DNA of 64,000 nucleotides, from positions 8,221 to 72,220 of the forward strand of contig JBFFRY010000009.1 of assembly GCA_041572755.1 (NCBI GenBank), written 5' to 3'. Shown piece by piece: positions 1 through 64,000 of this stretch. The DNA is from Acidimicrobiia bacterium. Lineage in GTDB: Bacteria; Actinomycetota; Acidimicrobiia; Spongiisociales; UBA11373. The notes below the pieces were generated by a model, which saw only the letters and a program-made list of their open reading frames with translations, searched no databases and had not been told where the DNA came from. The translations under genes were made by a program, and so were the position numbers. Numbering within the stretch: the stretch's first letter is position 1; each line of letters opens with the position of its first letter.

Positions 1-52
1 GCCGTCAGCGTGCCCCCGGCTCGTTGCGGTGAGGCCGACCGGGGCACGGTTG

Positions 53-601
53 TCAGTCTGGGCAGTCGGGATAGCGCAGCTCGTCGGGAGACGTCCAGTG
101 GAACCCACCCCCTGAGTACGAAGGCAGACTGGTGATCGTCACGACCAGCGGTTCGCCTTCGACTACCCGTACGAGCGTTTCGCATCCGAAGTGCATGGCC
201 CCCGACGGCACGAACGCCTCGATTGTGAATCGGTAGGTTCCCGGGTCGAATGTCACGACCTGATCGGCTTTCACGTCCCAATACCGGTCGTCGTGTTGGG
301 GGTGTATCACGTCGGACATCGAGAACGGGTCGGAATCGGCGGGCCCGATACGTGCTCCCCCGTACGCATCTTCCTGCCTCGCAGCGTCCAGGGGCAGTAC
401 CCAGGCATCGATGCCGAGACCTCCGAACCCTTCGAGGCCATCGAGGGAGACGGTGATCGTTTGAGGTACGAGTGCGGTTGCAGAGTCATCGCCGCCTCGG
501 CATGCGACGGCGCTCATCACCAGAGCAGCCACGAGGGCTGGCGGCAACACCCGCGCTGAGAGGCGGCGCTGCCGGGCTGATGGTCGATGGGGGCTCTTCA
601 A
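53..601 (-). CDS. hypothetical lipoprotein (start uncertain)
   Basis: ORF with a hydrophobic stretch ending in lipobox-like SAVAC; no recognisable family. Confidence 0.55.
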   Translation of the reverse strand: MKSPHRPSARQRRLSARVLPPALVAALVMSAVACRGGDDSATALVPQTITVSLDGLEGFGGLGIDAWVLPLDAARQEDAYGGARIGPADSDPFSMSDVIHPQHDDRYWDVKADQVVTFDPGTYRFTIEAFVPSGAMHFGCETLVRVVEGEPLVVTITSLPSYSGGGFHWTSPDELRYPDCPD

Positions 602-707
602 GGAGGAACCCTTCGCTCTCTGCCAGCCTCATCCTTTCGACGAGGCGGCTGCAAGAGCCAAACGGCCTATTCGGAACTCTGGCTCCCTTCGGGGAGCTCG
701 CCTCGAC

Positions 708-1859
708 CTACTCGAACTCGACGAGTTCACTCGGGAGCAAGGAGACCCAGAGCCTGCCGGAAGGCACGGTGGCGGCATCGCCGAGCATATCGAAGAACCG
801 GAACGGCTCTCGCTCGCTGTCACGTTCCCAGGTGCCCTCCCAGCCATCCCCCTTCGCGAAGACCCAGGCCCGCCCCGACCCGACCGTGTCGATAGCCGGC
901 ACAGGGGTCCGGGACCCCGTTGCGTTCGCCGGGGCGTGGGCGATGTAGAAGCGCCCGGAAATCACGATGAGCACCTCGGCGTCGATCCTGCCCCGCTCCC
1001 CCTCCTCGTCCAACCACTCCTGATAGTCACCGCGCACCCATCGTTCGTATGTCTGCGTATCCGAGTTGTAGCGCCACTCGACGTCGTCGATTCCCTGTCC
1101 CCAGGTGAGGGTGACATTGTGCGCGGGATGCTGCGGGAGCGGCGGATCCCCGAAAGGCAGCCACGGAGTCGGGGCCTCGTCGGGGAATCCCCGTTCGTCG
1201 GCGAACTCACGGAAGTCGAATGTCGAGCCGTAGACGTTGTTGGGCAGGTCGCGCTCAGGGATCCGGTACATGATCGAGGGGTAGAACGTCACTCGGGGAA
1301 TACCGCGTTGGATGGCCATACCTGTGATCCACGGTTGGGCGCCGCTGTTCACCATGGTGCCGTTGACCGCGGTAGCGATTTGCAGATCTCCAGGTCGCAG
1401 GGATCGGATGGGACCGAGGTACTCGGCATCCGAGTAGTGAAACATGGCGATGAAACGGGTTGTGCCGTACACCACCTCGAGCTCGACCATCGCGTCTGCG
1501 AGTTGGATACCGGACTGTGGCTGGGCGGCCATTTCGTTGTCGATCTTGACCATGAGCACTCGGCGATCGAGCAGCTCCTGGTCGTAGACGGGCAGGCCGT
1601 TGACGCCGGAGTAGCCCACCGGAGGAATAGTCGTCGTCGTGGTGGTGGTCGTCGTGGTGGTGGTCGTCGTGGTGGTGGTGGTCGTTGTCGTGGTGGTGGT
1701 GGTCGTGACCCTCGCAGCGGTCTTGGCCATCGTCGACATGGTGGTGGTGGCAGTGCCCGCAGATGAGCAGGCTACGACGGTCAGGGCGAGGGCAACCGGG
1801 AGCAGGACACGTCCCCCCGGCGTTATGGAACTCGCAGGTCGATCGACGAGTGCGGACAT
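708..1859 (-). CDS. DUF3048 (YerB-like) lipoprotein with poly-Thr linker
   Basis: Motifs VKIDN, QPQSGIQLAD, TRFIAMF, GPIRSLR typical of DUF3048; lipobox VVAC; start moved to ATG at 1859. Confidence 0.8.
   Translation of the reverse strand: MSALVDRPASSITPGGRVLLPVALALTVVACSSAGTATTTMSTMAKTAARVTTTTTTTTTTTTTTTTTTTTTTTTTTIPPVGYSGVNGLPVYDQELLDRRVLMVKIDNEMAAQPQSGIQLADAMVELEVVYGTTRFIAMFHYSDAEYLGPIRSLRPGDLQIATAVNGTMVNSGAQPWITGMAIQRGIPRVTFYPSIMYRIPERDLPNNVYGSTFDFREFADERGFPDEAPTPWLPFGDPPLPQHPAHNVTLTWGQGIDDVEWRYNSDTQTYERWVRGDYQEWLDEEGERGRIDAEVLIVISGRFYIAHAPANATGSRTPVPAIDTVGSGRAWVFAKGDGWEGTWERDSEREPFRFFDMLGDAATVPSGRLWVSLLPSELVEFE
1629..1706 (-). repeat. ACC/ACG trinucleotide repeat encoding 26 consecutive Thr
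   Basis: Counted codon by codon in the DUF3048 frame. Confidence 0.9.
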
Positions 1860-1981
1860 GTTGGGAAGACTAGAGACCGACGCTTGCGGCCTCCGACCCG
1901 TGTCAGGAGTCGGCCGGGCGGTGCGCACATGAGCCGCGCCACCCCGATGCGCCTGCGCCTTGCGCCTGGGTCATGAATCGC

Positions 1982-2215
1982 TCATCGGGGCCGACGCAAC
2001 ATCCGGCGGATGTGTCGTCGGCCGTGCCACCCAACAACCATCACCGCCACAACGGCGGCCAGGATCCAGAACAATCGAACCCGTCCGAGTTCGTCGAGGT
2101 AGAGATAGCCGGCTACCAGCGTCACGGCGAGCGCTAGAACCTCGAACACCCTCCGACCGATCCTTGTCACGACGACCTCCGGTCTGATCAGATCCTCAGC
2201 GTACGGGGGTGCCAA
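1982..2215 (-). CDS. small hypothetical membrane protein (2 TM)
   Basis: 77 aa, two hydrophobic segments and a basic C-tail; start uncertain. Confidence 0.45.
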   Translation of the reverse strand: MAPPYAEDLIRPEVVVTRIGRRVFEVLALAVTLVAGYLYLDELGRVRLFWILAAVVAVMVVGWHGRRHIRRMLRRPR

Positions 2216-2246
2216 TTGGTCTACTGATCCCGCGCCACCCCAGGGC

Positions 2247-2268
2247 GATCCGGCTCTTGCGCCGGATC
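2247..2268. terminator. 8-bp hairpin, possible terminator
   Basis: GATCCGGC-TCTTGC-GCCGGATC downstream of the Lys-rich sORF; no U-tract. Confidence 0.4.
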
Positions 2269-2308
2269 ACGTCGCCTGAAGCACTTGGCTGGTGAGTGGT
2301 CAACGGAG

Positions 2309-2434
2309 TTAGGCGATTCCGCTGAGCTTTCCGCGGTCTGCGTCCTTCTTCGTCTTCTTGTCGAGCCGTTTCTGCTTCAGGTCTCGGGTGGCCGTCTTCT
2401 TGACGTTCTTGCCACCCTTGTTCTTGGTTCCCAT
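2309..2434 (-). CDS. 41-aa Lys-rich microprotein (not in ORF track)
   Basis: MGTKNKGGKNVKKTATRDLKQKRLDKKTKKDADRGKLSGIA; SD GGAGAG upstream; 34/41 codons end in G/C. Confidence 0.7.
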   Translation of the reverse strand: MGTKNKGGKNVKKTATRDLKQKRLDKKTKKDADRGKLSGIA

Positions 2435-2503
2435 GAGTCTCTCCAGACCGGCCGATGATGCGGCCATGCTGTTGTGTCTCTCGCCCTCACGAGCGCTGGG
2501 TGT

Positions 2504-2731
2504 TCAACCGGCTTCGATGATCGCTACGAGCCGCGTGGTGTGGATCGCAGTCGTGCCACGCAGATGCCGGAGGAGGATCGCCGTTTCACCGTACGTGGTC
2601 TCGGTGCCGAGGTATTCCCCGGACACGGACTGGCCGGTCGAAGTTCTGGCGTGGTAGCTGTGTCCTCGCTGGAGTCGATTGATCATCTGTGTGATCGATT
2701 CTTGCTTCCGCTGGCTATGGGCTTTCTGCAT
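2504..2731 (-). CDS. 75-aa hypothetical protein, possible Sm/Hfq-like beta-barrel
   Basis: SD AAGGAG before ATG 2731 (MQKAHSQRKQ...); fold call is speculative. Confidence 0.65.
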   Translation of the reverse strand: MQKAHSQRKQESITQMINRLQRGHSYHARTSTGQSVSGEYLGTETTYGETAILLRHLRGTTAIHTTRLVAIIEAG

Positions 2732-2808
2732 GTTCTCCTTGGTGGCTTGCTCCCGTGGTGTCCGGGGGGTGTCGCATGTGCGCCGGCTGGCGACCATCTC
2801 GGGGCGAC

Positions 2809-2949
2809 CTACTTGCGGGGCGCCCGCGGGGCGTACTGGCGGCAAGCGCACTTGGGCACCGTGCACTCATCGGTGCGGTGCTCGCTATTGGGGTGGCCGC
2901 AATCGACGCAGCGCTGCCTGCCGGGATCGGTCGTCCGGGTGCCCTTCAT
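2809..2949 (-). CDS. 46-aa Cys/His-rich zinc-finger-like microprotein (not in ORF track)
   Basis: MKGTRTTDPGRQRCVDCGHPNSEHRTDECTVPKCACRQYAPRAPRK; motif Cx2CxHx4Hx4Cx4CxC; 41/46 codons end in G/C; weak SD GAGAG. Confidence 0.7.
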   Translation of the reverse strand: MKGTRTTDPGRQRCVDCGHPNSEHRTDECTVPKCACRQYAPRAPRK

Positions 2950-3084
2950 GGGGCACTCTCATGCCCGAGAGGCTGCTGTGTCGGGGCGATTGTTCCGATT
3001 GCGGGGCCGTCCATAGTGGGGCTCCCTTCGAAAACTCGTGATTGCTCGACGATGACGTGTCCTGGGTCGTCGAGTGATTCTGTG

Positions 3085-3112
3085 GGGGCCGGGGATCGCG
3101 TTCCCCGGCCCC
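3085..3112 (-). terminator. 11-bp GC hairpin after the RRM gene
   Basis: GGGGCCGGGGA-TCGCGT-TCCCCGGCCCC, 17 nt after the stop; no U-tract. Confidence 0.6.
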
Positions 3113-3128
3113 GGGTGAACGAACGGTC

Positions 3129-3383
3129 CTACCGGGACCGCTCGCGGGCCAGGTTCACGTTGAGCTGGCGACCATCGACGGTCGAACCGTTGACCTCCGC
3201 GATTGCCTTCTGGGCATCTTCCGCGGAAGCCATCTCGACAAAACCGAAACCGCGTGAGCGGCCGGTGTCGCGATCTGCGATGACCTGAGCGTTGGTCACT
3301 TCGCCAAAGCCGGCGAAGAGATCCTTCAACGCAGCCGAGTCGGTCGAGAACGCAAGGTTCCCGACATAGATGTTGGTGGACAT
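3129..3383 (-). CDS. RNA recognition motif (RRM) RNA-binding protein
   Basis: RNP2 IYVGNL and RNP1 RGFGFVEM; SD AAGGAG before ATG 3383. Confidence 0.93.
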   Translation of the reverse strand: MSTNIYVGNLAFSTDSAALKDLFAGFGEVTNAQVIADRDTGRSRGFGFVEMASAEDAQKAIAEVNGSTVDGRQLNVNLARERSR

Positions 3384-3531
3384 GGATTGGCTCCTTCTGA
3401 GCATTGAACCGTCGGAACTGGACGCCCCACAAAGAGGATCACCGGCTCTAGGGCCGACTGGGATGCCGACTGAAGGCCGTGAGTCTTGCGGCGACTTCAC
3501 TCGACGGAACAGAAGAAGCAAAGACAGGCGC

Positions 3532-3551
3532 CGCACGCCTATCGGCGTGCG
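3532..3551 (-). promoter_or_regulatory. hairpin upstream of the RRM gene (terminator or leader element)
   Basis: CGCACGCC-TATC-GGCGTGCG, followed on the minus strand by a pyrimidine-rich tract. Confidence 0.35.
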
Positions 3552-3782
3552 CAGGCACCACAATAGCCCATCTGCTCTTCAATGTGGCGAACTGAGCCAA
3601 TTGCTGGGTCGTCTGCGTTCCAGCCGCCGACGGCGGAACTGGCGACCACGCTGCCATATCCGGGACCGTCGCCGCTGTTCCAGCATCCAGTCGAGCAAGC
3701 CGGGCTCGACGATCGACAGCAGGATCCCGCCGTGGAAGAGCCAGGCGGGGACACCTGACTTGTGTTGGCCGCTCCCGCTGAG

Positions 3783-3950
3783 TCAGGTCGTCTTGATCAA
3801 GGCCTCGACCTGCTCATCGGTGATCTCCAGATCGGGATGAGCGGTCTCGGCGTGAATCGCGGCGTGCTTCAGCAGTTCTTCCTTCGTCTCAGTCGTGAAC
3901 GAACCGGGACAATCGGCACCGGTATCAGCACAGACGATCGAGTATGCCAT
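3783..3950 (-). CDS. DUF1059 small metal-binding protein
   Basis: MAYSIVCADTGADCPGSF...EELLKHAAIHAETAHP; C-x6-C plus H-x3-H-x4-H pattern of DUF1059. Confidence 0.8.
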   Translation of the reverse strand: MAYSIVCADTGADCPGSFTTETKEELLKHAAIHAETAHPDLEITDEQVEALIKTT

Positions 3951-4019
3951 GGCACCCCCTCGGTTGGTAACGCCATTCCCAAGCATATCGCCCGGGAGTG
4001 CCCGGCGGGGTGACACCTG

Positions 4020-4472
4020 CTACCTCAAGGCGCGGACCTCTCTGGTGAGGGTCTCGGGGACCGCGCGCCGCTTCATCAGTTTCATCGGGAACGAGGTCCA
4101 GTAGTTCTCGGCGTCCTCGATCGTGTCCCACTCATAGACGCCCCTGAACGCCCCCGACTCTCGACCCAACAACCAGGTCTTGGAACGGAAGCCGGGCTGT
4201 GCAGCGATCAAAGGCATGGGTATGCGGGAGAGACGCTTGTTCGCTGCAGCCGAGAACCTGGCGAAATGGAAGCCCACTGCAAACTGAGCACCCGGTCCAC
4301 CAGGCCGAGTCTCGGTCGGGGCCACCACCATCTCCCGGAACACCTCATAGTCCTCCCCGGGTCCGGGCACCAGATCACCGACCGCATCGCGGGGGAACTT
4401 GACCCGGCCACGCAACCGGAGCCATGTGGCGCGAGCGAGCAACACCGGCGGGAACTGGCCGAAACGGGGCAT
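4020..4472 (-). CDS. YdhR-like putative monooxygenase (dimeric alpha/beta barrel)
   Basis: PGFRSKTWL...FRGVYEWDTIEDAENY motif; SD GGAG. Confidence 0.6.
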   Translation of the reverse strand: MPRFGQFPPVLLARATWLRLRGRVKFPRDAVGDLVPGPGEDYEVFREMVVAPTETRPGGPGAQFAVGFHFARFSAAANKRLSRIPMPLIAAQPGFRSKTWLLGRESGAFRGVYEWDTIEDAENYWTSFPMKLMKRRAVPETLTREVRALR

Positions 4473-4738
4473 GTCGGCTCCTCAGCGATTGGGCTTCTTG
4501 GGATGTCGGGCCCGAAGGGGCCGGCGGTCAGCTTCCAGGATGCCGCGCCCGCAAGGCGCGTGGTAGGGGCGAAGGACTGAATCGGAGAGCGACACACCAC
4601 TCAAGGGGCGCGATGGACGGGTGGATAGCCGGCTCGGGTGACCTTTCGCCGCACCAGCTTCGGGGGCGATGGCCGTTGAGGCCACCCGGGGCGCTCAACG
4701 AAGCATTCCCCTTCCGAGCGTCGCGGTCGGATACCTTC

Positions 4739-5152
4739 TCAGGGTTCCTCTGGGGCAATGAGGGCGCCAACGGCGGCGGCGAGGCGGTGCATCTCCTCGT
4801 ACGCCTCTTCGAATCCCGAGTAGTCACCGCGGTGGATGGGGCATTCGAAGAAGACGGTCTCGGCGAACTCCAGGTAGTTGAGCGCCGCGTCCTCGATGTG
4901 TTGGCTCGGTGCGTTCTCCATGTCCACCACCGCAGTTCGGAGGTTGCCGAGAGCCCCGTCGCAGATCACCCGAAGGCTGTCGGGATCAGCAGAGACGAGC
5001 ACTTCCAACGGGGGTATCTCATCGAGGAGCGCCTGCCAGTCGTCGCGCCACTGATCGGTGGAGAGCTGCGAAGAGGTGCAGCCCGCGAGCAGCATGGCGA
5101 CCACTGAACAGATCGTCACCAACTGACTCTTCTGGGGTGTTGCTCTCGTCAT
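4739..5152 (-). CDS. hypothetical lipoprotein
   Basis: Lipobox LLAGC; start moved to ATG 5152. Confidence 0.6.
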   Translation of the reverse strand: MTRATPQKSQLVTICSVVAMLLAGCTSSQLSTDQWRDDWQALLDEIPPLEVLVSADPDSLRVICDGALGNLRTAVVDMENAPSQHIEDAALNYLEFAETVFFECPIHRGDYSGFEEAYEEMHRLAAAVGALIAPEEP

Positions 5153-5254
5153 GGTGTCAGTCTCCCCGGGTTGCTCGGTGTTCATGGGACTGGGTATGGG
5201 CGGCGTCGACTGGGGAAGCCCGGCCGGGCACATACGTCGATCGGCTGAATGAAC

Positions 5255-6703
5255 TCACCTGCGCCAAGCCTCTCTGTTGAAGAGGATCACGATCGGTACG
5301 ATCTCGAGCCGTCCGATGATCATCAGCATCGACAGAATCCACTTTCCGGCGATGGGCACATCCAGGTAGGTCTCGGTTGGTCCGATGGCCTCGAGCCCCG
5401 GTCCGATGTTGCCCAGGGATGACGCCACGGCGGACACGGTGGAGGGGAAGCTCACCTCGATGGGCCCAAACGATTGCACGATGCCGAGCCCGATCGTCCC
5501 GAACACGAATGCCGCCACGTAGAGCAGGATGAATGTGCGGACCGATTCCACGACGGGCCCTCGGATTGGAGTTCTATTCCACCTGGCGACGATGACGGTT
5601 CGTCTGTGCAGCAAGCGCTTCAGGTAGGCCCGCATTGCCCCATACATCACCTCCAGGCGGTAGACCTTGATGGATCCCGAGGTTGACCCGGACATGGCGC
5701 CGATGAACATCAGGACCACGATGAGTATCTGGAGGGGGGCGGCCCATTGGCCGAAGTCGGCGGTGGCGAACCCCGTCGTCGTCAAGATCGACGTCGCCGT
5801 GAACACCCCGTTGCGGATGGTGTCGTGAACGGACGAGCCCCAGGTCCCCACGGCAAGGAACGCCGACGCCGCCAGGACGATGAACAGGTACGCCCTGAAC
5901 TCGGCACTCCGCGCGTACTTGACCGGGTTGCGCAGCCCCTGATAGTGCAGGGCGAAGGATGTTCCTCCGATCAACATGAAGGCAACCACGACCCACTGCG
6001 CATACGCCGAGAATGCTCCGAGTGATCCCGCCTCGGTGCTGAAGCCGCCGCCCGACAGGGTGGTGAGGGAGTGGGTGATGGCTTCGAACAGCGTCATGTC
6101 GGCAGCGGCGAGAAGAGCAACCTCTGCTGCCGTGAAGCCCACGAAGATGAGCCAGAACCGCCTTGCCGTCTCTTGGAATCGGGGCACGATCCGCTCAGCG
6201 GTTGGGCCGGGCAATTCGGCGCTCGCCAGCTTCTGTGCGCCCAGGCCCAGCAGCGGCAGCAAGGCGATGGCCAAGACGACCATCCCCATCCCCCCGATCC
6301 ACTGAGTCAACGCCCGCCACATCAGCACCCCGTGGCTGAGGGCGCCCGGACTCTCGACAACAGACGCACCCGTCGCAGTGAACCCCGACGCCGACTCGAA
6401 GAGCGCGTCGGTCACGTTGCCGAGCGACCCGGTGACCAGGTAGGGCAAGGCCCCGAAGGCTGCAGATCCAAGCCATGCCAGACCCACCGCTGCGAATGCT
6501 TCCCTCGTCGAAAGCTCTGCCGGGGTGCCGAAGGCTCTCCGTATCACAAGGCCCGCAGCGATCGTGGTCAGCGAACCCAGCAGCAGCGGCAGGACTTCCG
6601 ACCACTCCCGATAGATGATGGCCACCCCGACGGGGACCGCCATCGCCAGCCCGACGAGGCTCAGAACCGCACCGACGATGTGGAGGAGTCGTTGCCATGA
6701 CAT
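5255..6703 (-). CDS. trkH: TrkH-family potassium uptake membrane protein
   Basis: Four pore-loop Gly motifs (SGFTATG, TLSGGGF, TTTGF, LGNIGPG) and C-terminal GRLE. Confidence 0.93.
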   Translation of the reverse strand: MSWQRLLHIVGAVLSLVGLAMAVPVGVAIIYREWSEVLPLLLGSLTTIAAGLVIRRAFGTPAELSTREAFAAVGLAWLGSAAFGALPYLVTGSLGNVTDALFESASGFTATGASVVESPGALSHGVLMWRALTQWIGGMGMVVLAIALLPLLGLGAQKLASAELPGPTAERIVPRFQETARRFWLIFVGFTAAEVALLAAADMTLFEAITHSLTTLSGGGFSTEAGSLGAFSAYAQWVVVAFMLIGGTSFALHYQGLRNPVKYARSAEFRAYLFIVLAASAFLAVGTWGSSVHDTIRNGVFTATSILTTTGFATADFGQWAAPLQILIVVLMFIGAMSGSTSGSIKVYRLEVMYGAMRAYLKRLLHRRTVIVARWNRTPIRGPVVESVRTFILLYVAAFVFGTIGLGIVQSFGPIEVSFPSTVSAVASSLGNIGPGLEAIGPTETYLDVPIAGKWILSMLMIIGRLEIVPIVILFNREAWRR

Positions 6704-6780
6704 CAGAAGCCTCCCCCTGCGTCGGCAGGGTGTGCCCGTTGGGGGGGCATCGTCATGGGCCGTGTCGTCACTCGAACCAG

Positions 6781-7359
6781 CTAGTTCCTCGAGAGCCCCA
6801 ATCCATGGGGGAAGAGAACCGGTTCGTATGCTCTCGTCACGGCGGCGCGGGCCCGCTTCGACAGTCGGACGTGAGCCGGTGGGCTCGCGTTGAGGCGCAA
6901 CACCTGATTCCGGGTGGCTGCATCATCGATCACATCTGCTTCCCACAATCCCTGGACGGCGGCATTGGGCATCACGGCGGTGATCCAGACCTTGAACGGC
7001 TCACTGGTGGGCTTTTCCGATCTCCGGGGATCAATCAGAAGCTCGTACTCCCAGAGGCCCGTGTCGGGCTTCTTGCGGGCGTCGCTGCACAGAAGCCGAC
7101 CGGTCGAACCGATCAGCCGATTAGCGCTCAACCGACCGTCGACCTCTTCCAGGACGGCGCACATGGCCCCGCGTGGGAACACTTCGTCGAGCATCCGTTG
7201 GAAGGCGCAACGTGCGTGGTACCGGGCGTCCTCTCGATCCTGCATGATGAACCTCGCGAACCGGGAGATCGCCGGAATCCCCCACCCCGGCGCGGAGGAA
7301 CGCATGTGTGCCGCGGGGGGAGAGATCGCTACGCCGCCGAACCACAACTGCCTGGTCAA
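6781..7359 (-). CDS. hypothetical protein (start uncertain, perhaps ATG of MQDRED)
   Basis: Balanced composition and G/C-ending codons in this frame; no family recognised. Confidence 0.5.
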   Translation of the reverse strand: MTRQLWFGGVAISPPAAHMRSSAPGWGIPAISRFARFIMQDREDARYHARCAFQRMLDEVFPRGAMCAVLEEVDGRLSANRLIGSTGRLLCSDARKKPDTGLWEYELLIDPRRSEKPTSEPFKVWITAVMPNAAVQGLWEADVIDDAATRNQVLRLNASPPAHVRLSKRARAAVTRAYEPVLFPHGLGLSRN

Positions 7360-7593
7360 CCGACGAGAGGAGGCGCTTTGGTGCGGGGCAACGCATCGTG
7401 ATGATCATGGCGATCACCCTCGATAACAGAAGCCATCAGCCCAAGTCGGGCGGTTGTAGGCGGGCCCCATCGCCTCTGCGACCCATGATACAGCCGCGTC
7501 AGAACCACTCAGCACGCATCACGGTTCGTGTCACCCTGATCGAAGGGGGCGTAGGCTTTCCGTCTGGGAGGGGGTGTTGGGGAAGAAGACCCC

Positions 7594-8055
7594 ATGAGAC
7601 GTTCCCTAGTCCTCCTCGCCGTTGTCCTGCTCCCGGTCGCTTCCTGTGGGGATGGCGAGCCGGATGGTGGGGTGGAGAGACCCACAAAGGCCGAGTGGAT
7701 CACCGCTGCAGATGCACTCTGCAGAGGGATGTTCGAGGAACTGGACCAGATCCCCGAGCCGCAGACACTCGAAGAGAGCCACGAGCTGGGCGGGCGAACC
7801 ATCGAGATCCAGCGGGCATCGCTCGCAGCGTTGCGGGCACTCACTCCCCCCGAGGGCGACGAGGGCACCATCGCAGAGATCCTCGATGCCCACGAGGCGC
7901 TCATCGACTGGGGTGAGGAGATGATCGAGTCCCTGGCGACCGAGGACCAAGAGAGGGCCTTCGAGCTCCATGTGGATGCCGAGCGGCTCGTCGAGGAGGC
8001 CGATCGGCTCACCGAGGACTACGGCCTTCGAGAGTGCCTCGGGTCCGACGATTGA
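7594..8055 (+). CDS. hypothetical helical lipoprotein
   Basis: Lipobox VASC; TKAEWITAADALC motif and a C-terminal Cys. Confidence 0.7.
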   Translation: MRRSLVLLAVVLLPVASCGDGEPDGGVERPTKAEWITAADALCRGMFEELDQIPEPQTLEESHELGGRTIEIQRASLAALRALTPPEGDEGTIAEILDAHEALIDWGEEMIESLATEDQERAFELHVDAERLVEEADRLTEDYGLRECLGSDD

Positions 8056-8314
8056 TGAGTGCCCCCCGGGGCACTTCAGAGCGCCGGCCCACTCGAGGTT
8101 CCTGCCCGGCATGGGACTTCCGGCCCTGGCTTTGTAAGGCTCGCCTAACAAGAGTGATCGAGGTGGGCAGAAGGGAGATGGGCGATCTCGGCTGATTCGG
8201 GGTCGGGGAGTCGTAGCTGCGGCGCTCCCGCGGACCGCCTTCTCCGGGTACCGGGGCTTCGGTTGTCGGACGCGCTGCGAGACGAGTCAAGAACAGCTTC
8301 TCGAGGAGGTGCCG

Positions 8315-8689
8315 ATGTCGGAAGCACTCGCATACATCGCTGCGGGGATCGTGTTCCTGTGGGGAGTGAGCCACATCATCCCGACGAGGGGGGTCGTCGC
8401 AGGATTCGGGGACATCGGCAGGGACAATCGTTTCATCATCACAATGGAGTGGGTGGCCGAGGGCCTGAGCTTCATGTTCGTGGCGGCCCTCATCGCTGCG
8501 GTCACGTGGTCCGGGCGGTCCCCTGAGGCAGCCGAGGACCTCGTCTACAGGGTGACCGTCGGGTTCCTGCTCACCATCGGAGCTTGGACTGCGATGACCG
8601 GGGCCCGCACGAAAGTGATCTGGTTCAAGATGTGCCCGTTGGTGATGTCTGTCTCCTCGGGTCTACTGATCGCGGCCAGCTTGCTGTGA
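8315..8689 (+). CDS. hypothetical membrane protein
   Basis: SD GAGGAGG; four hydrophobic segments. Confidence 0.7.
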   Translation: MSEALAYIAAGIVFLWGVSHIIPTRGVVAGFGDIGRDNRFIITMEWVAEGLSFMFVAALIAAVTWSGRSPEAAEDLVYRVTVGFLLTIGAWTAMTGARTKVIWFKMCPLVMSVSSGLLIAASLL

Positions 8690-8702
8690 GCTCGCAATCG
8701 GC

Positions 8703-9077
8703 GTGACGGGACTCCGAAACTTTGGGGAGGTCGCCTTCGGAGCGATCTACCTGATCGGTGCCGTGTTCAACTCGGTGTGGACCATGCGCCACACCGATGA
8801 GTTCTACGGAGGGTTCGCAGATGGGGCGTGGTTCGGTCCGGCGCGATCGCTCATTCGTGACGTTGTGATCCCCAATGCCCGGGTGTTCACGGTCGCGCTC
8901 ATCGTCTTCCAGTTGGCGATCGGGGTACTCATCCTCACCAGAGGGGACCTGGTCACACCTGCGCTCGTCGCAGGCGGGACCTTCGCCGGCCTCGCGGCCC
9001 TGGCATCGAGCCCCGGCGGCACGGCGGGCAACATGATCCTTGCCGCTCTCCAGTTCGCGCTCGCAGCCGCTCGATAG
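8703..9077 (+). CDS. hypothetical membrane protein
   Basis: 13 nt after the previous gene; several TM segments. Confidence 0.65.
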   Translation: MTGLRNFGEVAFGAIYLIGAVFNSVWTMRHTDEFYGGFADGAWFGPARSLIRDVVIPNARVFTVALIVFQLAIGVLILTRGDLVTPALVAGGTFAGLAALASSPGGTAGNMILAALQFALAAAR

Positions 9078-9094
9078 GCAAGATCCAACGGGAG

Positions 9095-9116
9095 AGTCGC
9101 CGGATGCCCGGCGACT
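9095..9116 (+). terminator. 9-bp hairpin after the membrane-protein pair
   Basis: AGTCGCCGG-ATGC-CCGGCGACT. Confidence 0.45.
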
Positions 9117-9307
9117 GTCGGCGATGGGAGGGCCGCCCTGTGGGTTTGGGCGGTGGACCGGGGAGCCCGCCCCACCGGGGACGCCGACTCAGGCGCTCTC
9201 TCGTGGCGCCATCGGTCGGCCACGGATCCCCGACGGGGAGGAACCACGAACCCTGCGCCGGTCGCAGCGAGTGGAAAGCGGGAATGGACACCCCATCGAG
9301 GGTGGTT

Positions 9308-9345
9308 TAGGATACTGCAGCCAGATATACTCAAATTGAGCATAA
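9308..9345 (+). promoter_or_regulatory. nadA -10 (TAGGAT) and NadQ-like palindromic operator
   Basis: ATATACTCAAATTGAGCATAA at 9325-9345 matches the recalled NadQ consensus ttATRCTCannntGAGYATaa at 20/21 positions. Confidence 0.65.
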
Positions 9346-9355
9346 GGAACGTGAC

Positions 9356-10372
9356 GTGAACGTCAACGTGAAAGTGGCTACCGAGATCGGCCTCGACACC
9401 GAGCGGCGGTACGAGCGGATGCAGGGCGTGATGCCCGAGGTCGAATGGGTGCTCCACGCTCCCTATGTGGCGGCGATCAACCAGCTCAAGAAAGAGCGCA
9501 ACGCCATCGTGCTGGCCCACAACTACCAGACACCGGAGATCTTCCACGGGGTCGCCGACCTCACCGGGGACTCGCTGGCGCTGGCGCAACTGGCCACGGA
9601 AACCGAAGCCGACGTCATCGTGCTCGCCGGCGTCCACTTCATGGCCGAGACCGCCAAGCTCCTCAACCCCGACAAGACCGTGTTGATCCCCGACCTCAAG
9701 GCGGGGTGCTCGCTGGCCTCCTCGATCACCGCCCACGACGTGCGGCTCCTCCGTGAACGGTATCCGGATGCTCCCGTCGTCACCTACGTCAACACCTCGG
9801 CCGAGGTGAAGGCCGAGTCCGACATCTGCTGCACCTCATCGAACGCCGTCGAGGTCGTCGAGTCGCTCGGGGCCGACCGGGTCATCTTCCTCCCCGACGA
9901 GTGGCTGGGGTCGTGGGTGGCGACACAGACCGATGTTGAGATCATCCTGTGGCGGGGCCATTGCATCGTGCACGAGCGTTTCACCCCCGAGGAGATCCGT
10001 TCCTTCCGGGCCGCCTACGACGGCGCCATCGAGGTGCTGGCGCATCCCGAGTGCCCGCCCGAAGTCCTGGCCGAAGCCGACTACGTCGGATCCACCTCCG
10101 GCATGGTCAGGCACGTGGGCGAGACGCAACCGCCGCGGGTGCTGATGGTCACCGAGTGCTCCATGGCCGACAACGTCGCCGTCGACAATCCCGGGGTCGA
10201 GATGATCCGCCCCTGCAACCTCTGTCCCTACATGAACACGATCACCCTCCCCAAGATCCTCGACTCGCTCGAGAAGATGCAGTACCCCGTCGAGATCGAT
10301 CCCGGCGTGGCCGATCGGGCCCGCCGGGCGGTGGAGCGCATGCTGGCGGTCGGCCGGGGTCGCGGAGGCTGA
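9356..10372 (+). CDS. nadA: quinolinate synthase
   Basis: LAHNYQ, GVHFMAE, GCSLA, YVNT, CIVHE, CPYM motifs. Confidence 0.97.
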
Positions 10373-10373
10373 C

Positions 10374-11882
10374 GTGAAGTCGGCCGACGTCGTCGTCATC
10401 GGTTCGGGAATCGCCGGTCTCACCGCCGCTTTGGCCCTGACGCCACAGCGGGTGATCGTCCTCACCAAGGGAGAGCGCGGCGACGGCTCCACGAAGCTGG
10501 CCCAGGGAGGAATCGCCGCAGCGGTCGGATCATCCGATTCGCCCCGAGAGCACGCCGCCGACACGATCGCCGTGGGTGCCGGGCTCAATGATGTCGATGC
10601 CGTTGAGGTCCTCACCTCGCTCGGGCCTGATCGGATTACCGAACTGACGGCTCTCGGCACCGAGTTCGACCGGGGGCCGGACGGCGCCGTTCTGCTCGCC
10701 AGGGAGGCGGGCCACCGCCAGCGCCGCATTCTCCACGCCGACGGCGATGCCACCGGCGCCGAGGTGTTCCGGGCACTGGCGACGGCCGCCGACGCCGCGG
10801 CCCACATCGAGTTCATCGACGATGCGTTTGCCCTCGATCTCATCATCGACGGCGGCAGGGTTGTCGGAGTCTCCGTCCGGACGACGGTTGAGTCAATGCT
10901 CATCGGTGCGGGGGCGGTCATCTTCGCCACCGGTGGTGTCGGCCGCCTCTACGCCAACACCACCAACCCGGCTCCGGTGACCGGTGACGGCCTGGCGATG
11001 GCGGCCCGGGCGGGAGTCCGCCTCGCCGATCTCGAATTCGTGCAATTCCATCCCACGGCGCTGGCGACGGGTCGCGACCCGATGTCGCTGCTCACCGAAG
11101 CGCTGCGGGGTGAAGGGGCGGTCCTCCTCGACGAGGAAGGCCACCGCTTCATGACCGACGAGCATCGCGACGCCGAGCTGGCACCGCGTGACATCGTGGC
11201 CCGAGCCAACTGGCGCCGACTGGCGGGAGGCGGACGGGTGTTCCTGGACGCCCGCCGGGCGGTGGGTGAGGAATTCCCCGACCGGTTCCCGAGCGTCTTC
11301 CGCCTCTGCATGGCCGACGGCATCGATCCCCGGACCGAGCCGGTCCCGGTGGCGCCGGCGGCTCACTACCACATGGGTGGTCTCGCCACCGACCTATTCG
11401 GCCGCACCTCACTGCCCGGTCTCTGGGCGGTCGGGGAGACCGCTCGAACCGGGGTGCACGGGGCCAACCGCCTCGCCAGCAACTCGTTGCTCGAGGGGGC
11501 GGTCTTCGGCCGGAGAGCGGCGGAGTCGGTCGCGGCGGCCGCGCTCTCGGCTCCCGGCCCGGCGGTGGTCCGGAGGGCGGCGGTCAAGGCGGTCCCGGTG
11601 CCCGAGGATCAGCCCGACGTCATCGCCGAACTGCGCGACCTCATGTGGGAGCGGGTCGGGGTGGTCCGCCACGGGGCCGGCCTTGTCGGCGCCCTGGAGG
11701 AGATGGATCGGTTGGATACCAAGCTGGCCCCCGGCGTCTCGGTGGCCCGCAACATGCTCACCGCGGCCCGGCTCATCACCACGGCGGCCCTCATCCGCAC
11801 CGAGAGCCGGGGGAGCCATTGGCGCACCGACCATCCCGGATCAGACCCCCGCTGGGCCGAGACGCTGTACTTCAACCCGTGA
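10374..11882 (+). CDS. nadB: L-aspartate oxidase
   Basis: GSGIAG FAD motif, AQGGIAA, QFHPT, HGANRLASNSLLE, ESRGSH. Confidence 0.96.
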   Translation: MKSADVVVIGSGIAGLTAALALTPQRVIVLTKGERGDGSTKLAQGGIAAAVGSSDSPREHAADTIAVGAGLNDVDAVEVLTSLGPDRITELTALGTEFDRGPDGAVLLAREAGHRQRRILHADGDATGAEVFRALATAADAAAHIEFIDDAFALDLIIDGGRVVGVSVRTTVESMLIGAGAVIFATGGVGRLYANTTNPAPVTGDGLAMAARAGVRLADLEFVQFHPTALATGRDPMSLLTEALRGEGAVLLDEEGHRFMTDEHRDAELAPRDIVARANWRRLAGGGRVFLDARRAVGEEFPDRFPSVFRLCMADGIDPRTEPVPVAPAAHYHMGGLATDLFGRTSLPGLWAVGETARTGVHGANRLASNSLLEGAVFGRRAAESVAAAALSAPGPAVVRRAAVKAVPVPEDQPDVIAELRDLMWERVGVVRHGAGLVGALEEMDRLDTKLAPGVSVARNMLTAARLITTAALIRTESRGSHWRTDHPGSDPRWAETLYFNP

Positions 11883-12721
11883 GCCTCGACCCCTTCCTGG
11901 TGCGCCCCATCATCGAGGCGGCGCTGCGCGAGGACCTCGGTCGGACCGGTGACATCACCAGCAACGCCGTGATCCCGGCCACCGCCACCGCCACCGCCCG
12001 CATCATGGCCCGGGCTCCCGGCCGGATCGCCGGACTCGGGGTGGCCGGGTGGGTGTTCACGACGCTCAATCCATCCGTCGAAGTCACCTTCGAGGCCTCC
12101 GACGGTGACGACGTGGAAGCCGGGTCGATGCTGGCGACGGTGGCCGGCTCGGCTCGGTCGATCCTGGGGGCGGAGCGGGTGGCCCTCAACCTGTTGGGCC
12201 GTCTGAGCGGCATCGCCACCGTGACCGCCAGGCTCGTGGAGATCGTGGCACCCCACGGCACGGCGATCGCCGGAACTCGCAAGACCACGCCCGGATTGCG
12301 GACGCTCGAGAAGTATGCGATCCGGGTGGGGGGTGGATCGAATCACCGCTTCGGCCTCGACGACGCGGTCCTCATCAAGGACAACCACATCGCCATCGCC
12401 GGCGGAGTGGCGGCCGCCGTCTCAAGCGCCCGGGCCGCCGTGGGGCATCTCGTCAAGATCGAAGTCGAGGTCGACACGCTCGGCCAGCTCGGCGAGGCTC
12501 TCGAGGCGGGGCCCGACGTGGTGCTCCTCGACAACATGTCCACCGAGGAGTTGGTGCAAGCGGTGGCGCTCGTCGACGGTCGGGTGGTGATCGAGGCCTC
12601 CGGCGGCATCACCCCGGAGAACGTGGCCGACATCGCCGCCACCGGAGTCGATGTGATCTCCCTCGGGTGGCTCACCCACAGCGTGACCGCCCTGGACGTG
12701 GCACTCGACGTGGTGATCTAG
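11879..12721 (+). CDS. nadC: quinolinate phosphoribosyltransferase
   Basis: TRKTTPGLR, HRFGL, LIKDNH, IEVEVD, LLDNM; GTGA overlap with the nadB stop. Confidence 0.96.
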   Translation: MSLDPFLVRPIIEAALREDLGRTGDITSNAVIPATATATARIMARAPGRIAGLGVAGWVFTTLNPSVEVTFEASDGDDVEAGSMLATVAGSARSILGAERVALNLLGRLSGIATVTARLVEIVAPHGTAIAGTRKTTPGLRTLEKYAIRVGGGSNHRFGLDDAVLIKDNHIAIAGGVAAAVSSARAAVGHLVKIEVEVDTLGQLGEALEAGPDVVLLDNMSTEELVQAVALVDGRVVIEASGGITPENVADIAATGVDVISLGWLTHSVTALDVALDVVI

Positions 12722-12725
12722 CCGG

Positions 12726-13736
12726 TCAGGAGCGCGGCGCCGGATCCAGATGGCGATGTGCCCCGGTGCGCAGGTGACAAGCGGCCACGTGGACCCGCTC
12801 ACCCTCGACCGGTAGCAGCTCGGGTTGGTCGGCGTCGCAGATCTCCCGAACCGCAATCGGACAGCGGGGGTGAAAGCGACACCCCGCCGGGGGGTTCAAC
12901 GGGCTGGGAACGTCGCCCTGGAGTACCACCCGGGCCCGCCGCAGGGATGGATCCGGGATGGGAATCGCCGACAGCAGTGCCTGCGTGTATGGGTGGGTGG
13001 GGTTGGCGTAGAGCGTGTCGCGATCGGTGATCTCGACCACCTTCCCCAGGTACATGACGGCTACCCGATCGCTGATGTGCTCCACCACGGCCAGGTTGTG
13101 GGCGATGAACAACAGAGTGAGATCGAGCTCACCCTGCAGCTCGCGGAGGAGATTGAGTACCTGCGCCTGCACCGACACGTCCAGGGCGGAGACCGGCTCG
13201 TCGGCGACCACGAAGTCGGGCTTGAGGATCAGCGCCCTGGCGATGCCGATCCTCTGCCGCTGCCCCCCGGAGAACTCATGGGGAAACCTTCGGGAGTGAT
13301 ACGGCTCCAGACCGACGAGATCAAGCATCTCCAGCACGCGCTCGTGGCGCTCGTCGGCGTCGCCGATGCCGTGAATCCTGAGACCCTCCGAGATGCTTTG
13401 ACCCACGGGACTGCGGGGATCCAACGACGAGAACGGGTCCTGGAAGATGATCTGGACCTTCCGGCGCAACTCCTTCAATTCCTTCCCTTCGGCATGGGCC
13501 ATGTCGGAACCCGAGAAGTTGACCGTGCCTTCGGTGGGATCGAGCAGCCTCACGAGCAGTCGACCCAGGGTCGTCTTTCCGCACCCCGACTCCCCGACCA
13601 GCCCGACCGATTCACCCTGGGCGATGTCGAACGAGACGTTGTCCACCGCCCGGACGTTGGCGACCGTGCGGCGGAGAACGCCTCCCTTGATGGGGAACTC
13701 CTTCGAGAGGTTGCGGATCTCGACGAGATTGGTCAC
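12726..13736 (-). CDS. oligopeptide/dipeptide ABC ATPase (OppF/DppF-like)
   Basis: [25 protein letters not shown]-terminal CRFHPRC. Confidence 0.95.
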
Positions 13737-14740
13737 TCAGCGCCCTCCTCGTAGAGCCAGCAACGAGCGGTGTGTTGCTCCCCGATCTGTATCAGTTCGG
13801 GCTTCTCGGTGAGGCACTTCTCCAGACCGGCTTCCACGCGCACGTGGCACCGCTCGGCGAACCGGCATCCGGTGGGAAGGTCGATCAGGTTGGGGACGTT
13901 CCCCGGGATCACTTCCAACTCGCTCTTGACATGGCCCAGCACCGGAACCGATCCAATCAATCCCTGGGTGTAGGGGTGTTTGGGGTCCGAGAAGAGGGTC
14001 TCGACATCGGTCTCCTCGACGATCTCCCCGGCGTACATGACGGCCACCCGATCGGCCATTTCGGCGACGACGCCGAGATCGTGAGTGATGAGGATCACTG
14101 CGGTGTTCGAGTCTCGTTGGAGATCGCGCATCAGGTCGAGGATCTGTGCCTGGATCGTGACGTCGAGAGCCGTGGTGGGCTCGTCGGCGATCAACAACTC
14201 CGGCTCGCACGCCAGCGCCATTGCGATCATCACACGTTGCGCCATGCCTCCAGAGAACTCGTGGGGATACGACTTCACCCTCTCAACCGGATCGGGGATT
14301 CCGACCCGCCTCAGCATCTCCACCGCCTGCTCCCGCTCCGCGGCCTTCTTCATGTTGCGATGGATCTCAAAGACCTCGGAGATCTGGGCGCCGACCCGGA
14401 ACACCGGGTTCAGGGAAGACTGCGGCTGCTGGAAGATCATCGCTATGTGCTCGCCGCGCAGCTCGCGAAGCTCCCTCCGGGACATCCCCATGAGGTCCCG
14501 GCCGTCGAACCGAACGGTTCCTGATTCGATCCTCCCGGGCTGTCCCACCAGACCCATGATCGAGAACGATGTGACGCTCTTTCCGCAGCCGGACTCTCCC
14601 ACGAGTCCGAGCACCTCACCCCTGCGCACGTCGAAGCTCACGCCGTCGACGGCCTTGACGACGCCGTCGCGAGTGTGGAAGTACGTGCGGAGATCTCTCA
14701 CCTCGAGAAGCGGAGCGCCGGTGTCGTCTACCGATGCCAT
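13733..14740 (-). CDS. oligopeptide/dipeptide ABC ATPase (OppD/DppD-like)
   Basis: [24 protein letters not shown]; start ATG 14740 coupled to the permease stop. Confidence 0.95.
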
Positions 14741-15693
14741 CAGTCTGAAAGTGAGGGATCGAGGGCGTCGCGCAGGCCGTCGCCGAGCAGATTGAACCCG
14801 AGGACGGTGATCATGATCGCCACCCCGGGGAAGAACGTGAGATGGGGCGCGGTGAAGAGCTGGTTCCGCTCGTCGGCCAGCATCGCTCCCCACTCGGCCT
14901 GAGGCGGCTGGGCCCCGAGCCCGAGAAAGCCGAACGCGGCTGCATCGAGGATCGCGGTGGCGATACCGAGAGTTGCAATGACCACCAGGGGAGTGAGTGC
15001 ATTGGGCACAACTCGAGTTCCGAGGATTCTGAGCCTGCCGGCTCCCAGCGCCTGCGACGCGGCAACGAAATCGAGTTCCTTGATCGACAGCACACCGGCC
15101 CGCATGACGCGGGCATAGGCGGGGATCGAAACGATCGCGATCGCCAGGAGCGTGTTCCGTAACCCCGGTCCGAGGGCCGATACGATCGCGATGGCCAGCA
15201 GAAGTGCCGGGAACCCGAGCACGACATCCATCACTCGCATGATGATGTTGTCGACCCAACCGCCCCAGAAGCCGGCCACCGCCCCGAGCAGAGACCCAAC
15301 GCTGAGGGCAACGAGCACCGTCGTGAAACCGACGGACAGGCTCACGCGGGATCCGTAGATCACCCGGCTGAACTCATCGCGGAAGTTGCCGTCGAGCCCC
15401 ATGATGAACTGGGGCTTGTCCTCGTCGCATCCGAAGAGGTGCACGCAGGGTGAAGCGCGACGTTCCACACCCGGTTCCCCGATGAAGTCCTGGTTGGGAT
15501 CGTGGGGTGCGAGGAGAGGGGCCAGCAGTGCCACGAGCACCATGAAGCCGATGATCACCAACCCGATCACTCCGCCCTTGCGGCGGAGCAGGCGTCGCCA
15601 GGCGCCGCGCCACAGCCCGGTCGGCCTGTCGAGCAGCCGGGTCTCAGTCTGCATCCGTTCCATCTCGCGGGTTCGTCGCCTCAATTGGAACAT
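14740..15693 (-). CDS. peptide ABC permease (OppC/DppC-like)
   Basis: SRVIYGSRVSL, EAA-type loop FVAASQALGAG, PPQAEWG; start at 15693 or 15663. Confidence 0.93.
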   Translation of the reverse strand: MFQLRRRTREMERMQTETRLLDRPTGLWRGAWRRLLRRKGGVIGLVIIGFMVLVALLAPLLAPHDPNQDFIGEPGVERRASPCVHLFGCDEDKPQFIMGLDGNFRDEFSRVIYGSRVSLSVGFTTVLVALSVGSLLGAVAGFWGGWVDNIIMRVMDVVLGFPALLLAIAIVSALGPGLRNTLLAIAIVSIPAYARVMRAGVLSIKELDFVAASQALGAGRLRILGTRVVPNALTPLVVIATLGIATAILDAAAFGFLGLGAQPPQAEWGAMLADERNQLFTAPHLTFFPGVAIMITVLGFNLLGDGLRDALDPSLSD

Positions 15694-15697
15694 GTCG

Positions 15698-16777
15698 TCA
15701 CTCCAGCCTGATTCGCGGATCGAGGTATGCGTACGACAGATCGACCAGCAGATTGATGAACACGTATCCGGCCGCAATGATCACGGTGAATCCTTGGATG
15801 ATGGGGAAGTCGCGCGCCGAGATCGCCTCGAAGAGCATGGTTCCTGCCCCCGCCAAGCCGAAGATCGTTTCGGTCAACACCGCACCCGACAACAGCGTGC
15901 CCATTTGCAGCCCGATGATCGTGACCACCGGGAGGAGGGCGTTTCGGAGTGCGTGCCGCCCAACGACCGAGCGTTCCCTGGCTCCCTTGGCTCGCGCCGT
16001 GCGGATGTACTCGCGGCCGAGCACGTCCAGCAGGCTCGACCTCGTCATCCTCGCAATGATCGCCATGGGAATCGTGCTGAGGGCGACGGCCGGCAGGATC
16101 AGGTGCTTGATCGCGTCGCGGAACACCTCCCAGTTGCCGGTGATGAGCGCGTTGAAGATGAAGTGGTTGGCGACGAAGTCGGCGGCGCGATGGATGAAGG
16201 TGCCTTCCTCCATGGTCCATCCCCACGCCTCGTAGAACGGGACCGAGAGCAATCCGGCGGTCAGGCGGCCGCCCGGAGGTAACGCGATGAAGGTGTCCTT
16301 CAGGAGGAACGCGAACACGTAGGAGAGCATGAGTCCCAGCCAGAACACCGGCATCGAGACGCCGATGTTGGCGAAGATCATCGTGGCCACGTCCGCCGCC
16401 TTGTTGTGGCGCATCGCCGAGATGACACCGAGCGGGATGCCGACGAGCAGCGCGATGAGCAGTGCGGCGATCGACAGCTCGATCGTCATCGGTAGCCGCT
16501 CGACGAGGATCTGTGAGACGGGGCGGGAGAAGCGGATCGAGTCCCCGAAGTCCCCCTGAGCGATGTCGGCGATGTAGATCCCGAGCTGTACGGGCATCGG
16601 CTCGTTGAGACCCTTGGCTTCCTCGAATGCAGCACACGCCGCTTCGGTGGCGCGCTCGCCGAGGATGGCGGTGCACGGATCGCCGGGGATGAGACGAGCC
16701 AGGATGAACGTGACGAGGAGGATGCCGAACAACACCGGAACGGCCAGCAACAGGCGTCTCGCGATGAACTGGAGCAC
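15698..16777 (-). CDS. peptide ABC permease (OppB/DppB-like)
   Basis: PGDP, RLPMTIEL, EYIRTARAKG, HALRNA, DPRI. Confidence 0.95.
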   Translation of the reverse strand: MLQFIARRLLLAVPVLFGILLVTFILARLIPGDPCTAILGERATEAACAAFEEAKGLNEPMPVQLGIYIADIAQGDFGDSIRFSRPVSQILVERLPMTIELSIAALLIALLVGIPLGVISAMRHNKAADVATMIFANIGVSMPVFWLGLMLSYVFAFLLKDTFIALPPGGRLTAGLLSVPFYEAWGWTMEEGTFIHRAADFVANHFIFNALITGNWEVFRDAIKHLILPAVALSTIPMAIIARMTRSSLLDVLGREYIRTARAKGARERSVVGRHALRNALLPVVTIIGLQMGTLLSGAVLTETIFGLAGAGTMLFEAISARDFPIIQGFTVIIAAGYVFINLLVDLSYAYLDPRIRLE

Positions 16778-16836
16778 GAGCCCGGTCTACCTCCTCCGAC
16801 CCCTCGGCGTAATGGCCCGTAACGATAGACCTCAAG

Positions 16837-16870
16837 AAGAAGGCCCGCCCCGATCGGGGCGGGCCTTCTT
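16837..16870. terminator. perfect 34-bp palindrome between the SBP and permease genes
   Basis: AAGAAGGCCCGCCCC-GATC-GGGGCGGGCCTTCTT; followed by TTCTT-rich tracts on both strands. Confidence 0.75.
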
Positions 16871-16890
16871 TCTGGAGCTGAGCTCCTCGC

Positions 16891-18654
16891 TCACTCAGAA
16901 GGAGCGTTGATGACGTCGTTCCACAGGTAGGTGTAGTAGGTCCACGCACCGGTGTTGCCGACGTGCAGCGGGCTCGAAGCGTCGATGCCGGCCTCCCAGG
17001 AGACCACGACATCGTTGGCGTCGAAGGTCGAACCGTCGTGGAAGACAACGCCTTCCTTGAGGTCGCAGGTCCACTCCGTCAAGTCGGCGTTCGGCACGCA
17101 GTCGTTCGCCAACCTCGGGATGACCTCACCCGAGAACACGTCGTATCCGAGCAGTGGCTCGATCACCTGCAGGCAGACGTCGAACGACTCACCGTCCGAC
17201 TCATCAGCGCAGTACAGGCTGATCGGCTCGGCGCTCTGCATGTACACGAGGGTGTCCTTGCCGGGATCCATCGACGCGAAGTCCGGGGGTCCGAACAACG
17301 TGACGGCGGCCGGGGCGTTGTCGACGGATCCGAGAGCTGCGGCGGCGAAGCCACCCCATGCAATCGGCACCATCGGGACGAGGTCCCGGATGGCGTTGTT
17401 CGCCCGCCCGTAGACCTCGTTGATCTCGTCGATGTCCGTGAGCGGCTGCCCTTCGCCGAGCGGTCCGGTGATCTCCGGATGCGAAGTACCGAACTGGGTC
17501 ACTTCGGGACCGAAGTGGAAGTCGAGGAAGTTGGTGACGTGCGGGTAGTCGCCCGTCCATCCCAGCATGTGGAACCCGTTGAGGCGTCCGGCCTGGGACT
17601 CCTCGATGAAGGCTCCCGACTCCATTTCGATGACCTCGACCTCGACGCCGAGGTTCTCACGCAACTGCGTCTGAATCTCGACGGCGATGAAGCCGGGGCC
17701 GGGCAGGTAGTCGCGCACGACGTCGCGGTAGTAGATGGCCGTCTGGAATCCCTCTTCGACACCGGCATCGCGCAGCATTTGCCTCGCCGTCTCCGGATCG
17801 AAGTCGTACCAGGGGTCGCCGGCACAGCCGCCGGGCACGCCGCACGGCACGAAGTGAGTGGCGACCGACGATCCGGCCGGGTAGAAGTTGTCGACGATCC
17901 GCTGACGGTCGATACCCATGGCAAAGGCCCTGCGCACGTTCACGTCGTCGAACGGCGGGAACGTGTTTGTCATGCCGAGATAGAAGATGTTCGGGCTGGC
18001 GCCGGGCAGGAACTGCAGGTTTGCGTCGTCCTGGACGGTCGTGAAATCGTCCGGGCCGAGCTTGGCGATCACATCGACCGTGCCGATGTTGAGCGCCTGC
18101 AGCCGGGCTGCCGACTCCGCCTGCCACTGCACCACCAGCGTGTCGAACACCGGCTGGCTGCCGTAGTAGTCGTCGAACCTGTCCATCACGACCTGCGAAC
18201 CGGCCTCCCAAGTGTTCAGCTGGAACGGCCCGGTGCCGATCGGGTTGCGCAGCAACTGCTCACCGCCGCCACCCGTCGCCACGAGGTACTCCTCCGGCTG
18301 AATGCCGAAGACACCGAATGCCGCGATCTGCTTGAACGCCGGGGTCGGCTTGCAGAGCGAGAAAGTGACCTCGTACTGGCCGGTCGCCTCGATCGTGTTG
18401 ATGATGCTGCCCGAGCCGTCGGCGGCGCAGCCTGCTTGGTTCACTACCGACTTGCCTTCGAACGGGACCGACGTGTCGGGTGGCGCCTCAGTGGTGGTCG
18501 CCGCCTCAGTCGTTGCCGTTCCCTCGGTTGTCGCCGTTCCCTCGGTCGTCTCCGCCGCCTCGCTCGTGGTGGCGGCGTCGTCGTCATCACCGCACGCCGC
18601 TGCAACCAGAGCAAGCGCCAGCATGAGGGCCAGCAACCTCGTTGCTCTTCTCAT
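16891..18654 (-). CDS. family-5 (OppA/DppA-like) substrate-binding lipoprotein, apparently circularly permuted
   Basis: Lipobox AAAC; PIGTGPF, VRRAFAMGIDR; the family-5 N-terminal signature (LANDCVPNADLTEWTCDLKEGVVFHDG) is at the C-terminus. Confidence 0.92.
   Translation of the reverse strand: MRRATRLLALMLALALVAAACGDDDDAATTSEAAETTEGTATTEGTATTEAATTTEAPPDTSVPFEGKSVVNQAGCAADGSGSIINTIEATGQYEVTFSLCKPTPAFKQIAAFGVFGIQPEEYLVATGGGGEQLLRNPIGTGPFQLNTWEAGSQVVMDRFDDYYGSQPVFDTLVVQWQAESAARLQALNIGTVDVIAKLGPDDFTTVQDDANLQFLPGASPNIFYLGMTNTFPPFDDVNVRRAFAMGIDRQRIVDNFYPAGSSVATHFVPCGVPGGCAGDPWYDFDPETARQMLRDAGVEEGFQTAIYYRDVVRDYLPGPGFIAVEIQTQLRENLGVEVEVIEMESGAFIEESQAGRLNGFHMLGWTGDYPHVTNFLDFHFGPEVTQFGTSHPEITGPLGEGQPLTDIDEINEVYGRANNAIRDLVPMVPIAWGGFAAAALGSVDNAPAAVTLFGPPDFASMDPGKDTLVYMQSAEPISLYCADESDGESFDVCLQVIEPLLGYDVFSGEVIPRLANDCVPNADLTEWTCDLKEGVVFHDGSTFDANDVVVSWEAGIDASSPLHVGNTGAWTYYTYLWNDVINAPSE
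18515..18550 (-). repeat. 18-bp tandem duplication in the SBP Thr-rich linker
   Basis: GCCGTTCCCTCGGT(T/C)GTC x2 on the + strand, encoding TTEGTA twice. Confidence 0.8.
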
Positions 18655-18802
18655 TCGGTTTTCTTCCTTCCCAATTGGGACGCTCCTCAGTTTCTTGTCG
18701 AAGTAAGGAGGAGCGGGACACTGTCAGGCTACTCAGCCTGGCGACGGCGCGAGTCGGTTTGGGCTCGGGAGCGGTTTGACGGTGGTTGGTACCATCGCCC
18801 GA

Positions 18803-20554
18803 ATGGAGTACCTGGCCCTCTACCGTAAATACCGGCCGCAGCGCTTCGCCGAGATCGTGGGACAGGATCACGTGACCGAGACCCTGATCCGCGAGGTCCA
18901 GACCGACCGGGTGGCGCACGCCTATCTGTTTGCCGGCCCGCGGGGGACCGGAAAGACGAGTTCGGCCCGGCTCATCGCCAAGGCGCTCAATTGTCGTGAC
19001 CGCCGTCCCGACGGAGAGCCGTGCAACGAGTGTGCGTCCTGTGTGGCCGTCACCGAAGGCGCGTCGCTCGACGTCATCGAACTGGATGCGGCCTCCCACA
19101 ACAAGGTCGAGGATGTCAGGGAGATCCGCGCCAACGTGGGCACCGTGGCGTCGGCAGGAGGGGCCCGCCGCATCTACATCCTCGACGAGGCCCACATGCT
19201 GTCCCGGGCGGCCGCCAACGCCCTGCTCAAGACACTCGAGGAGCCGCCGGAGCACGTCCACTTCGTGCTGGCCACCACCGAGCCGTACAAGCTCCCGCCG
19301 ACCATTCGCAGCCGCGCTCAGCGTTTCGACTTCCACCCGGTCGGTTCCGACGTCCTCGTTCGGCACGTCGGTCGCATCGCCGAGTTGGAGGGCTACCAGG
19401 CAACGGAGGACGGTCTGGCAATGGTGGCTCGGCATGCCCGGGGCTCGGTGCGGGATGCACTCGGGCTCTTGGAGCAGGTCGCCTCGCTGGGTGGCGGCAA
19501 AGTCGAGGCCCGGGGGGTGACCCGCGCCCTCGGCCTGGCCGATGCGGATGCCTTCGGCCACCTGGCACAGGCGGTGCTGGATCGCGACGCCCCCGCCGCC
19601 CTCGGCCTGGTCGCCGCCCTGGCCGCCGAAGGGACCGACCTGAGGCGGTTCACCGCCGACGCGGTGGAGTTCTTCCGGGGCGTCTTCCTGGCCCAGTACG
19701 CACCGAACTTGGAGGAGATCGTCGATGAGCCGGGCGACGTGATCGCCGAATGGCGGGAGCACGCTCGGGCCTTGGAGCCGGCCGACGTGCTGCGGTGCAT
19801 CGATCGGCTCGGCGATGCCCTCACCGCGCTGCGAGAAGGGCGGGAAGAGCGCCTCGTGCTCGAACTGGCGCTCATCCGCCTCACCCGGCCCGACACCTCT
19901 GCCGATCCGGACGCCCTTCTCGCCAGACTGCAGAGGCTGGAGGACCGGGTGCGCTGGCTGGCGGACCAGGGGGGGCCTGCGAAGCAGGACGATGCTGCGC
20001 CGCGAGCGGTGAAGCGGGCGGCCCCCGCGGCACCGAGCACCCCTCCACCGGCTCCCGCCCCCGAACCGGGGGTGGAGCGGGAGGATCCGGAGGAACCCTC
20101 CGTCGATCCGGCCGTCGAGACACCGCCGGCACCCCCACCCATCGAGGGCCTGGACCTGGATGCGGTCGACAAGATGTGGCCGGCCCTGGTGGCGCGGGTG
20201 CGAGAGGAGACGGGTCCGCGCCGGCACGCCCTCTTCCGCGAATCGCGACCAGCGGCGATCGAGGGAAGCACGATCGTGCTCGGGGTGGGTGAGCACCTCC
20301 CGTTCCACCTCGAACAGCTGCGGGAAGACGATCATCTCACTGCGATCGTGGTGGCGGCGGCTTCGGAGCTTCTCGGCGGCGGGGTCGCCGTCACCTACCG
20401 ACCCGAGGGTGCGCCGCCGCCGCAGGCGGAAGCCGATCAGGAGGAGACGAAGGCCCCCAACCCCGACGATCTGCTGCCCGGCGGTGATGGGGGCATCGAT
20501 CCGACGGATCTCGTCGTCGACCTCCTCGGCGGCGAAGTCGTCGCCGACGACTAG
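18803..20554 (+). CDS. dnaX: DNA polymerase III gamma/tau
   Basis: ALYRKYRP, GPRGTGKT, CNECASC, DEAHML, SRAQRF; ATG 18803 lies 7 nt after TACCAT. Confidence 0.96.
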   Translation: MEYLALYRKYRPQRFAEIVGQDHVTETLIREVQTDRVAHAYLFAGPRGTGKTSSARLIAKALNCRDRRPDGEPCNECASCVAVTEGASLDVIELDAASHNKVEDVREIRANVGTVASAGGARRIYILDEAHMLSRAAANALLKTLEEPPEHVHFVLATTEPYKLPPTIRSRAQRFDFHPVGSDVLVRHVGRIAELEGYQATEDGLAMVARHARGSVRDALGLLEQVASLGGGKVEARGVTRALGLADADAFGHLAQAVLDRDAPAALGLVAALAAEGTDLRRFTADAVEFFRGVFLAQYAPNLEEIVDEPGDVIAEWREHARALEPADVLRCIDRLGDALTALREGREERLVLELALIRLTRPDTSADPDALLARLQRLEDRVRWLADQGGPAKQDDAAPRAVKRAAPAAPSTPPPAPAPEPGVEREDPEEPSVDPAVETPPAPPPIEGLDLDAVDKMWPALVARVREETGPRRHALFRESRPAAIEGSTIVLGVGEHLPFHLEQLREDDHLTAIVVAAASELLGGGVAVTYRPEGAPPPQAEADQEETKAPNPDDLLPGGDGGIDPTDLVVDLLGGEVVADD

Positions 20555-20622
20555 GTGTCCCCGGGGCCTGTCGCGGTCCCCTGATACGCTGTCCGCCTGG
20601 TTCCACCCGGAGGTCGTCCGAG

Positions 20623-21219
20623 TTGACGTTCGAGGCTCCCATCCAGCGCCTCATCGACGAGCTGGCGAGGCTGCCCGGCATCGGGCGCAAGAGCGCCCAG
20701 CGCCTCGCCTTCCATCTGCTGGCGGTCGAGGACGAGGACGCCGCCCGTCTCGCCACCGCGATCACCGACATGCGGCGGGAGGTGCGTCTCTGCGGCCGGT
20801 GCTTCAACGTCACCGACGGCGACGAGTGCTCGATCTGTCGCGACCTCCGGCGCGATGTTGCCTTGCTGTGCGTCGTCGAGCGGGCCCAGGACATCGTGGT
20901 GGTGGAACGCAGCCAGGAGTTCAGGGGCCGCTATCACGTGCTCGGCGGTGCGATCTCCCCGATCGAAGGCATCGGACCCGATCAACTCCGCATGAAGGAA
21001 CTGGTGGCCCGGGTCGATGACGAGAAGGTCGAAGAGGTGATCGTTGCCACCAATCCCACGGTCGAAGGTGACACCACGGCGCTCTACCTGGCCCGGATCC
21101 TCAAGCCGCTCGGTATCCGGGTGACCCGACTGGCGAGCGGTCTTCCGGTGGGCGGCGATCTCGACTACGCCGATGAGCTGACCCTGGGTCGGGCACTCGT
21201 CGGCCGCCAGGAGCTCTGA
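20623..21219 (+). CDS. recR: recombination mediator RecR
   Basis: LPGIGRKSAQRLAF, C4 zinc finger, TOPRIM EGDTT, GDLDYAD. Confidence 0.97.
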   Translation: MTFEAPIQRLIDELARLPGIGRKSAQRLAFHLLAVEDEDAARLATAITDMRREVRLCGRCFNVTDGDECSICRDLRRDVALLCVVERAQDIVVVERSQEFRGRYHVLGGAISPIEGIGPDQLRMKELVARVDDEKVEEVIVATNPTVEGDTTALYLARILKPLGIRVTRLASGLPVGGDLDYADELTLGRALVGRQEL

Positions 21220-21234
21220 AGGGCCGGGCACACC

Positions 21235-22320
21235 ATGCGTATCCACCTCCTCGAGCCCTACTTCACGGGGTCGCACCGTCAGTGGGCCGAGGGGTATCGG
21301 GAGCACAGTCGGCACGAGGTGCGGCTCGTGACCCACGAGGGCCAGTTCTGGAAGTGGCGGCTCCGGGGCGGATTCGCAACGATCGCCGAGGCCCTCGACG
21401 AGGAGGTCCGTGCGCACGGGGAACCCGATGTTCTCCTGGCGACCTCGATGCTGGACCTGGCGGGCCTGCTGGGCATCACGAGGCATCGAGCCCCGGCGGC
21501 GCTGTACATGCATGAGAACCAGCTCACCTACCCGACCTCCGGGAGGACTCGCGTCGAGATGGACTACGCACTCGTCAACTGGTTTGCCGCCCTCGCCGCC
21601 GATGCGATCGCGTTCAACTCCGACTACCACTTCCGAGCCTTCTTCGAGGCCCTCCCGGCGATGCTGGGGACGGCGCCCGACCGGCGACACCTCCACCTCA
21701 TCCCGGCCGTGGAGCAGCGTTCGTCGGTCCTGCCGGTCGGCGTGGACCTGGCCCGACTGGACGGGATCTCCCGGCGGCGCTCCTCCCCTCCTCTCGTGCT
21801 GTGGAATCACCGCTGGGATCCCGACAAGAGACTCGACATCTTCCTCGGGGTGCTCGGCGAACTGGCCGTCGCCGGTCCCGACTTCAGGGTGGCGCTGGCC
21901 GGAGAGCAGTTCGTGGCCCAGCCCGAGGAGCACGCCGCGGCAATCGAAGCTCTCGGGGAGCGGGTGGTGCACGTCGGCCACCTTCCTCCGGCCTCGTACG
22001 ACAGGCTGCTCGGCGAGGCCGACCTCGTGGTGAGCACCGCCGAACAAGAGTTCTTCGGCGTTTCGATCACCGAGGCGGTCTATGCCGGGGCGTTCCCCGT
22101 GCTCCCGGATCTGCTGGTCTACCCGGAGCGAATCCCCGCCGAGTTCCACGAGTTGTGTCTGTATCGCGGCAGGCGGGGCCTGGCGGAGAGGCTTCGGTGG
22201 GCGGTGGAACACCCGGTGGAGGCCGCCGAGGTCGCCGCCCGCCTTCGGCCCGTCATGGGGGGCGCCGACTGGTCGGTGATGGCCCCCCGCTACGACGACT
22301 GGCTGGAGACGATCGCATAG
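21235..22320 (+). CDS. DUF3524/GT-B glycosyltransferase (GTDC1/QTMAN-like)
   Basis: LLEPYFTGSHRQW, WKWRLRG, YMHENQLTYP, WNHRWDPDK, EFFG motifs. Confidence 0.85.
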   Translation: MRIHLLEPYFTGSHRQWAEGYREHSRHEVRLVTHEGQFWKWRLRGGFATIAEALDEEVRAHGEPDVLLATSMLDLAGLLGITRHRAPAALYMHENQLTYPTSGRTRVEMDYALVNWFAALAADAIAFNSDYHFRAFFEALPAMLGTAPDRRHLHLIPAVEQRSSVLPVGVDLARLDGISRRRSSPPLVLWNHRWDPDKRLDIFLGVLGELAVAGPDFRVALAGEQFVAQPEEHAAAIEALGERVVHVGHLPPASYDRLLGEADLVVSTAEQEFFGVSITEAVYAGAFPVLPDLLVYPERIPAEFHELCLYRGRRGLAERLRWAVEHPVEAAEVAARLRPVMGGADWSVMAPRYDDWLETIA

Positions 22321-22378
22321 CGAGACGGCCGACGGCGCGGTCGGTCCGGCTCGGCCGCCCAGCCTTCCCGGCGGTTGA

Positions 22379-23560
22379 TCACCCGGCGACGCGCAGCACC
22401 AGGGCATCCCCTTGCCCGCCGCCCCCGCACAATGCGGCGGCGCCGATCCCTCCGCCGCGGAGGCGCAACGCATTGATGAGGGTCACCACGATGCGGGCGC
22501 CGGTGGCGCCGAGCGGATGGCCGAGCGCCACCGCTCCACCGTGCACGTTCACCTTGTCGTGGGGGAGGTCGAGCATGTCGGCGGACCACATCGCCACGGC
22601 GGCGAAGGCCTCATTCAGTTCGACCAGATCGAGATCGGCGGGAGCCATCGACACCCGCTTCAGCGCCAGGCGGAGCGCCTCAGCGGGCCTTTCGTGCAAG
22701 GTGGCATCCGGGCCGGCGATCTGGCCGTAGGAGAGGATCTCGGCGAGGACCGGCATCCCAGCCGCTTCGGCGGCCGCAGCATCGGCAACGATCACTGCCG
22801 CAGCACCGTCCGAGATCTGCGAGGCGTTCCCGGCGGTGAGGGTGCCTTCCTCGGAGAAGGCCGGGCGCAGCCGTCCCAGGCTCTCGGCAGTGGCGTCACT
22901 GCGGATCCCCTCGTCGACCGAGACTTCCACGGGATCTCCTTTGCGCTGCGGAACGGCGACCGGGGTGATTTCCCCCGAGAGCGCACCGGACTCGGTGGCG
23001 GCGGCGGCCCGGCGGTGGCTCTCCGCCGACCACTCGTCCTGCTCCGCCCTGCCGATGCCGAGCACCCCGTTCTTGCGATCCGACGACTCGCCCATCGTGC
23101 AGTGATCGAAGGCGCACCACAGCCCGTCATGGGTCATCGTGTCGACCATGGGTGCATCCCCCATGCGGGCCCCCCAGCGTGCGGAGGGAACGACATAGGG
23201 TGCGTTGGTCATCGACTCCATGCCCCCGGCCAGGACGAAGGTGGCCTCCCCGAGGCGCACGTCCTTGTCGGCGCCGGCGATCGCCGCCATGCCCGAGAGG
23301 CACACCTTGTTGATCGTCGTTGCCGGAACGGTCATTGGGACCCCTGCCCTGGCGGCCGCCTGTCGGGCGGTGATCTGGCCGGCACCCGCCTGGATCACAT
23401 GGCCGAACAGGACCTCGTCGAGTTGCTCGGCTGGGAGACCCGACCTCTCGAGAGCGGCTTGCATGGCGCCGGCGCCCAACTCGGTGGCCTGGAGCGGCTG
23501 GAAGCTCCCACCGAACCTGCCGATGGGGGTGCGGGCGATGGCGGTGATCACGGAACCCAT
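22379..23560 (-). CDS. acetyl-CoA C-acyltransferase (thiolase)
   Basis: NKVCLSG, NEAFA, GHPLGATG, LCGGGGQG catalytic motifs. Confidence 0.95.
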   Translation of the reverse strand: MGSVITAIARTPIGRFGGSFQPLQATELGAGAMQAALERSGLPAEQLDEVLFGHVIQAGAGQITARQAAARAGVPMTVPATTINKVCLSGMAAIAGADKDVRLGEATFVLAGGMESMTNAPYVVPSARWGARMGDAPMVDTMTHDGLWCAFDHCTMGESSDRKNGVLGIGRAEQDEWSAESHRRAAAATESGALSGEITPVAVPQRKGDPVEVSVDEGIRSDATAESLGRLRPAFSEEGTLTAGNASQISDGAAAVIVADAAAAEAAGMPVLAEILSYGQIAGPDATLHERPAEALRLALKRVSMAPADLDLVELNEAFAAVAMWSADMLDLPHDKVNVHGGAVALGHPLGATGARIVVTLINALRLRGGGIGAAALCGGGGQGDALVLRVAG

Positions 23561-23627
23561 GGGTCTTCGCCTCCTGTTCGGTTCGGATGCTAGGGATACG
23601 GTTGGAGGCCGGCGCTACGCTCGCGAT

Positions 23628-24032
23628 GTGCTGCTGCTCAACCTCGACCACGTCGGCATGGCCGTGCGGGACCTCGATGCGGCCATTGACGGCTTCCGGC
23701 GGCGCTTCGGGGTGGAACCGATCAGCCGTGAGACCGTGGCCGAGCAAGGCGTCGAGGAAGCGATGATCGCCATCGGCGGATCGCATGTTCAGCTGCTGCA
23801 ACCCCGGGCCGACGACACGCCCGTGGGCCGCTTTCTGGAGCGGCGCGGCGAGGGGGTCCATCACGTGGCCTATGCGGTCCCCGACATCGAAGCGGCGCTG
23901 GAACACCTGCAGCGGGAGGGTGCCGAGCTGATCGATCGCGAACCGCGTGTCGGCGGCGGCGGGCATCGGATCGCGTTCGTGCACCCCAGGAGCGCCCACG
24001 GGGTCCTCACCGAGCTGGTGGAGCTGAGATGA
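23628..24032 (+). CDS. mce: methylmalonyl-CoA epimerase
   Basis: DHVGMAV, VQLLQP, GEGVHHVAY, FVHPRSAHGVLTELVE; GTG lies 6 nt after TACGCT. Confidence 0.9.
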   Translation: MLLLNLDHVGMAVRDLDAAIDGFRRRFGVEPISRETVAEQGVEEAMIAIGGSHVQLLQPRADDTPVGRFLERRGEGVHHVAYAVPDIEAALEHLQREGAELIDREPRVGGGGHRIAFVHPRSAHGVLTELVELR

Positions 24033-24277
24033 CGATGCGGTTCGAGGTCGTCGGCGGCGCCGGGCCCCAGGAGACCGCGGCGATCATGGCCGCGTTGGCC
24101 CGGGTGTTCGAAGAGCAGGCTGCGGCCGGGGCGGCGCCCCCGATGCGACCTACACAGGGTCGGTGGGTCCTGTCCGGTCGGCCGCGTGCGGTGGCCGGCC
24201 CGTCGACGGCGCGACCCACCCCCGCCGCGGACGGGTGGAGCGTCGGATCTGATGACGAGCAGCCCGACGTTCTCTAG
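24029..24277 (+). CDS. acyl-CoA carboxylase epsilon-subunit-like protein
   Basis: G..P.ETAAIMAAL...RWVLSGR pattern; ATGA overlap with mce. Confidence 0.6.
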   Translation: MTMRFEVVGGAGPQETAAIMAALARVFEEQAAAGAAPPMRPTQGRWVLSGRPRAVAGPSTARPTPAADGWSVGSDDEQPDVL

Positions 24278-25632
24278 GTCGCCTCTCGAGGAAGTACGCG
24301 CTCCGCTTCCCGCAGTTCGGGGCGCTGCACCGGCGGTGAAGGGCGCGGCGGCTCGGGTCGCTTGATGTCGGCCGACCCGGCCCTCGGCAATGTGAAGCAG
24401 AACCGGGACCCGACAGGGAAGCCGGGCTCGTACCAGACCTGGCCCCCCATGGCCTCCACCAACCGGCGGGTGACGGCCAAGCCGAGACCGAACCCCTTGT
24501 CGGTGCGGCTGTCACCCCGGCTTGCCTGCTCGAACTGCTCAAAGATCCGATCGCGTTCCGCCTCGGGAACCCCCGGTCCGTTGTCGGCGACCACCACCAC
24601 GATGGCGTCACCGCGAGGCATCGCTTCGATCCCGACCTGATCGCCACCGTACTTCCGAGCGTTGTCGAGCAGATTGCGCAGCACCTGCTCCACCCGGTTG
24701 GGATCGGCGTGGACGACGATGTTCCCGGCCACCGAGACCGACACCGATCTGTCCCCCCCGATCGGGAGGATCGACTCGGCGACCTTGAAGGCGGCGGCAC
24801 GGAGCTGGAAGTCGGCTGCCTCCAGCAGAAGGCGGCCGGCTTCGAGGCGCGGGATCGCCAGGACGTCCTCGACCATGGTGGTGAGGTGATCCGCTTCCGC
24901 GGAAACGATGGCGAGGAACTCGTCGATCTCCTTGGGGTCGAGAGTCCGCCAACTGTCCCTGAGTGCGATGGAGAAGCCGGAGATGTTGGTGAGTGGGGTC
25001 CGGAGCTCGTGGCTGACCATCGACACGAACTCGTTCTTGAGTTCGGAGGCGCGGCGCTCGGCTTCGAGTGCTCGCTCTCGCCGGTGGCGGGCACGACGAA
25101 TCTGGCCCTCCCCCGCCATGAGCACCAGCGCCAGCGCCAGGAGGGCGAAGGTGACGTCGGTCCATCCGACGACCGCCGCCTGCCAGGTGGGAGCCGAATC
25201 CGAACTCAGGAGCAGCGACCGGGTGACCACCATCGACCCGCCTACCGCGAAGACCACGAGCGCTTGGAGGCCGGGCAGCAGCAGGACCCCAGCCACAACC
25301 AGATAGCCGAGCATTGCAACGAGCGCAGCGTCGACCCCGGTCCCGACCCCGATCAGGAACGCCCCCACCAGGGTGTCGACGAGCAATGAGGGCAGGGCGG
25401 AGCGGCCGATTCGAAGCCGGACGAAGGCGTCGGTGGCCAGGAGCGCCGCTGCTCCGATTCGGACGAATGCCCATGGGTTCCCAAAGGCCCACGACCCGAG
25501 AGAGAGGGCGAGGAACCCGATCCCCGCGCCCAGCCGGACGCGCTGCAGCGTCGGCCGAATGTCGGCGTAGTCGACGGAGGTCGAATGCCGGTTCCGGCCG
25601 CTCGTCATACCCGAAGGGGCGCGGTCGGTCAT
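24274..25632 (-). CDS. membrane sensor histidine kinase (orphan)
   Basis: H-box SHELRTPL, N-box NLLDNA, DNGPG, GFGLGL; multi-TM N-terminus. Confidence 0.92.
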   Translation of the reverse strand: MTDRAPSGMTSGRNRHSTSVDYADIRPTLQRVRLGAGIGFLALSLGSWAFGNPWAFVRIGAAALLATDAFVRLRIGRSALPSLLVDTLVGAFLIGVGTGVDAALVAMLGYLVVAGVLLLPGLQALVVFAVGGSMVVTRSLLLSSDSAPTWQAAVVGWTDVTFALLALALVLMAGEGQIRRARHRRERALEAERRASELKNEFVSMVSHELRTPLTNISGFSIALRDSWRTLDPKEIDEFLAIVSAEADHLTTMVEDVLAIPRLEAGRLLLEAADFQLRAAAFKVAESILPIGGDRSVSVSVAGNIVVHADPNRVEQVLRNLLDNARKYGGDQVGIEAMPRGDAIVVVVADNGPGVPEAERDRIFEQFEQASRGDSRTDKGFGLGLAVTRRLVEAMGGQVWYEPGFPVGSRFCFTLPRAGSADIKRPEPPRPSPPVQRPELREAERVLPREAT

Positions 25633-25676
25633 AGTCGAAGCTCATATCGGCCGGTTGGGCGGCTCCCCTGAGAGGT

Positions 25677-26525
25677 TCAGGAAGACCCGGGAAGGGCGGC
25701 CATCACGGCCTCGAACGCAGCGTCCGGCACCGCCAGATCGCCCCGGCCGTTTCCGAGAGCAAGTCCCGGCTTGTAGGTGCCGTGATAGTCGGAACCCCCC
25801 GTGGCGATCAGGCCGAGGCGGTGCGCCATGCGTTCGAGACTGGTCCGGAGCTCGGGCGGGTACTCGGCGTAGTGGCACTCGAGGCCGTCGACGCCGAGAT
25901 CGGCGAGCAGATCGAACGTCTCCGAGAAGTCGGGGGCGTTGTCGGCCACCGTGTGGGGATGAGCGACCACGGCAATCCCGCCGGAGGCCCTCACCAGCGC
26001 CACGGCCTCCTCGGCCGTCAGCCGGGGCCGGTCCCGATAGGCCGGTCGGCCCCGTGCCAGGTAGAGGTCGAATGCTTCCGCCACGGAGCCGACGACTCCC
26101 ATCCGCACCAGCACCTGCGCGATGTGAGGGCGGCCCGTTGCTCCGTCGCCGGACTCGGAGGCGACCTCCTCGTGGCGGATGGCGATTCCCATGTGGTTGA
26201 GGGCCGAGACGATCGCCTCGTTCCTCCCATCCCTTCCCCGCCGAAGCGCTTCCAGTCGGTCCTGCAGGGGCCCCGAGCGGGGCGCGATCCCATAGGCAAG
26301 GAGGTGCATGGGACCGTTGCGCCATTCCACCGAGAGCTCGATGCCGGGTAGGAAGGCGACTCCGACCTCGCGGGCGGCGTCGGCGGCCTCGGCGATGCCC
26401 TCCAGGGTGTCGTGGTCGGTCAGCGCAAATGCCGTGAGTCCGGTATCGGCGGCGGCGCGGGCGATGTCGGCGGGTCGGTCGCTTCCGTCTGAGAACCGGC
26501 TGTGGGTGTGGAGATCGACCGCCAT
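25677..26525 (-). CDS. PHP-domain phosphoesterase (YciV/TrpH-like)
   Basis: DLHTHS..SDG, LTDHDT, GRPHIA, AHP, GGSDYHG. Confidence 0.9.
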   Translation of the reverse strand: MAVDLHTHSRFSDGSDRPADIARAAADTGLTAFALTDHDTLEGIAEAADAAREVGVAFLPGIELSVEWRNGPMHLLAYGIAPRSGPLQDRLEALRRGRDGRNEAIVSALNHMGIAIRHEEVASESGDGATGRPHIAQVLVRMGVVGSVAEAFDLYLARGRPAYRDRPRLTAEEAVALVRASGGIAVVAHPHTVADNAPDFSETFDLLADLGVDGLECHYAEYPPELRTSLERMAHRLGLIATGGSDYHGTYKPGLALGNGRGDLAVPDAAFEAVMAALPGSS

Positions 26526-27196
26526 CAGCGGGTGATCTCGACGCGCTCCAGGTAGACGGACTCCAGGGGTCGGCTGGGGACGGCGTCGGGTGGTTGCGGT
26601 CCGAGCGGGACGGCGACGATCGAATCCATGACCTCGAAGCCGTCGACGACCCGGCCGAAGACGGTGAAGTTTGGTGGCAGCGAGAGGTCGGCGAGGACCA
26701 GGAAGAACTGGCTCCCCCCGCTATTGGGCAACCCGGAGTTGGCCATCGCCACCATCCCTCGGGTGTACACATGATCGGGCCCGGGGAACTCATCGGGCAG
26801 GGGGTAGCCGGGACCACCCAGCCCGGTCGCGGTGGGGTCGCCCGCCTGGATCACGAACCCGGGCACCACGCGATGGGAGACCGTGCCGTCGAAGTAGCCC
26901 TCGTCCGCCAGGAACACGAACGAGTTCACGGTGGCCGGAGCCAGGGCCGGGTCGAGCTCGAGGGTGATGGCGCCGCACGACGTGTGGAGGACGGCCTGGA
27001 TGCGTCCTTCCACGGCAGCGTCGCCGGCCTCTTCGAACTGCAGGGCCTTCGCCGGTTCGGGCCGGGCTGCACCGCAGGCGGTCGGCTGATCGCGAAACGC
27101 CAGGTAGGCGGGGCTGTCTACGGCGGCGGCTCCGCCGTCTCCGCAGGCGGCGGTGGTCGCGACGATGGCGAGGGCAAGCGCGGCAAATCGATGCAT
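26525..27196 (-). CDS. cyclophilin-type peptidyl-prolyl isomerase lipoprotein
   Basis: HRVVPGFVIQAGDP, AMANSG, GSQFF, TVFGRV; lipobox TAAC. Confidence 0.92.
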   Translation of the reverse strand: MHRFAALALAIVATTAACGDGGAAAVDSPAYLAFRDQPTACGAARPEPAKALQFEEAGDAAVEGRIQAVLHTSCGAITLELDPALAPATVNSFVFLADEGYFDGTVSHRVVPGFVIQAGDPTATGLGGPGYPLPDEFPGPDHVYTRGMVAMANSGLPNSGGSQFFLVLADLSLPPNFTVFGRVVDGFEVMDSIVAVPLGPQPPDAVPSRPLESVYLERVEITR

Positions 27197-27243
27197 GGCG
27201 CGGCACTATAGGGCGCCCGAATACCCACCGGTACACTCGGCCA

Positions 27244-28476
27244 ATGGCGACCATCGTCCAGAAGTACGGAGGAACTTCGGTCGGCGACGCCGAGCGGATC
27301 CTCGCCGTGGCCGACCGCGTGGCGTCCACTCACCAGAGCGGCAACTCGGTGGTTGTCGTGGTGTCGGCCATGGGCCGCACCACCGACGAGCTGATCAGGC
27401 TTGCGGCAGACATCAGCCCCAACAGCCACCCCCGCGAGATGGACATGTTGCTCACCGCCGGCGAGAGGATCTCGATGGCGCTGCTCGCCATGGCGATTCG
27501 TGACCGAGGCGTCGAGGCGCTGAGCCTGACCGGTTCACAGGCGGGCATCCTGACCGACACGAGCCACGGCTCGGCGAAGATCCGCGACATACGGCCGATT
27601 CGCGTCGAGGAGGGCCTCCGGGAGGGGAAGGTGGTGATCGTCGCCGGGTTCCAGGGCGTGTCACCCGACACCAAGGAAATCACCACACTCGGGCGAGGAG
27701 GCTCGGATGCCACCGCAGTCGCCATGGCCTCATTCCTCGGTGCCGATGTGTGCGAGATCTACACCGATGTCGACGGGGTCTTCACCGCCGATCCCCGGGT
27801 GGTTCCCGATGCTCGCAAGCTCGACGCGGTGTCCTACGAGGAGATGCTCGAGTTCGCTGCAGCGGGTGCGCGGGTGCTCATGGCGCGATCGGTGGAGTTC
27901 GGCCGCCGGTATAAGGTTCCGTTGCACGTCCGGTCGTCGTTTCACGACCGGGAAGGCACCTGGATCAAGGAGGAGGGCATGGAGGATGCCGTCGTCAGTG
28001 GGGTGGCCCACGACGACACCGAGGCGAAGGTGACGGTGCACGGTGTGCCGGACCGGCCCGGTGTGGCTGCCTCGGTGTTCGAGCCTCTGGCAGAGGCGGG
28101 TATCCCGGTTGACATGATCGTTCAGAACGTGGCGACCGCCGGGCACACCGATATCAGTTTCACCGTCCCGATGGAGCTGGCCGATCGGGCGCGGACGGCC
28201 GCGATGAGTGCGGCCCAGGCCCTCGGCGCAGGCGGCGTGGATGTCGATCCCGATATCGCCAAGGTCTCGATCGTCGGGGCCGGAATGGGGTCGGCCCCCG
28301 GCATCGCCGCCCGCATGTTCGCCGTGCTGGCGAAAGCCGGGATCAACATCCAGATGATCTCCACGTCCCCGATCAGGGTGTCGTGCGTGATCGAGAGCGA
28401 TCGGGTCGAGGATGCCGTCGCGGTCCTGCACGAGTCCTTCGACCCGCCGGTGGTGCAAGAGGAGGGTCGCTCGTGA
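27244..28476 (+). CDS. ask: aspartate kinase
   Basis: VQKYGGTS, TTLGRGGSD, two C-terminal ACT domains. Confidence 0.97.
   Translation: MATIVQKYGGTSVGDAERILAVADRVASTHQSGNSVVVVVSAMGRTTDELIRLAADISPNSHPREMDMLLTAGERISMALLAMAIRDRGVEALSLTGSQAGILTDTSHGSAKIRDIRPIRVEEGLREGKVVIVAGFQGVSPDTKEITTLGRGGSDATAVAMASFLGADVCEIYTDVDGVFTADPRVVPDARKLDAVSYEEMLEFAAAGARVLMARSVEFGRRYKVPLHVRSSFHDREGTWIKEEGMEDAVVSGVAHDDTEAKVTVHGVPDRPGVAASVFEPLAEAGIPVDMIVQNVATAGHTDISFTVPMELADRARTAAMSAAQALGAGGVDVDPDIAKVSIVGAGMGSAPGIAARMFAVLAKAGINIQMISTSPIRVSCVIESDRVEDAVAVLHESFDPPVVQEEGRS
27979..28476 (+). CDS. probable in-frame aspartate kinase beta subunit (internal start)
   Basis: Strong SD AAGGAGGAGG directly before in-frame Met246 at the start of the ACT region. 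Confidence 0.6.
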   Translation: MEDAVVSGVAHDDTEAKVTVHGVPDRPGVAASVFEPLAEAGIPVDMIVQNVATAGHTDISFTVPMELADRARTAAMSAAQALGAGGVDVDPDIAKVSIVGAGMGSAPGIAARMFAVLAKAGINIQMISTSPIRVSCVIESDRVEDAVAVLHESFDPPVVQEEGRS

Positions 28477-29486
28477 CCAAGGTGAATGTGGCAGTGGTCG
28501 GTGCAACCGGCGCGGTCGGTCGGGAGATGATCGCCGCTCTGGAGCGCCGCTCCTTCCCCGTCGGTGCGTTGCGCTTGATGGCGTCGTCCCGGTCGGCGGG
28601 GAAGAAGGTGGAGACCCCATGGGGCGATGTGGTGGTCGAGGATCTCACCGAGGCAGATCCCGCCGGGCTCGACGTGGCCCTCTTCTCGGCCGGTGGAGAC
28701 CGGTCGCGGCATCACGCCCCGCGCTTCGCCGAGGCGGGGGCCGTGGTCGTCGACAACTCATCCGCCTGGAGGATGGAGGACGCCGTTCCTCTGGTCGTGG
28801 TCGGCGTCAACGATCATGCTGCGGCCGAGCATCGCGGGATCATCGCCAACCCCAACTGCACCACGATGGTGCTGATGATGGCGGTGGGACCCATCCACCG
28901 GGCCACCCCCCTGCGGTCCATGGTGGTCGCCTCGTATCAGTCCGTCTCCGGGTCGGGGAACAAGGGGATCGAGGAGTTGGTGCGGCAGAACGCTGCTCTG
29001 GGTTCCGACGTTGCCGCCCTCCAGTTGGGCGGATGGTCTGACCCCGGCAGCGATGCCTACGTCCGTCCCATTGGCTGGAACGTTCTGCCGTATGCCGGGA
29101 ATGCGGCCGATGAGGGGTACACCGACGAGGAGCTCAAACTCGTCAACGAGACCCGGAAGATCCTCGAAGCCCCGGATGTCCTCGTCGAGCCGACCTGTGT
29201 CCGGGTCCCGGTGATCGTGGGCCACGGCATTGCTGCGACGTGCTGGTTCGATCGGGCAGTCGACGTGACCGAGGCTTCGGACCTCATCGGGGCCGCTCCC
29301 GGGGTCGAGATCTGGCACGACAAGGTGCCGACGCCCCTCGATTCGGCGGGGGTGGATGATGTGCTGGTCGGCCGTCTCAGGGGCACCGTGGGAACACGCG
29401 GAGGGGTCTCGATGTGGGTCGTGGGCGACAACCTGCGCAAGGGCGCGGCCCTCAACACGGTGCAGATAGCCGAATTGGTGATCTGA
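28473..29486 (+). CDS. asd: aspartate-semialdehyde dehydrogenase
   Basis: VVGATGAVG, IANPNCTT, TCVRVPV, DNLRKGAALN; GTGA overlap with ask. Confidence 0.97.
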   Translation: MTKVNVAVVGATGAVGREMIAALERRSFPVGALRLMASSRSAGKKVETPWGDVVVEDLTEADPAGLDVALFSAGGDRSRHHAPRFAEAGAVVVDNSSAWRMEDAVPLVVVGVNDHAAAEHRGIIANPNCTTMVLMMAVGPIHRATPLRSMVVASYQSVSGSGNKGIEELVRQNAALGSDVAALQLGGWSDPGSDAYVRPIGWNVLPYAGNAADEGYTDEELKLVNETRKILEAPDVLVEPTCVRVPVIVGHGIAATCWFDRAVDVTEASDLIGAAPGVEIWHDKVPTPLDSAGVDDVLVGRLRGTVGTRGGVSMWVVGDNLRKGAALNTVQIAELVI

Positions 29487-29510
29487 CACCCGGCGCAAAG
29501 CCGGGTGTCA
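29484..29510. terminator. 11-bp hairpin between convergent asd and tRNA-Pro
   Basis: TGACACCCGGC-GCAAA-GCCGGGTGTCA; starts in the asd stop codon and ends 1 nt from the tRNA 3' end. Confidence 0.7.
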
Positions 29511-29511
29511 G

Positions 29512-29585
29512 TCGGGACGGCCGGATTTGAACCGGCGACCTCAGCGTCCCGAACGCTGCGCGCTGCCAAACTGCGCCACGTCCCG
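29512..29585 (-). tRNA. tRNA-Pro (anticodon CGG), CCA not encoded
   Basis: 74-nt cloverleaf CGGGACG...CAGCG-TTCGGGA-CGCTG...TTCAAAT...CGTCCCG-A. Confidence 0.97.
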
Positions 29586-29598
29586 CGGGAGCCACATG

Positions 29599-30855
29599 TT
29601 AGCCCTCCTCGGTTTGCACAATCCTGACCTGATCCACCCGGTGGCGGTCCATGCGCACGATGATGAGACGGAGGCCGTCGACCTCGACCATCTCACCCTC
29701 GGTGGGGATCCTTCCGGCGAGGTCGAGGATGAGTCCGCCGATCGTCGTGTAGGGCCCGGCGCGAACCGATCGGCCGAGGGCCTCGGCGAGGTCGCCGACA
29801 GGTATTCGCCCGTCTGCCATCCATTCACCGCCTTCGAGACCGACCAGGCTCGGGAGCCCGGGGTCGAACTCGTCCTGGAGATCTCCGACGAGCTCGCCGA
29901 CGAGATCCTTGACGGTCACGAGTCCCTCTACACCCCCGTGCTCGTCGAGGACGATGGCGAAGGCTCTTCGTCCGAGACGGAGCTCGTGGAGCAGCTCGAG
30001 CTGGGGCTTCGTCTCGGGAACGAAGTAGGGCTCTCGCAGTATCCGTCTTATGTCGGCTTCGGAGGGTTCTCCCGGCATGCGCAGCAGGTCCTTGACGTGG
30101 AGGATGCCGATGGGGTGATCGAGGTCTCCGTTGATGACCGGGAACCGGCTGTGGCCGCTGGCGGCGACCGCCTCGCGTACCGAGGCGAGCGTGACCGGCA
30201 TGTCGAGAGCCAGGATGTCGGTTCGGGGCGTCATCACCTCGCGGACGTGCCGGTCGGCGAGAGCGAAGAGTGAGTGGATGATCTCCCGCTCCGCCGTCTC
30301 GATGTCCCCGCTTCGTTCCCCGAGGACGGCCATCGCCCGGATGTCCTCTTCCGTGATGGGGGCCGGCCCACCCGTCGCGTCGATCCGCAACAGACGGAAG
30401 ATCCCGCGGCTCATCCACAGGAAGAAGCGCGATACGGGCCGGAGCGCGATCGAGAGTCGCCAGATGATCGGCGCCACTGCCACCGAGTAGCGCTCCGGGT
30501 ATCGGGTTGCCAGGCTCTTCGGCGTGATCTCGCCCACCAGAAGGACCACAGCAGTCACTGCGGCAGTGGCCGTCCACGGGCCCCAGTCCTCTCCAAGGAG
30601 ATCGACGAACAGCACCGTGGCCACCGAGGCCCCGAGGATGTTGACGAAGTTGTTGGCGATGAGGAGCGTGCTCAACATCCGGTCGGGATCCTCGGTCAGG
30701 TCCTCGAGGCGGGCCGCCCGCCGATTGGTCATGACCAGGCCGGAGACCCGTTCCCGGGGAATCGCGACGAGAGCCGTCTCCGAACCGGAGAAGAAGCCCG
30801 AGGCGAAGACGCAGGCTCCCAGCAATGAGAGATAGACGATCTGGGCAACGGTCAT
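29599..30855 (-). CDS. CNNM/TlyC family protein (DUF21 + CBS pair + CorC/HlyC)
   Basis: FFSGSETAL, GEITPKS, VMTPR, HSRFPV, DEHGGVEG. Confidence 0.92.
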   Translation of the reverse strand: MTVAQIVYLSLLGACVFASGFFSGSETALVAIPRERVSGLVMTNRRAARLEDLTEDPDRMLSTLLIANNFVNILGASVATVLFVDLLGEDWGPWTATAAVTAVVLLVGEITPKSLATRYPERYSVAVAPIIWRLSIALRPVSRFFLWMSRGIFRLLRIDATGGPAPITEEDIRAMAVLGERSGDIETAEREIIHSLFALADRHVREVMTPRTDILALDMPVTLASVREAVAASGHSRFPVINGDLDHPIGILHVKDLLRMPGEPSEADIRRILREPYFVPETKPQLELLHELRLGRRAFAIVLDEHGGVEGLVTVKDLVGELVGDLQDEFDPGLPSLVGLEGGEWMADGRIPVGDLAEALGRSVRAGPYTTIGGLILDLAGRIPTEGEMVEVDGLRLIIVRMDRHRVDQVRIVQTEEG

Positions 30856-30907
30856 GGAAGTCCCCCGAAGGGGCGAGTACTCGGAGGCTCCTTGGGATCG
30901 AGGCGCG

Positions 30908-31291
30908 TCATGTCGGGTCCTCGCCACCGTCCAGAAGGCGCTCGATGGTGGTGCGGATTTCGAACGCCGTGAACGGCTTCTGGATCCAGGCGTCGGCACC
31001 GGCGCGTCTCGCCAGGGAACCGTCGGCCTTCCGGTCGAGGAGCAGCACCGTGGGGATGCCTCCCTTGGTGCGGGTGGCATCCCGTATCGAGCGGACGATC
31101 GCCATGCCTCCCATCGAGCTGATCTGGAGGTCCACGACTGCGGCATCGACGGCTTCGGTGCGGCAGGCGTCGATCGCCGCGCGCGGGTCGTCGTACTCGA
31201 TCAGCTGGTAGCCCGGCTCGGCGAGCGAGGCGCGCACATCGTTGATGACCCAGGACTCGTCTGCGACCACGAGGACATGTGGCATGAGCAC
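30908..31291 (-). CDS. stand-alone response regulator receiver protein
   Basis: CheY-like fold: VVDLQ (phospho-Asp), KPF. Confidence 0.85.
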   Translation of the reverse strand: MLMPHVLVVADESWVINDVRASLAEPGYQLIEYDDPRAAIDACRTEAVDAAVVDLQISSMGGMAIVRSIRDATRTKGGIPTVLLLDRKADGSLARRAGADAWIQKPFTAFEIRTTIERLLDGGEDPT

Positions 31292-31343
31292 ACCGACTGT
31301 AGTCGTGTCGGGACAGGTCTCAGGCGAGACCTAACATGCCGTC

Positions 31344-32621
31344 GTGGCTCTTCGCCGCAGCCTCCTCGTGCTGCTCCTCGCGTCTTCCATGGCCGGCCCG
31401 GTTGGCGGCGCCATCGGGCGCGCCGCCACCGAGGTGATCGATGTCGTGGAAGTGAATGGACTCATCGACGAGAGGCTCGTCGAGTTCGTGCTCGACGTCG
31501 TTGAGACGACCGACGCAGGTCTGGTCGTGCTGCAGGTCGACTCACGGGGCGCCGTCGATGGCGCCGTCGATCGTCTGATCGACGGGATTGCAGACGCGGA
31601 GCGTCCCGTCGTGGTGTGGGTGGGGCCGGCACCCGCGGTGGCGCAGGGCGGCGCGCTGCAGGTGATGCTCTCGGCCACCATTCGGTCGGCTGCTCCCGAG
31701 GCACGCCTCGGGCTCGCCGTTCCCACAGTGGCCGGCGGCGCCGACGATCGGTCCGCCGTTTCCGAGCGGTTTCCGCAGCTCACCGATGCATTGCTGTGGT
31801 CGCACGTCGAGGTGAGCGAGCCGATCGAGGACGTCGTCGATGTGGTTTCTCCTTCGATCGGCCAGTTGATCGTCGGACTCGACGGCACCGAGGTCGCAGT
31901 GGGCGATACCTCGGTCGTGCTGGAGACTGCATCGACCGAGCTCGAGGACGGCCTGGAGGTGACCAGACCGGCTGCCGAGGTGCGTTTCATCAAGCCGGGC
32001 ATCGTGGATCGAACCCTGCGGATCGCCCTGCAACCCGAAACCGCCTTCCTGCTGCTCGTGATGGGTCTGGCTCTCGTCGTGTTCGAGTTCTTCGCGGCCG
32101 GCCCGGGCGTCGCCGCCGCCGGCGGGGTGGCTTCGATCCTGCTGGCCGGGTACGGATTGGCGACCCTGCCGGTGAACTGGTGGGCGGTGGCGCTCGCCCT
32201 CGTCGGGATCGCGCTGTACGTCTTTGAGGCGCAACGGAATGCCTTGGGGTTCCCTGCGCTGGTCGGAACCGGTCTTCTGGTGAGCGGGGGTCTCTTCCTG
32301 AATGCCGGGGGCCCCCAAATCGAGGTGACGTGGTGGGCGGTGGCGCTCACCGTTGCCGCTACGGCCCTCTTCTTCTCGGTGGCGCTGACCACCGTGGCGC
32401 GGGCGCGCTTCTCGACCCACACGATCGGCCGAGCCGGGCTCATCGGAACGCGGGGCACGGCAGAGTCTGCCCTCGATCCCGAGGGGGTGGTCGTCATCGA
32501 CGGGTCGCGGTGGAGGGCCCGTGCTCGGCGGGGCGCCGGACTCGGGTCGGGTGACGTCATCGAGGTGATCGGGATCGACGGGGTGGTGCTCGAGGTCGAG
32601 CCTTCCCCTCACTCCGGCTGA
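31344..32621 (+). CDS. NfeD-family membrane protein (ClpP-like + TM + OB fold)
   Basis: DSRGA, VWVGP.P.VAQGG, TM block, C-terminal GVVVIDGSRWRAR; GTG lies 6 nt after TAACAT. Confidence 0.85.
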   Translation: MALRRSLLVLLLASSMAGPVGGAIGRAATEVIDVVEVNGLIDERLVEFVLDVVETTDAGLVVLQVDSRGAVDGAVDRLIDGIADAERPVVVWVGPAPAVAQGGALQVMLSATIRSAAPEARLGLAVPTVAGGADDRSAVSERFPQLTDALLWSHVEVSEPIEDVVDVVSPSIGQLIVGLDGTEVAVGDTSVVLETASTELEDGLEVTRPAAEVRFIKPGIVDRTLRIALQPETAFLLLVMGLALVVFEFFAAGPGVAAAGGVASILLAGYGLATLPVNWWAVALALVGIALYVFEAQRNALGFPALVGTGLLVSGGLFLNAGGPQIEVTWWAVALTVAATALFFSVALTTVARARFSTHTIGRAGLIGTRGTAESALDPEGVVVIDGSRWRARARRGAGLGSGDVIEVIGIDGVVLEVEPSPHSG

Positions 32622-32698
32622 CTTCCAGAAAATCCCTGGCAGGTCCAGATGGGGGCTGGTAGCGTCGCGCCGCGACTCTGAGGGAGGAAGGGCTCAAG

Positions 32699-32971
32699 AT
32701 GGCTGGTGTTGCCCCGCTCGATCGATCCTGGCAGGTGACGGGCCTCTGTCGGGGGAACCACTCGTACCTCTTCTTTCCCCCGAGCACCGTTGAGCGCAAG
32801 GATGAGCGGGAGCGTCGCGAGCAGAAGGCAAAAGCCATCTGTCAGGTCTGCCCGGTCAAGGAAGAGTGCCTCGAATTCGCCCTCGAGATTCGTGAGCCCT
32901 ACGGCATCTGGGGAGGGCTCACCGAGACGGAGCGGCGTCAGCACCTCGCTCGTCGTTCGGCGGCCGTCTGA
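32699..32971 (+). CDS. WhiB-family Fe-S transcription factor (WhiB3/WhiD-like)
   Basis: Four Cys (C, CxxC, C) and GIWGGLTE. Confidence 0.93.
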   Translation: MAGVAPLDRSWQVTGLCRGNHSYLFFPPSTVERKDERERREQKAKAICQVCPVKEECLEFALEIREPYGIWGGLTETERRQHLARRSAAV

Positions 32972-34751
32972 TCACGCGCCCGTCCCCGACGCGGCGGGTC
33001 ACCCCGTTGGCGTCCAACCACTCGAGCAGGGGCACGGCGTGCTTCCGGGTGATGCGGAACTCGTCGCGGAACTCAGCCACCGTGAACCCGTCCGCCATGT
33101 GCCGTACTTCGGCGACGATGCCGTCGAGTAGGGCGCGCGGGTAGACGAAATCAGATCCGACTTCGACCAGTTCCCCGGATCGGATCAAGGCATGGAGGAT
33201 CTCGACGTCGAGGTCGAGATCCTGGCGTCTCGGCACCGCGACTCCCGCCTCGGTGAGCGCCCTGCGGGCATCACGCCACTCCCGATCGGCATCTCCATCG
33301 AGGCCCGGCTCGAAGTCGGCTGATCGAATCGTGGCGCCCTCGTGGACGAGACGCGGCTCGCGGGCAACGAGCGCCTCGAGGATCCCAATTGGGAGGCCGA
33401 GTTGCTCGGCGAGGCTTGCCGTCGGCATGCCCGGTCGGAAGGGAGCCGACTCGTGGAATCGGGCGACCTGGTCCACGGCCCGATCGGCGAGCCGTGACGC
33501 CTCCACCGGTGAGAGGGCTTGGTCGGCTGCGATGAATGCCTCTCCCGGATCACCTCCCCCCGCATGAGCCGCCAGGGTGGAGATCGACGCTCGGCCCCTG
33601 ACCTCCAGAAGGGCGCGCGCTGCGGCATCGGGACCTTCGAGGCCGGTCCGCAAGATCGGAAGGGCGGCCCGAATCCGTGCAGTTCGGCGGGGGGGATCCG
33701 GGTCGAGCACGAGACCCCCGGCGACGACGGCGCGGCGGCCCACCTCGCGCAGGACGAAGCGGTCCCCCACCTGCAGCGGGATCGCTCGCTGTGCCTCGAT
33801 GGCGGCAGCCCCCGACGTTTCCAGCGTCGGCGCCTCCACCAGGCGGATGCGGGCCGGTACGGCGCTGCTTCCGACATGGAGCTGAAAGGCGCCGCGATCC
33901 CGGATCGGCTCGGCGAGATTCCGAACGGTTCGGAGATCGGCCAGGAACCGGGTGGTGGGCTGCCAGTCGTCGGGTCGGCCCAGCATGGCGCCGCGCGGCA
34001 CCCGGTCGCGGGTAGTGCCGGCGAGGTTCACCGCGGCCCGGTTACCCGGATCCAGTCGGTCATGGGCGACCTCGTGGCTCTGGATGCTGCGCACCCGCAC
34101 CCGGTCTTCGCCGGGCCACACGACGAGTTGATCGCCGGCTGCGACCGGTCCGCCGACCAGGGTGCCGGTCACGACCGTGCCCGCTCCGCCGATCGTGAAG
34201 GCCCGGTCGATCCAGAGCCTCGGGCGGTTGCCGCTCCGAGAAGGAACTGCGGAGAGGGCTCGGGTGAGCGCTTCGCGGACCTCGGCGACACCGAGGCCCA
34301 CCGGTGCGCCGGTCCGGACGACCGGAGCTCCCTCGAGCACGGTGCCGGCCACCCGGTCCTGCACCTCGAGTTCGGCCAGGTCGGCGGTGTCGGTGTCGAT
34401 GGTGTCGGCGCGAGTGAGAGCGATCACACCGCCGCTGATCCCCAGAAGATCGAGAACGGCCAGGTGCTCCTCAGACTGTGGCATCCACCCCTCGTCGGCG
34501 GCGACGACGAAGAGGGCGACATCGATTGCGTCGATCCCGGCGAGCATGTTCTTGATGAAGCGTTCGTGGCCCGGGACATCCACGAAACCCACTTCGGTCC
34601 CGTCCTCGAGCGTGGTCCACGCAAACCCGAGGTCGATGGTGAGGCCCCGTTCCTTCTCTTCGTCCCAGCGATCCGGATCACGCCCGGTGAGCGCCTCGAT
34701 CAGAGTCGACTTGCCGTGGTCGACGTGGCCGGCGGTCCCTACGACCGGCAT
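32919..34751 (-). CDS. selB: selenocysteine-specific elongation factor
   Basis: TAGHVDHGKS, EEKERGLTIDLGF, DVPGHERF, C-terminal winged helices (RKHAVPLLE). Confidence 0.95.
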   Translation of the reverse strand: MPVVGTAGHVDHGKSTLIEALTGRDPDRWDEEKERGLTIDLGFAWTTLEDGTEVGFVDVPGHERFIKNMLAGIDAIDVALFVVAADEGWMPQSEEHLAVLDLLGISGGVIALTRADTIDTDTADLAELEVQDRVAGTVLEGAPVVRTGAPVGLGVAEVREALTRALSAVPSRSGNRPRLWIDRAFTIGGAGTVVTGTLVGGPVAAGDQLVVWPGEDRVRVRSIQSHEVAHDRLDPGNRAAVNLAGTTRDRVPRGAMLGRPDDWQPTTRFLADLRTVRNLAEPIRDRGAFQLHVGSSAVPARIRLVEAPTLETSGAAAIEAQRAIPLQVGDRFVLREVGRRAVVAGGLVLDPDPPRRTARIRAALPILRTGLEGPDAAARALLEVRGRASISTLAAHAGGGDPGEAFIAADQALSPVEASRLADRAVDQVARFHESAPFRPGMPTASLAEQLGLPIGILEALVAREPRLVHEGATIRSADFEPGLDGDADREWRDARRALTEAGVAVPRRQDLDLDVEILHALIRSGELVEVGSDFVYPRALLDGIVAEVRHMADGFTVAEFRDEFRITRKHAVPLLEWLDANGVTRRVGDGRVIRRPPNDERGADAAPSR

Positions 34752-36073
34752 GTTGCTGCAAGGCCGGCGGCCACCGCACCGTCGTCGTCTGGATCAACGG
34801 AGCGAGGGTCGATGACGAGCCCTCGATCGTCCCGACGGGCCACGATCGGTGGAGTGAGATCGAGGAGGGCCCGCCACGCTTCTTTGGGCGGGTCGGGGAT
34901 CACCACGATCGGTCCGGGGATGCCCTTTCCCGGCACCGACCCTGCCCCGGGAAGCGAGACGCCGGAGGCCATCTCGGCCCCTTCGAGGCCCGCCTCGGTG
35001 ATGATCCGACGGCAGCGCTCCTCGAGTGTTGCGATGCCGGTGGTCGCGGCCCGCCAGAACGGCAGTTCCCCGGCCCGACCGGCGGCGTACATCTCGAGGG
35101 TGGTAGCCACGGCATCCAGCCGGGGACCGTCGATGCGGAGGGCGCGTGCGACCGGGTGTTCCGCCATCCGTCCGATGAGATCTGCTCGACCCACGATGAT
35201 GCCCGCCTGCGGTCCGCCCAGGAGCTTGTCGCCGGAGAACATGACCAGGTCGGCTCCTTCCTCGAGGGTTTGCCGAACCGCCGGCTCCTCGGCGAGCCAG
35301 GCCGGTGGGGGCCCGTCGACCCAGGGAACCCGAGCATCGAGGAGGCCACTCCCCACGTCGGCGGCGAAGGGGATGCCGGACTCCCGGGCCAGCAGGGCCA
35401 ATTCGCGGTAGCCGACCTCGGCCACGAAGCCCTCAACCCGGTAGTTGGAGGGGTGGACCTTGAGCAGCAGTGAAGGCTTCGACCCGCAGGCCTTCCGGTA
35501 ATCCTCGATCCGGGTGCGGTTGGTGGTGCCGACCTCGATCATCTCGGCGCCGGTGGCCGCCATCAGGTCGGGGAGGCGGAACGAACCCCCGATCTCGATC
35601 TGCTCTCCTCGGGACACCACCACGGCACCGTTCCCGGCCAGGGCGGCGATGGTCAGGTACAGGGCCCCGGCGTTGTTGTTGACGATCAGGGCCGCCTCCG
35701 CGCCGGTCACGGTGGTCGCCATCTCCAGGGCGAAGGCGCCGCGTCGCCCGCGTCGTCCCGAGCCGAGGTCGAACTCGAGGGGTGTCGCCGAGGCGGCGGA
35801 AGCCGCCGCCGTCTCCACCGCCTCTCGGGCCATCGGGGCCCGGCCGAGATTGGTGTGCAGGAGCACCCCGGTGGCATTGATCACCCGGCGGGGCCGCAAC
35901 CGGCGCAACCGGTCGAGTTGGCCGAGGGCGAGGGTCTCCGGGTCGGGGCCGTTGGAGGCGTCCCGCCAAGACTCGATGGATCGGCGGGCCACCTCGACGA
36001 CCAGCGCCCGGGGCAGGGAGCCATCGTCGAGGGCGGCGGCCAGGGCATCGACGGAGGGGGGCCGGGAGACCAT
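34739..36073 (-). CDS. selA: L-seryl-tRNA(Sec) selenium transferase
   Basis: INATGVLLHTNLGRAP, VNNNAGA, EIGGSFRLP, FSGDKLLGGPQAG. Confidence 0.96.
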   Translation of the reverse strand: MVSRPPSVDALAAALDDGSLPRALVVEVARRSIESWRDASNGPDPETLALGQLDRLRRLRPRRVINATGVLLHTNLGRAPMAREAVETAAASAASATPLEFDLGSGRRGRRGAFALEMATTVTGAEAALIVNNNAGALYLTIAALAGNGAVVVSRGEQIEIGGSFRLPDLMAATGAEMIEVGTTNRTRIEDYRKACGSKPSLLLKVHPSNYRVEGFVAEVGYRELALLARESGIPFAADVGSGLLDARVPWVDGPPPAWLAEEPAVRQTLEEGADLVMFSGDKLLGGPQAGIIVGRADLIGRMAEHPVARALRIDGPRLDAVATTLEMYAAGRAGELPFWRAATTGIATLEERCRRIITEAGLEGAEMASGVSLPGAGSVPGKGIPGPIVVIPDPPKEAWRALLDLTPPIVARRDDRGLVIDPRSVDPDDDGAVAAGLAATCRS

Positions 36074-36107
36074 GGTTGTAGCCTAACGAGGCCGGTATAT
36101 TCGGCCT
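36074..36107. promoter_or_regulatory. back-to-back leaderless promoters for selA and the NUDIX gene
   Basis: TAGGCT (- strand, 36080-36085) and TATATT (+ strand, 36096-36101), each 6 nt before a start codon; no SD. Confidence 0.6.
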
Positions 36108-36830
36108 GTGGCCGAGATCCCGGGCCCTCGCGTGCCGGCTCGCCCGGCCTCCACCGTCATCGTGCTCCGGCCCTCGTCGGACGGTTTCGAACTCCTGATG
36201 GTGCGTCGGGCGGAACGCGCTGAATTCATGGGCGACGCCTACGTCTTCCCGGGGGGATCGGTCGACGACATCGACCGCGATGACCTGGCGCTCCGGGCCG
36301 TTCACTGGACCGGTGACCCCGAGGAGGCCCCGTGGCGGGCGGCCGCGCTGCGGGAACTCGTTGAGGAAGCGGGCCTTTCGATCGGAGACGGTCCGCTCTC
36401 CGTCACCGGCCTGGGGGCGGAGGTCTATGAGGCCGTTATCGCCACCGACTCCAGGCTCGATGCCTCCCGTCTGGCGTATCTCTCGAATTGGGTGACGCCG
36501 GTGGGCCTGCCGAAGCGATTCGACACCCGCTTCTACGTCGCCATCGTCGAGGTCGGAACCGAGGCGGCGGCCGACGCCGTCGAGGTGTTCGATTCGGTGT
36601 GGGTCCGTCCGGCCGATGCATTGGCTCGGTCGGAAGAGTGGAAATTGCCGTTCCCCACGCGCCGACACCTCGAGTTCCTGACCGAGTTCGTTTCGCCGGA
36701 GTCGGTGATGGCTCACGCCGCGGACCTCGAGACCGTGCCGCGCATCGAGCCTCGCCTCTCGGTGGGGGACAATGGCACCATCAGGGTTCTGCTTCCCGGG
36801 GATTCCGGCTACGAGGCGGCGGTGCGATGA
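36108..36830 (+). CDS. NUDIX hydrolase (NUDT19-like)
   Basis: PASTVIVLR, YVFPGG, AALRELVEEAG, WVTP...RFDTRFY. Confidence 0.85.
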   Translation: MAEIPGPRVPARPASTVIVLRPSSDGFELLMVRRAERAEFMGDAYVFPGGSVDDIDRDDLALRAVHWTGDPEEAPWRAAALRELVEEAGLSIGDGPLSVTGLGAEVYEAVIATDSRLDASRLAYLSNWVTPVGLPKRFDTRFYVAIVEVGTEAAADAVEVFDSVWVRPADALARSEEWKLPFPTRRHLEFLTEFVSPESVMAHAADLETVPRIEPRLSVGDNGTIRVLLPGDSGYEAAVR

Positions 36831-37633
36831 AGATCCAGAGGGTTCTCGCCCCCAATCCCGGCATCTTCACCGGGACGGGAACCAACGCCTGGGTGGGATC
36901 GACCGCAGGGCAAGCGGTGATCGTCGATCCCGGTCCACTGATCGACTCGCATCGGAAGGCCATTCTCAGGGCCCTCGGCGATCTCGATCCCGTCGCCGTT
37001 CTCGTCACGCACTGCCATCCCGACCACGCTCCGGCCGCCAACGGACTCGCCGCCGAACTCGGGGTCCCCGCCCTCGGTGGCTGTCCCGGCCCGGGTTTCA
37101 AGCCCGATCGGCTTCTGGTCGATGGTGATCGAATCGAGGTGGGAGACACCGTGGTCGAAGCGATCCATACGCCGGGCCATACCCCGTTCCACTTCTGCTA
37201 CCGGGTCGACGCGTCGTTGTTCTCGGGGGATCACGTCCTGGGCGGCACCACCGTGATCGTGGAGCACATGTCGGACTACCTGGAGTCTCTCGAGAAGCTG
37301 CGGGGAACGGGGCTCAAGCAGCTGTTCCCCGGGCACGGACCGATCATGCGCAACCCGGACGAGGTGCTCACCGAGTACCTCGAGCATCGCCTCGAGCGTG
37401 AACGCCAGATCCTGGGTGCCCTGGCCGGGGGAGCGGCGACGATCGGGCAGGTGGTGGAGTTGGTCTATGCGGCGACGGACCCGGCGCTGTGGCCGCTGGC
37501 GGCACGTTCGGTGGGCGCCCACCTCCGCAAGCTGAAGGACGAGGGGCGGGTGGCCCTGCCCTTCGGGACGGATGATTGGGACGCGCCGATCGAAGTGGTG
37601 GCGGAGCCGCCGAAGGATCAGGGCTCCGAGTGA
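36827..37633 (+). CDS. MBL-fold metallohydrolase (LACTB2-like) with C-terminal winged helix
   Basis: NPGIFTGTGTN, THCHPDH, TPGHT, FSGDHVLG, PGHG; ATGA overlap. Confidence 0.88.
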   Translation: MKIQRVLAPNPGIFTGTGTNAWVGSTAGQAVIVDPGPLIDSHRKAILRALGDLDPVAVLVTHCHPDHAPAANGLAAELGVPALGGCPGPGFKPDRLLVDGDRIEVGDTVVEAIHTPGHTPFHFCYRVDASLFSGDHVLGGTTVIVEHMSDYLESLEKLRGTGLKQLFPGHGPIMRNPDEVLTEYLEHRLERERQILGALAGGAATIGQVVELVYAATDPALWPLAARSVGAHLRKLKDEGRVALPFGTDDWDAPIEVVAEPPKDQGSE

Positions 37634-38859
37634 TCCGCCGCCTCGCCGGACTCGTGATGCTGACCGTCCTCATCGGCGGCGCGGTCGGTCTCCCGGCATG
37701 GGCCGAGGTCTCGGAGTCCGATGTTGCCGAAGCTCGTGATGAGCTTCGGCAGCTCACCACCCGGCTCTCCGAGGAAGTGACTCGCTACGAGCTGGCGGTC
37801 GTCGAGGAGCTCGAACTTCGGGATCGCCTCGACGAGTTGGTCGTGGACTTGGTCGGGCGCGAACAGGATTTGCTGCTGGCACAGCGGGCGGCCCTGGAGC
37901 GGGTGGCCGATATGTACATGTCGGCCGGGGCGGTGTCCTCGGGTGCCCTGGCGCTCGGTGAGATGGTCGAGATGCCGGCCCGCTTCGCCTACCTGGACTC
38001 GGTTGCCCAGACGGATCGCGCCGTCGTCATCCGGCTCGATGCCGCCCGGCGTGACTACCGGCAGCTCCAGGACCTGCTCGAAGAGGCCTTGACCCGCCAG
38101 GCGCTGCTGCGGGGCGACATGGAAGCGACCCTCGACGAGATCTACGCCGAACTCGAGGCCGCCAATGCCGAATATCAGGCGATCAAAGCCGAGTGGGAGG
38201 CACAGGAAGCAGAGCGCATCCGCCTGGAGGAGGAGCAACGGCAACTCGAGCTCTTCCTGTCGACGTCGACGACGTCGACGACGACCACCGTGCCACCGAC
38301 GACGAATCCCCCGACGACGACCACGGCGGCACCCGGTGAGACCACCACGACGGCACCGGGAGAACCCCCATCGATCACCGGCACGACCACCACTCTGGCC
38401 GACGGGGACACGACGACGACCACCCAGCCACCCCCTCCCACGACCGTGCCGCCCGCCGATCCCGGTGTCAGGGTCTGCCCGGTCGACGGTGCAACGACGT
38501 TTCGGGATTCCTGGGGTGAGCCGCGGCCCGGCGGCCGGGGTCACGCCGGGACCGACCTGATGGCGGCCCCGGGAACGCCGCTCGTCGCCATCGAGTCGGG
38601 GGTGATCTGGTACATGTCGTGGCATTACGCAGGGGGCAACGGCCTCTACATCGACGGTGAATCAGGTGACCGCTGGTACTACGCCCATCTCCAGGACTAC
38701 GCACCCGGTATGGCCACGGGTGTGAGGGTGTCGGCCGGCCAGTTGGTGGGCTACGTGGGGAGCACCGGCAACGCAAGCACCCCCCACCTCCACTTGGGCT
38801 ACCTCCCCGGCGCCGTCTCCTACGACAATCCCTACCCCATCGTCGCCGCCCTCTGCTGA
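37630..38859 (+). CDS. secreted coiled-coil M23 peptidase (paralog 1)
   Basis: Signal peptide, coiled coil, Thr/Pro linker, HAGTD and HLH zinc motifs; GTGA overlap. Confidence 0.9.
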   Translation: MIRRLAGLVMLTVLIGGAVGLPAWAEVSESDVAEARDELRQLTTRLSEEVTRYELAVVEELELRDRLDELVVDLVGREQDLLLAQRAALERVADMYMSAGAVSSGALALGEMVEMPARFAYLDSVAQTDRAVVIRLDAARRDYRQLQDLLEEALTRQALLRGDMEATLDEIYAELEAANAEYQAIKAEWEAQEAERIRLEEEQRQLELFLSTSTTSTTTTVPPTTNPPTTTTAAPGETTTTAPGEPPSITGTTTTLADGDTTTTTQPPPPTTVPPADPGVRVCPVDGATTFRDSWGEPRPGGRGHAGTDLMAAPGTPLVAIESGVIWYMSWHYAGGNGLYIDGESGDRWYYAHLQDYAPGMATGVRVSAGQLVGYVGSTGNASTPHLHLGYLPGAVSYDNPYPIVAALC

Positions 38860-38925
38860 ACGGCGGCCACGCGGGGTGGCCGTTTACCGTCACCCTTCGT
38901 AGACTTGGCGAACCGAGGGATTCAA

Positions 38926-40002
38926 GTGCGCAAGATCACGACGTTGCTATTGGCTGTCACCCTGGCGATCCCGGCGACGGCAACGGCCGAGGTGACCCAG
39001 GAGGAGCTCGCGGAGGCGAATGAGAAGATCCGTGAGGTTTCGGCGCGTCTCGACGGCCAGATGGAAGCCCTCGACTCCATCGTCTGGCAGCGGCACTTCA
39101 ACGAGGAGCGCATCGCCGCCCTGGAACGCCTGATCGCCGACACCGACCGTCAGCTCGTCCTCGCCGAGTTCGTCGCCAGGGAACGGGCGCTGATCATGTA
39201 CATCACTGCGGGGACCGCCGGAGGCGAGTCGGTCATGAGCGTCGAGGCGATTGCCGAGGAGGGTGCCCGGATTGCCTACCTGGATGCCCTTGCCGAGAAC
39301 GACTACGACGCCGTGACCGATCTCGAGTACCTGCAAGCGGATCGGGAGCGCCTTCAGGAGGAGATCGACCTGCTGGTCGCGGATCAGGAGATGAGCGCCG
39401 CCCAGTTGGAGGTCGCCGCCGGGGAGGTCCTCGCCGAACTGGAGATCGTCAACGAGGAATACCAGGTGCTCTTCGAGCAGTGGCAGATCGAGGAGGCTGA
39501 GCGGCGTCGCCGGGCTGAGGAGGAGCGTCGCGCTCGGGAGGCGGCCGCGGCGGCCGCCGCGGCGGCGGCCACCGGCTACACCAGCAGCGAAGGAATCCCC
39601 GCCCTGGGACGGTCGTGTCCTGTGGCCGGCCCCAACTCCTTTCGCGACTCCTGGGGGGAGCCCCGTCCCGGAGGCCGGTCCCACACGGGGGTCGACATCG
39701 TGGCGGCGATGGGCACCCCCCTCGTCGCCGTCGAGAGCGGTGTGGTTCGCCACCTCAACTTCCACTACGCCGGAGGGATCGGGATCTACCTCTACGGCGA
39801 CACCGGCGACATCTTCTATTACGCCCACCTTCAGGGCTACGGGCCGGGTATCGAGGATGGCCTGCGGGTCTGGCAGGGCCAGGTGATCGGGTACAACGGC
39901 GACACCGGCAACGCGGCAGTGCCGCACCTCCACCTGGGGTATCAGCCGGGTGGCGGCCGATTGACCAACCCGTATCAGTTGATGGTCAAACTCTGCCGCT
40001 GA
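38926..40002 (+). CDS. secreted coiled-coil M23 peptidase (paralog 2)
   Basis: Signal peptide, coiled coil, HTGVD and HLH motifs; start GTG 38926 or TTG 38905. Confidence 0.9.
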   Translation: MRKITTLLLAVTLAIPATATAEVTQEELAEANEKIREVSARLDGQMEALDSIVWQRHFNEERIAALERLIADTDRQLVLAEFVARERALIMYITAGTAGGESVMSVEAIAEEGARIAYLDALAENDYDAVTDLEYLQADRERLQEEIDLLVADQEMSAAQLEVAAGEVLAELEIVNEEYQVLFEQWQIEEAERRRRAEEERRAREAAAAAAAAAATGYTSSEGIPALGRSCPVAGPNSFRDSWGEPRPGGRSHTGVDIVAAMGTPLVAVESGVVRHLNFHYAGGIGIYLYGDTGDIFYYAHLQGYGPGIEDGLRVWQGQVIGYNGDTGNAAVPHLHLGYQPGGGRLTNPYQLMVKLCR

Positions 40003-41143
40003 CGGTCTCGTCGAGCTGATCGATGAGCAGCGCGATGCGTGCCGTGCATGTCTCGTCGGCGGCCGGAGGGACGAGTTCGATGATGCGTGTCGCAGCCGAG
40101 GCAATGGCCTGCGCCGAGGGTGCATCGGGATGGGAACGCACGACGGGGGTCCCCTCGTCCCCGGCGGCAACGACCTGGGGATCGAGGGGCACCTGACTCA
40201 GGAGAGGCACTCCCAGCTCGGCGGCGAGGGTCTGCCCACCGCCGGCGCCGAAGAGGTCGTAGTGGGTGCCGTCGGGGGCGGTGAATCCCGACATGTTCTC
40301 GATCACGCCGACGACCGGCATGTAGGAGCGGCGCGCCATGTCGGCGACCCGTGCGGCGACCTTCTGGGCGGTCCTCTGCGGTGTGGTCACCACGACCATC
40401 TCGGCCTGGGGGAGCAGTCGGGCGAGGGCCATCTGGATGTCACCGGTGCCGGGCGGCATGTCGAGGACCAGGTAGTCGAGTGTCTGATCCCAGGCGACAT
40501 CGCGAAGGAATTGCTCCAACGCCTTGGAGAGCATGAGCCCTCGCCACATGAGGGCCTGTTGCTCGTCCTCCACGAGGAGACCAGTCGAGATCACCTGGAT
40601 TCCCTGGGCCTCGGCCGGAACGATCTTGCGATCGTCGTCGGCGGCGAGGCGCCCCGACACCCCGAGCATCCGCGGCACCGAGAAGCCCCAGATGTCGGCA
40701 TCGAGGATCCCAACCCGATACCCGGCATCGGCGATGGCGAGAGCCAGGTTCACGCTCAGGGAGGACTTGCCGACGCCGCCCTTCCCGCTTCCCACGGCGA
40801 TCACCCGGGTGAGCGGATTGATCATGGTCGGCTCGGCGTTCTCCCGGGCTTTGAAGCGGGCGGTGGCCATCAGGTCGGATCGCTGCTGCTGAGTCATGGC
40901 GACGACGTCGACCGCGACCGTGTCGACCTCCGGGAGGGATCGCACCTTGCGAACGATGTCGCCTTCGATCTGATCCCGCATCGGACAGGCGGCGATGGTG
41001 AGTGCGATGCCGATCCGGGCGGCGCCGTCGGCGAACGACACGTCGCGAACCATGCCGAGTTCGACGATGTCGGCTCCCAGTTCCGGGTCGACCACCCCGC
41101 GCAGAGCGGCTTCGATGTGGCTGATCACGTCCTGTGGCATCAC
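39986..41143 (-). CDS. mrp: Mrp/ApbC Fe-S cluster carrier ATPase with N-terminal DUF59
   Basis: VVDPELGADIVELGMV, GSGKGGVGKS, DMPPGTGD, IENMS; GTG lies 6 nt after TACCGT. Confidence 0.92.
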   Translation of the reverse strand: MMPQDVISHIEAALRGVVDPELGADIVELGMVRDVSFADGAARIGIALTIAACPMRDQIEGDIVRKVRSLPEVDTVAVDVVAMTQQQRSDLMATARFKARENAEPTMINPLTRVIAVGSGKGGVGKSSLSVNLALAIADAGYRVGILDADIWGFSVPRMLGVSGRLAADDDRKIVPAEAQGIQVISTGLLVEDEQQALMWRGLMLSKALEQFLRDVAWDQTLDYLVLDMPPGTGDIQMALARLLPQAEMVVVTTPQRTAQKVAARVADMARRSYMPVVGVIENMSGFTAPDGTHYDLFGAGGGQTLAAELGVPLLSQVPLDPQVVAAGDEGTPVVRSHPDAPSAQAIASAATRIIELVPPAADETCTARIALLIDQLDETVSGRV

Positions 41144-41228
41144 CAGGTCACGGTAGTGAGCACTATGGACATAGGAGAAACTATGGCATGGCCTTTGGTA
41201 ACATCGCCGCTCGTCGACCCGGAGAGGT

Positions 41229-41588
41229 ATGCAGCAGATCTCAATCACTCCCCGTCGAGCCCAGCCCCGGGTGACGCTCACCGACGCCGCCGCGGGCAAG
41301 GTCGCCGAGCTGATCGAGCGCGAGGGCGACACCGCGCTGGTGTTGCGGGTTGGGGTGCGGCCGGGTGGTTGCTCCGGGTTCTCCTACGAGATGTTCTTCG
41401 ACACTCAGACGGACGGCTCGGACATCATCTCCGAGTTCGGCGACGTTCGGGTGGCGGTCGATCCCCAGAGCATGGAGATGCTCAATGGAGCTGAGATCGA
41501 CTATCGCGACGGTCTCCAGGGTGCCGGTTTCCACATCGAGAACCCCAACGTGACCCGCAGCTGCGGCTGCGGGAACTCCTTCAGCTGA
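41229..41588 (+). CDS. HesB/IscA/ErpA A-type Fe-S carrier
   Basis: GGCSG and SCGCGNSF motifs. Confidence 0.93.
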   Translation: MQQISITPRRAQPRVTLTDAAAGKVAELIEREGDTALVLRVGVRPGGCSGFSYEMFFDTQTDGSDIISEFGDVRVAVDPQSMEMLNGAEIDYRDGLQGAGFHIENPNVTRSCGCGNSFS

Positions 41589-41696
41589 TCCCGGTTCTTT
41601 CCCGGCCGAGCAGCATCGGCGCTTCTCCCGGCGTCGGCTCCAGGCCGGCGTCGGTGCTCCGGTAGCCTGGCGGTGGTCGTTTCCCCGGGAGGCAGG

Positions 41697-42092
41697 ATGC
41701 GTAAGAAGGTTCCCGACGTTCCCAGCGGCGTGTCACCGATCGGCCCCTACTCGGTTGCGGTGACCGCCGGCGATTTGATCTTCATCTCGGGTCAGGTCGC
41801 CTTGGATCCGGCGACGGATGCGCCGATCCGAGGCGACGTTCGAGCCCAAGCCGAGCGAGTGATGGAGAACATCGGTCTGGTGCTGGGTGACCTCGCGGTG
41901 GGGTTCGACGACATCGTGAAGACCACGATCTTCCTGGCCGACATCGCCGATTTCCCGCTGGTGAACGAGGTCTACGCCGGGTACTTCTCAGAGGCGCCGC
42001 CGGCCCGTTCCACGGTGCAGGTGGCCGGACTGCCGGGTGGGTTCCTCGTCGAGATCGAAGTCATCGCCGCCCGACCGGAGGAGGTCCTATGA
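41697..42092 (+). CDS. RidA/YjgF family enamine deaminase
   Basis: PIGPYS, ISGQ, VKTTIFL, PARSTV, VEIEVIA. Confidence 0.92.
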   Translation: MRKKVPDVPSGVSPIGPYSVAVTAGDLIFISGQVALDPATDAPIRGDVRAQAERVMENIGLVLGDLAVGFDDIVKTTIFLADIADFPLVNEVYAGYFSEAPPARSTVQVAGLPGGFLVEIEVIAARPEEVL

Positions 42093-43612
42093 ATCAGCAG
42101 CAGGTCTTCGCAGACCTGGGACTCGATGAGGTGAATCCGGGGGCCTTCGCCGGCGGGTGGATGGAGACGGCGGGTCCCGTGGTCGAGGTCGAGAATCCGA
42201 CGACTGCAGCCCCGTTGGCTTCGGTGGCCACGGCCTCGGAGGAGGATTACGAGAAGGTCGTCGAGGCCGCGCAGGCGACCTTCCGGGAGTGGCGGATGCT
42301 TCCGGCCCCGAAGCGCGGGGAGTACGTCCGTCGGATTGGGAACGCACTGCGGGACCACAAGGAGCCCCTGGGTGCTCTGGTGTCTCTCGAAATGGGCAAG
42401 ATCGCCGCCGAAGGTGAAGGCGAGGTCCAGGAGATGATCGACATCGCCGACTTCGCCGTGGGCCTGTCCCGGCAGCTCTACGGGCTCACGATGGCCTCGG
42501 AGCGGCCCCGCCACCGGATGTATGAGCAGTGGCACCCGCTGGGGACGATCGGGATCATCTCGGCCTTCAATTTCCCGGTGGCGGTGTGGTCGTGGAATGC
42601 GTTCATCGCCGCGGTGTGCGGCGACACGATGATCTGGAAGCCGTCGTCACAGACACCGCTGACGGCCATCGCCGTCACCCGCATCTGCGACGAGGTGATG
42701 GCCGGGTCCGGATTCGAAGGTGTCTTCAATCTGGTCGTCGGTCCGGGGCGGACCGTCGGGGAGGCGCTCATCAACGACCGTCGAGTCCCGCTGATCTCGG
42801 CGACCGGTTCCTGCAACATGGGAGAGAAGGTCGGTACGGCGGTCGCCAAGCGGCTGGGGAGATCACTGCTCGAACTGGGCGGCAACAACGCGGTGATCGT
42901 CACCGACGACGCCGATCTCGATATGGTCACGAGGGCGGTGCTCTTCGGTGCGGTCGGCACCGCCGGCCAGCGGTGTACGACGATTCGGAGGATGATCGTC
43001 GAGTCGGGAAACAAGGGCGACGCCGTCAAGCGACTCGTCGACGCGTACGGTCAGGTGCGGATCGGGGATCCCCTCGACCCGGATGTGCTGATGGGGCCGC
43101 TGGTGAACGAACAGGCGGTGCACACGATGATGACCGCCATCGACCTGGCGACCCAGCAAGGGGGCACTGTTCTCCACGGAGGCAGCCGGGTCGATGTTCC
43201 CGGTCTCGAGGGTCACTTCGTGGAGCCCACGATCATCGAGATCGATCGGGACGCACCCATCGTGCAGGAGGAGACCTTTGCCCCGATCCTCTACGTGATC
43301 GAAGCGAAGGACGTTCCCGACGCAATCCAGATCCAGAACGGTGTGAGGCAAGGCCTATCGTCGGCCATCTTCACCAACTCGCTGGCGGCGTCGGAGCTCT
43401 TCCTGTCGCACGAGGGATCCGATTGCGGTATCGCCAACGTCAACATTGGAACGTCGGGTGCCGAGATCGGCGGTGCTTTCGGCGGTGAGAAGGAGACCGG
43501 CGGTGGCCGCGAGGCGGGTTCGGACTCGTGGAAGGCCTACATGCGCCGGCAGACGAACACGATCAATTGGAGCAGCGATCTCCCGCTGGCTCAAGGAATC
43601 GAATTCGGGTAG
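42089..43612 (+). CDS. ALDH7-family aldehyde dehydrogenase (P6C/aminoadipate-semialdehyde type)
   Basis: ISAFNFPVAV, LELGGNNA, GQRCTT, EETFAP, GAEIGGAFGGEK. Confidence 0.9.
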   Translation: MNQQQVFADLGLDEVNPGAFAGGWMETAGPVVEVENPTTAAPLASVATASEEDYEKVVEAAQATFREWRMLPAPKRGEYVRRIGNALRDHKEPLGALVSLEMGKIAAEGEGEVQEMIDIADFAVGLSRQLYGLTMASERPRHRMYEQWHPLGTIGIISAFNFPVAVWSWNAFIAAVCGDTMIWKPSSQTPLTAIAVTRICDEVMAGSGFEGVFNLVVGPGRTVGEALINDRRVPLISATGSCNMGEKVGTAVAKRLGRSLLELGGNNAVIVTDDADLDMVTRAVLFGAVGTAGQRCTTIRRMIVESGNKGDAVKRLVDAYGQVRIGDPLDPDVLMGPLVNEQAVHTMMTAIDLATQQGGTVLHGGSRVDVPGLEGHFVEPTIIEIDRDAPIVQEETFAPILYVIEAKDVPDAIQIQNGVRQGLSSAIFTNSLAASELFLSHEGSDCGIANVNIGTSGAEIGGAFGGEKETGGGREAGSDSWKAYMRRQTNTINWSSDLPLAQGIEFG

Positions 43613-43628
43613 TCCGGAGGACGGTTCG

Positions 43629-44690
43629 ATGCCGAGATTGTTGGTGCTCACCACGGTGCACCAAGCCGACGACACGCGGATCCGTGAGCGAACGATTGCG
43701 TCGCTGGCGGAGGATTTCGAGGTCGTCTACGCCACCAAGCCGCCCGCTCCTTCGCGGGGCGACGATCTCGAATGGATCGGCTTGCGGGGTGGCCGGGTGA
43801 ACCGCTGGTTCCGGGCCCTGCGGCTCCTGATGTCGCGCCGCTTCGACGTCGCCTCGGTGCACGATCCCGAACTGATCCCGGCGGCACTCCTCGCCCGATG
43901 GTTCCGTCGCCGTCGGATCGTGTTCGACGTTCACGAGCACGTGCCGGCGCAGATCCGACACAAGGACTGGGTGGCCCGGCCGCTGCGCCGCCCCCTTGCC
44001 CGGCTGGCGCATTGGTTCATGCGGTTGGCGGAGCGGTCGCTGACCCTGACGCTCGCCGAGGACGGCTACCACGTGCTCTTCCGAAAGCGTCATCCGGTCT
44101 TTCCCAACTACCCGCGGCGCGGCGCGCTCCCGGAGCCGATCGACTCGGATGGCTACCTCGTGTACGTCGGCGATGTGACCGAGTACCGCGGGGCCACCCT
44201 GATGGTGGAGGCCGCCGGCTTGATGAAGCATCGGCGCCCGTTGCGAGTGGTGGGCCGCACCACCGACGAGATGGTCGCCCGGCTCCGAACACTGGCCGAT
44301 CGGACCGGGGTGGAGCTTTACCTGCTCGGGCCGCGGCCCCATCCGGAGGCCATGGGCATCGCCGCCGGCGGCGTCGCCGGCCTGGGGCTGATGGCCGATG
44401 TGCCCAACAACCGCTGGTCGCAGCCGACCAAGCTGTTCGAATACCTCGGCGTGGGGATTCCGCTGGTGGCGTCACGACTGCCGGGCATCGAGCAGGCGGT
44501 CGGCGACCTCGAGGCCGTGACGCTGGTCCCCACGGGCGATGCCACCGCAGTTGCCGAGGCCCTCGACGCCATCGTGGACGATCCACTCATGCGAGAGGCC
44601 GCCCGCCGGCAGTCGGCGGCGCTCAGAGGGACTCTGATATGGCCGGACGAGGCGATTCGCCGGGTCTATGCGGAGGCGGCCGGGGTCTAG
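43629..44690 (+). CDS. GT4-family glycosyltransferase
   Basis: TVHQADDTRI, FDVHE, PTKLFEY..GIP motifs. Confidence 0.85.
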   Translation: MPRLLVLTTVHQADDTRIRERTIASLAEDFEVVYATKPPAPSRGDDLEWIGLRGGRVNRWFRALRLLMSRRFDVASVHDPELIPAALLARWFRRRRIVFDVHEHVPAQIRHKDWVARPLRRPLARLAHWFMRLAERSLTLTLAEDGYHVLFRKRHPVFPNYPRRGALPEPIDSDGYLVYVGDVTEYRGATLMVEAAGLMKHRRPLRVVGRTTDEMVARLRTLADRTGVELYLLGPRPHPEAMGIAAGGVAGLGLMADVPNNRWSQPTKLFEYLGVGIPLVASRLPGIEQAVGDLEAVTLVPTGDATAVAEALDAIVDDPLMREAARRQSAALRGTLIWPDEAIRRVYAEAAGV

Positions 44691-44791
44691 GGGCTCGAGT
44701 TGCCTTCGGTGTCGGGCGGTCTTCGATCCGCTCGTGCCTCTCAGCAGCCACCGCACCGCGGCGGCCCTCGGACCGGTTCCGGCGCCGCGCC

Positions 44792-45259
44792 CTACTTCGT
44801 GAGGTCGGGCAGCGCCATCTTGGTGCGGTGCTCGAAGATCAGTGAGGTCTCGATGTGGGCCACCTCGGGAAGGGTGGTGAACCCGCTCACCGCCAGGTCG
44901 CGCAGATGATCGGCATCACGCACCACGACGTGGACCAGGAAGTCGTTGGGCCCGGTGACGTGGAAGAGGCCGATCACCTCCGGCATCGACCCGGCATGGG
45001 CCCGGAAGGCATCGACCTCGGTCTCGGCGTGGCGGCGTAGGCGGATGGCGATCATCGCCTCGAGTCCGATGCCGAGAACCGCCGGATCGACATCGGCATG
45101 GAAACCCCGAAAGACACCGGCCCGCAGCAGCCGCCCGAGCCGCTCCGATAACGTCGACGGGGCGATCCCGACTCGGGCCGCGATCTGTCGATTCGAGCTC
45201 CGTGCATCGTCCATGAGAAGGCACACGATCTCGCGATCTGTTCGGTCGAGGCGCATCAT
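44792..45259 (-). CDS. Lrp/AsnC transcriptional regulator
   Basis: LDRTDREI..L..DAR HTH and C-terminal RAM domain (TGPNDFLVHV). Confidence 0.93.
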   Translation of the reverse strand: MMRLDRTDREIVCLLMDDARSSNRQIAARVGIAPSTLSERLGRLLRAGVFRGFHADVDPAVLGIGLEAMIAIRLRRHAETEVDAFRAHAGSMPEVIGLFHVTGPNDFLVHVVVRDADHLRDLAVSGFTTLPEVAHIETSLIFEHRTKMALPDLTK

Positions 45260-45407
45260 GATCGGTTCCTTCCGAACTTCCTTCGGTTGGTGATGCAGAG
45301 CCTAGGCGAAGTGCGGCAGAATTCCCTGAGAACCTGACGGATGGCCGGTCAAGAGATCCATCTGCCGATGAGACGTCGGTTCAGAGAACGCGAGGAAGGG
45401 AGCAGCC

Positions 45408-46796
45408 ATGCCGGATCGCCATCGCAGCTGGGCGGAGCCGTGGAAGATCAAGATGGTCGAACCGATCCGCATGTTGTCCCGGAGTGAACGCGAGGAGGCG
45501 ATTCGCCGCGCCGGCCACAACACCTTTCTCCTCAACTCGGAGGAGGTCTACATCGACCTGCTCACCGACTCGGGCACCTCGGCCATGTCGGACTACCAGT
45601 GGGCCGGGCTCATGTACGGGGACGAGGCGTATGCCGGTTCCCGCAGCTACCACAACCTCGAGGCGGCGGTGCGCGACGTCTACGGCTACGAGGAGCTCAT
45701 CCCCACCCACCAGGGACGGGGAGCGGAGCACATCCTCAGCCAGCTCCTGATCGAGCCGGGCGGCGTGGTACCGGGGAACATGTACTTCACCACGACCCGC
45801 TTTCACCAGGAGTTGGCCGGGGGAACCTTCGTCGACGTCATCATCGACGAGGCCCACCAGCCGGAGAGCAACCACCCGTTCAAAGGCAACATCGACATGG
45901 CCAAACTCGAGGCGGTGGTCGACGAGTACGGGGCCGATCGGGTGCCCTACGTCTCCTTCGAGACCAACGTCAACATGGCCGGCGGTCAGCCCGCCTCGAT
46001 GGCCAACATCCGTGAGGTCTACGAGTACTGCTCGGCACGGGGGATCCTGGTGATGCTGGATGCCACCCGGGCCCTCGAGAACGCCTATTTCATCCAGCAG
46101 CGGGAAGGCGGGTACGACGGCAAGTCGGTGGCCGAGATCCTCCGGGAGATCACCTCGTACAGCGACGGCGCCACCGTCTCCTCCAAGAAGGACAATCTCG
46201 TCAACATCGGTGGCTTCCTGGCGGTGCGCGACCAGGAGCTGGCGAAGCGGGCCAGGGCGATGCTGGTGGCCTTCGAGGGGTTCCAGACCTATGGCGGCAT
46301 GGCGGGACGCGACATGGAGGCCTTGGCCCGAGGGATCCGTGAGATGGTCGAGACCGATGATCACGTTCGGTCCCGGGTCGGCCAGGTCGAGTACCTCGGC
46401 AACGCCCTCATCAAGGCGGGCGTGCCGATCGTGCATCCGGTCGGGGGCCACGGCATCTTCCTGGACGCCGCTTCGATCCTTCCCCACCTCCCCATGGAGC
46501 ACTTTCCCGCCCAGGCGCTGGCGGCTGCCATCTACGTGGACTCCGGGGTGCGAGGGATGGAGCGCGGCATCGTCTCGGCGGGCCGCGACCCCAAGACCGG
46601 GGAGAACCGGATCCCGAAGCTCGAACTGGTGCGGCTCACGATTCCCCGCCGGGTGTACACCCAGTCCCACATGGATGTGACGGCCGAATCGGTGATCGCT
46701 CTGTGCGATGACCCCGGCGAGATCCGGGGCCTGCGGTTCACCTACGAGCCCGACACGCTGCGATTCTTCCAGGCTCGCTTCGAGCCCGTCGGCTGA
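45408..46796 (+). CDS. tpl: tyrosine phenol-lyase (beta-eliminating lyase)
   Basis: IDLLTDSGT, SSKKD (PLP Lys); TPL-type YFTTT, MERG, LRFF rather than tryptophanase FDTT, EIG, RHF. Confidence 0.8.
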   Translation: MPDRHRSWAEPWKIKMVEPIRMLSRSEREEAIRRAGHNTFLLNSEEVYIDLLTDSGTSAMSDYQWAGLMYGDEAYAGSRSYHNLEAAVRDVYGYEELIPTHQGRGAEHILSQLLIEPGGVVPGNMYFTTTRFHQELAGGTFVDVIIDEAHQPESNHPFKGNIDMAKLEAVVDEYGADRVPYVSFETNVNMAGGQPASMANIREVYEYCSARGILVMLDATRALENAYFIQQREGGYDGKSVAEILREITSYSDGATVSSKKDNLVNIGGFLAVRDQELAKRARAMLVAFEGFQTYGGMAGRDMEALARGIREMVETDDHVRSRVGQVEYLGNALIKAGVPIVHPVGGHGIFLDAASILPHLPMEHFPAQALAAAIYVDSGVRGMERGIVSAGRDPKTGENRIPKLELVRLTIPRRVYTQSHMDVTAESVIALCDDPGEIRGLRFTYEPDTLRFFQARFEPVG

Positions 46797-46859
46797 GCGG
46801 ATCGAGCCGGCGGGGCACCTGACGGAGCGCCGGGTCCCACCCGGTCCCGGTGTGCTCTG

Positions 46860-46888
46860 TTGACAGCCGGGTCCCCTTTGACCATCAT
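46860..46888 (+). promoter_or_regulatory. sigma70-type promoter for the Phe leader
   Basis: TTGACA (46860-46865), 17-nt spacer, CATCAT (46883-46888), 7 nt before the ATG. Confidence 0.65.
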
Positions 46889-46895
46889 CCCGGCG

Positions 46896-46958
46896 ATGAC
46901 GGTGCAGCGGACCTTCGTGAAGCGACCCTTCTTCGGCGCCGTCTTCTTTGGCGCTTAG
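46896..46958 (+). CDS. Phe-rich leader peptide (PheL-like, not in ORF track)
   Basis: [20 protein letters not shown]: 5 Phe in 20 aa, directly upstream of the pheA fusion. Confidence 0.8.
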
Positions 46959-46965
46959 GCGCCAA
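46948..46965 (+). promoter_or_regulatory. leader hairpin containing the leader-peptide stop codon
   Basis: TTGGCGC-TTAG-GCGCCAA followed by a C/T-rich tract. Confidence 0.55.
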
Positions 46966-47028
46966 CTTCTCTCTCCCCCCGCTGTCCGACCCCATTCCCG
47001 GCTCCGGCCGCGACCCCCGAGGTGTTCC

Positions 47029-49059
47029 ATGAAATCAGACGACGACAACATCGATCAGATCCGCAGCGGAATAGACGACATCGACGGCAAGATCCTGCAG
47101 CTGCTGGCGCAGCGACGGGCGTTCAGCGTGCGGGCTGCCCGGCTCAAGGGAGCCCGGGGTCATCCCTCGAGAAGCCCACTCCGCGAGGAGGACATGATCG
47201 CCGAGCGCATCGCCTCCGGTCTCGATCATCAGCTCGACTCGCGTCTCATCAACCGGCTCTGGCGGGAGATCGTCGAGGACTCCGTGAGGGTGCAGCGCGA
47301 CCTCCTCGGACGCCGGGAAACCGACGAGGGCCAGATCACGGCGGCGATCCAAGGGGTGGAGGGTTCCTACAGCCAGCTCGCCGCCCAGCAGATCTTCGAC
47401 GCAAAGGGCGGCCAGACGCTCGCCCATGTCATGGCACAGACCTTCGCGGAGGCCGTCGATGCGGTTCGGGATGGCCGAGCCGACGTCGCCGTGCTGCCGA
47501 TCGAGAACACGACCTCGGGGGCGATCTCGGAGGTGTACGACCTGTTGCTCGACAGCGGCCTCCACGTGATCGGCGACCTTCGCTTCCGAGTCCGGCACTG
47601 CCTCCTCGGTGTCGGCGGGGCCGACGTCGGAGGCTTGGAGCGGATCTACGCCCACCCCCAGGCCGCCGCCCAGTGCTCCGATTTCCTGGCGGGCCTGGAG
47701 CACTGCGAGGTGGTGATCTTCGGGGACACGGCGCTGTCGGGGAAGAAGATCGCGGCGCTCGGCGATCCCACGCTGGCGGCGATCGCCAGCGAGGAAGCCG
47801 GGCGGCTCTACGGACTCGAGGTGCTCCGGAGCGGGATCGCCAACCGGGATGAGAACTTCACCCGCTTCGTGGTCGTGGCACCGGCGCCCGTGGAGATCCC
47901 TCCCGGGGTGCCGGCCAAGACCTCGATCGTGATGACGGTGGGCAACCACCCCGGGGCCCTCATGGATGCGCTGGAGGTGTTCACCAAAGCCGACGTCAAT
48001 CTCGTGAAACTCGAGTCGAGACCGATCCCCTCGAATCCCACCGACGAACTCTTCTATCTGGACTTCGCCGGATCGGTCGACGAGCCCGAGGTAGCGGCGA
48101 TGCTCGAAACGCTCACGACCCATACGCACTTCCTCAAGGTGTTGGGCAGCTACCCGTCCCGGGACCTGAGGCCGCGTCCGGAGCCGGCACCGCCGGCGCC
48201 GCGGCGGAAGCCGGTCAAGGAACTCATCGAGACCCACTCCGACGAGATACCCAGCGGATACCGGCTGGGGAGTCGAGGGCACAAACGCCACAACACCGTC
48301 ATCGAGGTCGGCAACGTGCGGCTCGGCGGAGACGATCTGGTGGTGATCGCCGGGCCCTGCTCGGTGGAGTCGTGGGACCAGATCATGACCGCCGCTCAAG
48401 CCGTCAAGGAAGGGGGCGGACGCCTGCTCCGAGGAGGATGCTTCAAGCCGCGCACCTCGCCGTACAGCTTCCAGGGCCTCGGCTTCGAGGGACTGGAGAT
48501 GCTCGTCGAGGCCGGCAAGGCGTTCGGTCTGCCGATCGTGACCGAAGTGCTCGCTCCCGAGGACGTCCCCGCCGTGGCCACCAGAGCCGACGTGCTGCAG
48601 ATCGGCACCAGGAACATGCAGAACTTCGCGTTGCTCTCGGCAGTGGGCCGGGCCCATCGACCCGTGATGCTGAAGCGGGGCATGAGCTCGTCGCTCGACG
48701 AGCTTCTCCAGGCGGCCGAGTACATCCTGGCCGAAGGGAACCAGCAGGTGTTCCTGTGCGAGCGAGGGATCCGCACCTTCGAGACCTCGACCCGCAACAC
48801 CCTCGACCTCAGCGCGGTTCCGGTGCTGCGGGGCCGGACCCACCTGCCGGTGATCGTCGACCCGTCGCACGCCGCCGGGGAGCGTTCACTGGTGCCGCCG
48901 CTCGCCATCGCCGGAGCTGCCATCGGTGCCCACGGCATCATGGTCGAGATCCATCCCGACCCACCGAGCGCCCTGAGCGACGGCCCCCAGTCCCTGGACC
49001 TGGATCAGTTCGCCCGGTTGATGGAAGACCTGGGGTTCTCTCAACGAAAGGAGCCGTAG
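47029..49059 (+). CDS. fusion: AroQ chorismate mutase + prephenate dehydratase + ACT + type I-beta DAHP synthase
   Basis: [11 protein letters not shown] (CM), QGVEGSYS and PIENTTSG (PDT), LESRP (ACT), IAGPCSVE and [11 protein letters not shown] (DAHPS), all in one frame; SD GAGGTG. Confidence 0.92.
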
Positions 49060-50714
49060 TCGGCCGGGCATCCCGAGCCGTACTCCCACGGGAGGTCGCC
49101 CCTCTCGAGGAACCACGCCGTCAGGTCGGCCTCCGGCGAACCGCTGCGGTCGCCGCCGAGATACCCCGTGATCGATCCGTCGCGATCGAGAAAGAGCAGG
49201 TCGTCCCAACCGTCACCGTCCAGGTCGGCCGCGTGTGGCCCGCCGTCATGGCTGCCGATCGCCGTTGCTGCCGTCTCGGAGAGCGCAAAGTCCTCGGCCC
49301 CCGAGAGGATGAAGAGCGTGGCCGGATCATCGGGTGACAGCGCGTAGAGATCGGGTACCCAGTCGGCGTCTCGGTGGCCCACCGAGTAGCGCCACCCCTG
49401 ATCGCTCTGCAGCGGCACCGCCATCGGGGTCGAAGGATCGAAGTCGGGGCCGAGCCGGATCTCGATGGTGGTCGGAGAGGCGGGAACCACGACGTGGAGA
49501 TCATTGATCCCATCCAGGTCGTGGTCGCCGAGCAGCACGCTGGCGCCGGGATCCACCCCTTCGATGTGAATGGTGGGGAGGTGTTGGGTGAAGCCCGACG
49601 CGAAGGTGAAGACGGTGACGGCGATCTCCTCGCCTTCCGGAGTGAGTTCCCACAGATCGGGACGTCCGTCTCCGGTGTGGTCGGCGAGGAGCATGAGAGA
49701 GGACGGGGCCGGGCCGTGCGGGGTGGGTCCCAGCGTGGTGCAGGTGTCGAATCGATGGATCGCCTCGGCCGTCGTGACGCTGATGCCGCCTCCGCTCGCC
49801 GTGTCGAGCCGGACTGCGTCGGGCGCACCGTCCCGATCCATGTCCATGACGAACTGCCGCGGCCCGTTGCCCGCCGGACCGAGACCCGTGGCGAAACGGA
49901 TCACCCTTGTGAAATCCCCGGCCGGGCTCCCCGGGTCGATCGGCTCGGGTATCGAGTAGCCGGGGGTGTGGAGAGGTCCCATCCACGAGAAGTGCATGGG
50001 GTCCTTGATCTGCTGCCAGTGGCCACCCCAGCACCACCCGGCATCGACCCAGACATCCACGAACCATCCCGGCATGTCGGTGATCAGGACGTTGTCCTCC
50101 CGATAGGGGTTGGAGTCGGCGTTGATGTCGATGGCGGCCCCGATCGCGTGGAAGGACAGGTAGCGCTTGGGCGGCACGGTGGCGGGACGGAAGCTGAAGA
50201 CCGACGAAGGGTCGAGGGGGTAGGACCTGCCGGCAGCTCGTTCTCGCTCCAGCGCTTCGATCACCGGTTGCAGCGCCGGTGCCACCCGATCATGGACGAA
50301 CACGGTGACGGGTGGCAGGCCCTCGGCATTGGGAAGCTCCACCGCAACGAGGTGGTCGCGGACTTCGCCCAGGGTGCGCCCGAAGAAGCCGGCCCACGGG
50401 CCTCCGAGGGTTTGGGTGTCGGCGGCGTCCCCTTCGCGATCGGCGTAGGGCCCGCGTATCCCGGCCGGAGCGTCGCAGCCGGGGGACTCGTTGAAGGTGG
50501 GCAGAGGGCCGTGTGGCGGGGGCGGGGAAGTGACGAGGTGATCGTCGTGTCGGAGGGGAGGTGGGGGCTCCTCGGCTTGGGGAGACTCGGTGACTCGGGC
50601 GGCGGTCGCGGTCGCACCCCGATCCGCGTCGTCGGTGGCCGGTGGATCCCCCCGCCCCCCCGAACAGGCGGCGGCGAGGGTCATCGCCAGCAGCAGGACC
50701 GCCCGGAACCGCAT
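49041..50714 (-). CDS. lipoprotein: M15 metallopeptidase + FG-GAP/VCBS-like repeats
   Basis: Lipobox AAAC; [12 protein letters not shown] and WGGHW...DPMHF; five DxxxDGxxD-like repeats; ATG lies 6 nt after TACGAT. Confidence 0.8.
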
Positions 50715-50734
50715 CGGGGAATCGTACGGCGACC

Positions 50735-51709
50735 TCAGTGGCGTGGGGGTCCGATGAGGAAGCCGAGGCCCCAGGAGAGGTGCATCGTCGGGAGCACGGC
50801 GGGAAGCAGCAGCGCCTCCGGGGCGCGGCGGCGCATTGCCGTGAGGAGGGCCGTTGCCCAGACCGCCAGCAGATAGGCGCCGGGAACGATGGCGGCCGCC
50901 CATGACCAGGGGGTGAACAGGAACGCGATCGAGCCGACCAAACCGGCGACGAAGGCGGGCGGCACCAACTGGCGCCATCGCAGCGCCCGGGGATGCTTCC
51001 GGACGACGGCTCGCTTCCAGCGCCCGTAGTCGAAGTATTGGCGCCACAACGCCCGCAGCGAACGGCGCGGTCGGTAGGCGACCCGGAGGCGGGGATCGAA
51101 GTGGACGACTCCGCCGGCAGCCCTCAGCCGGTAGTTCAGTTCCGCGTCCTGGCTGCGCTCCAGGCTCTCATCGAACCCGCCGACCCGATCCAGCGAGGCT
51201 CTGCGAAACACCCCGAGGTAGACGGTGTCGGTCGGGCCCGACCGCCCTCCCGTCCGGTAGCGGGCGTCCCCCACACCGAGGGGGGTGGTCTGAGCCAACG
51301 CGATGGCGCGCTGGATGAGGGTCTCGCCCTCGGCCGACTGGACGCCTCCCACATTGTCGGCGCCCGTCTCGGCGAGCACGGTGACGGCGCGGGAGACATA
51401 GCCGGGGGGGAGGACCGCATGCGCATCGCAACGGGCGACGACGGTCCCCGATGAAGCGGCGATCGCCAGATTGAGGCCTGCCGCCGTGCCGCCGGTGGGG
51501 TTGTCGATCACGGTCACCCGGGGGTCCCCGGCGTACTCCTCCAGGACCTCTGCGGTGCCGTCGCGACTGGGTCCGTGGGCGATCACTACCTCGAGGGGTC
51601 CGGTGTAGTCCTGTTCGAGCGCGCTCCGGAGCGATGCGGCCACGGTGGCTGCTGCATCGAGGGCCGGTATGACGATGGAGACGGCCGGCGGAGCGACGTC
51701 CTCAGCCAA
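50735..51709 (-). CDS. GT2-family glycosyltransferase (ExoA-like)
   Basis: VSIVIPAL, RCDAH, GGFDE...QDAELNYR, RQYFDYG; TTG start overlapping the glnR stop is inferred. Confidence 0.88.
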   Translation of the reverse strand: MAEDVAPPAVSIVIPALDAAATVAASLRSALEQDYTGPLEVVIAHGPSRDGTAEVLEEYAGDPRVTVIDNPTGGTAAGLNLAIAASSGTVVARCDAHAVLPPGYVSRAVTVLAETGADNVGGVQSAEGETLIQRAIALAQTTPLGVGDARYRTGGRSGPTDTVYLGVFRRASLDRVGGFDESLERSQDAELNYRLRAAGGVVHFDPRLRVAYRPRRSLRALWRQYFDYGRWKRAVVRKHPRALRWRQLVPPAFVAGLVGSIAFLFTPWSWAAAIVPGAYLLAVWATALLTAMRRRAPEALLLPAVLPTMHLSWGLGFLIGPPRH

Positions 51710-52346
51710 ACCGGTAGCCCACGGATCGGACGGTGGTGATCCACCCTGCCCGCCCTTCACCGAGCTTGGCCCGCAGCCGGCGCACGTGGACGTCGACGGT
51801 GCGCGCACCACCGAAGTAGTCGTAGCCCCACACCCGCTCCAGCAGCTGTTCCCGGGTCCACACTCGGCCCTGGTGGGCCACGAAGAAGTGGAGCAGCTCG
51901 TACTCCATGAATGTGAGGTCTATGGGCACGTTCGTCAGCGTGGCCTGGTAGGTGGCGAGATCCAGGGTGAGATCCTTGAACGTGATCTTCTCGTCGGCCT
52001 CGAACGCTGCGGGGTTCAGTCGGCGGAGTCGAAGGGCGAGCTCTTCCCGGTCGATGGGAGTGAGCACGAAGTCGGTGAAGTCCTCGGCGCCCTCGAGGAG
52101 ATCGGTCTGCAGCCGGGTGGCCACGACCAGGCTGGGAATGCCCAGCGACCGTTTGCAGCGGCGGGCCAGGGAGAGACCGGTTTCGGGATCGTCACCGAGT
52201 TCCACCACCAACGCCGCCCAACCCTCCGCCGGTTCGCGATCGGACACCTCAGCGGCATCGGCGACCGGGACCGGACGGAACCCGGCCTCGATCAACCCCT
52301 CCGTGAGGGCAACGGTCGGTTCGGTGGGGTGAACGGCGACGAACAT
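51702..52346 (-). CDS. glnR: GlnR-like orphan OmpR-family response regulator
   Basis: LTFMEYELL, VWGYDYFGGARTVDVHVRRLRAKLG, TVRSVGYRF; atypical receiver; TGATG overlap with the GS gene. Confidence 0.8.
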   Translation of the reverse strand: MFVAVHPTEPTVALTEGLIEAGFRPVPVADAAEVSDREPAEGWAALVVELGDDPETGLSLARRCKRSLGIPSLVVATRLQTDLLEGAEDFTDFVLTPIDREELALRLRRLNPAAFEADEKITFKDLTLDLATYQATLTNVPIDLTFMEYELLHFFVAHQGRVWTREQLLERVWGYDYFGGARTVDVHVRRLRAKLGEGRAGWITTVRSVGYRFG

Positions 52347-53674
52347 CAGAGAACGGGAAGGTACTCGATCAGCTCGTATCGGGAAACATGGCGCTGGTAG
52401 CGCTCCCACTCCTTCCGCTTGTTGCGCAGGAACCATTCGAACACGTGCTCCCCGAGCGCGCGGGCGACCAGCTCCGATCCCTCCATGACATCGAGGGCTT
52501 GGGCGAGAGTTCCGGGGAGCCTGGTGACACCGGCAGCGATGCGTTCCTCGGCCGTGAGCGTGTTGATGTTCGTGGTTGTCTCCGGGGGCAGCTCGAACCC
52601 GTTCTCGATGCCGCTCAGACCGGCCGCCAGGATCACCGACAGGGCCAGATAGGGGTTGCAGGCGGGGTCGGGTGACCGGTACTCGATCCGGGTGCTCGTG
52701 GGTTTGCCCTTCTTGGGGGTCGGGACCCGAACCAGCGCCGACTGGTTGTTGCGGGCCCAGGTGACGAAGACCGGGGCCTCAAAGCCGTCGACGAGTCGTT
52801 TGTAGGAGTTCACCCACTGGTTGGTCACCGCGGTGATCTCGGGGGCGTGTGTGAGCAGCCCGGCGATGAATCCTTGCGCCACCTTGGAGAGCCCGTACTC
52901 GCCGCCGGGATGGTGGAAGGCGTTCTTGTCGCCTTCGAACAGTGAGAGATGAACGTGAAGGGCGGTGCCGTCGTGGCCTTCCAGAGGCTTGGGCATGAAG
53001 GTGGCATAGATCCCGTTTTGCAGAGCCACCTCCTTGATGGCGAGGCGGGTGGTCATGAGCGTGTCGGCCATGGTGAGGGCATCGGTGTAGCGGAGATCGA
53101 GCTCGTGCTGGCTGGGGGCCACTTCGTGGTGGGAGAGCTCAACCGGGATGCCGAGGCTCTCGAGCATCATGATCGTGTGGCGGCGGTATTCCTGGGCAAC
53201 GTCGATGGGAGTGAGGTCGAAGTAACCCCCCCGGTCGAGAACCTCCGGCTCCGGCCCCGAGTCGCGGAAATAGAAGTACTCCACCTCGGGTCCCACGTAG
53301 AACGAGAAGCCCAGATCGGCCGCCCGTTCCAGGTTGCGCATCAGAACGGTGCGGGGATCGCCCTCGAAGGGTTCCCCGTCGGGGGTGACGATGTTGCAGA
53401 ACATGCGGGCAACGCCGGCGTGCTCCCCCTTCCAGGGCAGGATCTGGAACGTGGTGGGGTCGGGGCGGGCCAGCATGTCGGCTTCCTGGACTCGAGAGAA
53501 GCCGTCGATGGCGGAGCCATCGAACTGCATGCCCTCATCGAAGGCGGTCTCCAGTTCGGCCGGGGTGATCGCAAAGGACTTGAGGAAGCCCAGGACGTCG
53601 GTGAACCAGAGCCGGATGAAGCGAATCCCCCGCTCCTCGACGGTGCGAAGGACGTAGTCCTCTTGTCTCGCCAT
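52346..53674 (-). CDS. glutamine synthetase family, GlnA2-like (GSI-alpha)
   Basis: [43 protein letters not shown]; no adenylylation tyrosine motif seen. Confidence 0.9.
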
Positions 53675-53725
53675 ATGACCTCCGGCGACTCATGGTACGG
53701 GAGGCCGCCCGGACCTGGAAGGGGG

Positions 53726-53774
53726 GTCGCCCCTCTGAAACACACTGTTCACATTGGGGCAATCGGCCGGAAAC
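53726..53774 (+). promoter_or_regulatory. putative GlnR box array upstream of glnA
   Basis: GTCGC-n6-GAAAC-n6-TTCAC-n6-GCAAT-n6-GAAAC, five half-sites exactly 11 bp apart. Confidence 0.65.
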
Positions 53775-53820
53775 GCTCCGGAGGTACAAATCTCGACGGC
53801 CAATCAAGGAGTACACCACC

Positions 53821-55242
53821 ATGGCGTCACCAAAGGACGTCCTCGCCATGGTCGCCGACGGCGGCTACGAGTTCGTCGATCTACGGTTCTGCGATCTTCC
53901 CGGGCAGGTCCAGCACTTCACGATCCCGTCGTCGCATTTCACCGAGGACGGATTCGAGGAGGGATACGGGTTCGATGGATCTTCCATCCGCGGGTTCCAG
54001 GAGATCCAGGAGTCCGACATGATCCTGGTGCCCGATCCGGACACGGCCGTCGACGATCCCTTCCGCGACCTCAAGACACTCATCGTCTACTGCTGGGTCA
54101 AGGATCCGATCACCGGCCAGCCCTATGAGAAGGACCCCCGGTTCGTTGCTCAGAAGGCGGAGAGCTACTTGCGCAGTACCGGTCTTGCCGACGCCTCCTA
54201 CTGGGGACCCGAGGCAGAGTTCTACGTCTTCGATTCAGCGCGATTCGACCAGGACCAGAACTCCGCCTTCTACGAGGTCGATTCGATCGAGGGGGCCTGG
54301 AACAGCGGCGCCGACGAGCCGGGCGGCAACCTGGCCTACAAGCCCCGCTTCAAGGAGGGGTACTTCCCCGTGCCCCCGACCGACCACTACCAGGATCTCA
54401 GATCGGAGATGACCAGGAGGCTCACCGAGGCCGGTATCGAGGTCGAGGTGCACCACCACGAGGTCGGAACGGCCGGCCAGGCCGAGATCGACATCAAGTA
54501 CGGCCCGCTGCTGCGGGTTGCCGATCAGGTGACGCTCTTCAAGTACATCGTGAAGAACGTCGCCTGGGACCACGACAAGACGGTGACCTTCATGCCGAAA
54601 CCGATCTTCCAGGACAACGGCTCGGGAATGCATACCCACCAGAGCCTCTGGCTGGACGGCAAGCCGCTGTTCTACGACGAGTCCGGGTACGCCGGGCTCT
54701 CCGACATGGCTCGGTACTACGTCGGTGGGCTTCTCAAGCACGCCGGTGCGGTGCTGGCGTTTGCCGCCCCGACAACCAACTCGTACCGGCGCCTGGTTCC
54801 CGGGTATGAGGCGCCGGTCAACCTGGTCTACAGCCAGAGGAACCGGTCGGCAGCGGTTCGGGTGCCGGTCTACTCACAGAAGCCGGCCGCCAAACGCCTC
54901 GAGTTCCGGTGTCCGGATCCGTCGGCGAACCCCTACCTGGCCTTCTCGGCGATGTTGATGGCGGGTCTGGACGGGATCGCCAATCAGATCGATCCGGGGG
55001 CCCCGGTCGACAAGGACCTCTACGACCTGCCTCCCGAGGAGCTGGCCCAGGTTCCCTCGGTCCCCGGCTCACTGGAGGAGAGCTTGCTGGCCTTGGAGCG
55101 GGATCACGAGTTCCTGCTTGCCGGCGGGGTCTTCACCGAAGGCTTGATCGCGGACTGGATCGCCTACAAACGGTCGGCCGAGGTCGACGAGGTGAGGCTC
55201 CGCCCCCATCCCTACGAGTTCAAGCTCTACTACGACATCTAG
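53821..55242 (+). CDS. glnA: glutamine synthetase I-beta
   Basis: [26 protein letters not shown]...GSGMH, LEFRCPD, adenylylation motif DKDLYDL. Confidence 0.96.
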
Positions 55243-55255
55243 GGGGCGAAGCGAC

Positions 55256-55903
55256 TCAGGTGTCGATCGTGTCGCCCGAGGTGGTGCCGGTCTCGTCGGT
55301 GTCTTCCACCGGTCCCGGTTCCGCGGCCGCGTCTGCGGCCACGCGGATCTCGTCGATGGCCCCGAGCACATCTGCGATCTCGGAACGGAATTGCTCGACC
55401 GCGATCCGGCGCAAGGTCCCGTCGTCGGGGGCCTCCAGACCGAGGACGATGTCTTCGACCGCGGCGGAGAGGTCTTCGGAGGCAACGACGAGAGCCACAT
55501 GGCTCTCGGCGAGGGGTGCCGGCACGTCGGACGCGTCGGCGATCTCGTCCTCCCACAGTGCCACGGTGGCTTGGAGGTCGACCAGTTCGTTGCGGGCATC
55601 CTGGAAGGTGATCGATCGGGCCTCCCACGCCTGATTGATGCGGTCCACCTCGTCCTCGAACGACGTTGCCTGAGCCTCGAACACGTCGAGGGTCACCAGG
55701 AACGAGGAGAACTCGGCCGGGAGGGTCGTGGTCGTCGAAGTCGGAGTGGTGGGGAATGGGGGTTCGTCGCGACCATCCTCCGACCCGTCGACGTCGGTCG
55801 ACGGGTCGAGGGACGTCACGAACGTGTAGGTGAGCACGACCATGGTGCCGATGATGAGTGGCAAGATCCACCGGCCGTGCTTCGGGTCGGGGTTCCTCGA
55901 CAC
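55256..55903 (-). CDS. membrane-anchored helical hypothetical protein
   Basis: N-terminal TM, Thr/Pro linker, acidic helical domain; GTG lies 7 nt after TACCGT. Confidence 0.65.
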   Translation of the reverse strand: MSRNPDPKHGRWILPLIIGTMVVLTYTFVTSLDPSTDVDGSEDGRDEPPFPTTPTSTTTTLPAEFSSFLVTLDVFEAQATSFEDEVDRINQAWEARSITFQDARNELVDLQATVALWEDEIADASDVPAPLAESHVALVVASEDLSAAVEDIVLGLEAPDDGTLRRIAVEQFRSEIADVLGAIDEIRVAADAAAEPGPVEDTDETGTTSGDTIDT

Positions 55904-55974
55904 GCAGGAAACGGTAGTCGGTTCCTCGCTTCGTACGATCACTTCCCGAGAAGCGACGACTACGCTCGCCCACC

Positions 55975-56703
55975 ATGGATCTCGGCGGCGTGACGGCTCT
56001 CGTCACCGGTGGTGCGAAGCGCATCGGAAGAGCGATCGCTCTGGCCCTGGCCCGCGAGGGATGCGATCTGGTGCTGCACTACAACCGGTCCTCGGCCGAA
56101 GCCGAAGAGGTGGCCAGCGAGGCCGGGGAGCTCGGATCCAGGGTGGCGCTCGTCGGTGTCGACATGGCCGATCCGGCCGCCGCCGAGGAGGTGGTTGCCG
56201 CCGCTTCGGAGCTCGGTCCTCCGCAGGTACTGATCAACAGCGCGGCCATCTTCCCTGCGGACACGCTGCTCGACGTCTCGCCGGAGGGTTGGCGGCGGAC
56301 GCTGGCGGTGAACCTGGAGGCTCCGGTGTTCCTCACCCAGGCTTTTGCCCGGGCGGTGCCCCCCGACCGCGAGGGGGCGGTCGTGAACGTGACCGACTGG
56401 CGGGTCGAGCGCCCGTATCCGGACCACTTCTCCTACACGATTGCCAAGGGAGCGCTCAGCGTCTTCATCGAAGCAGCGGCCGAGGCGCTCGCTCCCCGCA
56501 TCAGGGTGAACGGGGTGGCGCTCGGTGCGATGCTTCCCCCGCCGGGCAAGGACTCCGCCTACCTGAAGGCTCTGGCGAAAGAGATCCCGCTGCAGAGAGT
56601 CGGCGGCGCCGAGGTGGTGGCCGACGCAGTGGTGTTCCTTTTGCGAAACCACTTCATCACGGGTGAGATCATCCGGCTCGATGGTGGCGCCCACCTGAGG
56701 TAG
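55975..56703 (+). CDS. SDR pteridine reductase (PTR1/FolM-like)
   Basis: TGGAKRIG, LHYNRS, LINSA, YTIAK (YxxxK), ITGEIIRLDGG. Confidence 0.85.
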   Translation: MDLGGVTALVTGGAKRIGRAIALALAREGCDLVLHYNRSSAEAEEVASEAGELGSRVALVGVDMADPAAAEEVVAAASELGPPQVLINSAAIFPADTLLDVSPEGWRRTLAVNLEAPVFLTQAFARAVPPDREGAVVNVTDWRVERPYPDHFSYTIAKGALSVFIEAAAEALAPRIRVNGVALGAMLPPPGKDSAYLKALAKEIPLQRVGGAEVVADAVVFLLRNHFITGEIIRLDGGAHLR

Positions 56704-56731
56704 CCGGCAGTCGGTCGGTAAGGTGCCCGCT

Positions 56732-57088
56732 ATGGACCAGATCCACATTCGCGACCTGCTGGTGCGCGGCATCGTGGGGATCAAGCCCGACGAGCGGGTG
56801 AACCGCCAGGACATCCTCGTCAACGCCATCCTGTGGGCCGATTTGGGTCCGGCAGCGGGCAGCGACGACATCTCGGACGCCGTCAACTACCGCACGATCA
56901 CCAAGGCGATGGTGAACCACATCGAGCGCGGGGAACCGATGCTGGTCGAACGCCTCGCCGCCGAACTCACCGACGTGTGCTTCGCCGCCGATCCCCGGGT
57001 GGCCGAAGCCGAAGTCACGGTCGAGAAGCCCGGGGCGATTCGGTTTGCGGCGTCGGTGGGCGTGACGATCCGGAGGAAACGGCCCTGA
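56732..57088 (+). CDS. folB: dihydroneopterin aldolase/epimerase (FolB/FolX family)
   Basis: [16 protein letters not shown]...Q, VNY, LVERLA, VEKP; ATG lies 7 nt after TAAGGT. Confidence 0.88.
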
Positions 57089-58182
57089 ACCGGGCGCTGA
57101 TCGCGATCGGGTCCAACATCGAGGCCGAGGCCAACGTGGTGCGGGCCGTACGTTGGCTCTGTGCCCATTCCCGGTTCACCGTGGAGGCGGTGAGCCGCTT
57201 CTACGAGAGCGAGGCGTTCGGCCCAGAGCCGCAACCCTCATTCATCAACGGTGCGGTGCGGGTGCGCACCGGTCTCGAGCCGTTACGGATTCGCGAGGAG
57301 TTGCGGGCCGTGGAAGCCGGGCTGGGCCGGGTACGCACTGAGGATCGCTACGCTGCCCGAACGATCGACCTCGACCTCTCCATGGTCGAGGGCGTGACGA
57401 TGGCGATCGATGGCCTCGAGATCCCCGATCCTGAGATCGCGGAGCGGGCCTATCTGGCGAGGCCCCTTGCCGATGTGGCCCCCGATTGGGTGTATCAGGG
57501 TGCGACGCTGGCCGAGATCGCCGGGAGACTCGACGACCAGGGGATACGCGTCATGACGAAGAACATCAGCCCCATGACCCCGCGCTATGCGCTCGAGGAC
57601 GGCATGGAGGCCTTGCCCGACGAGGTCTTCGATACCGAGTACGAGGCCCACGTGAGGGCGATGCTGGTAGAGCTGGGGGAGGACCCCCAGCGCGAGGGTC
57701 TGGTGAAGACCCCGCTCCGGGTTGCCAAGGCGATGGACTTCCTGACGAGCGGCTACACCACGACGCTGGATGAAGTGGTCAACAACGCCATCTTCGAGAG
57801 CGACACCGACGAGATGGTGGTCGTCAAGGACATCGAGTTCTACTCACTGTGCGAGCACCACATGCTCCCGTTCTTCGGCCGGGCACACGTCGCCTACGTC
57901 CCCAAGGGCCAGATCATCGGGCTCAGCAAGATCGCTCGCATCGTGGACCTCTTCTCACGGCGCCTTCAGGTGCAGGAGCGTCTCACCTCCCAGATCGCCG
58001 ACGCCGTCGACGAGGTGTTGTCTCCGCACGGCGTCGGGGTGGTACTCGAGGCGTCACACTTCTGCATGATGATGCGGGGGGTCCAGAAGCAGGGCAGTTC
58101 GATGGTCACCTCGGCGATGCGGGGCGGATTCAAGAGTGATCCCCGGACCCGGGCCGAGTTCACCGGGCTGATCGGGAGCTGA
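57085..58182 (+). CDS. fusion: HPPK (FolK) + GTP cyclohydrolase I (FolE); probable CTG start
   Basis: IAIGSNI and ARTIDLDL (FolK) are in frame with [32 protein letters not shown] (FolE). Confidence 0.88.
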
Positions 58183-58249
58183 TCAGACCCCTTGAGCCGG
58201 CCTCGGAGGGTCGATACCTTCCCAGAGTGCCGACTCACCCCTCTCGGTT

Positions 58250-59119
58250 GTGGCCGTGACCGACGGCCACGAAGAGCTCGAAAGCATCCCGTGGTCCGAG
58301 CTGGACCGCTCGATCCCGGGCGGCCGTCGCCGGGCCCTGTATCTGGTTGCCGGCGCCGTGATGGCGCTGAGCGTGGGCATGGTCGTGGCGCGGGCGGTCG
58401 GGTCCCCCGGGGATCCGCCGGCGGTGCCGAGCACGCTGGCGCCGACGACCGTGGTGACCGAGCCGGCCACCACCGTCGACACCACGGTCGCCCCCGTCCT
58501 CTACGAGGAGTCGGAGCTGGTGGCGGTGCCGCTCGACGATCAGGCCCGCGCCGCAGTGGCACGGGCCGAGTGGTTCGTGACCGACTACTTCACGGCAGAT
58601 CTGGAACCGAACGGCACGGCCGACCTGCGGGGAGCGCTGCCGGCCGGGATCGATCTTCCCGACATGCCCCAGGATGGCGCCGTCGGCCTCTCGTACGTCG
58701 AGTGGGCCAGGGCCTTTCGGTTGGCGGATCTCGGGGCGAGTCGGTTCCGCGTCGACGTGGTGTTTCGGCTGTTGGGTGCCCCGCGCGATGAGGGATTCCG
58801 CCGCCTGGCGGCGCGGGCCGTCTCTGTGGTCGTCGAGGTCAACGAAGCGGGCGGATCGGTCGTCGTGGATCTTCCCTCTCCCGTCGCCATGCCCGCCGGT
58901 CCCGATCCGACGGCCTGGTCCCCCTACGAGGAGGACATTCCCGACCAGGTGATCGATGGCGCCATGGCTCTGGCGGCGGGGTTCGGATCGGAGCACCGCC
59001 TGCTGGGGGCATCGAGCCTCGAGGGAGGCTGGCGGGTGGTGATGACGGCGGTCGATGAAGTGGGCAACCGGTGGCCGTTGGCGGTGTGGGTGGACGAGCG
59101 CGGCTTGCCGCTCGGGTAG
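58250..59119 (+). CDS. bitopic membrane protein, possibly TcpC/VirB8-like
   Basis: Single TM, Thr/Pro linker, then AEWFVTDYFT...VDVVF...VSVVVEV..GGSVVVDLP pattern; family call by eye. Confidence 0.55.
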   Translation: MAVTDGHEELESIPWSELDRSIPGGRRRALYLVAGAVMALSVGMVVARAVGSPGDPPAVPSTLAPTTVVTEPATTVDTTVAPVLYEESELVAVPLDDQARAAVARAEWFVTDYFTADLEPNGTADLRGALPAGIDLPDMPQDGAVGLSYVEWARAFRLADLGASRFRVDVVFRLLGAPRDEGFRRLAARAVSVVVEVNEAGGSVVVDLPSPVAMPAGPDPTAWSPYEEDIPDQVIDGAMALAAGFGSEHRLLGASSLEGGWRVVMTAVDEVGNRWPLAVWVDERGLPLG

Positions 59120-59123
59120 GGGC

Positions 59124-59930
59124 TCAGCGCATCAACGGGGCAACGGCGCCGTGGAAAGCGGTGAGGAATTCCTGCACGGCGGCCGCCGGTCGGGCCGATT
59201 CGACTGCGGAGGCGTAGGGAAGGAACGCTCCCCGATAGTGATCCTCGATCCACCGGCCCCCATCGGGGAGTGGCGCGCCTGTGGCGCCGGAGGGGAACGG
59301 GTAGGCGATGCCGTAGAAGTAGGGATCGGGCACGGCGTCGTCGCCGGGGGAGAACCCCACCGTGGCTGACTCCCGGTGGGACTCGGGATCGGCAGGATCG
59401 GTGTCCGGCACCGTGCGGCCGGAGAACCAGGTGAGGGCCAGATCGAGGTGGTGAGGCCACAGCTGCACCGGTGAGGTCTCCTCGGGGCACCGGCCTGCAA
59501 AGGACTCGAACGCGGCGACGATCGCTCGGAGGGCGGCGGCGAACCGCTCCATCACGTCGGCCCGGTAGCCGGTGTCCTGGGGGCCCTCCGGGAACTCGAT
59601 GTCGATGGTGGTGTGAGGGGCGAGGGCATCGGCGATCTGGTCGACGAACGCCGGGGCGGCCTGTCCCAGCGGCACTTCTTGAGGGTCGGGACCGCCGACG
59701 GCGGCGACGTGGCGGTCGAGGTCGAGGACGATCGAGAACGGCCCGGCGTCGCCCTCCATGGGCAGCGTCGTGAGCCCTCGCTCGTGGGGTTGCAGGGCGA
59801 GGTGCCACCAGTGAGGGTGAGGTTCGAGGAGGGCCCGGGGTACGGCCCCGACGACGCGAGCGCGATGGTGGAGGTCGGCACGGGTTGCCGCCCAGGGGTC
59901 GGGGTCCAGGGAGGCCCATGAGGTCGTCAT
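59124..59930 (-). CDS. DUF5996-family protein
   Basis: W..TR..LH...HWWH..L....RGLTT; LWPHHLD; GFSPGD....PYFY. Confidence 0.75.
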   Translation of the reverse strand: MTTSWASLDPDPWAATRADLHHRARVVGAVPRALLEPHPHWWHLALQPHERGLTTLPMEGDAGPFSIVLDLDRHVAAVGGPDPQEVPLGQAAPAFVDQIADALAPHTTIDIEFPEGPQDTGYRADVMERFAAALRAIVAAFESFAGRCPEETSPVQLWPHHLDLALTWFSGRTVPDTDPADPESHRESATVGFSPGDDAVPDPYFYGIAYPFPSGATGAPLPDGGRWIEDHYRGAFLPYASAVESARPAAAVQEFLTAFHGAVAPLMR

Positions 59931-59982
59931 CGTCGGCACCCTACCCGTCGGGCCGGACCCCGCCAGCGGCTACGCTCCGCTG

Positions 59983-60690
59983 ATGATGCACACCGCCCTG
60001 ACTCCCGAGTGGATTCGACTGCTTCCACCGGATCTCGAAGGCAGTGCTATTGCCGTGGTCGGCCCCGACGCCGCGGCTGCCGGCAGCGCCATCCAGGCGG
60101 CCGGGGGACGGTCACTGCTGGCGGACGGCGAGGGCTTCGTGCTGCTGGCGGACGGCATCGAGGATCCCGGCTCGACCGGACTGGCCGGTGTCGAGCCGGA
60201 TTCGCTCGATCTCGTCGTGCTGCGCCGTGCCTGGTCGGGCCGCCCCGGCGTGCTCGAGGTCATGCGGGCCGCCCGTCGAGCCCTGCGACCGGGCGGGCGG
60301 TTGCTGGCCCTCGAGGTCGATGCCGGCCGGCTTCTCGAGTCTTCCGTCGTGCGCTACCCGCTCCGCCTTCGCTTCGACCACGATCCCGATGCCGCGGCGC
60401 GTCTCCGGGGCACCACGGTGCCGCCGGCCGCCTTGATGATCGATGCCGTCCGGGCCGGGTTCCGAGACGTCGTCGAGCGGCGAATCGACGAGACGCGGGC
60501 ATGGTTCGCCTCCGTCGACGCCTATAGGCAAGCCATTGCGGAGGGCGCATGGCCCTCACTGGCTGCCATGGCTCCCGAAGGGAGAGCGCGGCTGCTGGAG
60601 GCGGTGGAGCCCGACCTGAGGGCCGCAGCTCCGATCGGTGAGGTGGCCGATCGCGAGCCCTGGATCGCCGTGACCGGCGTCAGGCCGTGA
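59983..60690 (+). CDS. class I SAM methyltransferase-like protein (degenerate motif I)
   Basis: DSLDLVV...RALRPGGRLLALE; lacks a clear DxGxG. Confidence 0.55.
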   Translation: MMHTALTPEWIRLLPPDLEGSAIAVVGPDAAAAGSAIQAAGGRSLLADGEGFVLLADGIEDPGSTGLAGVEPDSLDLVVLRRAWSGRPGVLEVMRAARRALRPGGRLLALEVDAGRLLESSVVRYPLRLRFDHDPDAAARLRGTTVPPAALMIDAVRAGFRDVVERRIDETRAWFASVDAYRQAIAEGAWPSLAAMAPEGRARLLEAVEPDLRAAAPIGEVADREPWIAVTGVRP

Positions 60691-60696
60691 CTCGTT

Positions 60697-60954
60697 TCAG
60701 TCGAAGTGCTTCTCGAGGATCTCGGTTGCCGCCGGTGCGATCTCTTCCCACAGGCCTTCGGGTGACTTGGACAAGGTCACGAAGTCGGCCGACATGAACA
60801 CGCTGGTCACCCCGGGGATGGCGAGCAGTGCGGCCGCTGCGGGATCGTCGACCTCCTGGCCGGCCGCAAACGACATCGGGGTGTCGAAACTCGCTCCGGT
60901 GACCGTGAACTTGAGAGCGTTCGGGTTGGGGGTCGCACTGGACAGGACCGGCAT
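60697..60954 (-). CDS. stand-alone NifU/Nfu N-terminal domain protein
   Basis: TPNPNALKF, LLAIPGV.SVF..DFVTL.K; SD GAGGAGG. Confidence 0.85.
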   Translation of the reverse strand: MPVLSSATPNPNALKFTVTGASFDTPMSFAAGQEVDDPAAAALLAIPGVTSVFMSADFVTLSKSPEGLWEEIAPAATEILEKHFD

Positions 60955-60993
60955 GTCGCTCCTCCTCAGCAGGGCATCGTAGCGGGGGGCGTC

Positions 60994-62955
60994 GTGGATA
61001 CGGGTGTCGACGTCGGCGGGACCTTCACCGATGTGGTTGCTTGGGATGGCACCACTCTGCGAACCGCCAAGGTCCCGTCGACACCCGATCAGAGTGAAGG
61101 GGTGGCGGAGGGGATCGGCACGGCGACGTCCGGGAGGGCCGGTCGGCTGCTGCACGGGACCACCGTGGCGACCAATGCGGTGCTGGAGGGGAAGGTCGCC
61201 CGAACCGTGCTCGTCACGGATGCCGGCTTCCAGGACCTCATCGAAATCGGGCGCCAGGATCGCCCGTCGCTCTACGACCTCCACCGAGCCCGACCCGAAC
61301 CGATTGCGTCCCGTGCCCTGCGGGTCGGCTCGCCGGGGCGGGGAGACCGGTACGGGACTCGGATCGGCGATGTCGAGGATCCCGGCGGCGTTGCCGACGC
61401 GGTGGCGGCGCTCGACCCCGAGGCCGTGGCGGTGGCGCTCCTCTACTCCTTCGTGGATTCTGCGGCTGAGGAGGCTCTGGCCGAAGCGATCCGGCGTCGC
61501 CTGGGGGAGACCCCGGTCTCGGTTTCTTCTGAGGTCGTGGCGGAGTTCCGGGAGTACGAACGCACCTCGACGACGTTGCTCAACGCCGCGCTGGTCCCCG
61601 CCGTGTCCCGCTATCTCGGGTCGCTCCGCCGGCGAGCGGAGTCGGTTGGTGTCGAGGGTTCGATCGAGGTGATGCGGAGCTCGGGCGGGTTGATCGGTCT
61701 GGCCGAGGCCGCCCGGATACCCGCTTCGATTCTCCTGTCGGGGCCGGCCGGGGGTGTCGTGGCGGCATCGGCGCTCGGCGATGCACTCGGTCACCGGCGG
61801 GTTGTCTCCTTCGACATGGGGGGCACCTCGACCGACGTGTGCCGTATCGAGGATGGTCGCCCGGGCGTGACCTACGAGCGCTCGATCGAGGGCCACCCGT
61901 GCCGCATGCCGTCGGTGGCCATCCACACGGTCGGCGCCGGGGGCGGGAGTATCGGATGGGTCGATGGGGGAGGCGCTTTGCGGGTGGGCCCGCACAGCGC
62001 CGGGGCCGTGCCGGGCCCCGTCTGCTACGGCCGCGGGGGAATCGAGCCGGCCGTCACCGACGCCAACCTGGTGGTCGGCCGGATTGGGAGGGACGCCCGG
62101 TTCGGGGGGTCTGTTCGTCTGAACGGCCGAGCCGCCGATCGGGCGTTGAGCCGCCTCGGAGCGGCGATCGGCTTCAGCGCCGAGGACGCCGCCCTGGGGA
62201 TGATCGAGGTCGTCGAAGCCCACATGGAGCGGGCCGTCAGGGCGGTCTCGATCGAGGAGGGTGCAGATCCCCGAAGTGCCGTCTTGGTGGCCTTCGGCGG
62301 CGCCGGCGGGCTCCATGCCGTCTCCTTGGCGAAGCGGCTGGCGATGGCCGGCGTGGTGATCCCGGCCCATGCCGGGGTGTTCTCGGCGCTCGGCCTGCTG
62401 CTTGCCCCGCCCCGCGCCGATGAGGCACGCAGCGTGCTGGCGCGTCACGGTGAACTCGGTGAGCTGGAGGCGACGGCGGACGCGGTGGGAAGGGAGGCCC
62501 GTCGTCGAGTGGGCCGGTCGGCGGCCGTTTCGCTGTTGGTCGATGTGCGCTACCTGGGCCAATCCCACGAGACCCAGATCCCCTATCGAATAGGTGAGTC
62601 GTGGGAGATCCTCGCCGGGCGGTTCCACGACGTTCACCGGCGGCGCAACGGATTTGAGCGGCGGGGCGATCCGATCGAGATCGTCACCGTCCGTGCCGAG
62701 GGGACCGCCCCACCGGCCATGGCGTGGGCAGATGTGCCTGCTTCTCTCCCTGAGGGGGAGCCCCGCCGGGGAGATCGGGCCGTGCTCCTCGGCGGGAGGG
62801 AGGTCCGGGCGTCGGTCTGGTGGCGTCCTGCGCTGGCACCCGGCCGAGAGGTGGTGGGTCCGGCGGTGATCGAGGAAGCCGATGCCACCACCCTCCTCGA
62901 GCCGGGAGATCGCGCCAGGGTGCACGACTCGGGGGCTCTGGAGGTGTCGTGGTAG
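60994..62955 (+). CDS. hydantoinase/5-oxoprolinase subunit A family
   Basis: GVDVGGTFTD, HGTTVATNA, REYER, LSGPAGG, DMGGTSTD, GAGGGS. Confidence 0.92.
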   Translation: MDTGVDVGGTFTDVVAWDGTTLRTAKVPSTPDQSEGVAEGIGTATSGRAGRLLHGTTVATNAVLEGKVARTVLVTDAGFQDLIEIGRQDRPSLYDLHRARPEPIASRALRVGSPGRGDRYGTRIGDVEDPGGVADAVAALDPEAVAVALLYSFVDSAAEEALAEAIRRRLGETPVSVSSEVVAEFREYERTSTTLLNAALVPAVSRYLGSLRRRAESVGVEGSIEVMRSSGGLIGLAEAARIPASILLSGPAGGVVAASALGDALGHRRVVSFDMGGTSTDVCRIEDGRPGVTYERSIEGHPCRMPSVAIHTVGAGGGSIGWVDGGGALRVGPHSAGAVPGPVCYGRGGIEPAVTDANLVVGRIGRDARFGGSVRLNGRAADRALSRLGAAIGFSAEDAALGMIEVVEAHMERAVRAVSIEEGADPRSAVLVAFGGAGGLHAVSLAKRLAMAGVVIPAHAGVFSALGLLLAPPRADEARSVLARHGELGELEATADAVGREARRRVGRSAAVSLLVDVRYLGQSHETQIPYRIGESWEILAGRFHDVHRRRNGFERRGDPIEIVTVRAEGTAPPAMAWADVPASLPEGEPRRGDRAVLLGGREVRASVWWRPALAPGREVVGPAVIEEADATTLLEPGDRARVHDSGALEVSW

Positions 62956-64000
62956 TGGACGCCGTCACTCTGGAGGTGGCTCGCAATCGATTTGCGGCGG
63001 TCGCCGACGAGATGGGTGCGGTGCTGCGGCGGACGGCGTACTCACCGAACATCAAGGAACGCGCCGACTGCTCGGCGGCGGTGTTCGTCCCCGATGGGGA
63101 GATGCTGGCTCAAGCCGAGCACATCCCCGTGCATCTGGGTTCGATGCCGGCGTCGGTGGCGGCCGTCATCGAGCGATTCCCGGTCGAACCGGGGGTGCAG
63201 TTCGCGGTCAACGATCCCTTTCACGGCGGCACCCATCTCAACGATCTCACGCTGGTCCGCCCGGTGTTTGCCGATGAGACGCTGATCGGCTGGGTCGCCA
63301 ATCGGGCTCACCACGCCGACGTCGGCGGCACGGCCCCGGGCTCGATGCCGGCCACTGCGATCCGCCTCGAGGAGGAGGGCTGTGTCGTTGCCCCGATGGT
63401 GGCGGTGCGTGATGGTGCCTGGGTGCCGGAGTTCCTCGAACCGTTCCTCGACGCCACCCGCACACCCGATGAGCGGCTCGGTGATCTGTCGGCCCAGTTG
63501 GGCGCCAACGAGGCCGGCGCCGACCGCCTGCTGGAGGCGGTTGCCGCCGAAGGCCGGGCTCGTCACGAGGTCGTGGCGCGCAGCCTGCTCGACTACGGAG
63601 AGAACCGCATGAGGGCCGCCGTCGAACGCCTGCCCGACGGGGAGTACCCCTTCGAGGATGTCATGGAGTGGGGCGACCGCGACTTGATCATCAGGGTGCT
63701 CGTGTCGATCTCCGGAGGAACCCTGGCGGCGGACTTCACGGGCACCGACGACCAGATCGAGGGCAACATCAACGCCGTCGACGCCGTCACTCGGTCCTGT
63801 CTGCTCTATGCGGTTCGGGTGGCCACCGACCCCACCATTCCGGCGAACGGCGGGTGCTACCGGCCGATTTCGCTCGTCGCTCCGGAGGGGAGCCTGGTGG
63901 GGGCTCGACCGCCGGTGGCGGTGGCGGCCGGCAACGTCGAGACGAGCCAACGGATCGCCGACGTGATCCTCGGGGCACTGGCGCAGGCGGCCCCGGACCA
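62955..64000 (+). CDS. hydantoinase B/oxoprolinase family (partial, runs off the window)
   Basis: EMGAVLRRTAYSPNIKERADCS, HIPVHLGSM, NDPFHGGTHLND, HHADVGG, GNVETSQR. Confidence 0.9.
   Translation, partial: MDAVTLEVARNRFAAVADEMGAVLRRTAYSPNIKERADCSAAVFVPDGEMLAQAEHIPVHLGSMPASVAAVIERFPVEPGVQFAVNDPFHGGTHLNDLTLVRPVFADETLIGWVANRAHHADVGGTAPGSMPATAIRLEEEGCVVAPMVAVRDGAWVPEFLEPFLDATRTPDERLGDLSAQLGANEAGADRLLEAVAAEGRARHEVVARSLLDYGENRMRAAVERLPDGEYPFEDVMEWGDRDLIIRVLVSISGGTLAADFTGTDDQIEGNINAVDAVTRSCLLYAVRVATDPTIPANGGCYRPISLVAPEGSLVGARPPVAVAAGNVETSQRIADVILGALAQAAPD

Follow-up and report, generated by a model that had tools for sequence, protein, structure and literature searches.

The minus strand of an uncultured Acidimicrobiia bacterium carries, at positions 1982-3383 of the 64,000-nucleotide stretch of DNA analyzed here (the window), five co-oriented small genes encoding RRM84, ZF46, P75, K41 and a 2-TM protein. 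This locus raises the question whether the small genes are tied to the RNA-binding gene that heads the row or whether they merely follow it. In a sequence-only reading of the window, five short genes in a row had been proposed to constitute one module. All five open reading frames are present, and the starts of P75 and of the 2-TM gene are given here in corrected form. Two features were added to the earlier list, a 22-codon upstream ORF (3014..2946) and a structured leader (3561..3384). The locus thus comprises:

3565..3560, minus strand: candidate -10 box TATTGT, immediately upstream of the leader
3384..3561, minus strand: structured 5' leader of the RRM gene, about 178 nt (covariation, conservation among paralogues)
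3129..3383, minus strand: RRM84, single-domain RRM RNA-binding protein, 84 aa (Pfam RRM_1 and NCBIfam NF058537)
3085..3112, minus strand: GC-rich hairpin with an 11-bp stem, 17 nt past the RRM stop codon (-29.7 kcal/mol, z = -3.57)
2946..3014, minus strand: 22-codon upstream ORF MDGPAIGTIAPTQQPLGHESAP with a strong Shine-Dalgarno (SD) sequence GAAGGGAG (read from the sequence)
2809..2949, minus strand: ZF46, 46-aa Cys5/His2 microprotein (alignments, codon test, RRM linkage)
2504..2731 (ATG 2731), minus strand: P75, 75 aa, predicted Sm-like fold, SD AAGGAGA (alignment, AF2, Foldseek)
2309..2434 (ATG 2434), minus strand: K41, 41-aa Lys-rich protein, MGTKNKGGKNVKK...DLKQKRLDKK (conservation, start comparison)
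1982..2170, minus strand: TM62, two-helix membrane microprotein (homologue lengths, GGAGG; topology read off the sequence)

The small genes downstream of the RRM gene are real yet almost never annotated, and they have largely been missed by gene callers. As the sequence-only reading had supposed, they are conserved protein-coding genes with homologues in related genomes, and each downstream gene has an SD sequence of its own. Scans against Pfam and NCBIfam gave no match for any of the four small proteins, and ZF46, P75 and the leader are all three without an entry in Pfam, NCBIfam or Rfam. The idea of a single five-gene module did not hold: the full RRM-ZF46-P75-K41 order is common only to the window and to a genome of the same genus (G001), and it recurs in part at a paralogous locus in the own genome of the bacterium, in which the RRM-ZF46-P75 trio is duplicated. 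The five-gene string as a whole is conserved within the genus only.

The first gene of the row is readily assigned. RRM84 passes the thresholds of both Pfam RRM_1 (PF00076; 2e-24, 85.7 bits, cut-off 20.7) and the NCBIfam model NF058537 'Rbp_regulator' (109.1 bits, cut-off 100), and its RNP2 and RNP1 motifs read IYVGNL and RGFGFVEM, respectively. The same genome encodes three paralogues with 87%, 86% and 62% identity plus one helicase-RRM fusion; no Pfam match to Hfq was found in this genome.

The 46-aa Cys/His finger suspected behind the RRM gene proved to be a genuine protein family. Across 32 sequences 13 residues are invariant (R13, C14, C17, G18, H19, P20, E23, H24, C29, V31, P32, C34 and C36), alongside a basic N-terminus and a nearly invariant Y39, and the Cys/His pattern remains unchanged among sequences with as little as 46% identity. 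Differences between members are concentrated at third codon positions, and the ratio of synonymous to non-synonymous changes is 0.62 in frame versus 0.09-0.11 in the shifted frames, that is five to six times higher, as expected of coding sequence. Homologues were detected by tblastn or HMM in 53 of the 401 genomes of the class, and the family is restricted to one order of the Acidimicrobiia. An exhaustive search of 1.84 billion representatives yielded 78 ZF46 clusters; an indexed search returned five annotated proteins. None of the 32 members matched a Pfam or NCBIfam model, and none matched zf-CCHC (PF00098) at E<=1; the spacing is C-x2-C-x6-H-x4-C versus C-x2-C-x4-H-x4-C in the zinc knuckle, with H19, C34 and C36 as further invariant residues. 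ZF46 likewise does not resemble rubredoxins or zinc ribbons, as it contains a single CxxC in place of two CxxC knuckles and PDB profile matches stayed at chance level (E 0.16-0.8), and Foldseek searches with a ZF46 model gave no meaningful structural match (E about 8-9). ZF46 may bind zinc.

The link between ZF46 and RRM genes extends far beyond the window. When 401 genomes were sampled evenly, at least 38 of the 63 ZF46 copies were located directly behind a same-strand RRM gene, at a distance of up to 400 nt (up to 80 nt for 29 of them), against a chance expectation for such adjacency of about 0.015 calculated from 3.4 RRM genes per genome of about 2.9 Mb. Among loci found by pattern search, 17 of 22 have a same-strand RRM gene upstream within 400 nt, and in relatives belonging to many genera the RRM stop codon and the ZF46 start codon overlap (ATGA, GTGA or TTGA). 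No RRM-ZF46 fusion was found among the 78 family clusters, and long ZF46-family proteins considered as RRM fusions were rejected as mis-called upstream extensions. ZF46 also occurs without an RRM gene, and in two cases (L033, G014:C11) it directly follows the same leader from which the RRM gene is absent. Conversely, many genomes contain the leader and the RRM gene without ZF46, and ZF46 is therefore not required for RRM function. In the window, the TGA stop codon of the 22-codon upstream ORF overlaps the ZF46 start as ATGA. The same architecture with 22 codons is found in G001, and a paralogous locus on contig C8 of the own genome has an upstream ORF of 24 codons encoding an unrelated peptide. 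This arrangement suggests that the 22-codon ORF would serve as a translational-coupling ORF for ZF46 in the window.

P75 shows a comparable association. The sequence-only reading had considered this ORF mis-started, and its corrected ATG start agrees with the homologues, which are 70-81 aa long and begin with an ATG preceded by an AAAGGAG SD about 20 residues ahead of a conserved LNHL motif. A 120-aa form starting at GTG was rejected; its additional part is conserved only where it overlaps ZF46. What had been called possibly Sm-like gained a confident AF2 model (pLDDT 88.8, pTM 0.74) with a helix at residues 2-18 followed by five strands, and this predicted N-terminal helix and five-stranded bent sheet correspond to the Sm fold. 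The best PDB matches in Foldseek were the Sm-like variant XC5848, YaeO (the second-best match), Gemin6/7, Hfq, SmAP and Lsm, with modest scores (E 5e-3 to 3e-2, TM mostly 0.5-0.7). At the sequence level P75 and 14 family members had no match in Pfam at E<=1, including Hfq (PF17209), LSM and DUF3107 (PF11305), an hhalign comparison of P75 with E. coli Hfq was not significant (probability 0.9%, E 0.06), and the YKHAI-type Sm2 motif of Hfq is absent from the family alignment. P75 represents a new family, for which an Sm-like fold is predicted with confidence. It was found in 29 of 401 genomes, and at least 17 of 26 copies follow an RRM-containing gene; in at least one verified case the gene upstream of P75 encodes a DEAD-box helicase with a C-terminal RRM (DEAD, Helicase_C and RRM_1). 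P75, RRM and ZF46 genes lie no more than about 5 kb apart, in differing orders, in G000 (twice), G001, L032, G324 (twice), G059, G209 and G327. Both P75 and ZF46 have conserved basic and aromatic residues suited to nucleic-acid contact. The synteny check proposed along with the sequence-only reading, tBLASTn of each small ORF against related genomes, bore out its suggestion that small genes are tied to RRM for these two: ZF46 and P75 are conserved and co-occur with RRM genes far above chance, in many genera and in several gene orders. Both links, RRM-ZF46 and RRM-P75, are genuine and not random.

The RRM gene is preceded by a structured leader, in which a 5' hairpin is followed by a pyrimidine-rich anti-SD sequence, GCUUCUUCUG, that pairs with the SD region GAAGGAGC, in addition to long-range helices. 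It is conserved in three paralogues in the own genome and in other genera, and full-length matches to a covariance model (R1) were found in 24 of 41 relatives; wherever the gene downstream of a match was checked, the match ended at the start of an RRM gene or at a ZF46 lacking RRM. In an alignment of 42 sequences, pairing is kept in 89% of the cells and compensatory changes occur in 29 of 43 pairs; none of 500 shuffles reached the observed values, and slid controls amounted to 34-50%. Helix 2 (columns 48-55 with 240-247) is 84.9% paired, with four pairs changing on both sides. The helix in which a CUUCUUC-type anti-SD pairs with the GAAGGAG SD is covarying, and the leader thus has the conserved SD/anti-SD helix with covariation that characterizes SD-sequestering leaders. 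A cmscan of window positions 1-8000 at E<=1 identified no Rfam family for the leader, returning a fluoride riboswitch and a chance miRNA match only. No leader of this type was found ahead of K41, P75 or the TM gene; the own genome contains three copies only, all of them preceding RRM genes.

The two remaining genes are less closely associated with the RRM gene. K41 is present as a single copy in 20 of 41 relatives and is recorded in public databases as 'hypothetical protein' only. Its length of 41 aa, as originally read, proved right: the homologue in L062 has a stop codon seven codons upstream of its start, and a 52-aa form was rejected, as its upstream 'GLEALM' is a GGAG SD read as protein. 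Across 12 loci K41 has no conserved neighbour; it adjoins ZF46 in G010 and L035 and lies near P75 in G029. K41 is thus conserved, and its tie to the other cluster genes is loose. The existence of the 2-TM gene was confirmed, its proposed length was not: a GTG start at 2170 after GGAGG, yielding 62 aa, probably fits better than TTG 2215, and the 77-aa form beginning at the latter was judged less likely, since homologues, found in three genera only, are 58-66 aa long. The gene is usually located near RRM genes: in G012 and G021 it immediately follows RRM or ZF46, and on contig C13 of the own genome an RRM gene lies two genes ahead of it; in G001 it is 8 kb away from the cluster.

Mismatch-free metatranscriptome contigs were found for the RRM gene together with its leader, for the intergenic region, and for ZF46 (2830-2890), P75 (2583-2733) and the TM gene (2033-2233), and none was seen for K41; these contigs are patchy, unstranded and derived from metagenomic samples, so that they are compatible with DNA carry-over and silent on co-transcription. 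Two runs labelled as RNA (X19, X20) were discarded; they showed flat, DNA-like coverage across all 6 kb. Three contigs (3046-3514, 2983-3118 and 2960-3112) span the hairpin behind the RRM gene. The strong hairpin already noted at this place is genuine and occurs at the same position, with differing sequence, at four related loci. A U tract, as required of an intrinsic terminator, is lacking, with CCACAGAAUCAC following the stem instead, and a terminator/promoter scan neither called this hairpin nor detected a sigma-70 promoter. Because the U tract is absent, the hairpin may represent a leaky or non-canonical terminator or a stabilizer of the 3' end.

Taken together, we consider it probable that the locus is an RRM-centred RNA-binding gene cluster with partner microproteins under an SD-hiding leader. 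The main competing view, already raised as an alternative in the sequence-only reading, is that independent small genes without common function have come to stand in a row by chance, behind an RRM gene with a terminator hairpin of its own. In its favor are the strong hairpin after the RRM gene, the separate SD sequences of all downstream genes, the absence of a conserved neighbour of K41 and the finding that the full gene order is common only to a genome of the same genus. However, dozens of genomes from different genera have ZF46 and P75 next to RRM genes, in several arrangements, the trio of RRM, ZF46 and P75 was duplicated in the own genome, and RNA contigs cross a hairpin that has no U tract. 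For ZF46 and P75 a chance string is refuted by the synteny counts, and for the locus as a whole we regard it as improbable. It is also conceivable, though very improbable, that the small ORFs do not specify functional proteins at all and are conserved RNA elements or regulatory upstream or downstream ORFs of the RRM transcript. The scarcity of annotated ZF46 proteins would fit, as would the 22-codon ORF, whose non-conserved peptide makes it appear to be a coupling device only; yet the third-position bias and in-frame substitution ratio of ZF46, its invariant Cys/His pattern in divergent sequences, its occurrence without an RRM gene, the conserved SD sequences and the confident fold prediction for P75 all speak for proteins.

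Another possibility is that P75 and ZF46 act on proteins. P75 would then be a protein-binding regulator of a helicase or RRM domain and no RNA chaperone, similar to YaeO/Rof, a protein of Sm-like fold that inhibits the Rho helicase, and ZF46 would be a modulator or titrator of RRM and no RNA binder. The rank of YaeO among the structural matches, the position of P75 directly after a verified gene for a DEAD-box helicase-RRM fusion and the missing Sm2 motif agree with such a role of P75, and the tight coupling of ZF46 to the RRM gene is as expected of a stoichiometric binding partner. On the other hand, Hfq, Lsm and SmAP make up the majority of the structural matches of P75, and the conserved basic and aromatic residues of both proteins suit contact with nucleic acids. 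We consider regulation by protein binding unlikely, and favor an RRM-centred cluster of RNA-binding proteins, for which the predicted fold, the residue composition and the gene context suggest RNA binding, complex formation, an RNA-chaperone function and a role in stress or cold.

Such a cluster shares features with several known systems. Like the cyanobacterial Rbp proteins and Bacteroides RRM-1, RRM84 consists of one small domain and has several paralogues per genome, and, as for these RRM genes, the genome lacks a detectable Hfq. Cyanobacterial and Bacteroides RRM proteins are reported to be involved in cold adaptation and post-transcriptional control (PMC13370968, PMC12232666). In contrast to those systems, ZF46 and P75 as partners are not assigned to any family, and the leader has no Rfam family; none of the published RRM systems that we found has a coupled zinc-finger microprotein, nor an Sm-like neighbour. 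A cold-regulated rbp gene of Anabaena is co-transcribed with rpsU, the gene for a small basic protein. With regard to its leader, the locus resembles RNA thermometers and autoregulated cspA-type leaders in that an SD-hiding helix is located ahead of a gene for an RNA-binding protein; it differs from them in being about 178 nt long and multi-helical and in belonging to no Rfam family. P75 has the predicted topology of Hfq, Sm and Lsm proteins (a helix and five bent strands in about 70 aa) and an RNA-related gene context, but it has no Pfam Hfq or LSM match, lacks the proximal-face Sm2 motif and is modelled here as a single chain. A further small actinobacterial protein, DUF3107, has been proposed as the actinobacterial Hfq on the basis of its fold (bioRxiv 10.1101/026195). 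Despite the likeness in size, phylum and proposed Sm/Hfq-like fold it is a different gene from P75, and the own genome has a separate DUF3107 match on contig C16. In eukaryotes, proteins such as SRSF7 and the plant RZ-1 cold-response proteins likewise pair an RRM with a CCHC zinc knuckle, a small Cys/His module of similar spacing with basic and aromatic residues; in the Acidimicrobiia, the two are separate polypeptides with coupled translation, and ZF46 has three extra invariant ligands.

We propose that the structured leader would hide the ribosome-binding site and thereby control synthesis of the small RRM protein. In relatives, translation of ZF46 would be coupled to that of the RRM gene, and in the window to that of the 22-codon upstream ORF instead. 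ZF46 most likely acts on RNA jointly with the RRM protein, the two being a split form of the eukaryotic RRM and zinc-knuckle proteins. P75, which follows RRM-containing genes across the order, would most likely be an Hfq/Lsm-like adaptor with RNA or the RRM domain as its binding partner. The genes for K41 and the 2-TM protein are conserved; they probably joined the cluster in this genus, and they have a weaker tie to RRM. A more far-reaching model, which we consider unlikely, is that RRM84, ZF46 and P75 form a mini-ribonucleoprotein, in some lineages together with an RRM-bearing DEAD-box helicase, which would serve as a general RNA-chaperone and riboregulation system of the order, represented here by a genome without a detectable Hfq, and whose synthesis would be gated by the leader sensing temperature or the RRM protein; the 2-TM microprotein might then anchor part of this system in the membrane.

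To our knowledge, no bacterial phylum that lacks an accepted Hfq-type RNA chaperone is larger than the Actinomycetota, and the role of bacterial RRM proteins as global post-transcriptional regulators is just beginning to be recognized. The recurrent RRM-ZF46 and RRM-P75 pairs, in a genome in which no Hfq was found, point to an undescribed RNA-handling module. The cluster provides three concrete candidates: an RRM-coupled zinc-finger microprotein, a predicted Sm-fold family tied to RRM and DEAD-box helicase genes, and a covarying leader. If the proteins form a complex, they would represent a new type of bacterial RNA-binding machinery and would illustrate the extension of a minimal RRM by microproteins.

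The genome that holds the window (2.47 Mb, 70 contigs; the window is contig C9) carries one minus-strand row, from 1982 to 3561, in which a leader, five small genes, a hairpin and an upstream open reading frame (ORF) follow each other. The sequence-only reading had seen here five co-oriented microprotein genes forming a possible RNA-chaperone or stress module. Once the starts are corrected, the five small genes are borne out; of the interpretation, the part that stands is that the RRM gene is clearly linked to ZF46 and P75, while there is no fixed five-gene operon. The cluster is an RRM gene (RRM84) with ZF46 and P75 as clearly linked microprotein partners; K41 and a transmembrane (TM) protein are associated with it more loosely.

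Features of the RRM cluster (window positions, 5' to 3' on the minus strand)
3561..3384, minus strand: long leader, 5' of the RRM gene
3383..3129, minus strand: RRM gene, 84 aa (Pfam RRM_1, 2e-24; NCBIfam NF058537 'Rbp_regulator')
3112..3085, minus strand: GC-rich hairpin, 3' of the RRM gene
3014..2946, minus strand: upstream ORF of 22 codons with a strong Shine-Dalgarno (SD) sequence, its stop overlapping the ZF46 start
2949..2809, minus strand: ZF46
2731..2504, minus strand: P75
2434..2309, minus strand: K41
2170 (or 2215)..1982, minus strand: two-helix membrane microprotein (TM protein)

The RRM protein scores above the threshold of NF058537, an NCBIfam equivalog-domain model, and all four other small proteins are without any match in Pfam and NCBIfam, even at E<=1. 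Just 5' of the leader and on the same strand, a 55-aa DUF1059 protein (3783-3950, minus strand; 1.3e-11) represents one more microprotein in the row. Downstream of the cluster, an exported 406-aa protein (708-1928, minus strand) contains 26 consecutive Thr residues, and this repeat tract (near 1629-1706) attracts RNA and DNA contigs of many organisms. A fluoride riboswitch at 7420-7483 (minus strand; Rfam RF01734, 49.3 bits, E 1.5e-11) is unrelated to the RRM cluster.

Of 41 close relatives, 15 have a ZF46 homologue; in an even sample of 401 genomes of the class there are 53 carriers, all of them within the window's order (31 of 178 genera). An alignment of 32 sequences, some sharing only 46% identity, has 13 positions without variation (R13, C14, C17, G18, H19, P20, E23, H24, C29, V31, P32, C34, C36). 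Most differences are found at third codon positions, and the in-frame synonymous/non-synonymous ratio is 0.62, versus 0.09-0.11 in the other frames, in a test whose protein-guided alignment somewhat favours the true frame. Searching 1.84 billion cluster representatives exhaustively with an HMM yielded no more than 78 clusters, mostly of 46-65 aa; longer entries owe their length to being extended upstream through Arg-rich frames. Two longer proteins of the family (P0064, P0082) contain the Cys/His module twice, as a tandem double copy, which indicates that it behaves as an independent domain. Only five ZF46 proteins, all unnamed or 'hypothetical', were retrieved by an indexed search of 5.8 billion proteins; the family is thus essentially unannotated. 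For the predicted structure, which is of moderate confidence (pLDDT 78.9), no structural neighbour was found. The core, C-x2-C-x6-H-x4-C, resembles a CCHC knuckle into which two residues are inserted, but ZF46 does not match the Pfam model of the knuckle and has three further invariant ligands. Invariant Arg residues N-terminal to the first Cys, together with a Tyr that is almost invariant, would fit contact with nucleic acids. RRM-ZF46 pairs were also seen on short contigs of a MAG labelled Gammaproteobacteria (L030, L038), and a K41-ZF46 pair on a short contig of a MAG labelled Gemmatimonadota (L035); mis-binned Acidimicrobiia contigs seem more likely here than true horizontal spread.

Conservation and co-occurrence near the RRM gene had been set beforehand as a check on the cluster, and both were observed for ZF46. 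In the 53 carrier genomes, at least 38 of 63 copies (a lower bound, with 150 of 180 RRM matches entering the count) have an RRM domain on the same strand no more than 400 nt upstream, in 36 genomes, and in 29 of these copies the distance is at most 80 nt. At 3.4 RRM genes per ~2.9-Mb genome, chance would account for approximately 0.015 such cases. Similarly, a pattern search of one-genome-per-species contigs placed a same-strand RRM gene directly 5' of ZF46 in 17 of 22 good loci, and apart from RRM no conserved neighbour of ZF46 was found in these 22. In many genera the RRM stop overlaps the ZF46 start (ATGA, GTGA or TTGA), which is the classical arrangement for translational coupling. In the window, in a same-genus relative deposited as an Acidimicrobiia MAG (G001) and in a paralogous locus on contig C8 of the window's own genome, the two genes are separated by 150-220 nt, and an ORF of 22-24 codons with a strong SD overlaps the ZF46 start by ATGA. 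The encoded peptide is not alike between paralogues, which points to a role of the ORF in coupling and not to a function of the peptide itself. At three loci (L049:3709-3966, plus strand; L034; L040) the RRM gene and ZF46 are separated by a gene for a charged helical protein of 77-85 aa, which has no Pfam match and may be a further variable partner.

P75 was found in 29 of the 401 genomes (23 genera). Its homologues comprise 70-81 aa and invariably begin at an ATG located 5-8 nt 3' of AAAGGAG, which upholds the corrected start proposed from the sequence and led us to reject a 120-aa form. At least 17 of the 26 copies with RRM coordinates are located behind a same-strand RRM-containing gene. 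Many of these upstream RRM domains lie in open frames of 500-650 aa, and the single such frame inspected encodes a DEAD + Helicase_C + RRM_1 protein. At locus L027 (5512-7095, minus strand) a P75 gene is situated directly 3' of a DEAD-box RNA helicase with a Pfam-confirmed C-terminal RRM; the window's own genome encodes a DEAD-box RNA helicase (C21:46251-47987, minus strand), its C-terminal RRM being read from the C-terminal sequence only, which is not followed by P75.

P75 had been noted as possibly Sm-like, and its AF2 model agrees with this. The model is confident (pLDDT 88.8, pTM 0.74) and consists of one N-terminal helix and five strands; the best PDB match is XC5848 ('novel variant of Sm-like motif', TM 0.70), and further matches include YaeO, Gemin6/7, many Hfq structures, archaeal SmAP and Lsm proteins, with modest E-values (5e-3 to 3e-2) and a Foldseek probability of ~1. 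Sequence-profile comparison with E. coli Hfq was not significant and the Sm2 motif of Hfq is missing, which together mark P75 as a new family, Sm-like by predicted fold, and not as a member of Hfq. A search of the own genome with Pfam Hfq gave no match. DUF3107, which was put forward in 2015 (bioRxiv 10.1101/026195) as the Hfq of actinobacteria, is distinct from P75 and is encoded elsewhere in this genome.

The paralogous C8 locus also has the order RRM-ZF46-P75, and contig C13 of the same genome holds an RRM locus with a TM-protein paralogue two genes downstream. The trio of P75, RRM and ZF46 is found clustered within a few kb in several different orders (RRM-ZF46-P75; P75-RRM-ZF46; RRM-P75-ZF46-RRM; divergent pairs). 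A neighbourhood that persists through reordering usually signifies functional linkage. Directly behind a fourth small RRM gene (C8:49810-50414, minus strand; 62% identical to RRM84), and slightly overlapping it, lies an IF-1-like S1-fold gene (Pfam eIF-1a, 1.2e-17). A small gene thus follows each of this genome's four small RRM genes at a distance of no more than two genes; its product is a putative nucleic-acid-binding protein in three cases and, on C13, a 2-TM microprotein.

K41, single-copy in 20 of 41 relatives, starts at ATG 2434; a longer form was rejected because its 'conserved' upstream residues are a GGAG SD read as protein and one homologue has a stop there. No conserved neighbour of K41 was found across 12 loci; it adjoins ZF46 in two genomes and is near P75 in one. 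The TM protein is present in three genera and close to an RRM gene in 4 of its 6 occurrences. Since its homologues comprise 58-66 aa, translation more probably begins at GTG 2170, which has GGAGG in front of it.

The leader (~178 nt; window 3384-3561, minus strand, and loci L017-L093) is common to three close RRM paralogues and to RRM genes of other genera. Using a covariance model (R1), full-length copies were found in 24 of 41 relatives, and every match whose downstream gene was checked ends at the RRM start codon, save in two genomes where ZF46 lacks an RRM gene in front and the leader ends directly 5' of ZF46. In an alignment of 42 sequences, which is fitted to the covariance model and thus somewhat favours structure, 89% of cells pair and compensatory changes occur in 29 of 43 pairs; 0 of 500 shuffles reached these values, and slid controls gave 34-50%. 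RNAalifold predicts pairing of a pyrimidine-rich stretch with the SD, as an anti-SD/SD helix, and further long-range helices. The leader matches no Rfam family; as a candidate for a new cis-regulatory RNA, it would be a thermosensor or an autoregulatory site. The strong hairpin reported behind the RRM gene is present, though it has no U tract, and relatives show a hairpin of different sequence at the equivalent position.

Four true metatranscriptomes contained mismatch-free contigs over the cluster.

Metatranscriptome contig cover (window positions)
3046-3514: RRM gene, leader and 3' region
2960-3118: intergenic and upstream-ORF region
2830-2890 and 2921-3012: ZF46
2583-2733: P75
2033-2233: TM gene

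These contigs demonstrate that RNA samples contain the listed regions and that some molecules span the hairpin; as a sparse and unstranded set they do not prove an operon. K41 was not covered by any contig seen in the four metatranscriptomes. Two public runs labelled TRANSCRIPTOMIC (X19, X20) were disregarded as expression evidence: over window positions 1-6000 their coverage is flat (~6-7x over genes and spacers), like that of a DNA run, and they probably contain DNA or are mislabelled.

Most likely, the leader would gate translation of the RRM protein, and ZF46 would be made in step with the upstream reading frame and act together with the RRM protein on RNA. P75 would most likely serve as an Sm-like RNA- or RRM-binding adaptor, working elsewhere with a helicase-RRM enzyme. 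As the main rival explanation, P75 and ZF46 might regulate RRM or helicase proteins by protein-protein contact and not by RNA binding of their own, for which YaeO, which acts on Rho by protein-protein contact, provides a model. As a kind of system, small RNA-binding proteins of bacteria encoded behind a structured leader are known; the resources searched contain no description of the ZF46 and P75 families, of their coupling to RRM genes or of the leader motif. With a breadth limited to one largely uncultured order and with putative roles for its small proteins, the cluster bears on the question of the missing chaperone in Actinomycetota and allows concrete tests.

Follow-up and report, generated by a model that had tools for sequence, protein, structure and literature searches.

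The window (the whole 64-kb stretch of DNA that was analysed) contained a single substrate-binding protein (SBP) of family 5, encoded at positions 16891-18654 on the minus strand. The gene was a 587-aa ORF with an ATG start, its stop codon lay within this range, and only about 120 nt separated its start codon from the divergent dnaX gene. It was followed by two permease genes and two ATPase genes (Table 1). The start of the DppD/OppD-type ATPase gene overlapped the stop codon of the permease gene, and there was a 4-nt overlap between the GTG start of the DppF/OppF-type gene and the stop codon before it. Around this operon, scans for promoters and terminators gave nothing that exceeded the shuffled expectation. 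An earlier note on this DNA had described an intact frame, a lipobox and complete oppBCDF-like genes, and all of these were found: the ORF was open, the four downstream genes were intact, and the signal peptide ended in VAAAC (Cys21). The column of Cys21 was at least 90% conserved in the family alignment A1, with the consensus LVxAACG.

Table 1. Parts of the 587-aa protein and partner genes of its operon, with window coordinates
Feature	Coordinates	Strand	Evidence
Lipoprotein signal peptide, residues 1-21 (MRRATRLLALMLALALVAAAC), lipobox Cys21	18592..18654	-	sequence
Low-complexity tether, residues 22-59	18478..18591	-	composition count
Class-specific N-terminal extension, residues 60-82 (23 residues), with Cys76	18409..18477	-	model, Cys pair
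Main block, residues 83-432 (DppA 122-476)	17359..18408	-	sequence matches
Canonical C-terminal tail and junction, residues 433-466, fused to the old N-terminus	17257..17358	-	DppA match
Relocated N-block, residues 467-587 (DppA 1-~120)	16894..17256	-	sequence matches
Stop codon	16891-16893	-	ORF
DppB/OppB-type permease, 359 aa	15698..16777	-	PF00528 + PF19300
DppC/OppC-type permease, 317 aa, ATG at 15693	14740..15693	-	PF12911 OppC_N + PF00528
DppD/OppD-type ATPase, 335 aa	13733..14740	-	PF00005 + PF08352 oligo_HPY
DppF/OppF-type ATPase, 336 aa, GTG start	12726..13736	-	PF00005 + PF08352, ORF list

Pfam analysis showed that PF00496 (SBP_bac_5) was the sole family found in the 587-aa protein, with a score of 232.8 bits against a gathering cutoff of 32.4; no match to a Peripla_BP family was obtained. 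The PF00496 match fell into two stretches. The main stretch covered residues 82-383 and corresponded to positions 62-363 of the 368-position profile, so that it did not start at profile position 1. No NCBIfam equivalog model matched the protein above its own cutoff. The score with the DppA equivalog NF043070 was 147.7 bits, far below the cutoff of 1005, and the protein is therefore not a DppA orthologue.

A phmmer search of PDB sequences showed that residues 83-432 matched residues 122-476 of E. coli DppA (i-E 1.7e-37; about 26% identity), while residues 467/468-575 matched DppA 1/2-116 (i-E 0.0087 with 1dpe and 0.0025 with 8z1y). Because the DppA match of the N-block taken alone was weak (i-E 0.003-0.009), its significance comes from closer canonical relatives. 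Residues 468-574 aligned with residues 54-159 of the canonical metagenome relative P0264 (E 8.6e-17), and residues 65-434 aligned with residues 143-518 of the same protein (E 1.5e-46). The old C-terminal tail and junction comprised 34 aa (433-466) versus 31 aa for DppA 477-507; the connector was thus about 3 residues longer than the DppA tail, and the old tail ran almost directly into the old first strand. The new ends mapped to DppA ~116 and ~122, which is one site of the canonical chain. DppA 2-476 was fully covered by the two blocks together with a tail of matching length, and each element of the fold was present once. Neither phmmer nor Foldseek returned a PDB chain that was collinear over the full length. 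The swapped matches to DppA and P0264 bear out the reading of the earlier note, namely a permuted DppA/OppA-type SBP whose N-terminal block stands at the C-terminus, and the block lay where it had been placed (residues 467-587, window 16894-17256). This architecture (main block, tail, N-block) was designated as class A.

The tether between the lipobox and the folded part was rich in a few residue types (13 Thr, 9 Ala, 6 Glu and 5 Asp among 39 residues counted), and it was the stretch left uncovered in many homologue alignments, where coverage was 86-89%. The main block contained the rest of domain II, the core of domain I and domain III, and included R314 and D369. The relocated N-block comprised domain I's first strand and the initial half of domain II, and many of its columns were invariant in alignment A1.

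The AlphaFold2 model, built with a 74-sequence alignment, had a mean pLDDT of 90.8 and a pTM of 0.88. The junction of the old termini was not a weak point of the model: residues 433-466 were unbroken, with pLDDT blocks of 87-97. The extension (residues 60-82) was modelled as structured, with a short strand and pLDDT values of 81-93. The best PDB matches of the model in Foldseek were the dipeptide-binding proteins 5F1Q, 1DPP and 3M8U. The low-rmsd alignments (~3 Å) covered about 370-400 of 528 columns with a TM of ~0.64; this partial coverage is expected when a sequential aligner, which is not permutation-aware, is given a permuted copy of the fold. The protein is thus predicted by the model to have the complete three-domain cluster C fold (I, II and III) in permuted order.

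All of the 120 best homologues (53-86% identity), which came mostly from Acidimicrobiia and Chloroflexota metagenome bins, had the same order with exactly one copy of each block. When 1.84 billion 50%-identity representatives were searched exhaustively with HMMER, 596 matched at E<=1e-30. Among the best 150 of these 596 representatives, about 108 were permuted like the window protein, with single collinear matches down to 28% identity, and seven were canonical, appearing only from about E 1e-52; the remainder were mostly fragments. These assignments were based on the two large blocks, and an HMM of the 34-residue tail and junction found only 15 of the ~108 permuted representatives. A total of 256 proteins of class A order were retrieved. 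With a query that spanned the junction (residues 395-587), copies were found in 26 species genomes of Chloroflexota (Ca. Leptofilum, Ardenticatenaceae, Anaerolineae), Actinomycetota (Acidimicrobiia), Acidobacteriota and Alphaproteobacteria (Hyphomicrobiaceae). The two permease genes followed the SBP gene in 25 of the 26 related loci, and outside Chloroflexota the two ATPase genes did so too. Partner genes in these loci were 56-73% identical to those of the window; for the DppB/OppB-type permease, synteny was kept in 25 of the 26, with 60-69% identity. Every relative found was of metagenome or MAG origin and came from uncultured organisms; no cultured carrier of the gene appeared among the cluster names of the relatives. 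In other proteins, class A domains occurred in fusions with a Ser/Thr kinase, with a TIR-like module and with zinc ribbons.

Judged from these alignments, the window protein is a rotated chain whose usual first ~120 residues are at its end, and the rotation is no artefact and no isolated case. We consider it very probable that the product of 16891-18654 is a genuine and functional circularly permuted family-5 SBP that serves the adjacent importer. A mis-assembly or fusion of two SBP gene fragments that left a non-functional ORF would fit the tandem and fused SBP genes that exist among the relatives, for example P0158 with the order N-MID-N-MID. However, the same order recurred across four phyla, at identities of 28-86%, in assemblies that were independent of one another and numbered in the hundreds, conservation of columns was strong throughout and included the relocated block, and the frame, the signal peptide and the operon were intact with a confident AlphaFold2 model, all of which makes an artefact or a dead gene extremely unlikely. 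A partial duplication, in which the C-terminal block would be a surplus copy in addition to a surviving normal N-block, has a practically negligible probability. The query and 120 of the 120 homologues had one N-block only, after the main block; block HMMs detected no second N-block in residues 1-82 or upstream, where only the short interval before dnaX is available; and the 528 mature residues correspond to one fold. Both outcomes that the earlier note had named as refutations thus failed to appear, since the C-terminal block aligned to canonical N-termini, not collinearly to canonical C-termini, and no normal N-block stood at or upstream of the N-terminus.

By alignment, R314 corresponded to R355 of DppA and D369 to D408, and both residues were invariant in the subfamily alignment A1. 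In the 1995 structures, R355 is the carboxylate partner of the dipeptide. D408 of DppA makes a salt bridge to the dipeptide's amino terminus (PMC3295651). Given the conservation of both equivalents, the chance that the window protein binds a dipeptide-like ligand is put at about even. R314 or D369 was replaced in about a third of the class A representatives, which indicates that the ligand class varies within class A.

The mature chain would start in the middle of domain II (DppA ~122), cross domains I and III and reach the canonical C-terminal strand; the connector would then lead it into the old first strand and the initial half of domain II, where it would stop at DppA ~120. The binding cleft would be unchanged, with retention of the Asp and the Arg by which DppA clamps a dipeptide at both ends. 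Dipeptide-like or short peptide ligands would be captured in Venus-flytrap fashion and passed to the two permeases, and transport would be powered by the two ATPases of the adjacent DppBCDF-type importer. Compared with a canonical protein, the change would be that the ~40-residue tether and the lipid anchor leave from domain II instead of domain I. A role chiefly as a sensor or receptor in chemotaxis or signalling, or a non-peptide ligand such as a metal chelate, an opine or a sugar, is unlikely. Such readings would fit the fusions that join permuted-class domains to kinase (Ser/Thr), TIR-like and zinc-ribbon modules, and the wide diversity of ligands among family-5 SBPs: the PDB matches include binders of nickel, opine, sialic acid and heme. 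Against them stand the position of the gene at the head of, or inside, a complete ABC importer operon with translationally coupled downstream genes, as seen both here and at 25 of the 26 related loci, the invariance of the peptide-end-clamping Asp and Arg in the subfamily, and the dipeptide binders as best structural and sequence matches.

Three further Cys pairs accompanied the pair formed by Cys76 and Cys101. Cys271/277, Cys482/494 and Cys519/530 showed near-perfect co-occurrence as pairs. The Cys76/101 pair was present in 85 of 95 representatives of class A and in 5 of 5 of class B, versus 0 of 7 canonical representatives and 0 of 2 of class C (classes B and C are described below); it was scored by position, as the strict motif C-x-[YFWH]-G-G misses the window protein. 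The four pairs (76-101, 271-277, 482-494 and 519-530) are predicted disulfides that would be class- or subfamily-specific, and the Cys76-Cys101 disulfide probably staples the new N-terminal extension to the first hairpin. Six deep-branching class A representatives had neither the Cys pair nor the extension, and they were not split from the canonical proteins in a neighbor-joining (NJ) tree of re-ordered sequences, which serves as a rough guide and from which monophyly of class A is not claimed.

The feasibility argument of the earlier note, that the canonical termini lie close together in domain I, agreed with the literature, whereas its statement that the lipid anchor had moved to a different lobe did not hold. 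By the published domain limits of DppA and OppA, domain II comprises about residues 34-182, and the cut at DppA ~116-122 falls in this domain and hence in the same lobe. The canonical N- and C-termini of these proteins lie side by side in domain I, which makes up lobe 1 together with domain II (PMC10924461). With the new termini inside domain II, the tether would therefore exit from the other sub-domain of the same lobe. In the DppABCD transporter of M. tuberculosis (Mtb), assembly requires the canonical N-terminal loop and the triacyl anchor, which run along DppB and pack against it (PMC10954201), and by analogy the moved tether exit may be functionally relevant.

Three further permutation classes (B, C and D) were found, and all of them carried ordinary lipoprotein signal peptides. 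Class B consisted of P0135 and about 65 clusters from Chloroflexi, on contigs of up to 594 kb. Its cut was at the equivalent of query residue ~300 (DppA ~340) in lobe 2, and its order was MID217-349, tail, N-block, MID2-217. Comparison of class B with the class A protein P0329 showed that the signal peptide and the linker were common to both, and that the mature segments were swapped, with 85% and 72% identity. Class B nested within class A in the rough NJ tree. A class B locus (L029) and a class A locus (L030) carried their SBP genes in the same slot of an ATPase-ATPase-SBP-permease-permease-ferritin operon, with partner proteins that were 73-83% identical. The AlphaFold2 model of class B had a pTM of 0.80, and low confidence was limited to the tether and the new connector. 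These comparisons indicate that class A gave rise to class B without a change of operon slot or signal peptide.

Class C was represented by P0258 from a Methanofastidiosia archaeon bin, with a C-terminal membrane anchor; it was cut at DppA ~268, its nearest relative was canonical, and it fell among canonical proteins in the rough NJ tree. Class D consisted of P0263 and about 51 clusters from Anaerolineales, on contigs of up to 1 Mb. Its cut was in the same loop as that of class B, but its parent was canonical: against the canonical protein P0443, the swapped segments were 85% and 90% identical and the signal peptides aligned. The proteins of classes B and D place the anchor on the other lobe.

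Locus L032 of class D and its canonical counterpart L033 showed synteny at the DNA level on both flanks and shared a terminator hairpin, and the sole exchange between them was that of the two coding segments. Two scars were present in class D. At the internal junction, where the old C-terminus (...YFEGV..) gives way to the old first strand (..TFVFG), the last three codons of the canonical linker, E-G-S (GAA GGT TCx), were kept. The new 3' end retained the last four canonical codons, the stop codon and the 3' flank (..FVTE* versus ..VITE*). These scars are as expected of an in-frame tandem duplication followed by two deletions: a duplication of the form SP-linker-[A-B]-[EGS-A-B] would have lost A from the first copy and B from the second. 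In-frame SBP fusions were common among the relatives, as in P0158, in fusions of family 5 with SBP_bac_3, Peripla_BP_6 or Bmp, and in class A domains placed after a Ser/Thr kinase, and such fusions would be the raw material of permutation.

An origin by duplication and deletion is also reasonably probable for class A, with the scars themselves seen in class D only. The mature coding region would have been duplicated in tandem and in frame behind a single signal peptide, and copy 1 would then have lost its first part and copy 2 its last part. The class A gene of the window carries no scars, since the class is too old to retain them. For the same reason, no scars separate this route in class A from one in which the protein lost its own N-block and acquired its C-terminal block from a neighbouring paralogue, whose 5' part was joined on by fusion and fission. 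A paralogue donor is conceivable, with in-frame multi-SBP fusions common in these lineages, and fusion/fission has been raised for the cluster B protein TpMglB-2 (PMC4990184). However, the changes from class A to class B and from canonical to class D were clean swaps of the protein's own segments, at 67-90% identity, with the same signal peptide and at the same locus, which favours self-duplication and makes capture quite improbable. Capture and self-duplication alike yield a circular permutant.

A further idea is that the family-5 SBP fold is a hot spot of recurrent and serial permutation in Chloroflexota, Actinomycetota and some archaea, with four or more events at three loop sites, one of them a re-permutation within an unchanged transporter operon, and that these events are not neutral but selected because they shift the tether exit. 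We regard this idea as speculative and rather doubtful. If it were true, ligand delivery by a tethered receptor would be tuned by where the tether leaves (domain I, domain II or lobe 2) with respect to the permease-docking face.

A natural permutant of cluster C or family 5 was not found in the full-text literature, in NCBIfam or in the PDB, sources that are incomplete. In the literature on permuted SBPs, only one cluster B case and engineered permutants were found. The belief of the earlier note that this permuted class was undescribed is consistent with these three sources, which are not exhaustive. Provisionally, this is therefore a large permuted class that has no solved structure and no curated family model. 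The permuted order leads standard domain models to report a truncated "middle" match. Cluster C SBPs are among the best-studied bacterial receptors and common scaffolds of biosensors, and a natural rotation of them is, as far as was found, unreported.

The window protein shared with E. coli DppA and other cluster C proteins (1DPP/1DPE, 5F1Q, 3M8U) the domains I-III, the clamping Asp and Arg, and the types of transporter partners with OppC_N and oligo_HPY. Unlike E. coli DppA, its chain was rotated by about 120 residues, with the old termini fused and the new termini in domain II, and it was a lipoprotein with a long Thr/Ala/Glu tether and four Cys pairs. The cluster B case was Treponema pallidum Tp0684 (TpMglB-2), the founder of the permuted "cluster Bc / type Ic" sugar-binding proteins (PMC4990184). 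It is likewise a natural SBP permutation in a lipid-tethered protein, in which N-terminal strands of one lobe are now C-terminal; ligand binding is retained, and its authors speculated that tethering was the selective reason (PMC4990184). However, TpMglB-2 belongs to cluster B and has a Peripla_BP fold without sequence homology to the window protein, so it is an analogue and not a relative. Its relocated part barely resembles canonical N-termini, whereas that of the window protein was clearly alignable. In contrast to TpMglB-2, the permuted class described here has itself been re-permuted, and recent pairs of canonical and permuted proteins exist. M. tuberculosis DppA is, like the window protein, a lipid-anchored cluster C SBP from an actinobacterium and works with a Dpp-type translocator; Mtb DppABCD is the best structural model for SBP docking, which involves the hinge and the N-lobe (PMC10954201). 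Unlike in Mtb DppA, the N-terminus of the window protein leaves domain II via a tether of about 40 residues, so that the contact with DppB cannot take the same form.

Canonical proteins and classes A, B, C and D form a natural series, which includes pairs 85-90% identical in orthologous loci with junction scars. The canonical/permuted pairs are rare direct evidence for the duplication-and-deletion route. They also provide matched controls for the effects of connectivity and tether position on folding, hinge motion and ABC docking, and for the question of which loop sites would tolerate engineered permutation or domain insertion.

Comparison of the class B genes with those of class A, the order of the window protein (cut at DppA ~116-122), showed that class B is a second permutation class whose parent is class A. 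The cut site of class B was located at DppA ~340, in lobe 2. The two classes had the same signal peptide, while their mature segments stood in exchanged order (67-85% identity). The class B and class A genes occupied the identical operon slot, and their partner proteins were 73-83% identical.

The permuted class D protein of L032 shared 85-90% identity with its canonical counterpart in L033, and the two loci were syntenic at the DNA level. At the internal junction of class D, the linker-tail codons E-G-S were still present; at the 3' end, the canonical last four codons, the stop codon and the terminator were kept. These remnants look like scars of a tandem duplication followed by two deletions.

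For class C, an archaeal family-5 substrate-binding protein (SBP), the cut fell at DppA ~268, a third position close to the lobe boundary. The class C protein P0258 carried a hydrophobic anchor at the C-terminus, and its closest relative was a canonical protein (~44% identity). A further class C protein, P0393, came from a Ca. Methanofastidiosia archaeon MAG.

Six deep-branching proteins (P0178, P0179, P0187, P0221, P0247, and P0268) had the class A order but neither the N-terminal extension nor the Cys pair that belongs to it, and a rough tree put them close to canonical proteins. They may represent a separate permutation event at the class A site.

Fusions and giant chains were found among the protein sequences P0121, P0126, P0127, P0124, P0141, P0158, P0254, and P0230. 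The class A domain lay C-terminal to SBP_bac_3, Peripla_BP_6, zinc-ribbon, TIR-like, and Ser/Thr-kinase modules, and the giant multi-SBP chains included an N-MID-N-MID tandem fusion (canonical N-terminal and main blocks) of 1202 aa and a 2843-aa protein with four MID blocks; gene-calling errors are possible in all of these.

In the window operon, start and stop codons overlapped at two junctions, which suggests that its genes are translationally coupled.

Positions of the genes and other features
Feature	Locus	Position	Strand
Class B SBP gene	L027	489-2216	
Class B SBP gene	L029	9001-10737	
Class A SBP gene, comparison for class B	L030	9001-10701	
Class D SBP gene	L032	4001-5776	
Canonical counterpart of class D	L033	1086-2777	
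Class C SBP gene (P0258)	L028	29-1786	
Second permease stop/first ATPase start overlap	window	14738-14742	
Start/stop overlap of the two ATPase genes	window	13733-13736	
Fluoride riboswitch (crcB motif)	window	7420-7483	-
Glycosyltransferase gene	window	21235-22320	+
tRNA-Pro (CGG) gene	window	29511-29585	-

Elsewhere in the window, the fluoride riboswitch scored 49.3 bits (gathering score 34), and the tRNA-Pro gene was the sole tRNA gene within the 64 kb. The glycosyltransferase (361 aa), with dnaX and recR upstream of its gene, matched Glycos_transf_1 and, strongly, QTMAN_N (E 3.6e-52), the N-terminal domain of tRNA-queuosine alpha-mannosyltransferase.

Follow-up and report, generated by a model that had tools for sequence, protein, structure and literature searches.

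The Phe-rich leader and its target gene

The window, by which we mean the whole 64,000-nucleotide stretch of DNA that was analyzed, contains a gene of 676 codons (positions 47029–49059; this and all features described below lie on the forward strand) encoding a trifunctional chorismate mutase/prephenate dehydratase (ACT domain)/DAHP synthase of type I-beta, with CM_2, PDT, ACT and DAHP_synth_1 domains. Its Shine–Dalgarno (SD) sequence, GAGGUG (47019–47024), is located 6 nt before the AUG. Upstream lies a short open reading frame (sORF) of 20 codons (46896–46958), five of which specify Phe (46914–46916, 46929–46934 and 46944–46949), with FF pairs at codons 12–13 and 17–18. Among the 405 ATG-started reading frames of 12–40 codons in the window, this is the sole one with at least four Phe codons or with two FF pairs, and the frequency of Phe codons among all triplets there is 1.5%.

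The sORF is preceded by a −35 hexamer, TTGACA (46860–46865), and a −10 hexamer, CATCAT (46883–46888), separated by a 17-nt spacer and ending 7 nt before ATG 46896. With a score of 10/12, this is the top σ70-like match in the 60 kb of the window that were scanned. TTGAC is found at an equal distance in 87/87 related loci, the −10 element varies among relatives (GATAAT, CACAAT, CATCAT and GAGCAT), and the hexamers stand 6–10 nt before the sORF ATG in 86/87 Acidimicrobiia loci. There is no space for an SD sequence between the −10 element and the ATG, implying a 5′ UTR of 0–3 nt. Because the ATG mostly falls 9–10 nt past the −10 hexamer in the relatives, a UTR of 1–3 nt is likelier than a strictly leaderless RNA. 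Judging from the promoter hexamers, we infer that the transcription start coincides with ATG 46896 or lies no more than about 3 nt from it, and that the sORF would be translated as a leaderless message.

This promoter geometry is found again, together with the sORF, the hairpin and the C-rich tract, at 87 related Acidimicrobiia loci, where the sORF has 20–26 codons and encodes 70 distinct peptides. The N-terminal two thirds of these peptides vary in sequence and length, and single positions near the stop codon shift, whereas the F/Y content near the stop is kept, a pattern that is the signature of regulatory codons. Phe and Tyr account for 42% of residues in the last 11 codons (a mean F + Y count of 4.6) compared with 1.8% elsewhere in the sORF of the 70 distinct peptides. 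Most relatives have a tandem FF at positions −9 and −8 and many carry F-x-Y-F or F-Y-F motifs, and all 70 peptides end in F-G-A or F-G-V. Relative to L128, a 93%-identical locus, the leader of the window is much better kept than the DNA immediately upstream, and every substitution within the sORF falls in its N-terminal part. Apart from the Phe leaders, no leaderless sORF containing a run of one amino acid turned up when the window and all 152 loci were scanned.

An earlier, sequence-only reading of this DNA had described a leaderless, Phe-rich leader peptide that probably senses Phe by attenuation and lacks a classical terminator. The comparative evidence backs that core proposal: the promoter hexamers and their spacing, as well as the translation with two FF pairs, are as it described them, and the Phe codons, whose recurrence upstream of orthologs it had singled out as a check, are conserved there. 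Taking these features together with those described below, we consider it highly probable that the element works as an attenuator mediated by ribosomes, sensing charged tRNA-Phe and controlling the fused chorismate mutase/prephenate dehydratase/DAHP synthase gene. The output step is not part of that claim and is treated separately. Charged tRNA-Tyr is probably sensed as well.

Two helices and a C-rich spacer

The first of two predicted helices, P1, joins the 5′ end of the presumably leaderless RNA to the segment containing the Phe/Tyr codons. In the window, its 5′ strand (GACGGUGC, 46898–46905) begins at the G of the AUG and its 3′ strand (GCGCCGUC, 46936–46943) lies between the two FF codon pairs, as indicated by the minimum free energy (MFE) structure, pair counts and duplex z-scores. 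P1 was first seen in duplex searches and then on alignments whose sole anchors are the start and stop codons; these are not fitted to structure, and the pairs were counted from them. For the long-sORF class, 79.6% of cells in these alignments can pair, compared with 29–54% when the partner strand is slid. The covariation score of P1 is 0.231 versus 0.154 ± 0.014 in shuffles (0/500 reach it), with the provisos that a control slid by −1 equals the P1 score and that shuffle statistics overstate independence for sequences related by descent. Compensatory changes include GUC to GAC with ACG to UCG, GUC to GCC with A to G, and UUC to UAC with A/G to U. When whole leaders were aligned with MAFFT, RNAalifold recovered P2 alone; misalignment of the variable N-terminal codons hid P1 from it. 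Within the window, the 73-nt sORF domain is more stable than its shuffles (z = −2.76), and folding of the whole 150-nt region is no better than that of shuffles (z = 0.03).

The second helix, P2 (46948–46965), encloses the sORF stop codon. Its arms, UUGGCGC (46948–46954) and GCGCCAA (46959–46965), flank a UUAG loop (46955–46958) containing the UAG (46956–46958), and the last Phe codon forms the 5′ base of the stem; this 7-bp hairpin around the stop codon had been noticed previously. We counted pair types from per-sequence folds because the MAFFT alignment of the hairpin put the 3′ arms out of register. P2 occurs as 45 distinct variants, each of 5–8 bp with predicted stabilities of −8 to −14.6 kcal/mol, and compensatory changes are seen among them. 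The outer pair is C–G (27), U–A (7) or U·G (2), four variants have an extra G–C pair, the loop is CUA, GUAA, UAG, UUAG or GUUUA, and the GGCGC:GCGCC core is nearly invariant. This core and the F-G-A ending of the peptide are stricter than a plain hairpin requires, so a model built on structure may miss a sequence-specific partner.

The P1 and P2 strands bear on an alternative fold proposed in the sequence-only reading, in which GGCGCC at 46935–46940 pairs with the GGCGCC at 46958–46963. Both copies are present and could pair in the window, but they are not conserved partners; the region around 46935–46940 instead belongs to the conserved helix with the RNA 5′ end, P1. Two other arrangements were considered and set aside. 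Hand inspection found no conserved pairing of the freed P1 5′ strand or the P2 3′ arm with the spacer or ribosome binding site (RBS), and the CAGCGG:CCGCUG match of the window is lost in L128. A third helix between CCGCG of the spacer and ACGCG before the SD appears in some MFE structures and is without RNAalifold support.

Between P2 and the enzyme gene is a C-rich, G-poor spacer (46966–47018) that is predicted to be unstructured and constitutes a candidate rut region. In the window, the 60-nt spacer has a C/G ratio of 2.3, placing it in the top 0.6% of 60-nt windows, and the tail after the hairpin is CTTCTCTCTCCCCCC. Among 78 distinct sequences, positions +10 to +19 after the stop codon contain 0% G and 65% C, and C remains at 46–55% out to +49; the spacer means are 52% C and 13% G. 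No conserved fold was found in the spacer by RNAalifold on the leaders (spacer z = +0.27). A C-rich, G-poor tract had been reported for the window beforehand, and it is now seen across Acidimicrobiia as well. The enzyme gene's GAGG or GGAG is likewise conserved, with the SD and AUG 62–83 nt after the sORF stop.

Proposed routes from ribosome stalling to expression of the enzyme gene

The conserved placement of Phe/Tyr codons in and around the P1 3′ strand and just 5′ of P2 suggests how the element might work. When Phe-tRNA is scarce, a ribosome would stall on the Phe/Tyr codons and keep P1 open, so that the unpaired 5′ AUG would be accessible to further ribosomes. If the stall fell on the invariant Phe codon, three codons before the stop, P2 would melt as well. 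When Phe is plentiful, the ribosome would finish and depart, P1 and P2 would form, and the 5′ AUG would be shut.

For the output step, Rho-dependent termination on the C-rich spacer is the best fit to the universal features of the element. We tentatively favor such an output, in which the candidate rut site would be the G-free, C-rich spacer, perhaps joined by the C-rich loop of P1; stalled and queued ribosomes would make this site less available. In the tnaC–tnaA and speFL–speF systems of E.coli, a ribosome halted where the leader ORF ends prevents Rho from reaching the RNA, and there too the leader ORF ends beside a C-rich, G-poor, unstructured tract. These systems, however, rely on ligand-dependent arrest peptides, serve catabolic or decarboxylase operons, and have a rut site that overlaps the ribosome footprint. 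Unlike them, the Acidimicrobiia leader is predicted to stall ribosomes by starvation, with a modeled footprint ending 5–8 nt short of the C-tract. Because ribosomes stalled on the sORF would leave the C-rich spacer uncovered, the Rho model needs steric or bipartite-rut assumptions.

A more specific version of the Rho-dependent output would amount to a novel design, which we regard as speculative and rather less than an even prospect. It would consist of a leaderless, starvation-sensing leader whose Phe/Tyr codons close the 5′ AUG and whose output is Rho-dependent, acting on a G-free rut tract that the stop-codon hairpin divides, and involves neither an intrinsic terminator nor SD masking. The message would be kept open only by the pioneer ribosome or by stalled ribosomes, and the F-G-A ending and P2 core might also be read by a specific factor.

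The same sensor could instead have a purely translational output, in which sORF sequences mask the RBS of the enzyme gene and a stalled ribosome uncovers it, as in the leaderless Cys sORFs of mycobacteria. We view this as possible, although doubtful. A translational output has been demonstrated for one such sORF, Ms5788A, and in the LEU element of Actinobacteria the Leu codons pair with the SD. The SD is predicted to be paired in most of the present leaders (mean P = 0.81), with 36% of that pairing involving the sORF. In the ...TPRRFFGFVYFGA sub-clade, an 11-nt segment, CGCCUCGGCGC, matches GCGCCGAGGCG at the RBS with perfect complementarity (z = −2 to −4.5); GGGUUCGUCU is paired with AGGCGAACCC in the MFE structures of L006 and L008, and CGCCUCGGG lies opposite CCCGAGGUG in L002. 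For several of these loci, a modeled stall at F-9, F-8 or F-6 cuts the SD opening energy by 4–8 kcal/mol. This behavior does not extend to the element as a whole. Dinucleotide shuffles reveal no excess RBS complementarity in the window (z = +0.65), in L128 (z = −0.22) or in the clades L016/L021 and L131–134, and sORF–RBS complementarity is not specific to cognate pairs in a cross-pairing permutation (p = 0.40). Partition functions constrained by a ribosome footprint give no net opening of the SD by stalling across 37 loci (mean change 0.06 kcal/mol), and the SD of the window is predicted to be open in every state modeled. A translational output would also leave unexplained both the conservation of a G-poor spacer of 62–83 nt and the existence of P1, whose closure of the 5′ AUG would limit repeated sampling. 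We therefore reject SD masking as a universal mechanism; it is significant in sub-clades only. The candidate anti-RBS sequences are the FF-G codons, with CUUCGG opposite CCGAGG, the codons just upstream, and the G-F-V-Y segment. Pairing of CUUCGG with CCGAGG would create a pseudoknot with P1, a further difficulty for a translational output.

The remaining outputs, namely factor-assisted termination at P2, stabilization of the mRNA by parked ribosomes, or something else, are together about as possible as masking of the RBS. P2 might itself be a U-tract-poor terminator, possibly aided by NusG, with a ribosome at the last Phe/Tyr codons masking its 5′ arm and thereby causing read-through. Terminators of this type have been proposed for high-GC Actinobacteria, P2 is a stable GC hairpin with an invariant Phe codon at its 5′ base, and canonical U-tract terminators are not enriched in the window (25 compared with 18.3 expected). 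The window even displays the classical 1:2/2:3/3:4 complementarity (46898–46905, 46936–46943, 46948–46954 and 46959–46965), and the tail of its hairpin has five U in 10 nt, enough for a simple terminator scan to flag P2. The tails of relatives, by contrast, are of the AUUCACCCCACC and CCCUACUCCACC types, with 1–3 U followed by a run of C, and there is consequently no conserved U-tract. Such a C-run after P2 would produce a very stable RNA:DNA hybrid, contrary to what release needs, and mycobacterial RNA polymerase reportedly needs a U-tract in vitro. The 2:3 alternative, in which GGCGCC (46935–46940) pairs with GGCGCU (46950–46955), is available in the window but is not conserved across clades. 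Finally, ribosomes occupying the tandem Phe codons at −9 and −8, the most conserved of all, would leave P2 intact and give the wrong regulatory sign. Termination at P2 is accordingly improbable.

An intrinsic terminator consisting of a stem and U-tract is not conserved before the enzyme gene, where no stem besides P1 and P2 is conserved, and we reject it as the general mechanism since the U-rich tail of the window is not shared. The earlier statement that a classical U-tract terminator is lacking thus holds across the relatives, even though the tail of the window passes a simple scan.

Least probable is that the element is no attenuator at all. Either the sORF would encode a small hydrophobic peptide with a function of its own, or the inverted repeat TTGGCGC-N4-GCGCCAA would serve a repressor as its DNA operator, with an incidental Phe-rich frame. 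The strictness of the F-G-A ending and the GGCGC/GCGCC core, and the perfect palindrome that the repeat makes in the DNA, would suit such readings, but the peptide's N-terminal two thirds are unconserved while F/Y near the stop are kept, the downstream gene encodes a cognate pathway enzyme, unrelated Phe-containing leader sORFs stand upstream of the ortholog in two other phyla, and P2 tolerates loop changes and G·U pairs, which fits an RNA and not a DNA operator.

Relation to known leaders

To our knowledge, nearly all described amino-acid attenuators come from Proteobacteria, Firmicutes and a small number of model Actinobacteria; to these, the present element adds a Phe/Tyr sensor that is class-wide in the Acidimicrobiia, most of which are uncultured. 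It resembles the pheL–pheA leader of E.coli in placing a short Phe-rich leader directly upstream of a chorismate mutase/prephenate dehydratase gene and in the proposed use of stalling at Phe codons as the sensor. Whereas pheL has its own SD, a 1:2/2:3/3:4 hairpin set and an intrinsic terminator with a U-tract, the Acidimicrobiia leader has a presumably leaderless sORF, no conserved U-tract and a C-rich, G-free spacer. Nothing in Rfam 15, Phe_leader included, matched at the gathering score, and relaxing the threshold to E ≤ 10 added a single miRNA match of chance level and no family of leaders or attenuators.

In a survey from 2005, the regions upstream of actinobacterial Phe operons showed no RNA-level control, and our literature searches found no report of the trifunctional fusion or of a Phe leader with pheA in this phylum. 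The nearest actinobacterial case is aroR–aroF of Corynebacterium glutamicum (Neshat et al. 2014, as summarized in PMC11802643), where a Phe-Tyr-Phe leader peptide upstream of a DAHP synthase gene responds to Phe limitation by terminator-based transcription attenuation. As far as that summary describes it, aroR shares with our element an F/Y-motif leader of actinobacterial origin and a DAHP synthase target; on the same account it differs in lineage, promoter–ATG geometry, P1/P2 architecture, the fused target and the terminator. The sequence-only reading knew of no such leader in this lineage; the lineage and architecture are new, but the principle was already known in Actinobacteria from aroR.

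It had also likened the leader to the leaderless Cys sORFs of mycobacteria, an analogy that is apt in architecture. Like Ms5788A, in which the Cys-codon tract of a leaderless sORF pairs with the SD region (Canestrari et al. 2020), the Phe leader has a predicted leaderless sORF first on the transcript, regulatory codons near the 3′ end, no terminator, and cognate pathway genes downstream. The mycobacterial sORF, however, senses Cys and not Phe, and codon–SD pairing of its kind is strong only in sub-clades here and is absent in the window. P1, P2 and the G-free spacer are without a described counterpart in the mycobacterial Cys sORFs. How stalling is converted into expression is a question left over for most mycobacterial leaderless sORFs. 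The present element, which combines a presumably leaderless sORF with a pair of covarying helices and a spacer free of G, offers a defined, mutable test case for that conversion in high-GC bacteria that rarely use U-tract terminators.

Orthologs of the fused gene in Vicinamibacteria and Phycisphaeraceae (Phycisphaerae) are also preceded by leaderless, Phe-containing sORFs, in these cases with canonical attenuator structures. The occurrence of such sORFs upstream of orthologs in two other phyla supports Phe sensing. These leaders share with that of the window the trifunctional target, the leaderless promoter geometry, the Phe codons and a paired RNA 5′ end. Unlike the Acidimicrobiia leaders, they end in a long terminator stem with UUUUGCUUUUC or U7 behind it, and their peptides are unrelated. 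One fused enzyme gene has acquired Phe leader peptides with differing output modules in three phyla. For the Acidimicrobiia type, the motif TTYGGCGCNTAG(C)GCGCC gives 94 matches in 817 kb, one per locus and zero elsewhere, and is specific enough for annotating such leaders.

The leader ORF and its conservation

The leader of the trifunctional enzyme gene is a 20-codon ORF, read from the ATG at 46896 to the TAG at 46956–46958 in the window DNA, behind a -35 hexamer TTGACA (46860–46865), 17 nt and a -10 hexamer CATCAT (46883–46888) that lies 7 nt before the ATG. This is the sole promoter-like site detected across the surrounding 2 kb, and its 10/12 matches give the top score in 60 kb of the window. 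The gene itself (47029–49059, + strand; SD GAGGUG at 47019–47024 upstream of the ATG at 47029) has domain matches to CM_2, PDT, ACT and DAHP_synth_1, and its 676-aa product joins a chorismate mutase/prephenate dehydratase to a DAHP synthase of type I-beta. The sequence-only reading had proposed a leaderless, Phe-sensing attenuator here, and its promoter, ORF and stop-codon hairpin proved accurate in every detail when the window coordinates were rechecked. Phe codons account for 1.5% of the window's triplets, and among its 405 ATG-started ORFs of 12–40 codons the leader ORF alone contains at least four Phe.

A genome scan with the enzyme as query yielded 72 loci, the closest being Acidimicrobiia MAGs at 55–75% identity, and a metagenome scan added 80 more, including a 93%-identical relative, L128. 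Enough upstream DNA was present at 87 Acidimicrobiia-type loci, which encode 70 distinct leader peptides of 20–26 codons. All 87 have a TTGAC -35 element, a -10 hexamer (GATAAT, CACAAT, CATCAT or GAGCAT) and an ATG further on, at 6–10 nt in 86 of them, a gap that leaves no space for a leader SD. We place the probable transcription start from these hexamers; in most relatives a UTR of 1–3 nt would fit them just as well as a strictly leaderless start. The Phe codons central to the earlier proposal are kept upstream of the orthologs: in the 70 distinct peptides, Phe and Tyr average 4.6 of the last 11 codons (42%), versus 1.8% elsewhere. Phe is invariant at position -3 from the stop, and the peptide ends in F-G-A in all but one leader, which has F-G-V. 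The N-termini are variable (MTTSPSS..., MKTGPTP..., MQTNRLTV..., MSRDAAA..., MKAHHTP...). The window and L128 are nearly identical from the -35 element through the enzyme ATG and divergent immediately upstream; all three amino-acid substitutions within the ORF are N-terminal. Such a pattern is expected of a translated leader peptide whose codons are regulatory. Neither a small protein with a function of its own nor an ORF arising by chance would be expected to join a free N-terminus to an F/Y-rich C-terminus, and both are very unlikely.

The stop codons of all 87 leaders are UAG (the majority, including the window) or UAA and never UGA, in genomes of ∼67% GC. Our search pattern demanded a TA[AG] stop, yet it matched all Acidimicrobiia-type loci whose upstream DNA was long enough.

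Two helices and a G-free spacer

The stop codon lies in the loop of a 7-bp hairpin, P2 (UUGGCGC-UUAG-GCGCCAA, 46948–46965, with CUUCUCUCUCCCCCC directly 3′). All 45 distinct P2 variants fold, with 5–8 bp and -8 to -14.6 kcal/mol, around an almost invariant GGCGC:GCGCC core. At the outer pair 27 variants have C-G, 7 have U-A and 2 have U·G; an Ala GCC>GCG change together with an inserted C adds a G-C pair in four variants, and three contain G·U pairs. The loops differ (CUA, GUAA, UAG, UUAG, GUUUA), and their overlap with the stop codon is constant.

A second helix, P1, pairs RNA nucleotides ∼3–14, beginning at the G of AUG or just after, with the Phe/Tyr-codon segment 12–21 nt before the stop. 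RNAalifold did not detect P1 in the Acidimicrobiia leaders because of misalignment; in duplex searches z averaged -1.84 across 71 distinct leaders. The main clade pairs GACGAGCCC:GGGUUCGUC, four loci (L054, L025, L113, L083) pair GGCGAACC:GGUUCGCC, and L085 and L094 pair GACGUACC:GGUACGUC; in L019 (AGUCGGACCC:GGGUUCGACU) a Val>Asp change (GUC>GAC) is compensated by ACG>UCG. With start and stop codons as the sole alignment anchors, pairing reaches 79.6% of cells in the long-ORF class, versus 29–54% with slid partners, and 72.5% versus 36–59% in the short-ORF class, which includes the window. Covariation is 0.231 against 0.154±0.014 in shuffles (0/500) for the long class and 0.226 against 0.145±0.03 (3/500) for the short class, counts that overstate independence since the loci are mutually related. 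In the long class a -1 slide gives an equal covariation score, because one clade pairs in the slid register. In the window P1 joins 46898–46905 to 46936–46943, and the 73-nt ORF domain folds into P1 and P2 at -31.1 kcal/mol (z = -2.76). The GGCGCC at 46935–46940, previously proposed as an alternative partner of the P2 arm, is present and could pair in that way in the window, but this pairing is not the conserved one: the segment sits within the P1 3′ strand.

From the ORF stop to the enzyme AUG the relatives have 62–83 nt. At +10 to +19, G is 0% and C 65% over 78 distinct sequences, and out to +49 C is 46–55% and G 10–19%; no conserved structure is predicted in the spacer after P2 in leader alignments or folds. 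The sequence-only reading saw no classical U-tract terminator, and indeed no U-tract after P2 is conserved across the Acidimicrobiia leaders. Canonical terminators are not enriched in the window (25 found, 18.3 expected), and none of the 25 has a real U-run.

Leaders in other phyla and the proposed mechanism

Full-length orthologs of the trifunctional gene also occur in Vicinamibacteria, Thermoanaerobaculia, Ignavibacteria and Planctomycetota MAGs. Six Vicinamibacteria loci (L047, L049–L051, L053, L062) carry TTGACA-N18-CAGAAT with an ATG 9 nt on, an ORF encoding MNVAKSRGRFVFTCSHGAGGGVV up to its stop, and a 15-bp terminator stem followed by UUUUGCUUUUC, ∼240 nt before the match begins (for example L049:2763–3000). 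The 3′ strand of their 1:2 hairpin duplicates that of the terminator stem, and GUUC at the first Phe codon is paired with AAC and the G of AUG; on these features the leader is a textbook Phe attenuator with leaderless promoter geometry. A Phycisphaeraceae leader (L045:2798–2995; fold z = -3.25) has TTGACT-17-AATGAT, a GTG 6 nt after the -10 hexamer that starts an ORF encoding MLLWNAFITDRRFFFGYFTAGGRSAMV and a stop, and a terminator, AACGCCGGCC...GGCCGGCGUU plus U7, immediately 5′ of the RBS. Phe leaders with unrelated peptides thus precede this gene in three lineages, which strongly supports a Phe-sensing function in Acidimicrobiia. Two Thermoanaerobaculia loci, L039 and L043, have upstream frames reading ...GLFFSSGE... 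and ...GFFFSAGRRG... ∼60 nt before the match start, next to the gene start. They may represent another kind of leader or be due to chance; no promoter-like or terminator-like site was found in L043.

Sensing of Phe by ribosome stalling in the leader is well supported by these comparisons. When charged tRNA is scarce, a ribosome begun at the 5′ AUG would stall on the clustered Phe codons, and probably on the Tyr codons as well. A stall with codon -9, -8 or -6 in the A site would cover the P1 3′ strand and keep the 5′ AUG open to more ribosomes; stalling at the invariant Phe -3 would additionally bury the P2 5′ arm. When Phe is plentiful, the ribosome would terminate in the P2 loop and depart, P1 and P2 would form, and the 5′ AUG would be shut. 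We infer this whole account of the Acidimicrobiia leader from sequence.

A helix closing the RNA 5′ end is also found in the Vicinamibacteria and Phycisphaeraceae leaders, which suggests that a pioneer ribosome makes the decision during transcription and weakly favors a transcriptional output. Rho-dependent termination best matches the features common to all clades and is our tentative choice, because a C-rich, G-free, unstructured tract of constant length adjoins the end of the ORF in a lineage where U-tract terminators are not evident. Its weakness is that a stalled ribosome would itself leave the spacer uncovered. The P1 loop may provide a second C-rich half, hidden by stalled and queued ribosomes; λ tR1 is laid out as rutA-hairpin-rutB, and P1 loop and spacer would then resemble its two halves.

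Masking of the RBS by ORF sequences, the mechanism demonstrated for the mycobacterial Cys ORF, is clearly present in some sub-clades, as in an 11-nt perfect RBS complement just upstream of the FF codons (GGGUUCGUCU:AGGCGAACCC) and in CGCCUCGGG:CCCGAGGUG. The best candidate for translational attenuation of the Canestrari type is the ...TPRRFFGFVYFGA sub-clade (L012–L020, L046, L057, L116–L123), where codons -13 to -10, just before FF, read CGCCUCGGCGC and are complementary, over 11 nt and perfectly, to GCGCCGAGGCG, a stretch covering the enzyme-gene SD. As the general output, masking is somewhat less likely than Rho-dependent termination: it fails three tests of generality and is absent from the window, whose SD is predicted to be open in all states. 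RNAfold is blind to pseudoknots, among them pairing of FF-G (CUUCGG) to CCGAGG at the RBS in the presence of P1. Further possible outputs are termination at P2 with no U-tract and stabilization of the mRNA by parked ribosomes.

Known systems and genomic surroundings

Functionally, the Acidimicrobiia leader resembles the Phe attenuators E. coli pheL-pheA and C. glutamicum aroR-aroF, where a peptide containing F-Y-F governs a DAHP synthase in response to Phe limitation (summarized in PMC11802643). Membership in the pheL family is ruled out, the leader having no SD, no terminator and no Rfam match. The likeness to mycobacterial leaderless Cys ORFs drawn in the sequence-only reading holds for architecture; membership in their mechanistic class is uncertain because pairing of the codon tract with the SD is not general among Acidimicrobiia leaders. 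That reading knew of no such leader in the lineage, and our literature searches likewise found no description of one; a full-text search yielded no paper on the trifunctional enzyme, and no RNA element preceding Phe genes was reported in a survey of Actinobacteria from 2005. The novelty lies in the lineage and in the design of P1, P2 and G-free spacer, the principle of sensing being old.

Immediately 5′ of the leader, in the same orientation, is a tyrosine phenol-lyase gene (45408–46796; TIGR02618, score exactly at the cut-off), so that a Tyr-degrading enzyme gene adjoins a Phe-biosynthetic one, and an Lrp/AsnC-family regulator gene (44792–45259) is divergently transcribed. L128 appears to share this neighborhood, which is missing in the other relatives. 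At gathering score, Rfam recognizes just two elements in the window, a fluoride riboswitch (RF01734, 7420–7483, - strand, 49.3 bits) and a tRNA gene (29512–29585, - strand). Two glutamine synthetase genes (each Gln-synt_N plus Gln-synt_C; 52346–53674, - strand, and 53692–55242, + strand) are neighbors transcribed away from each other.
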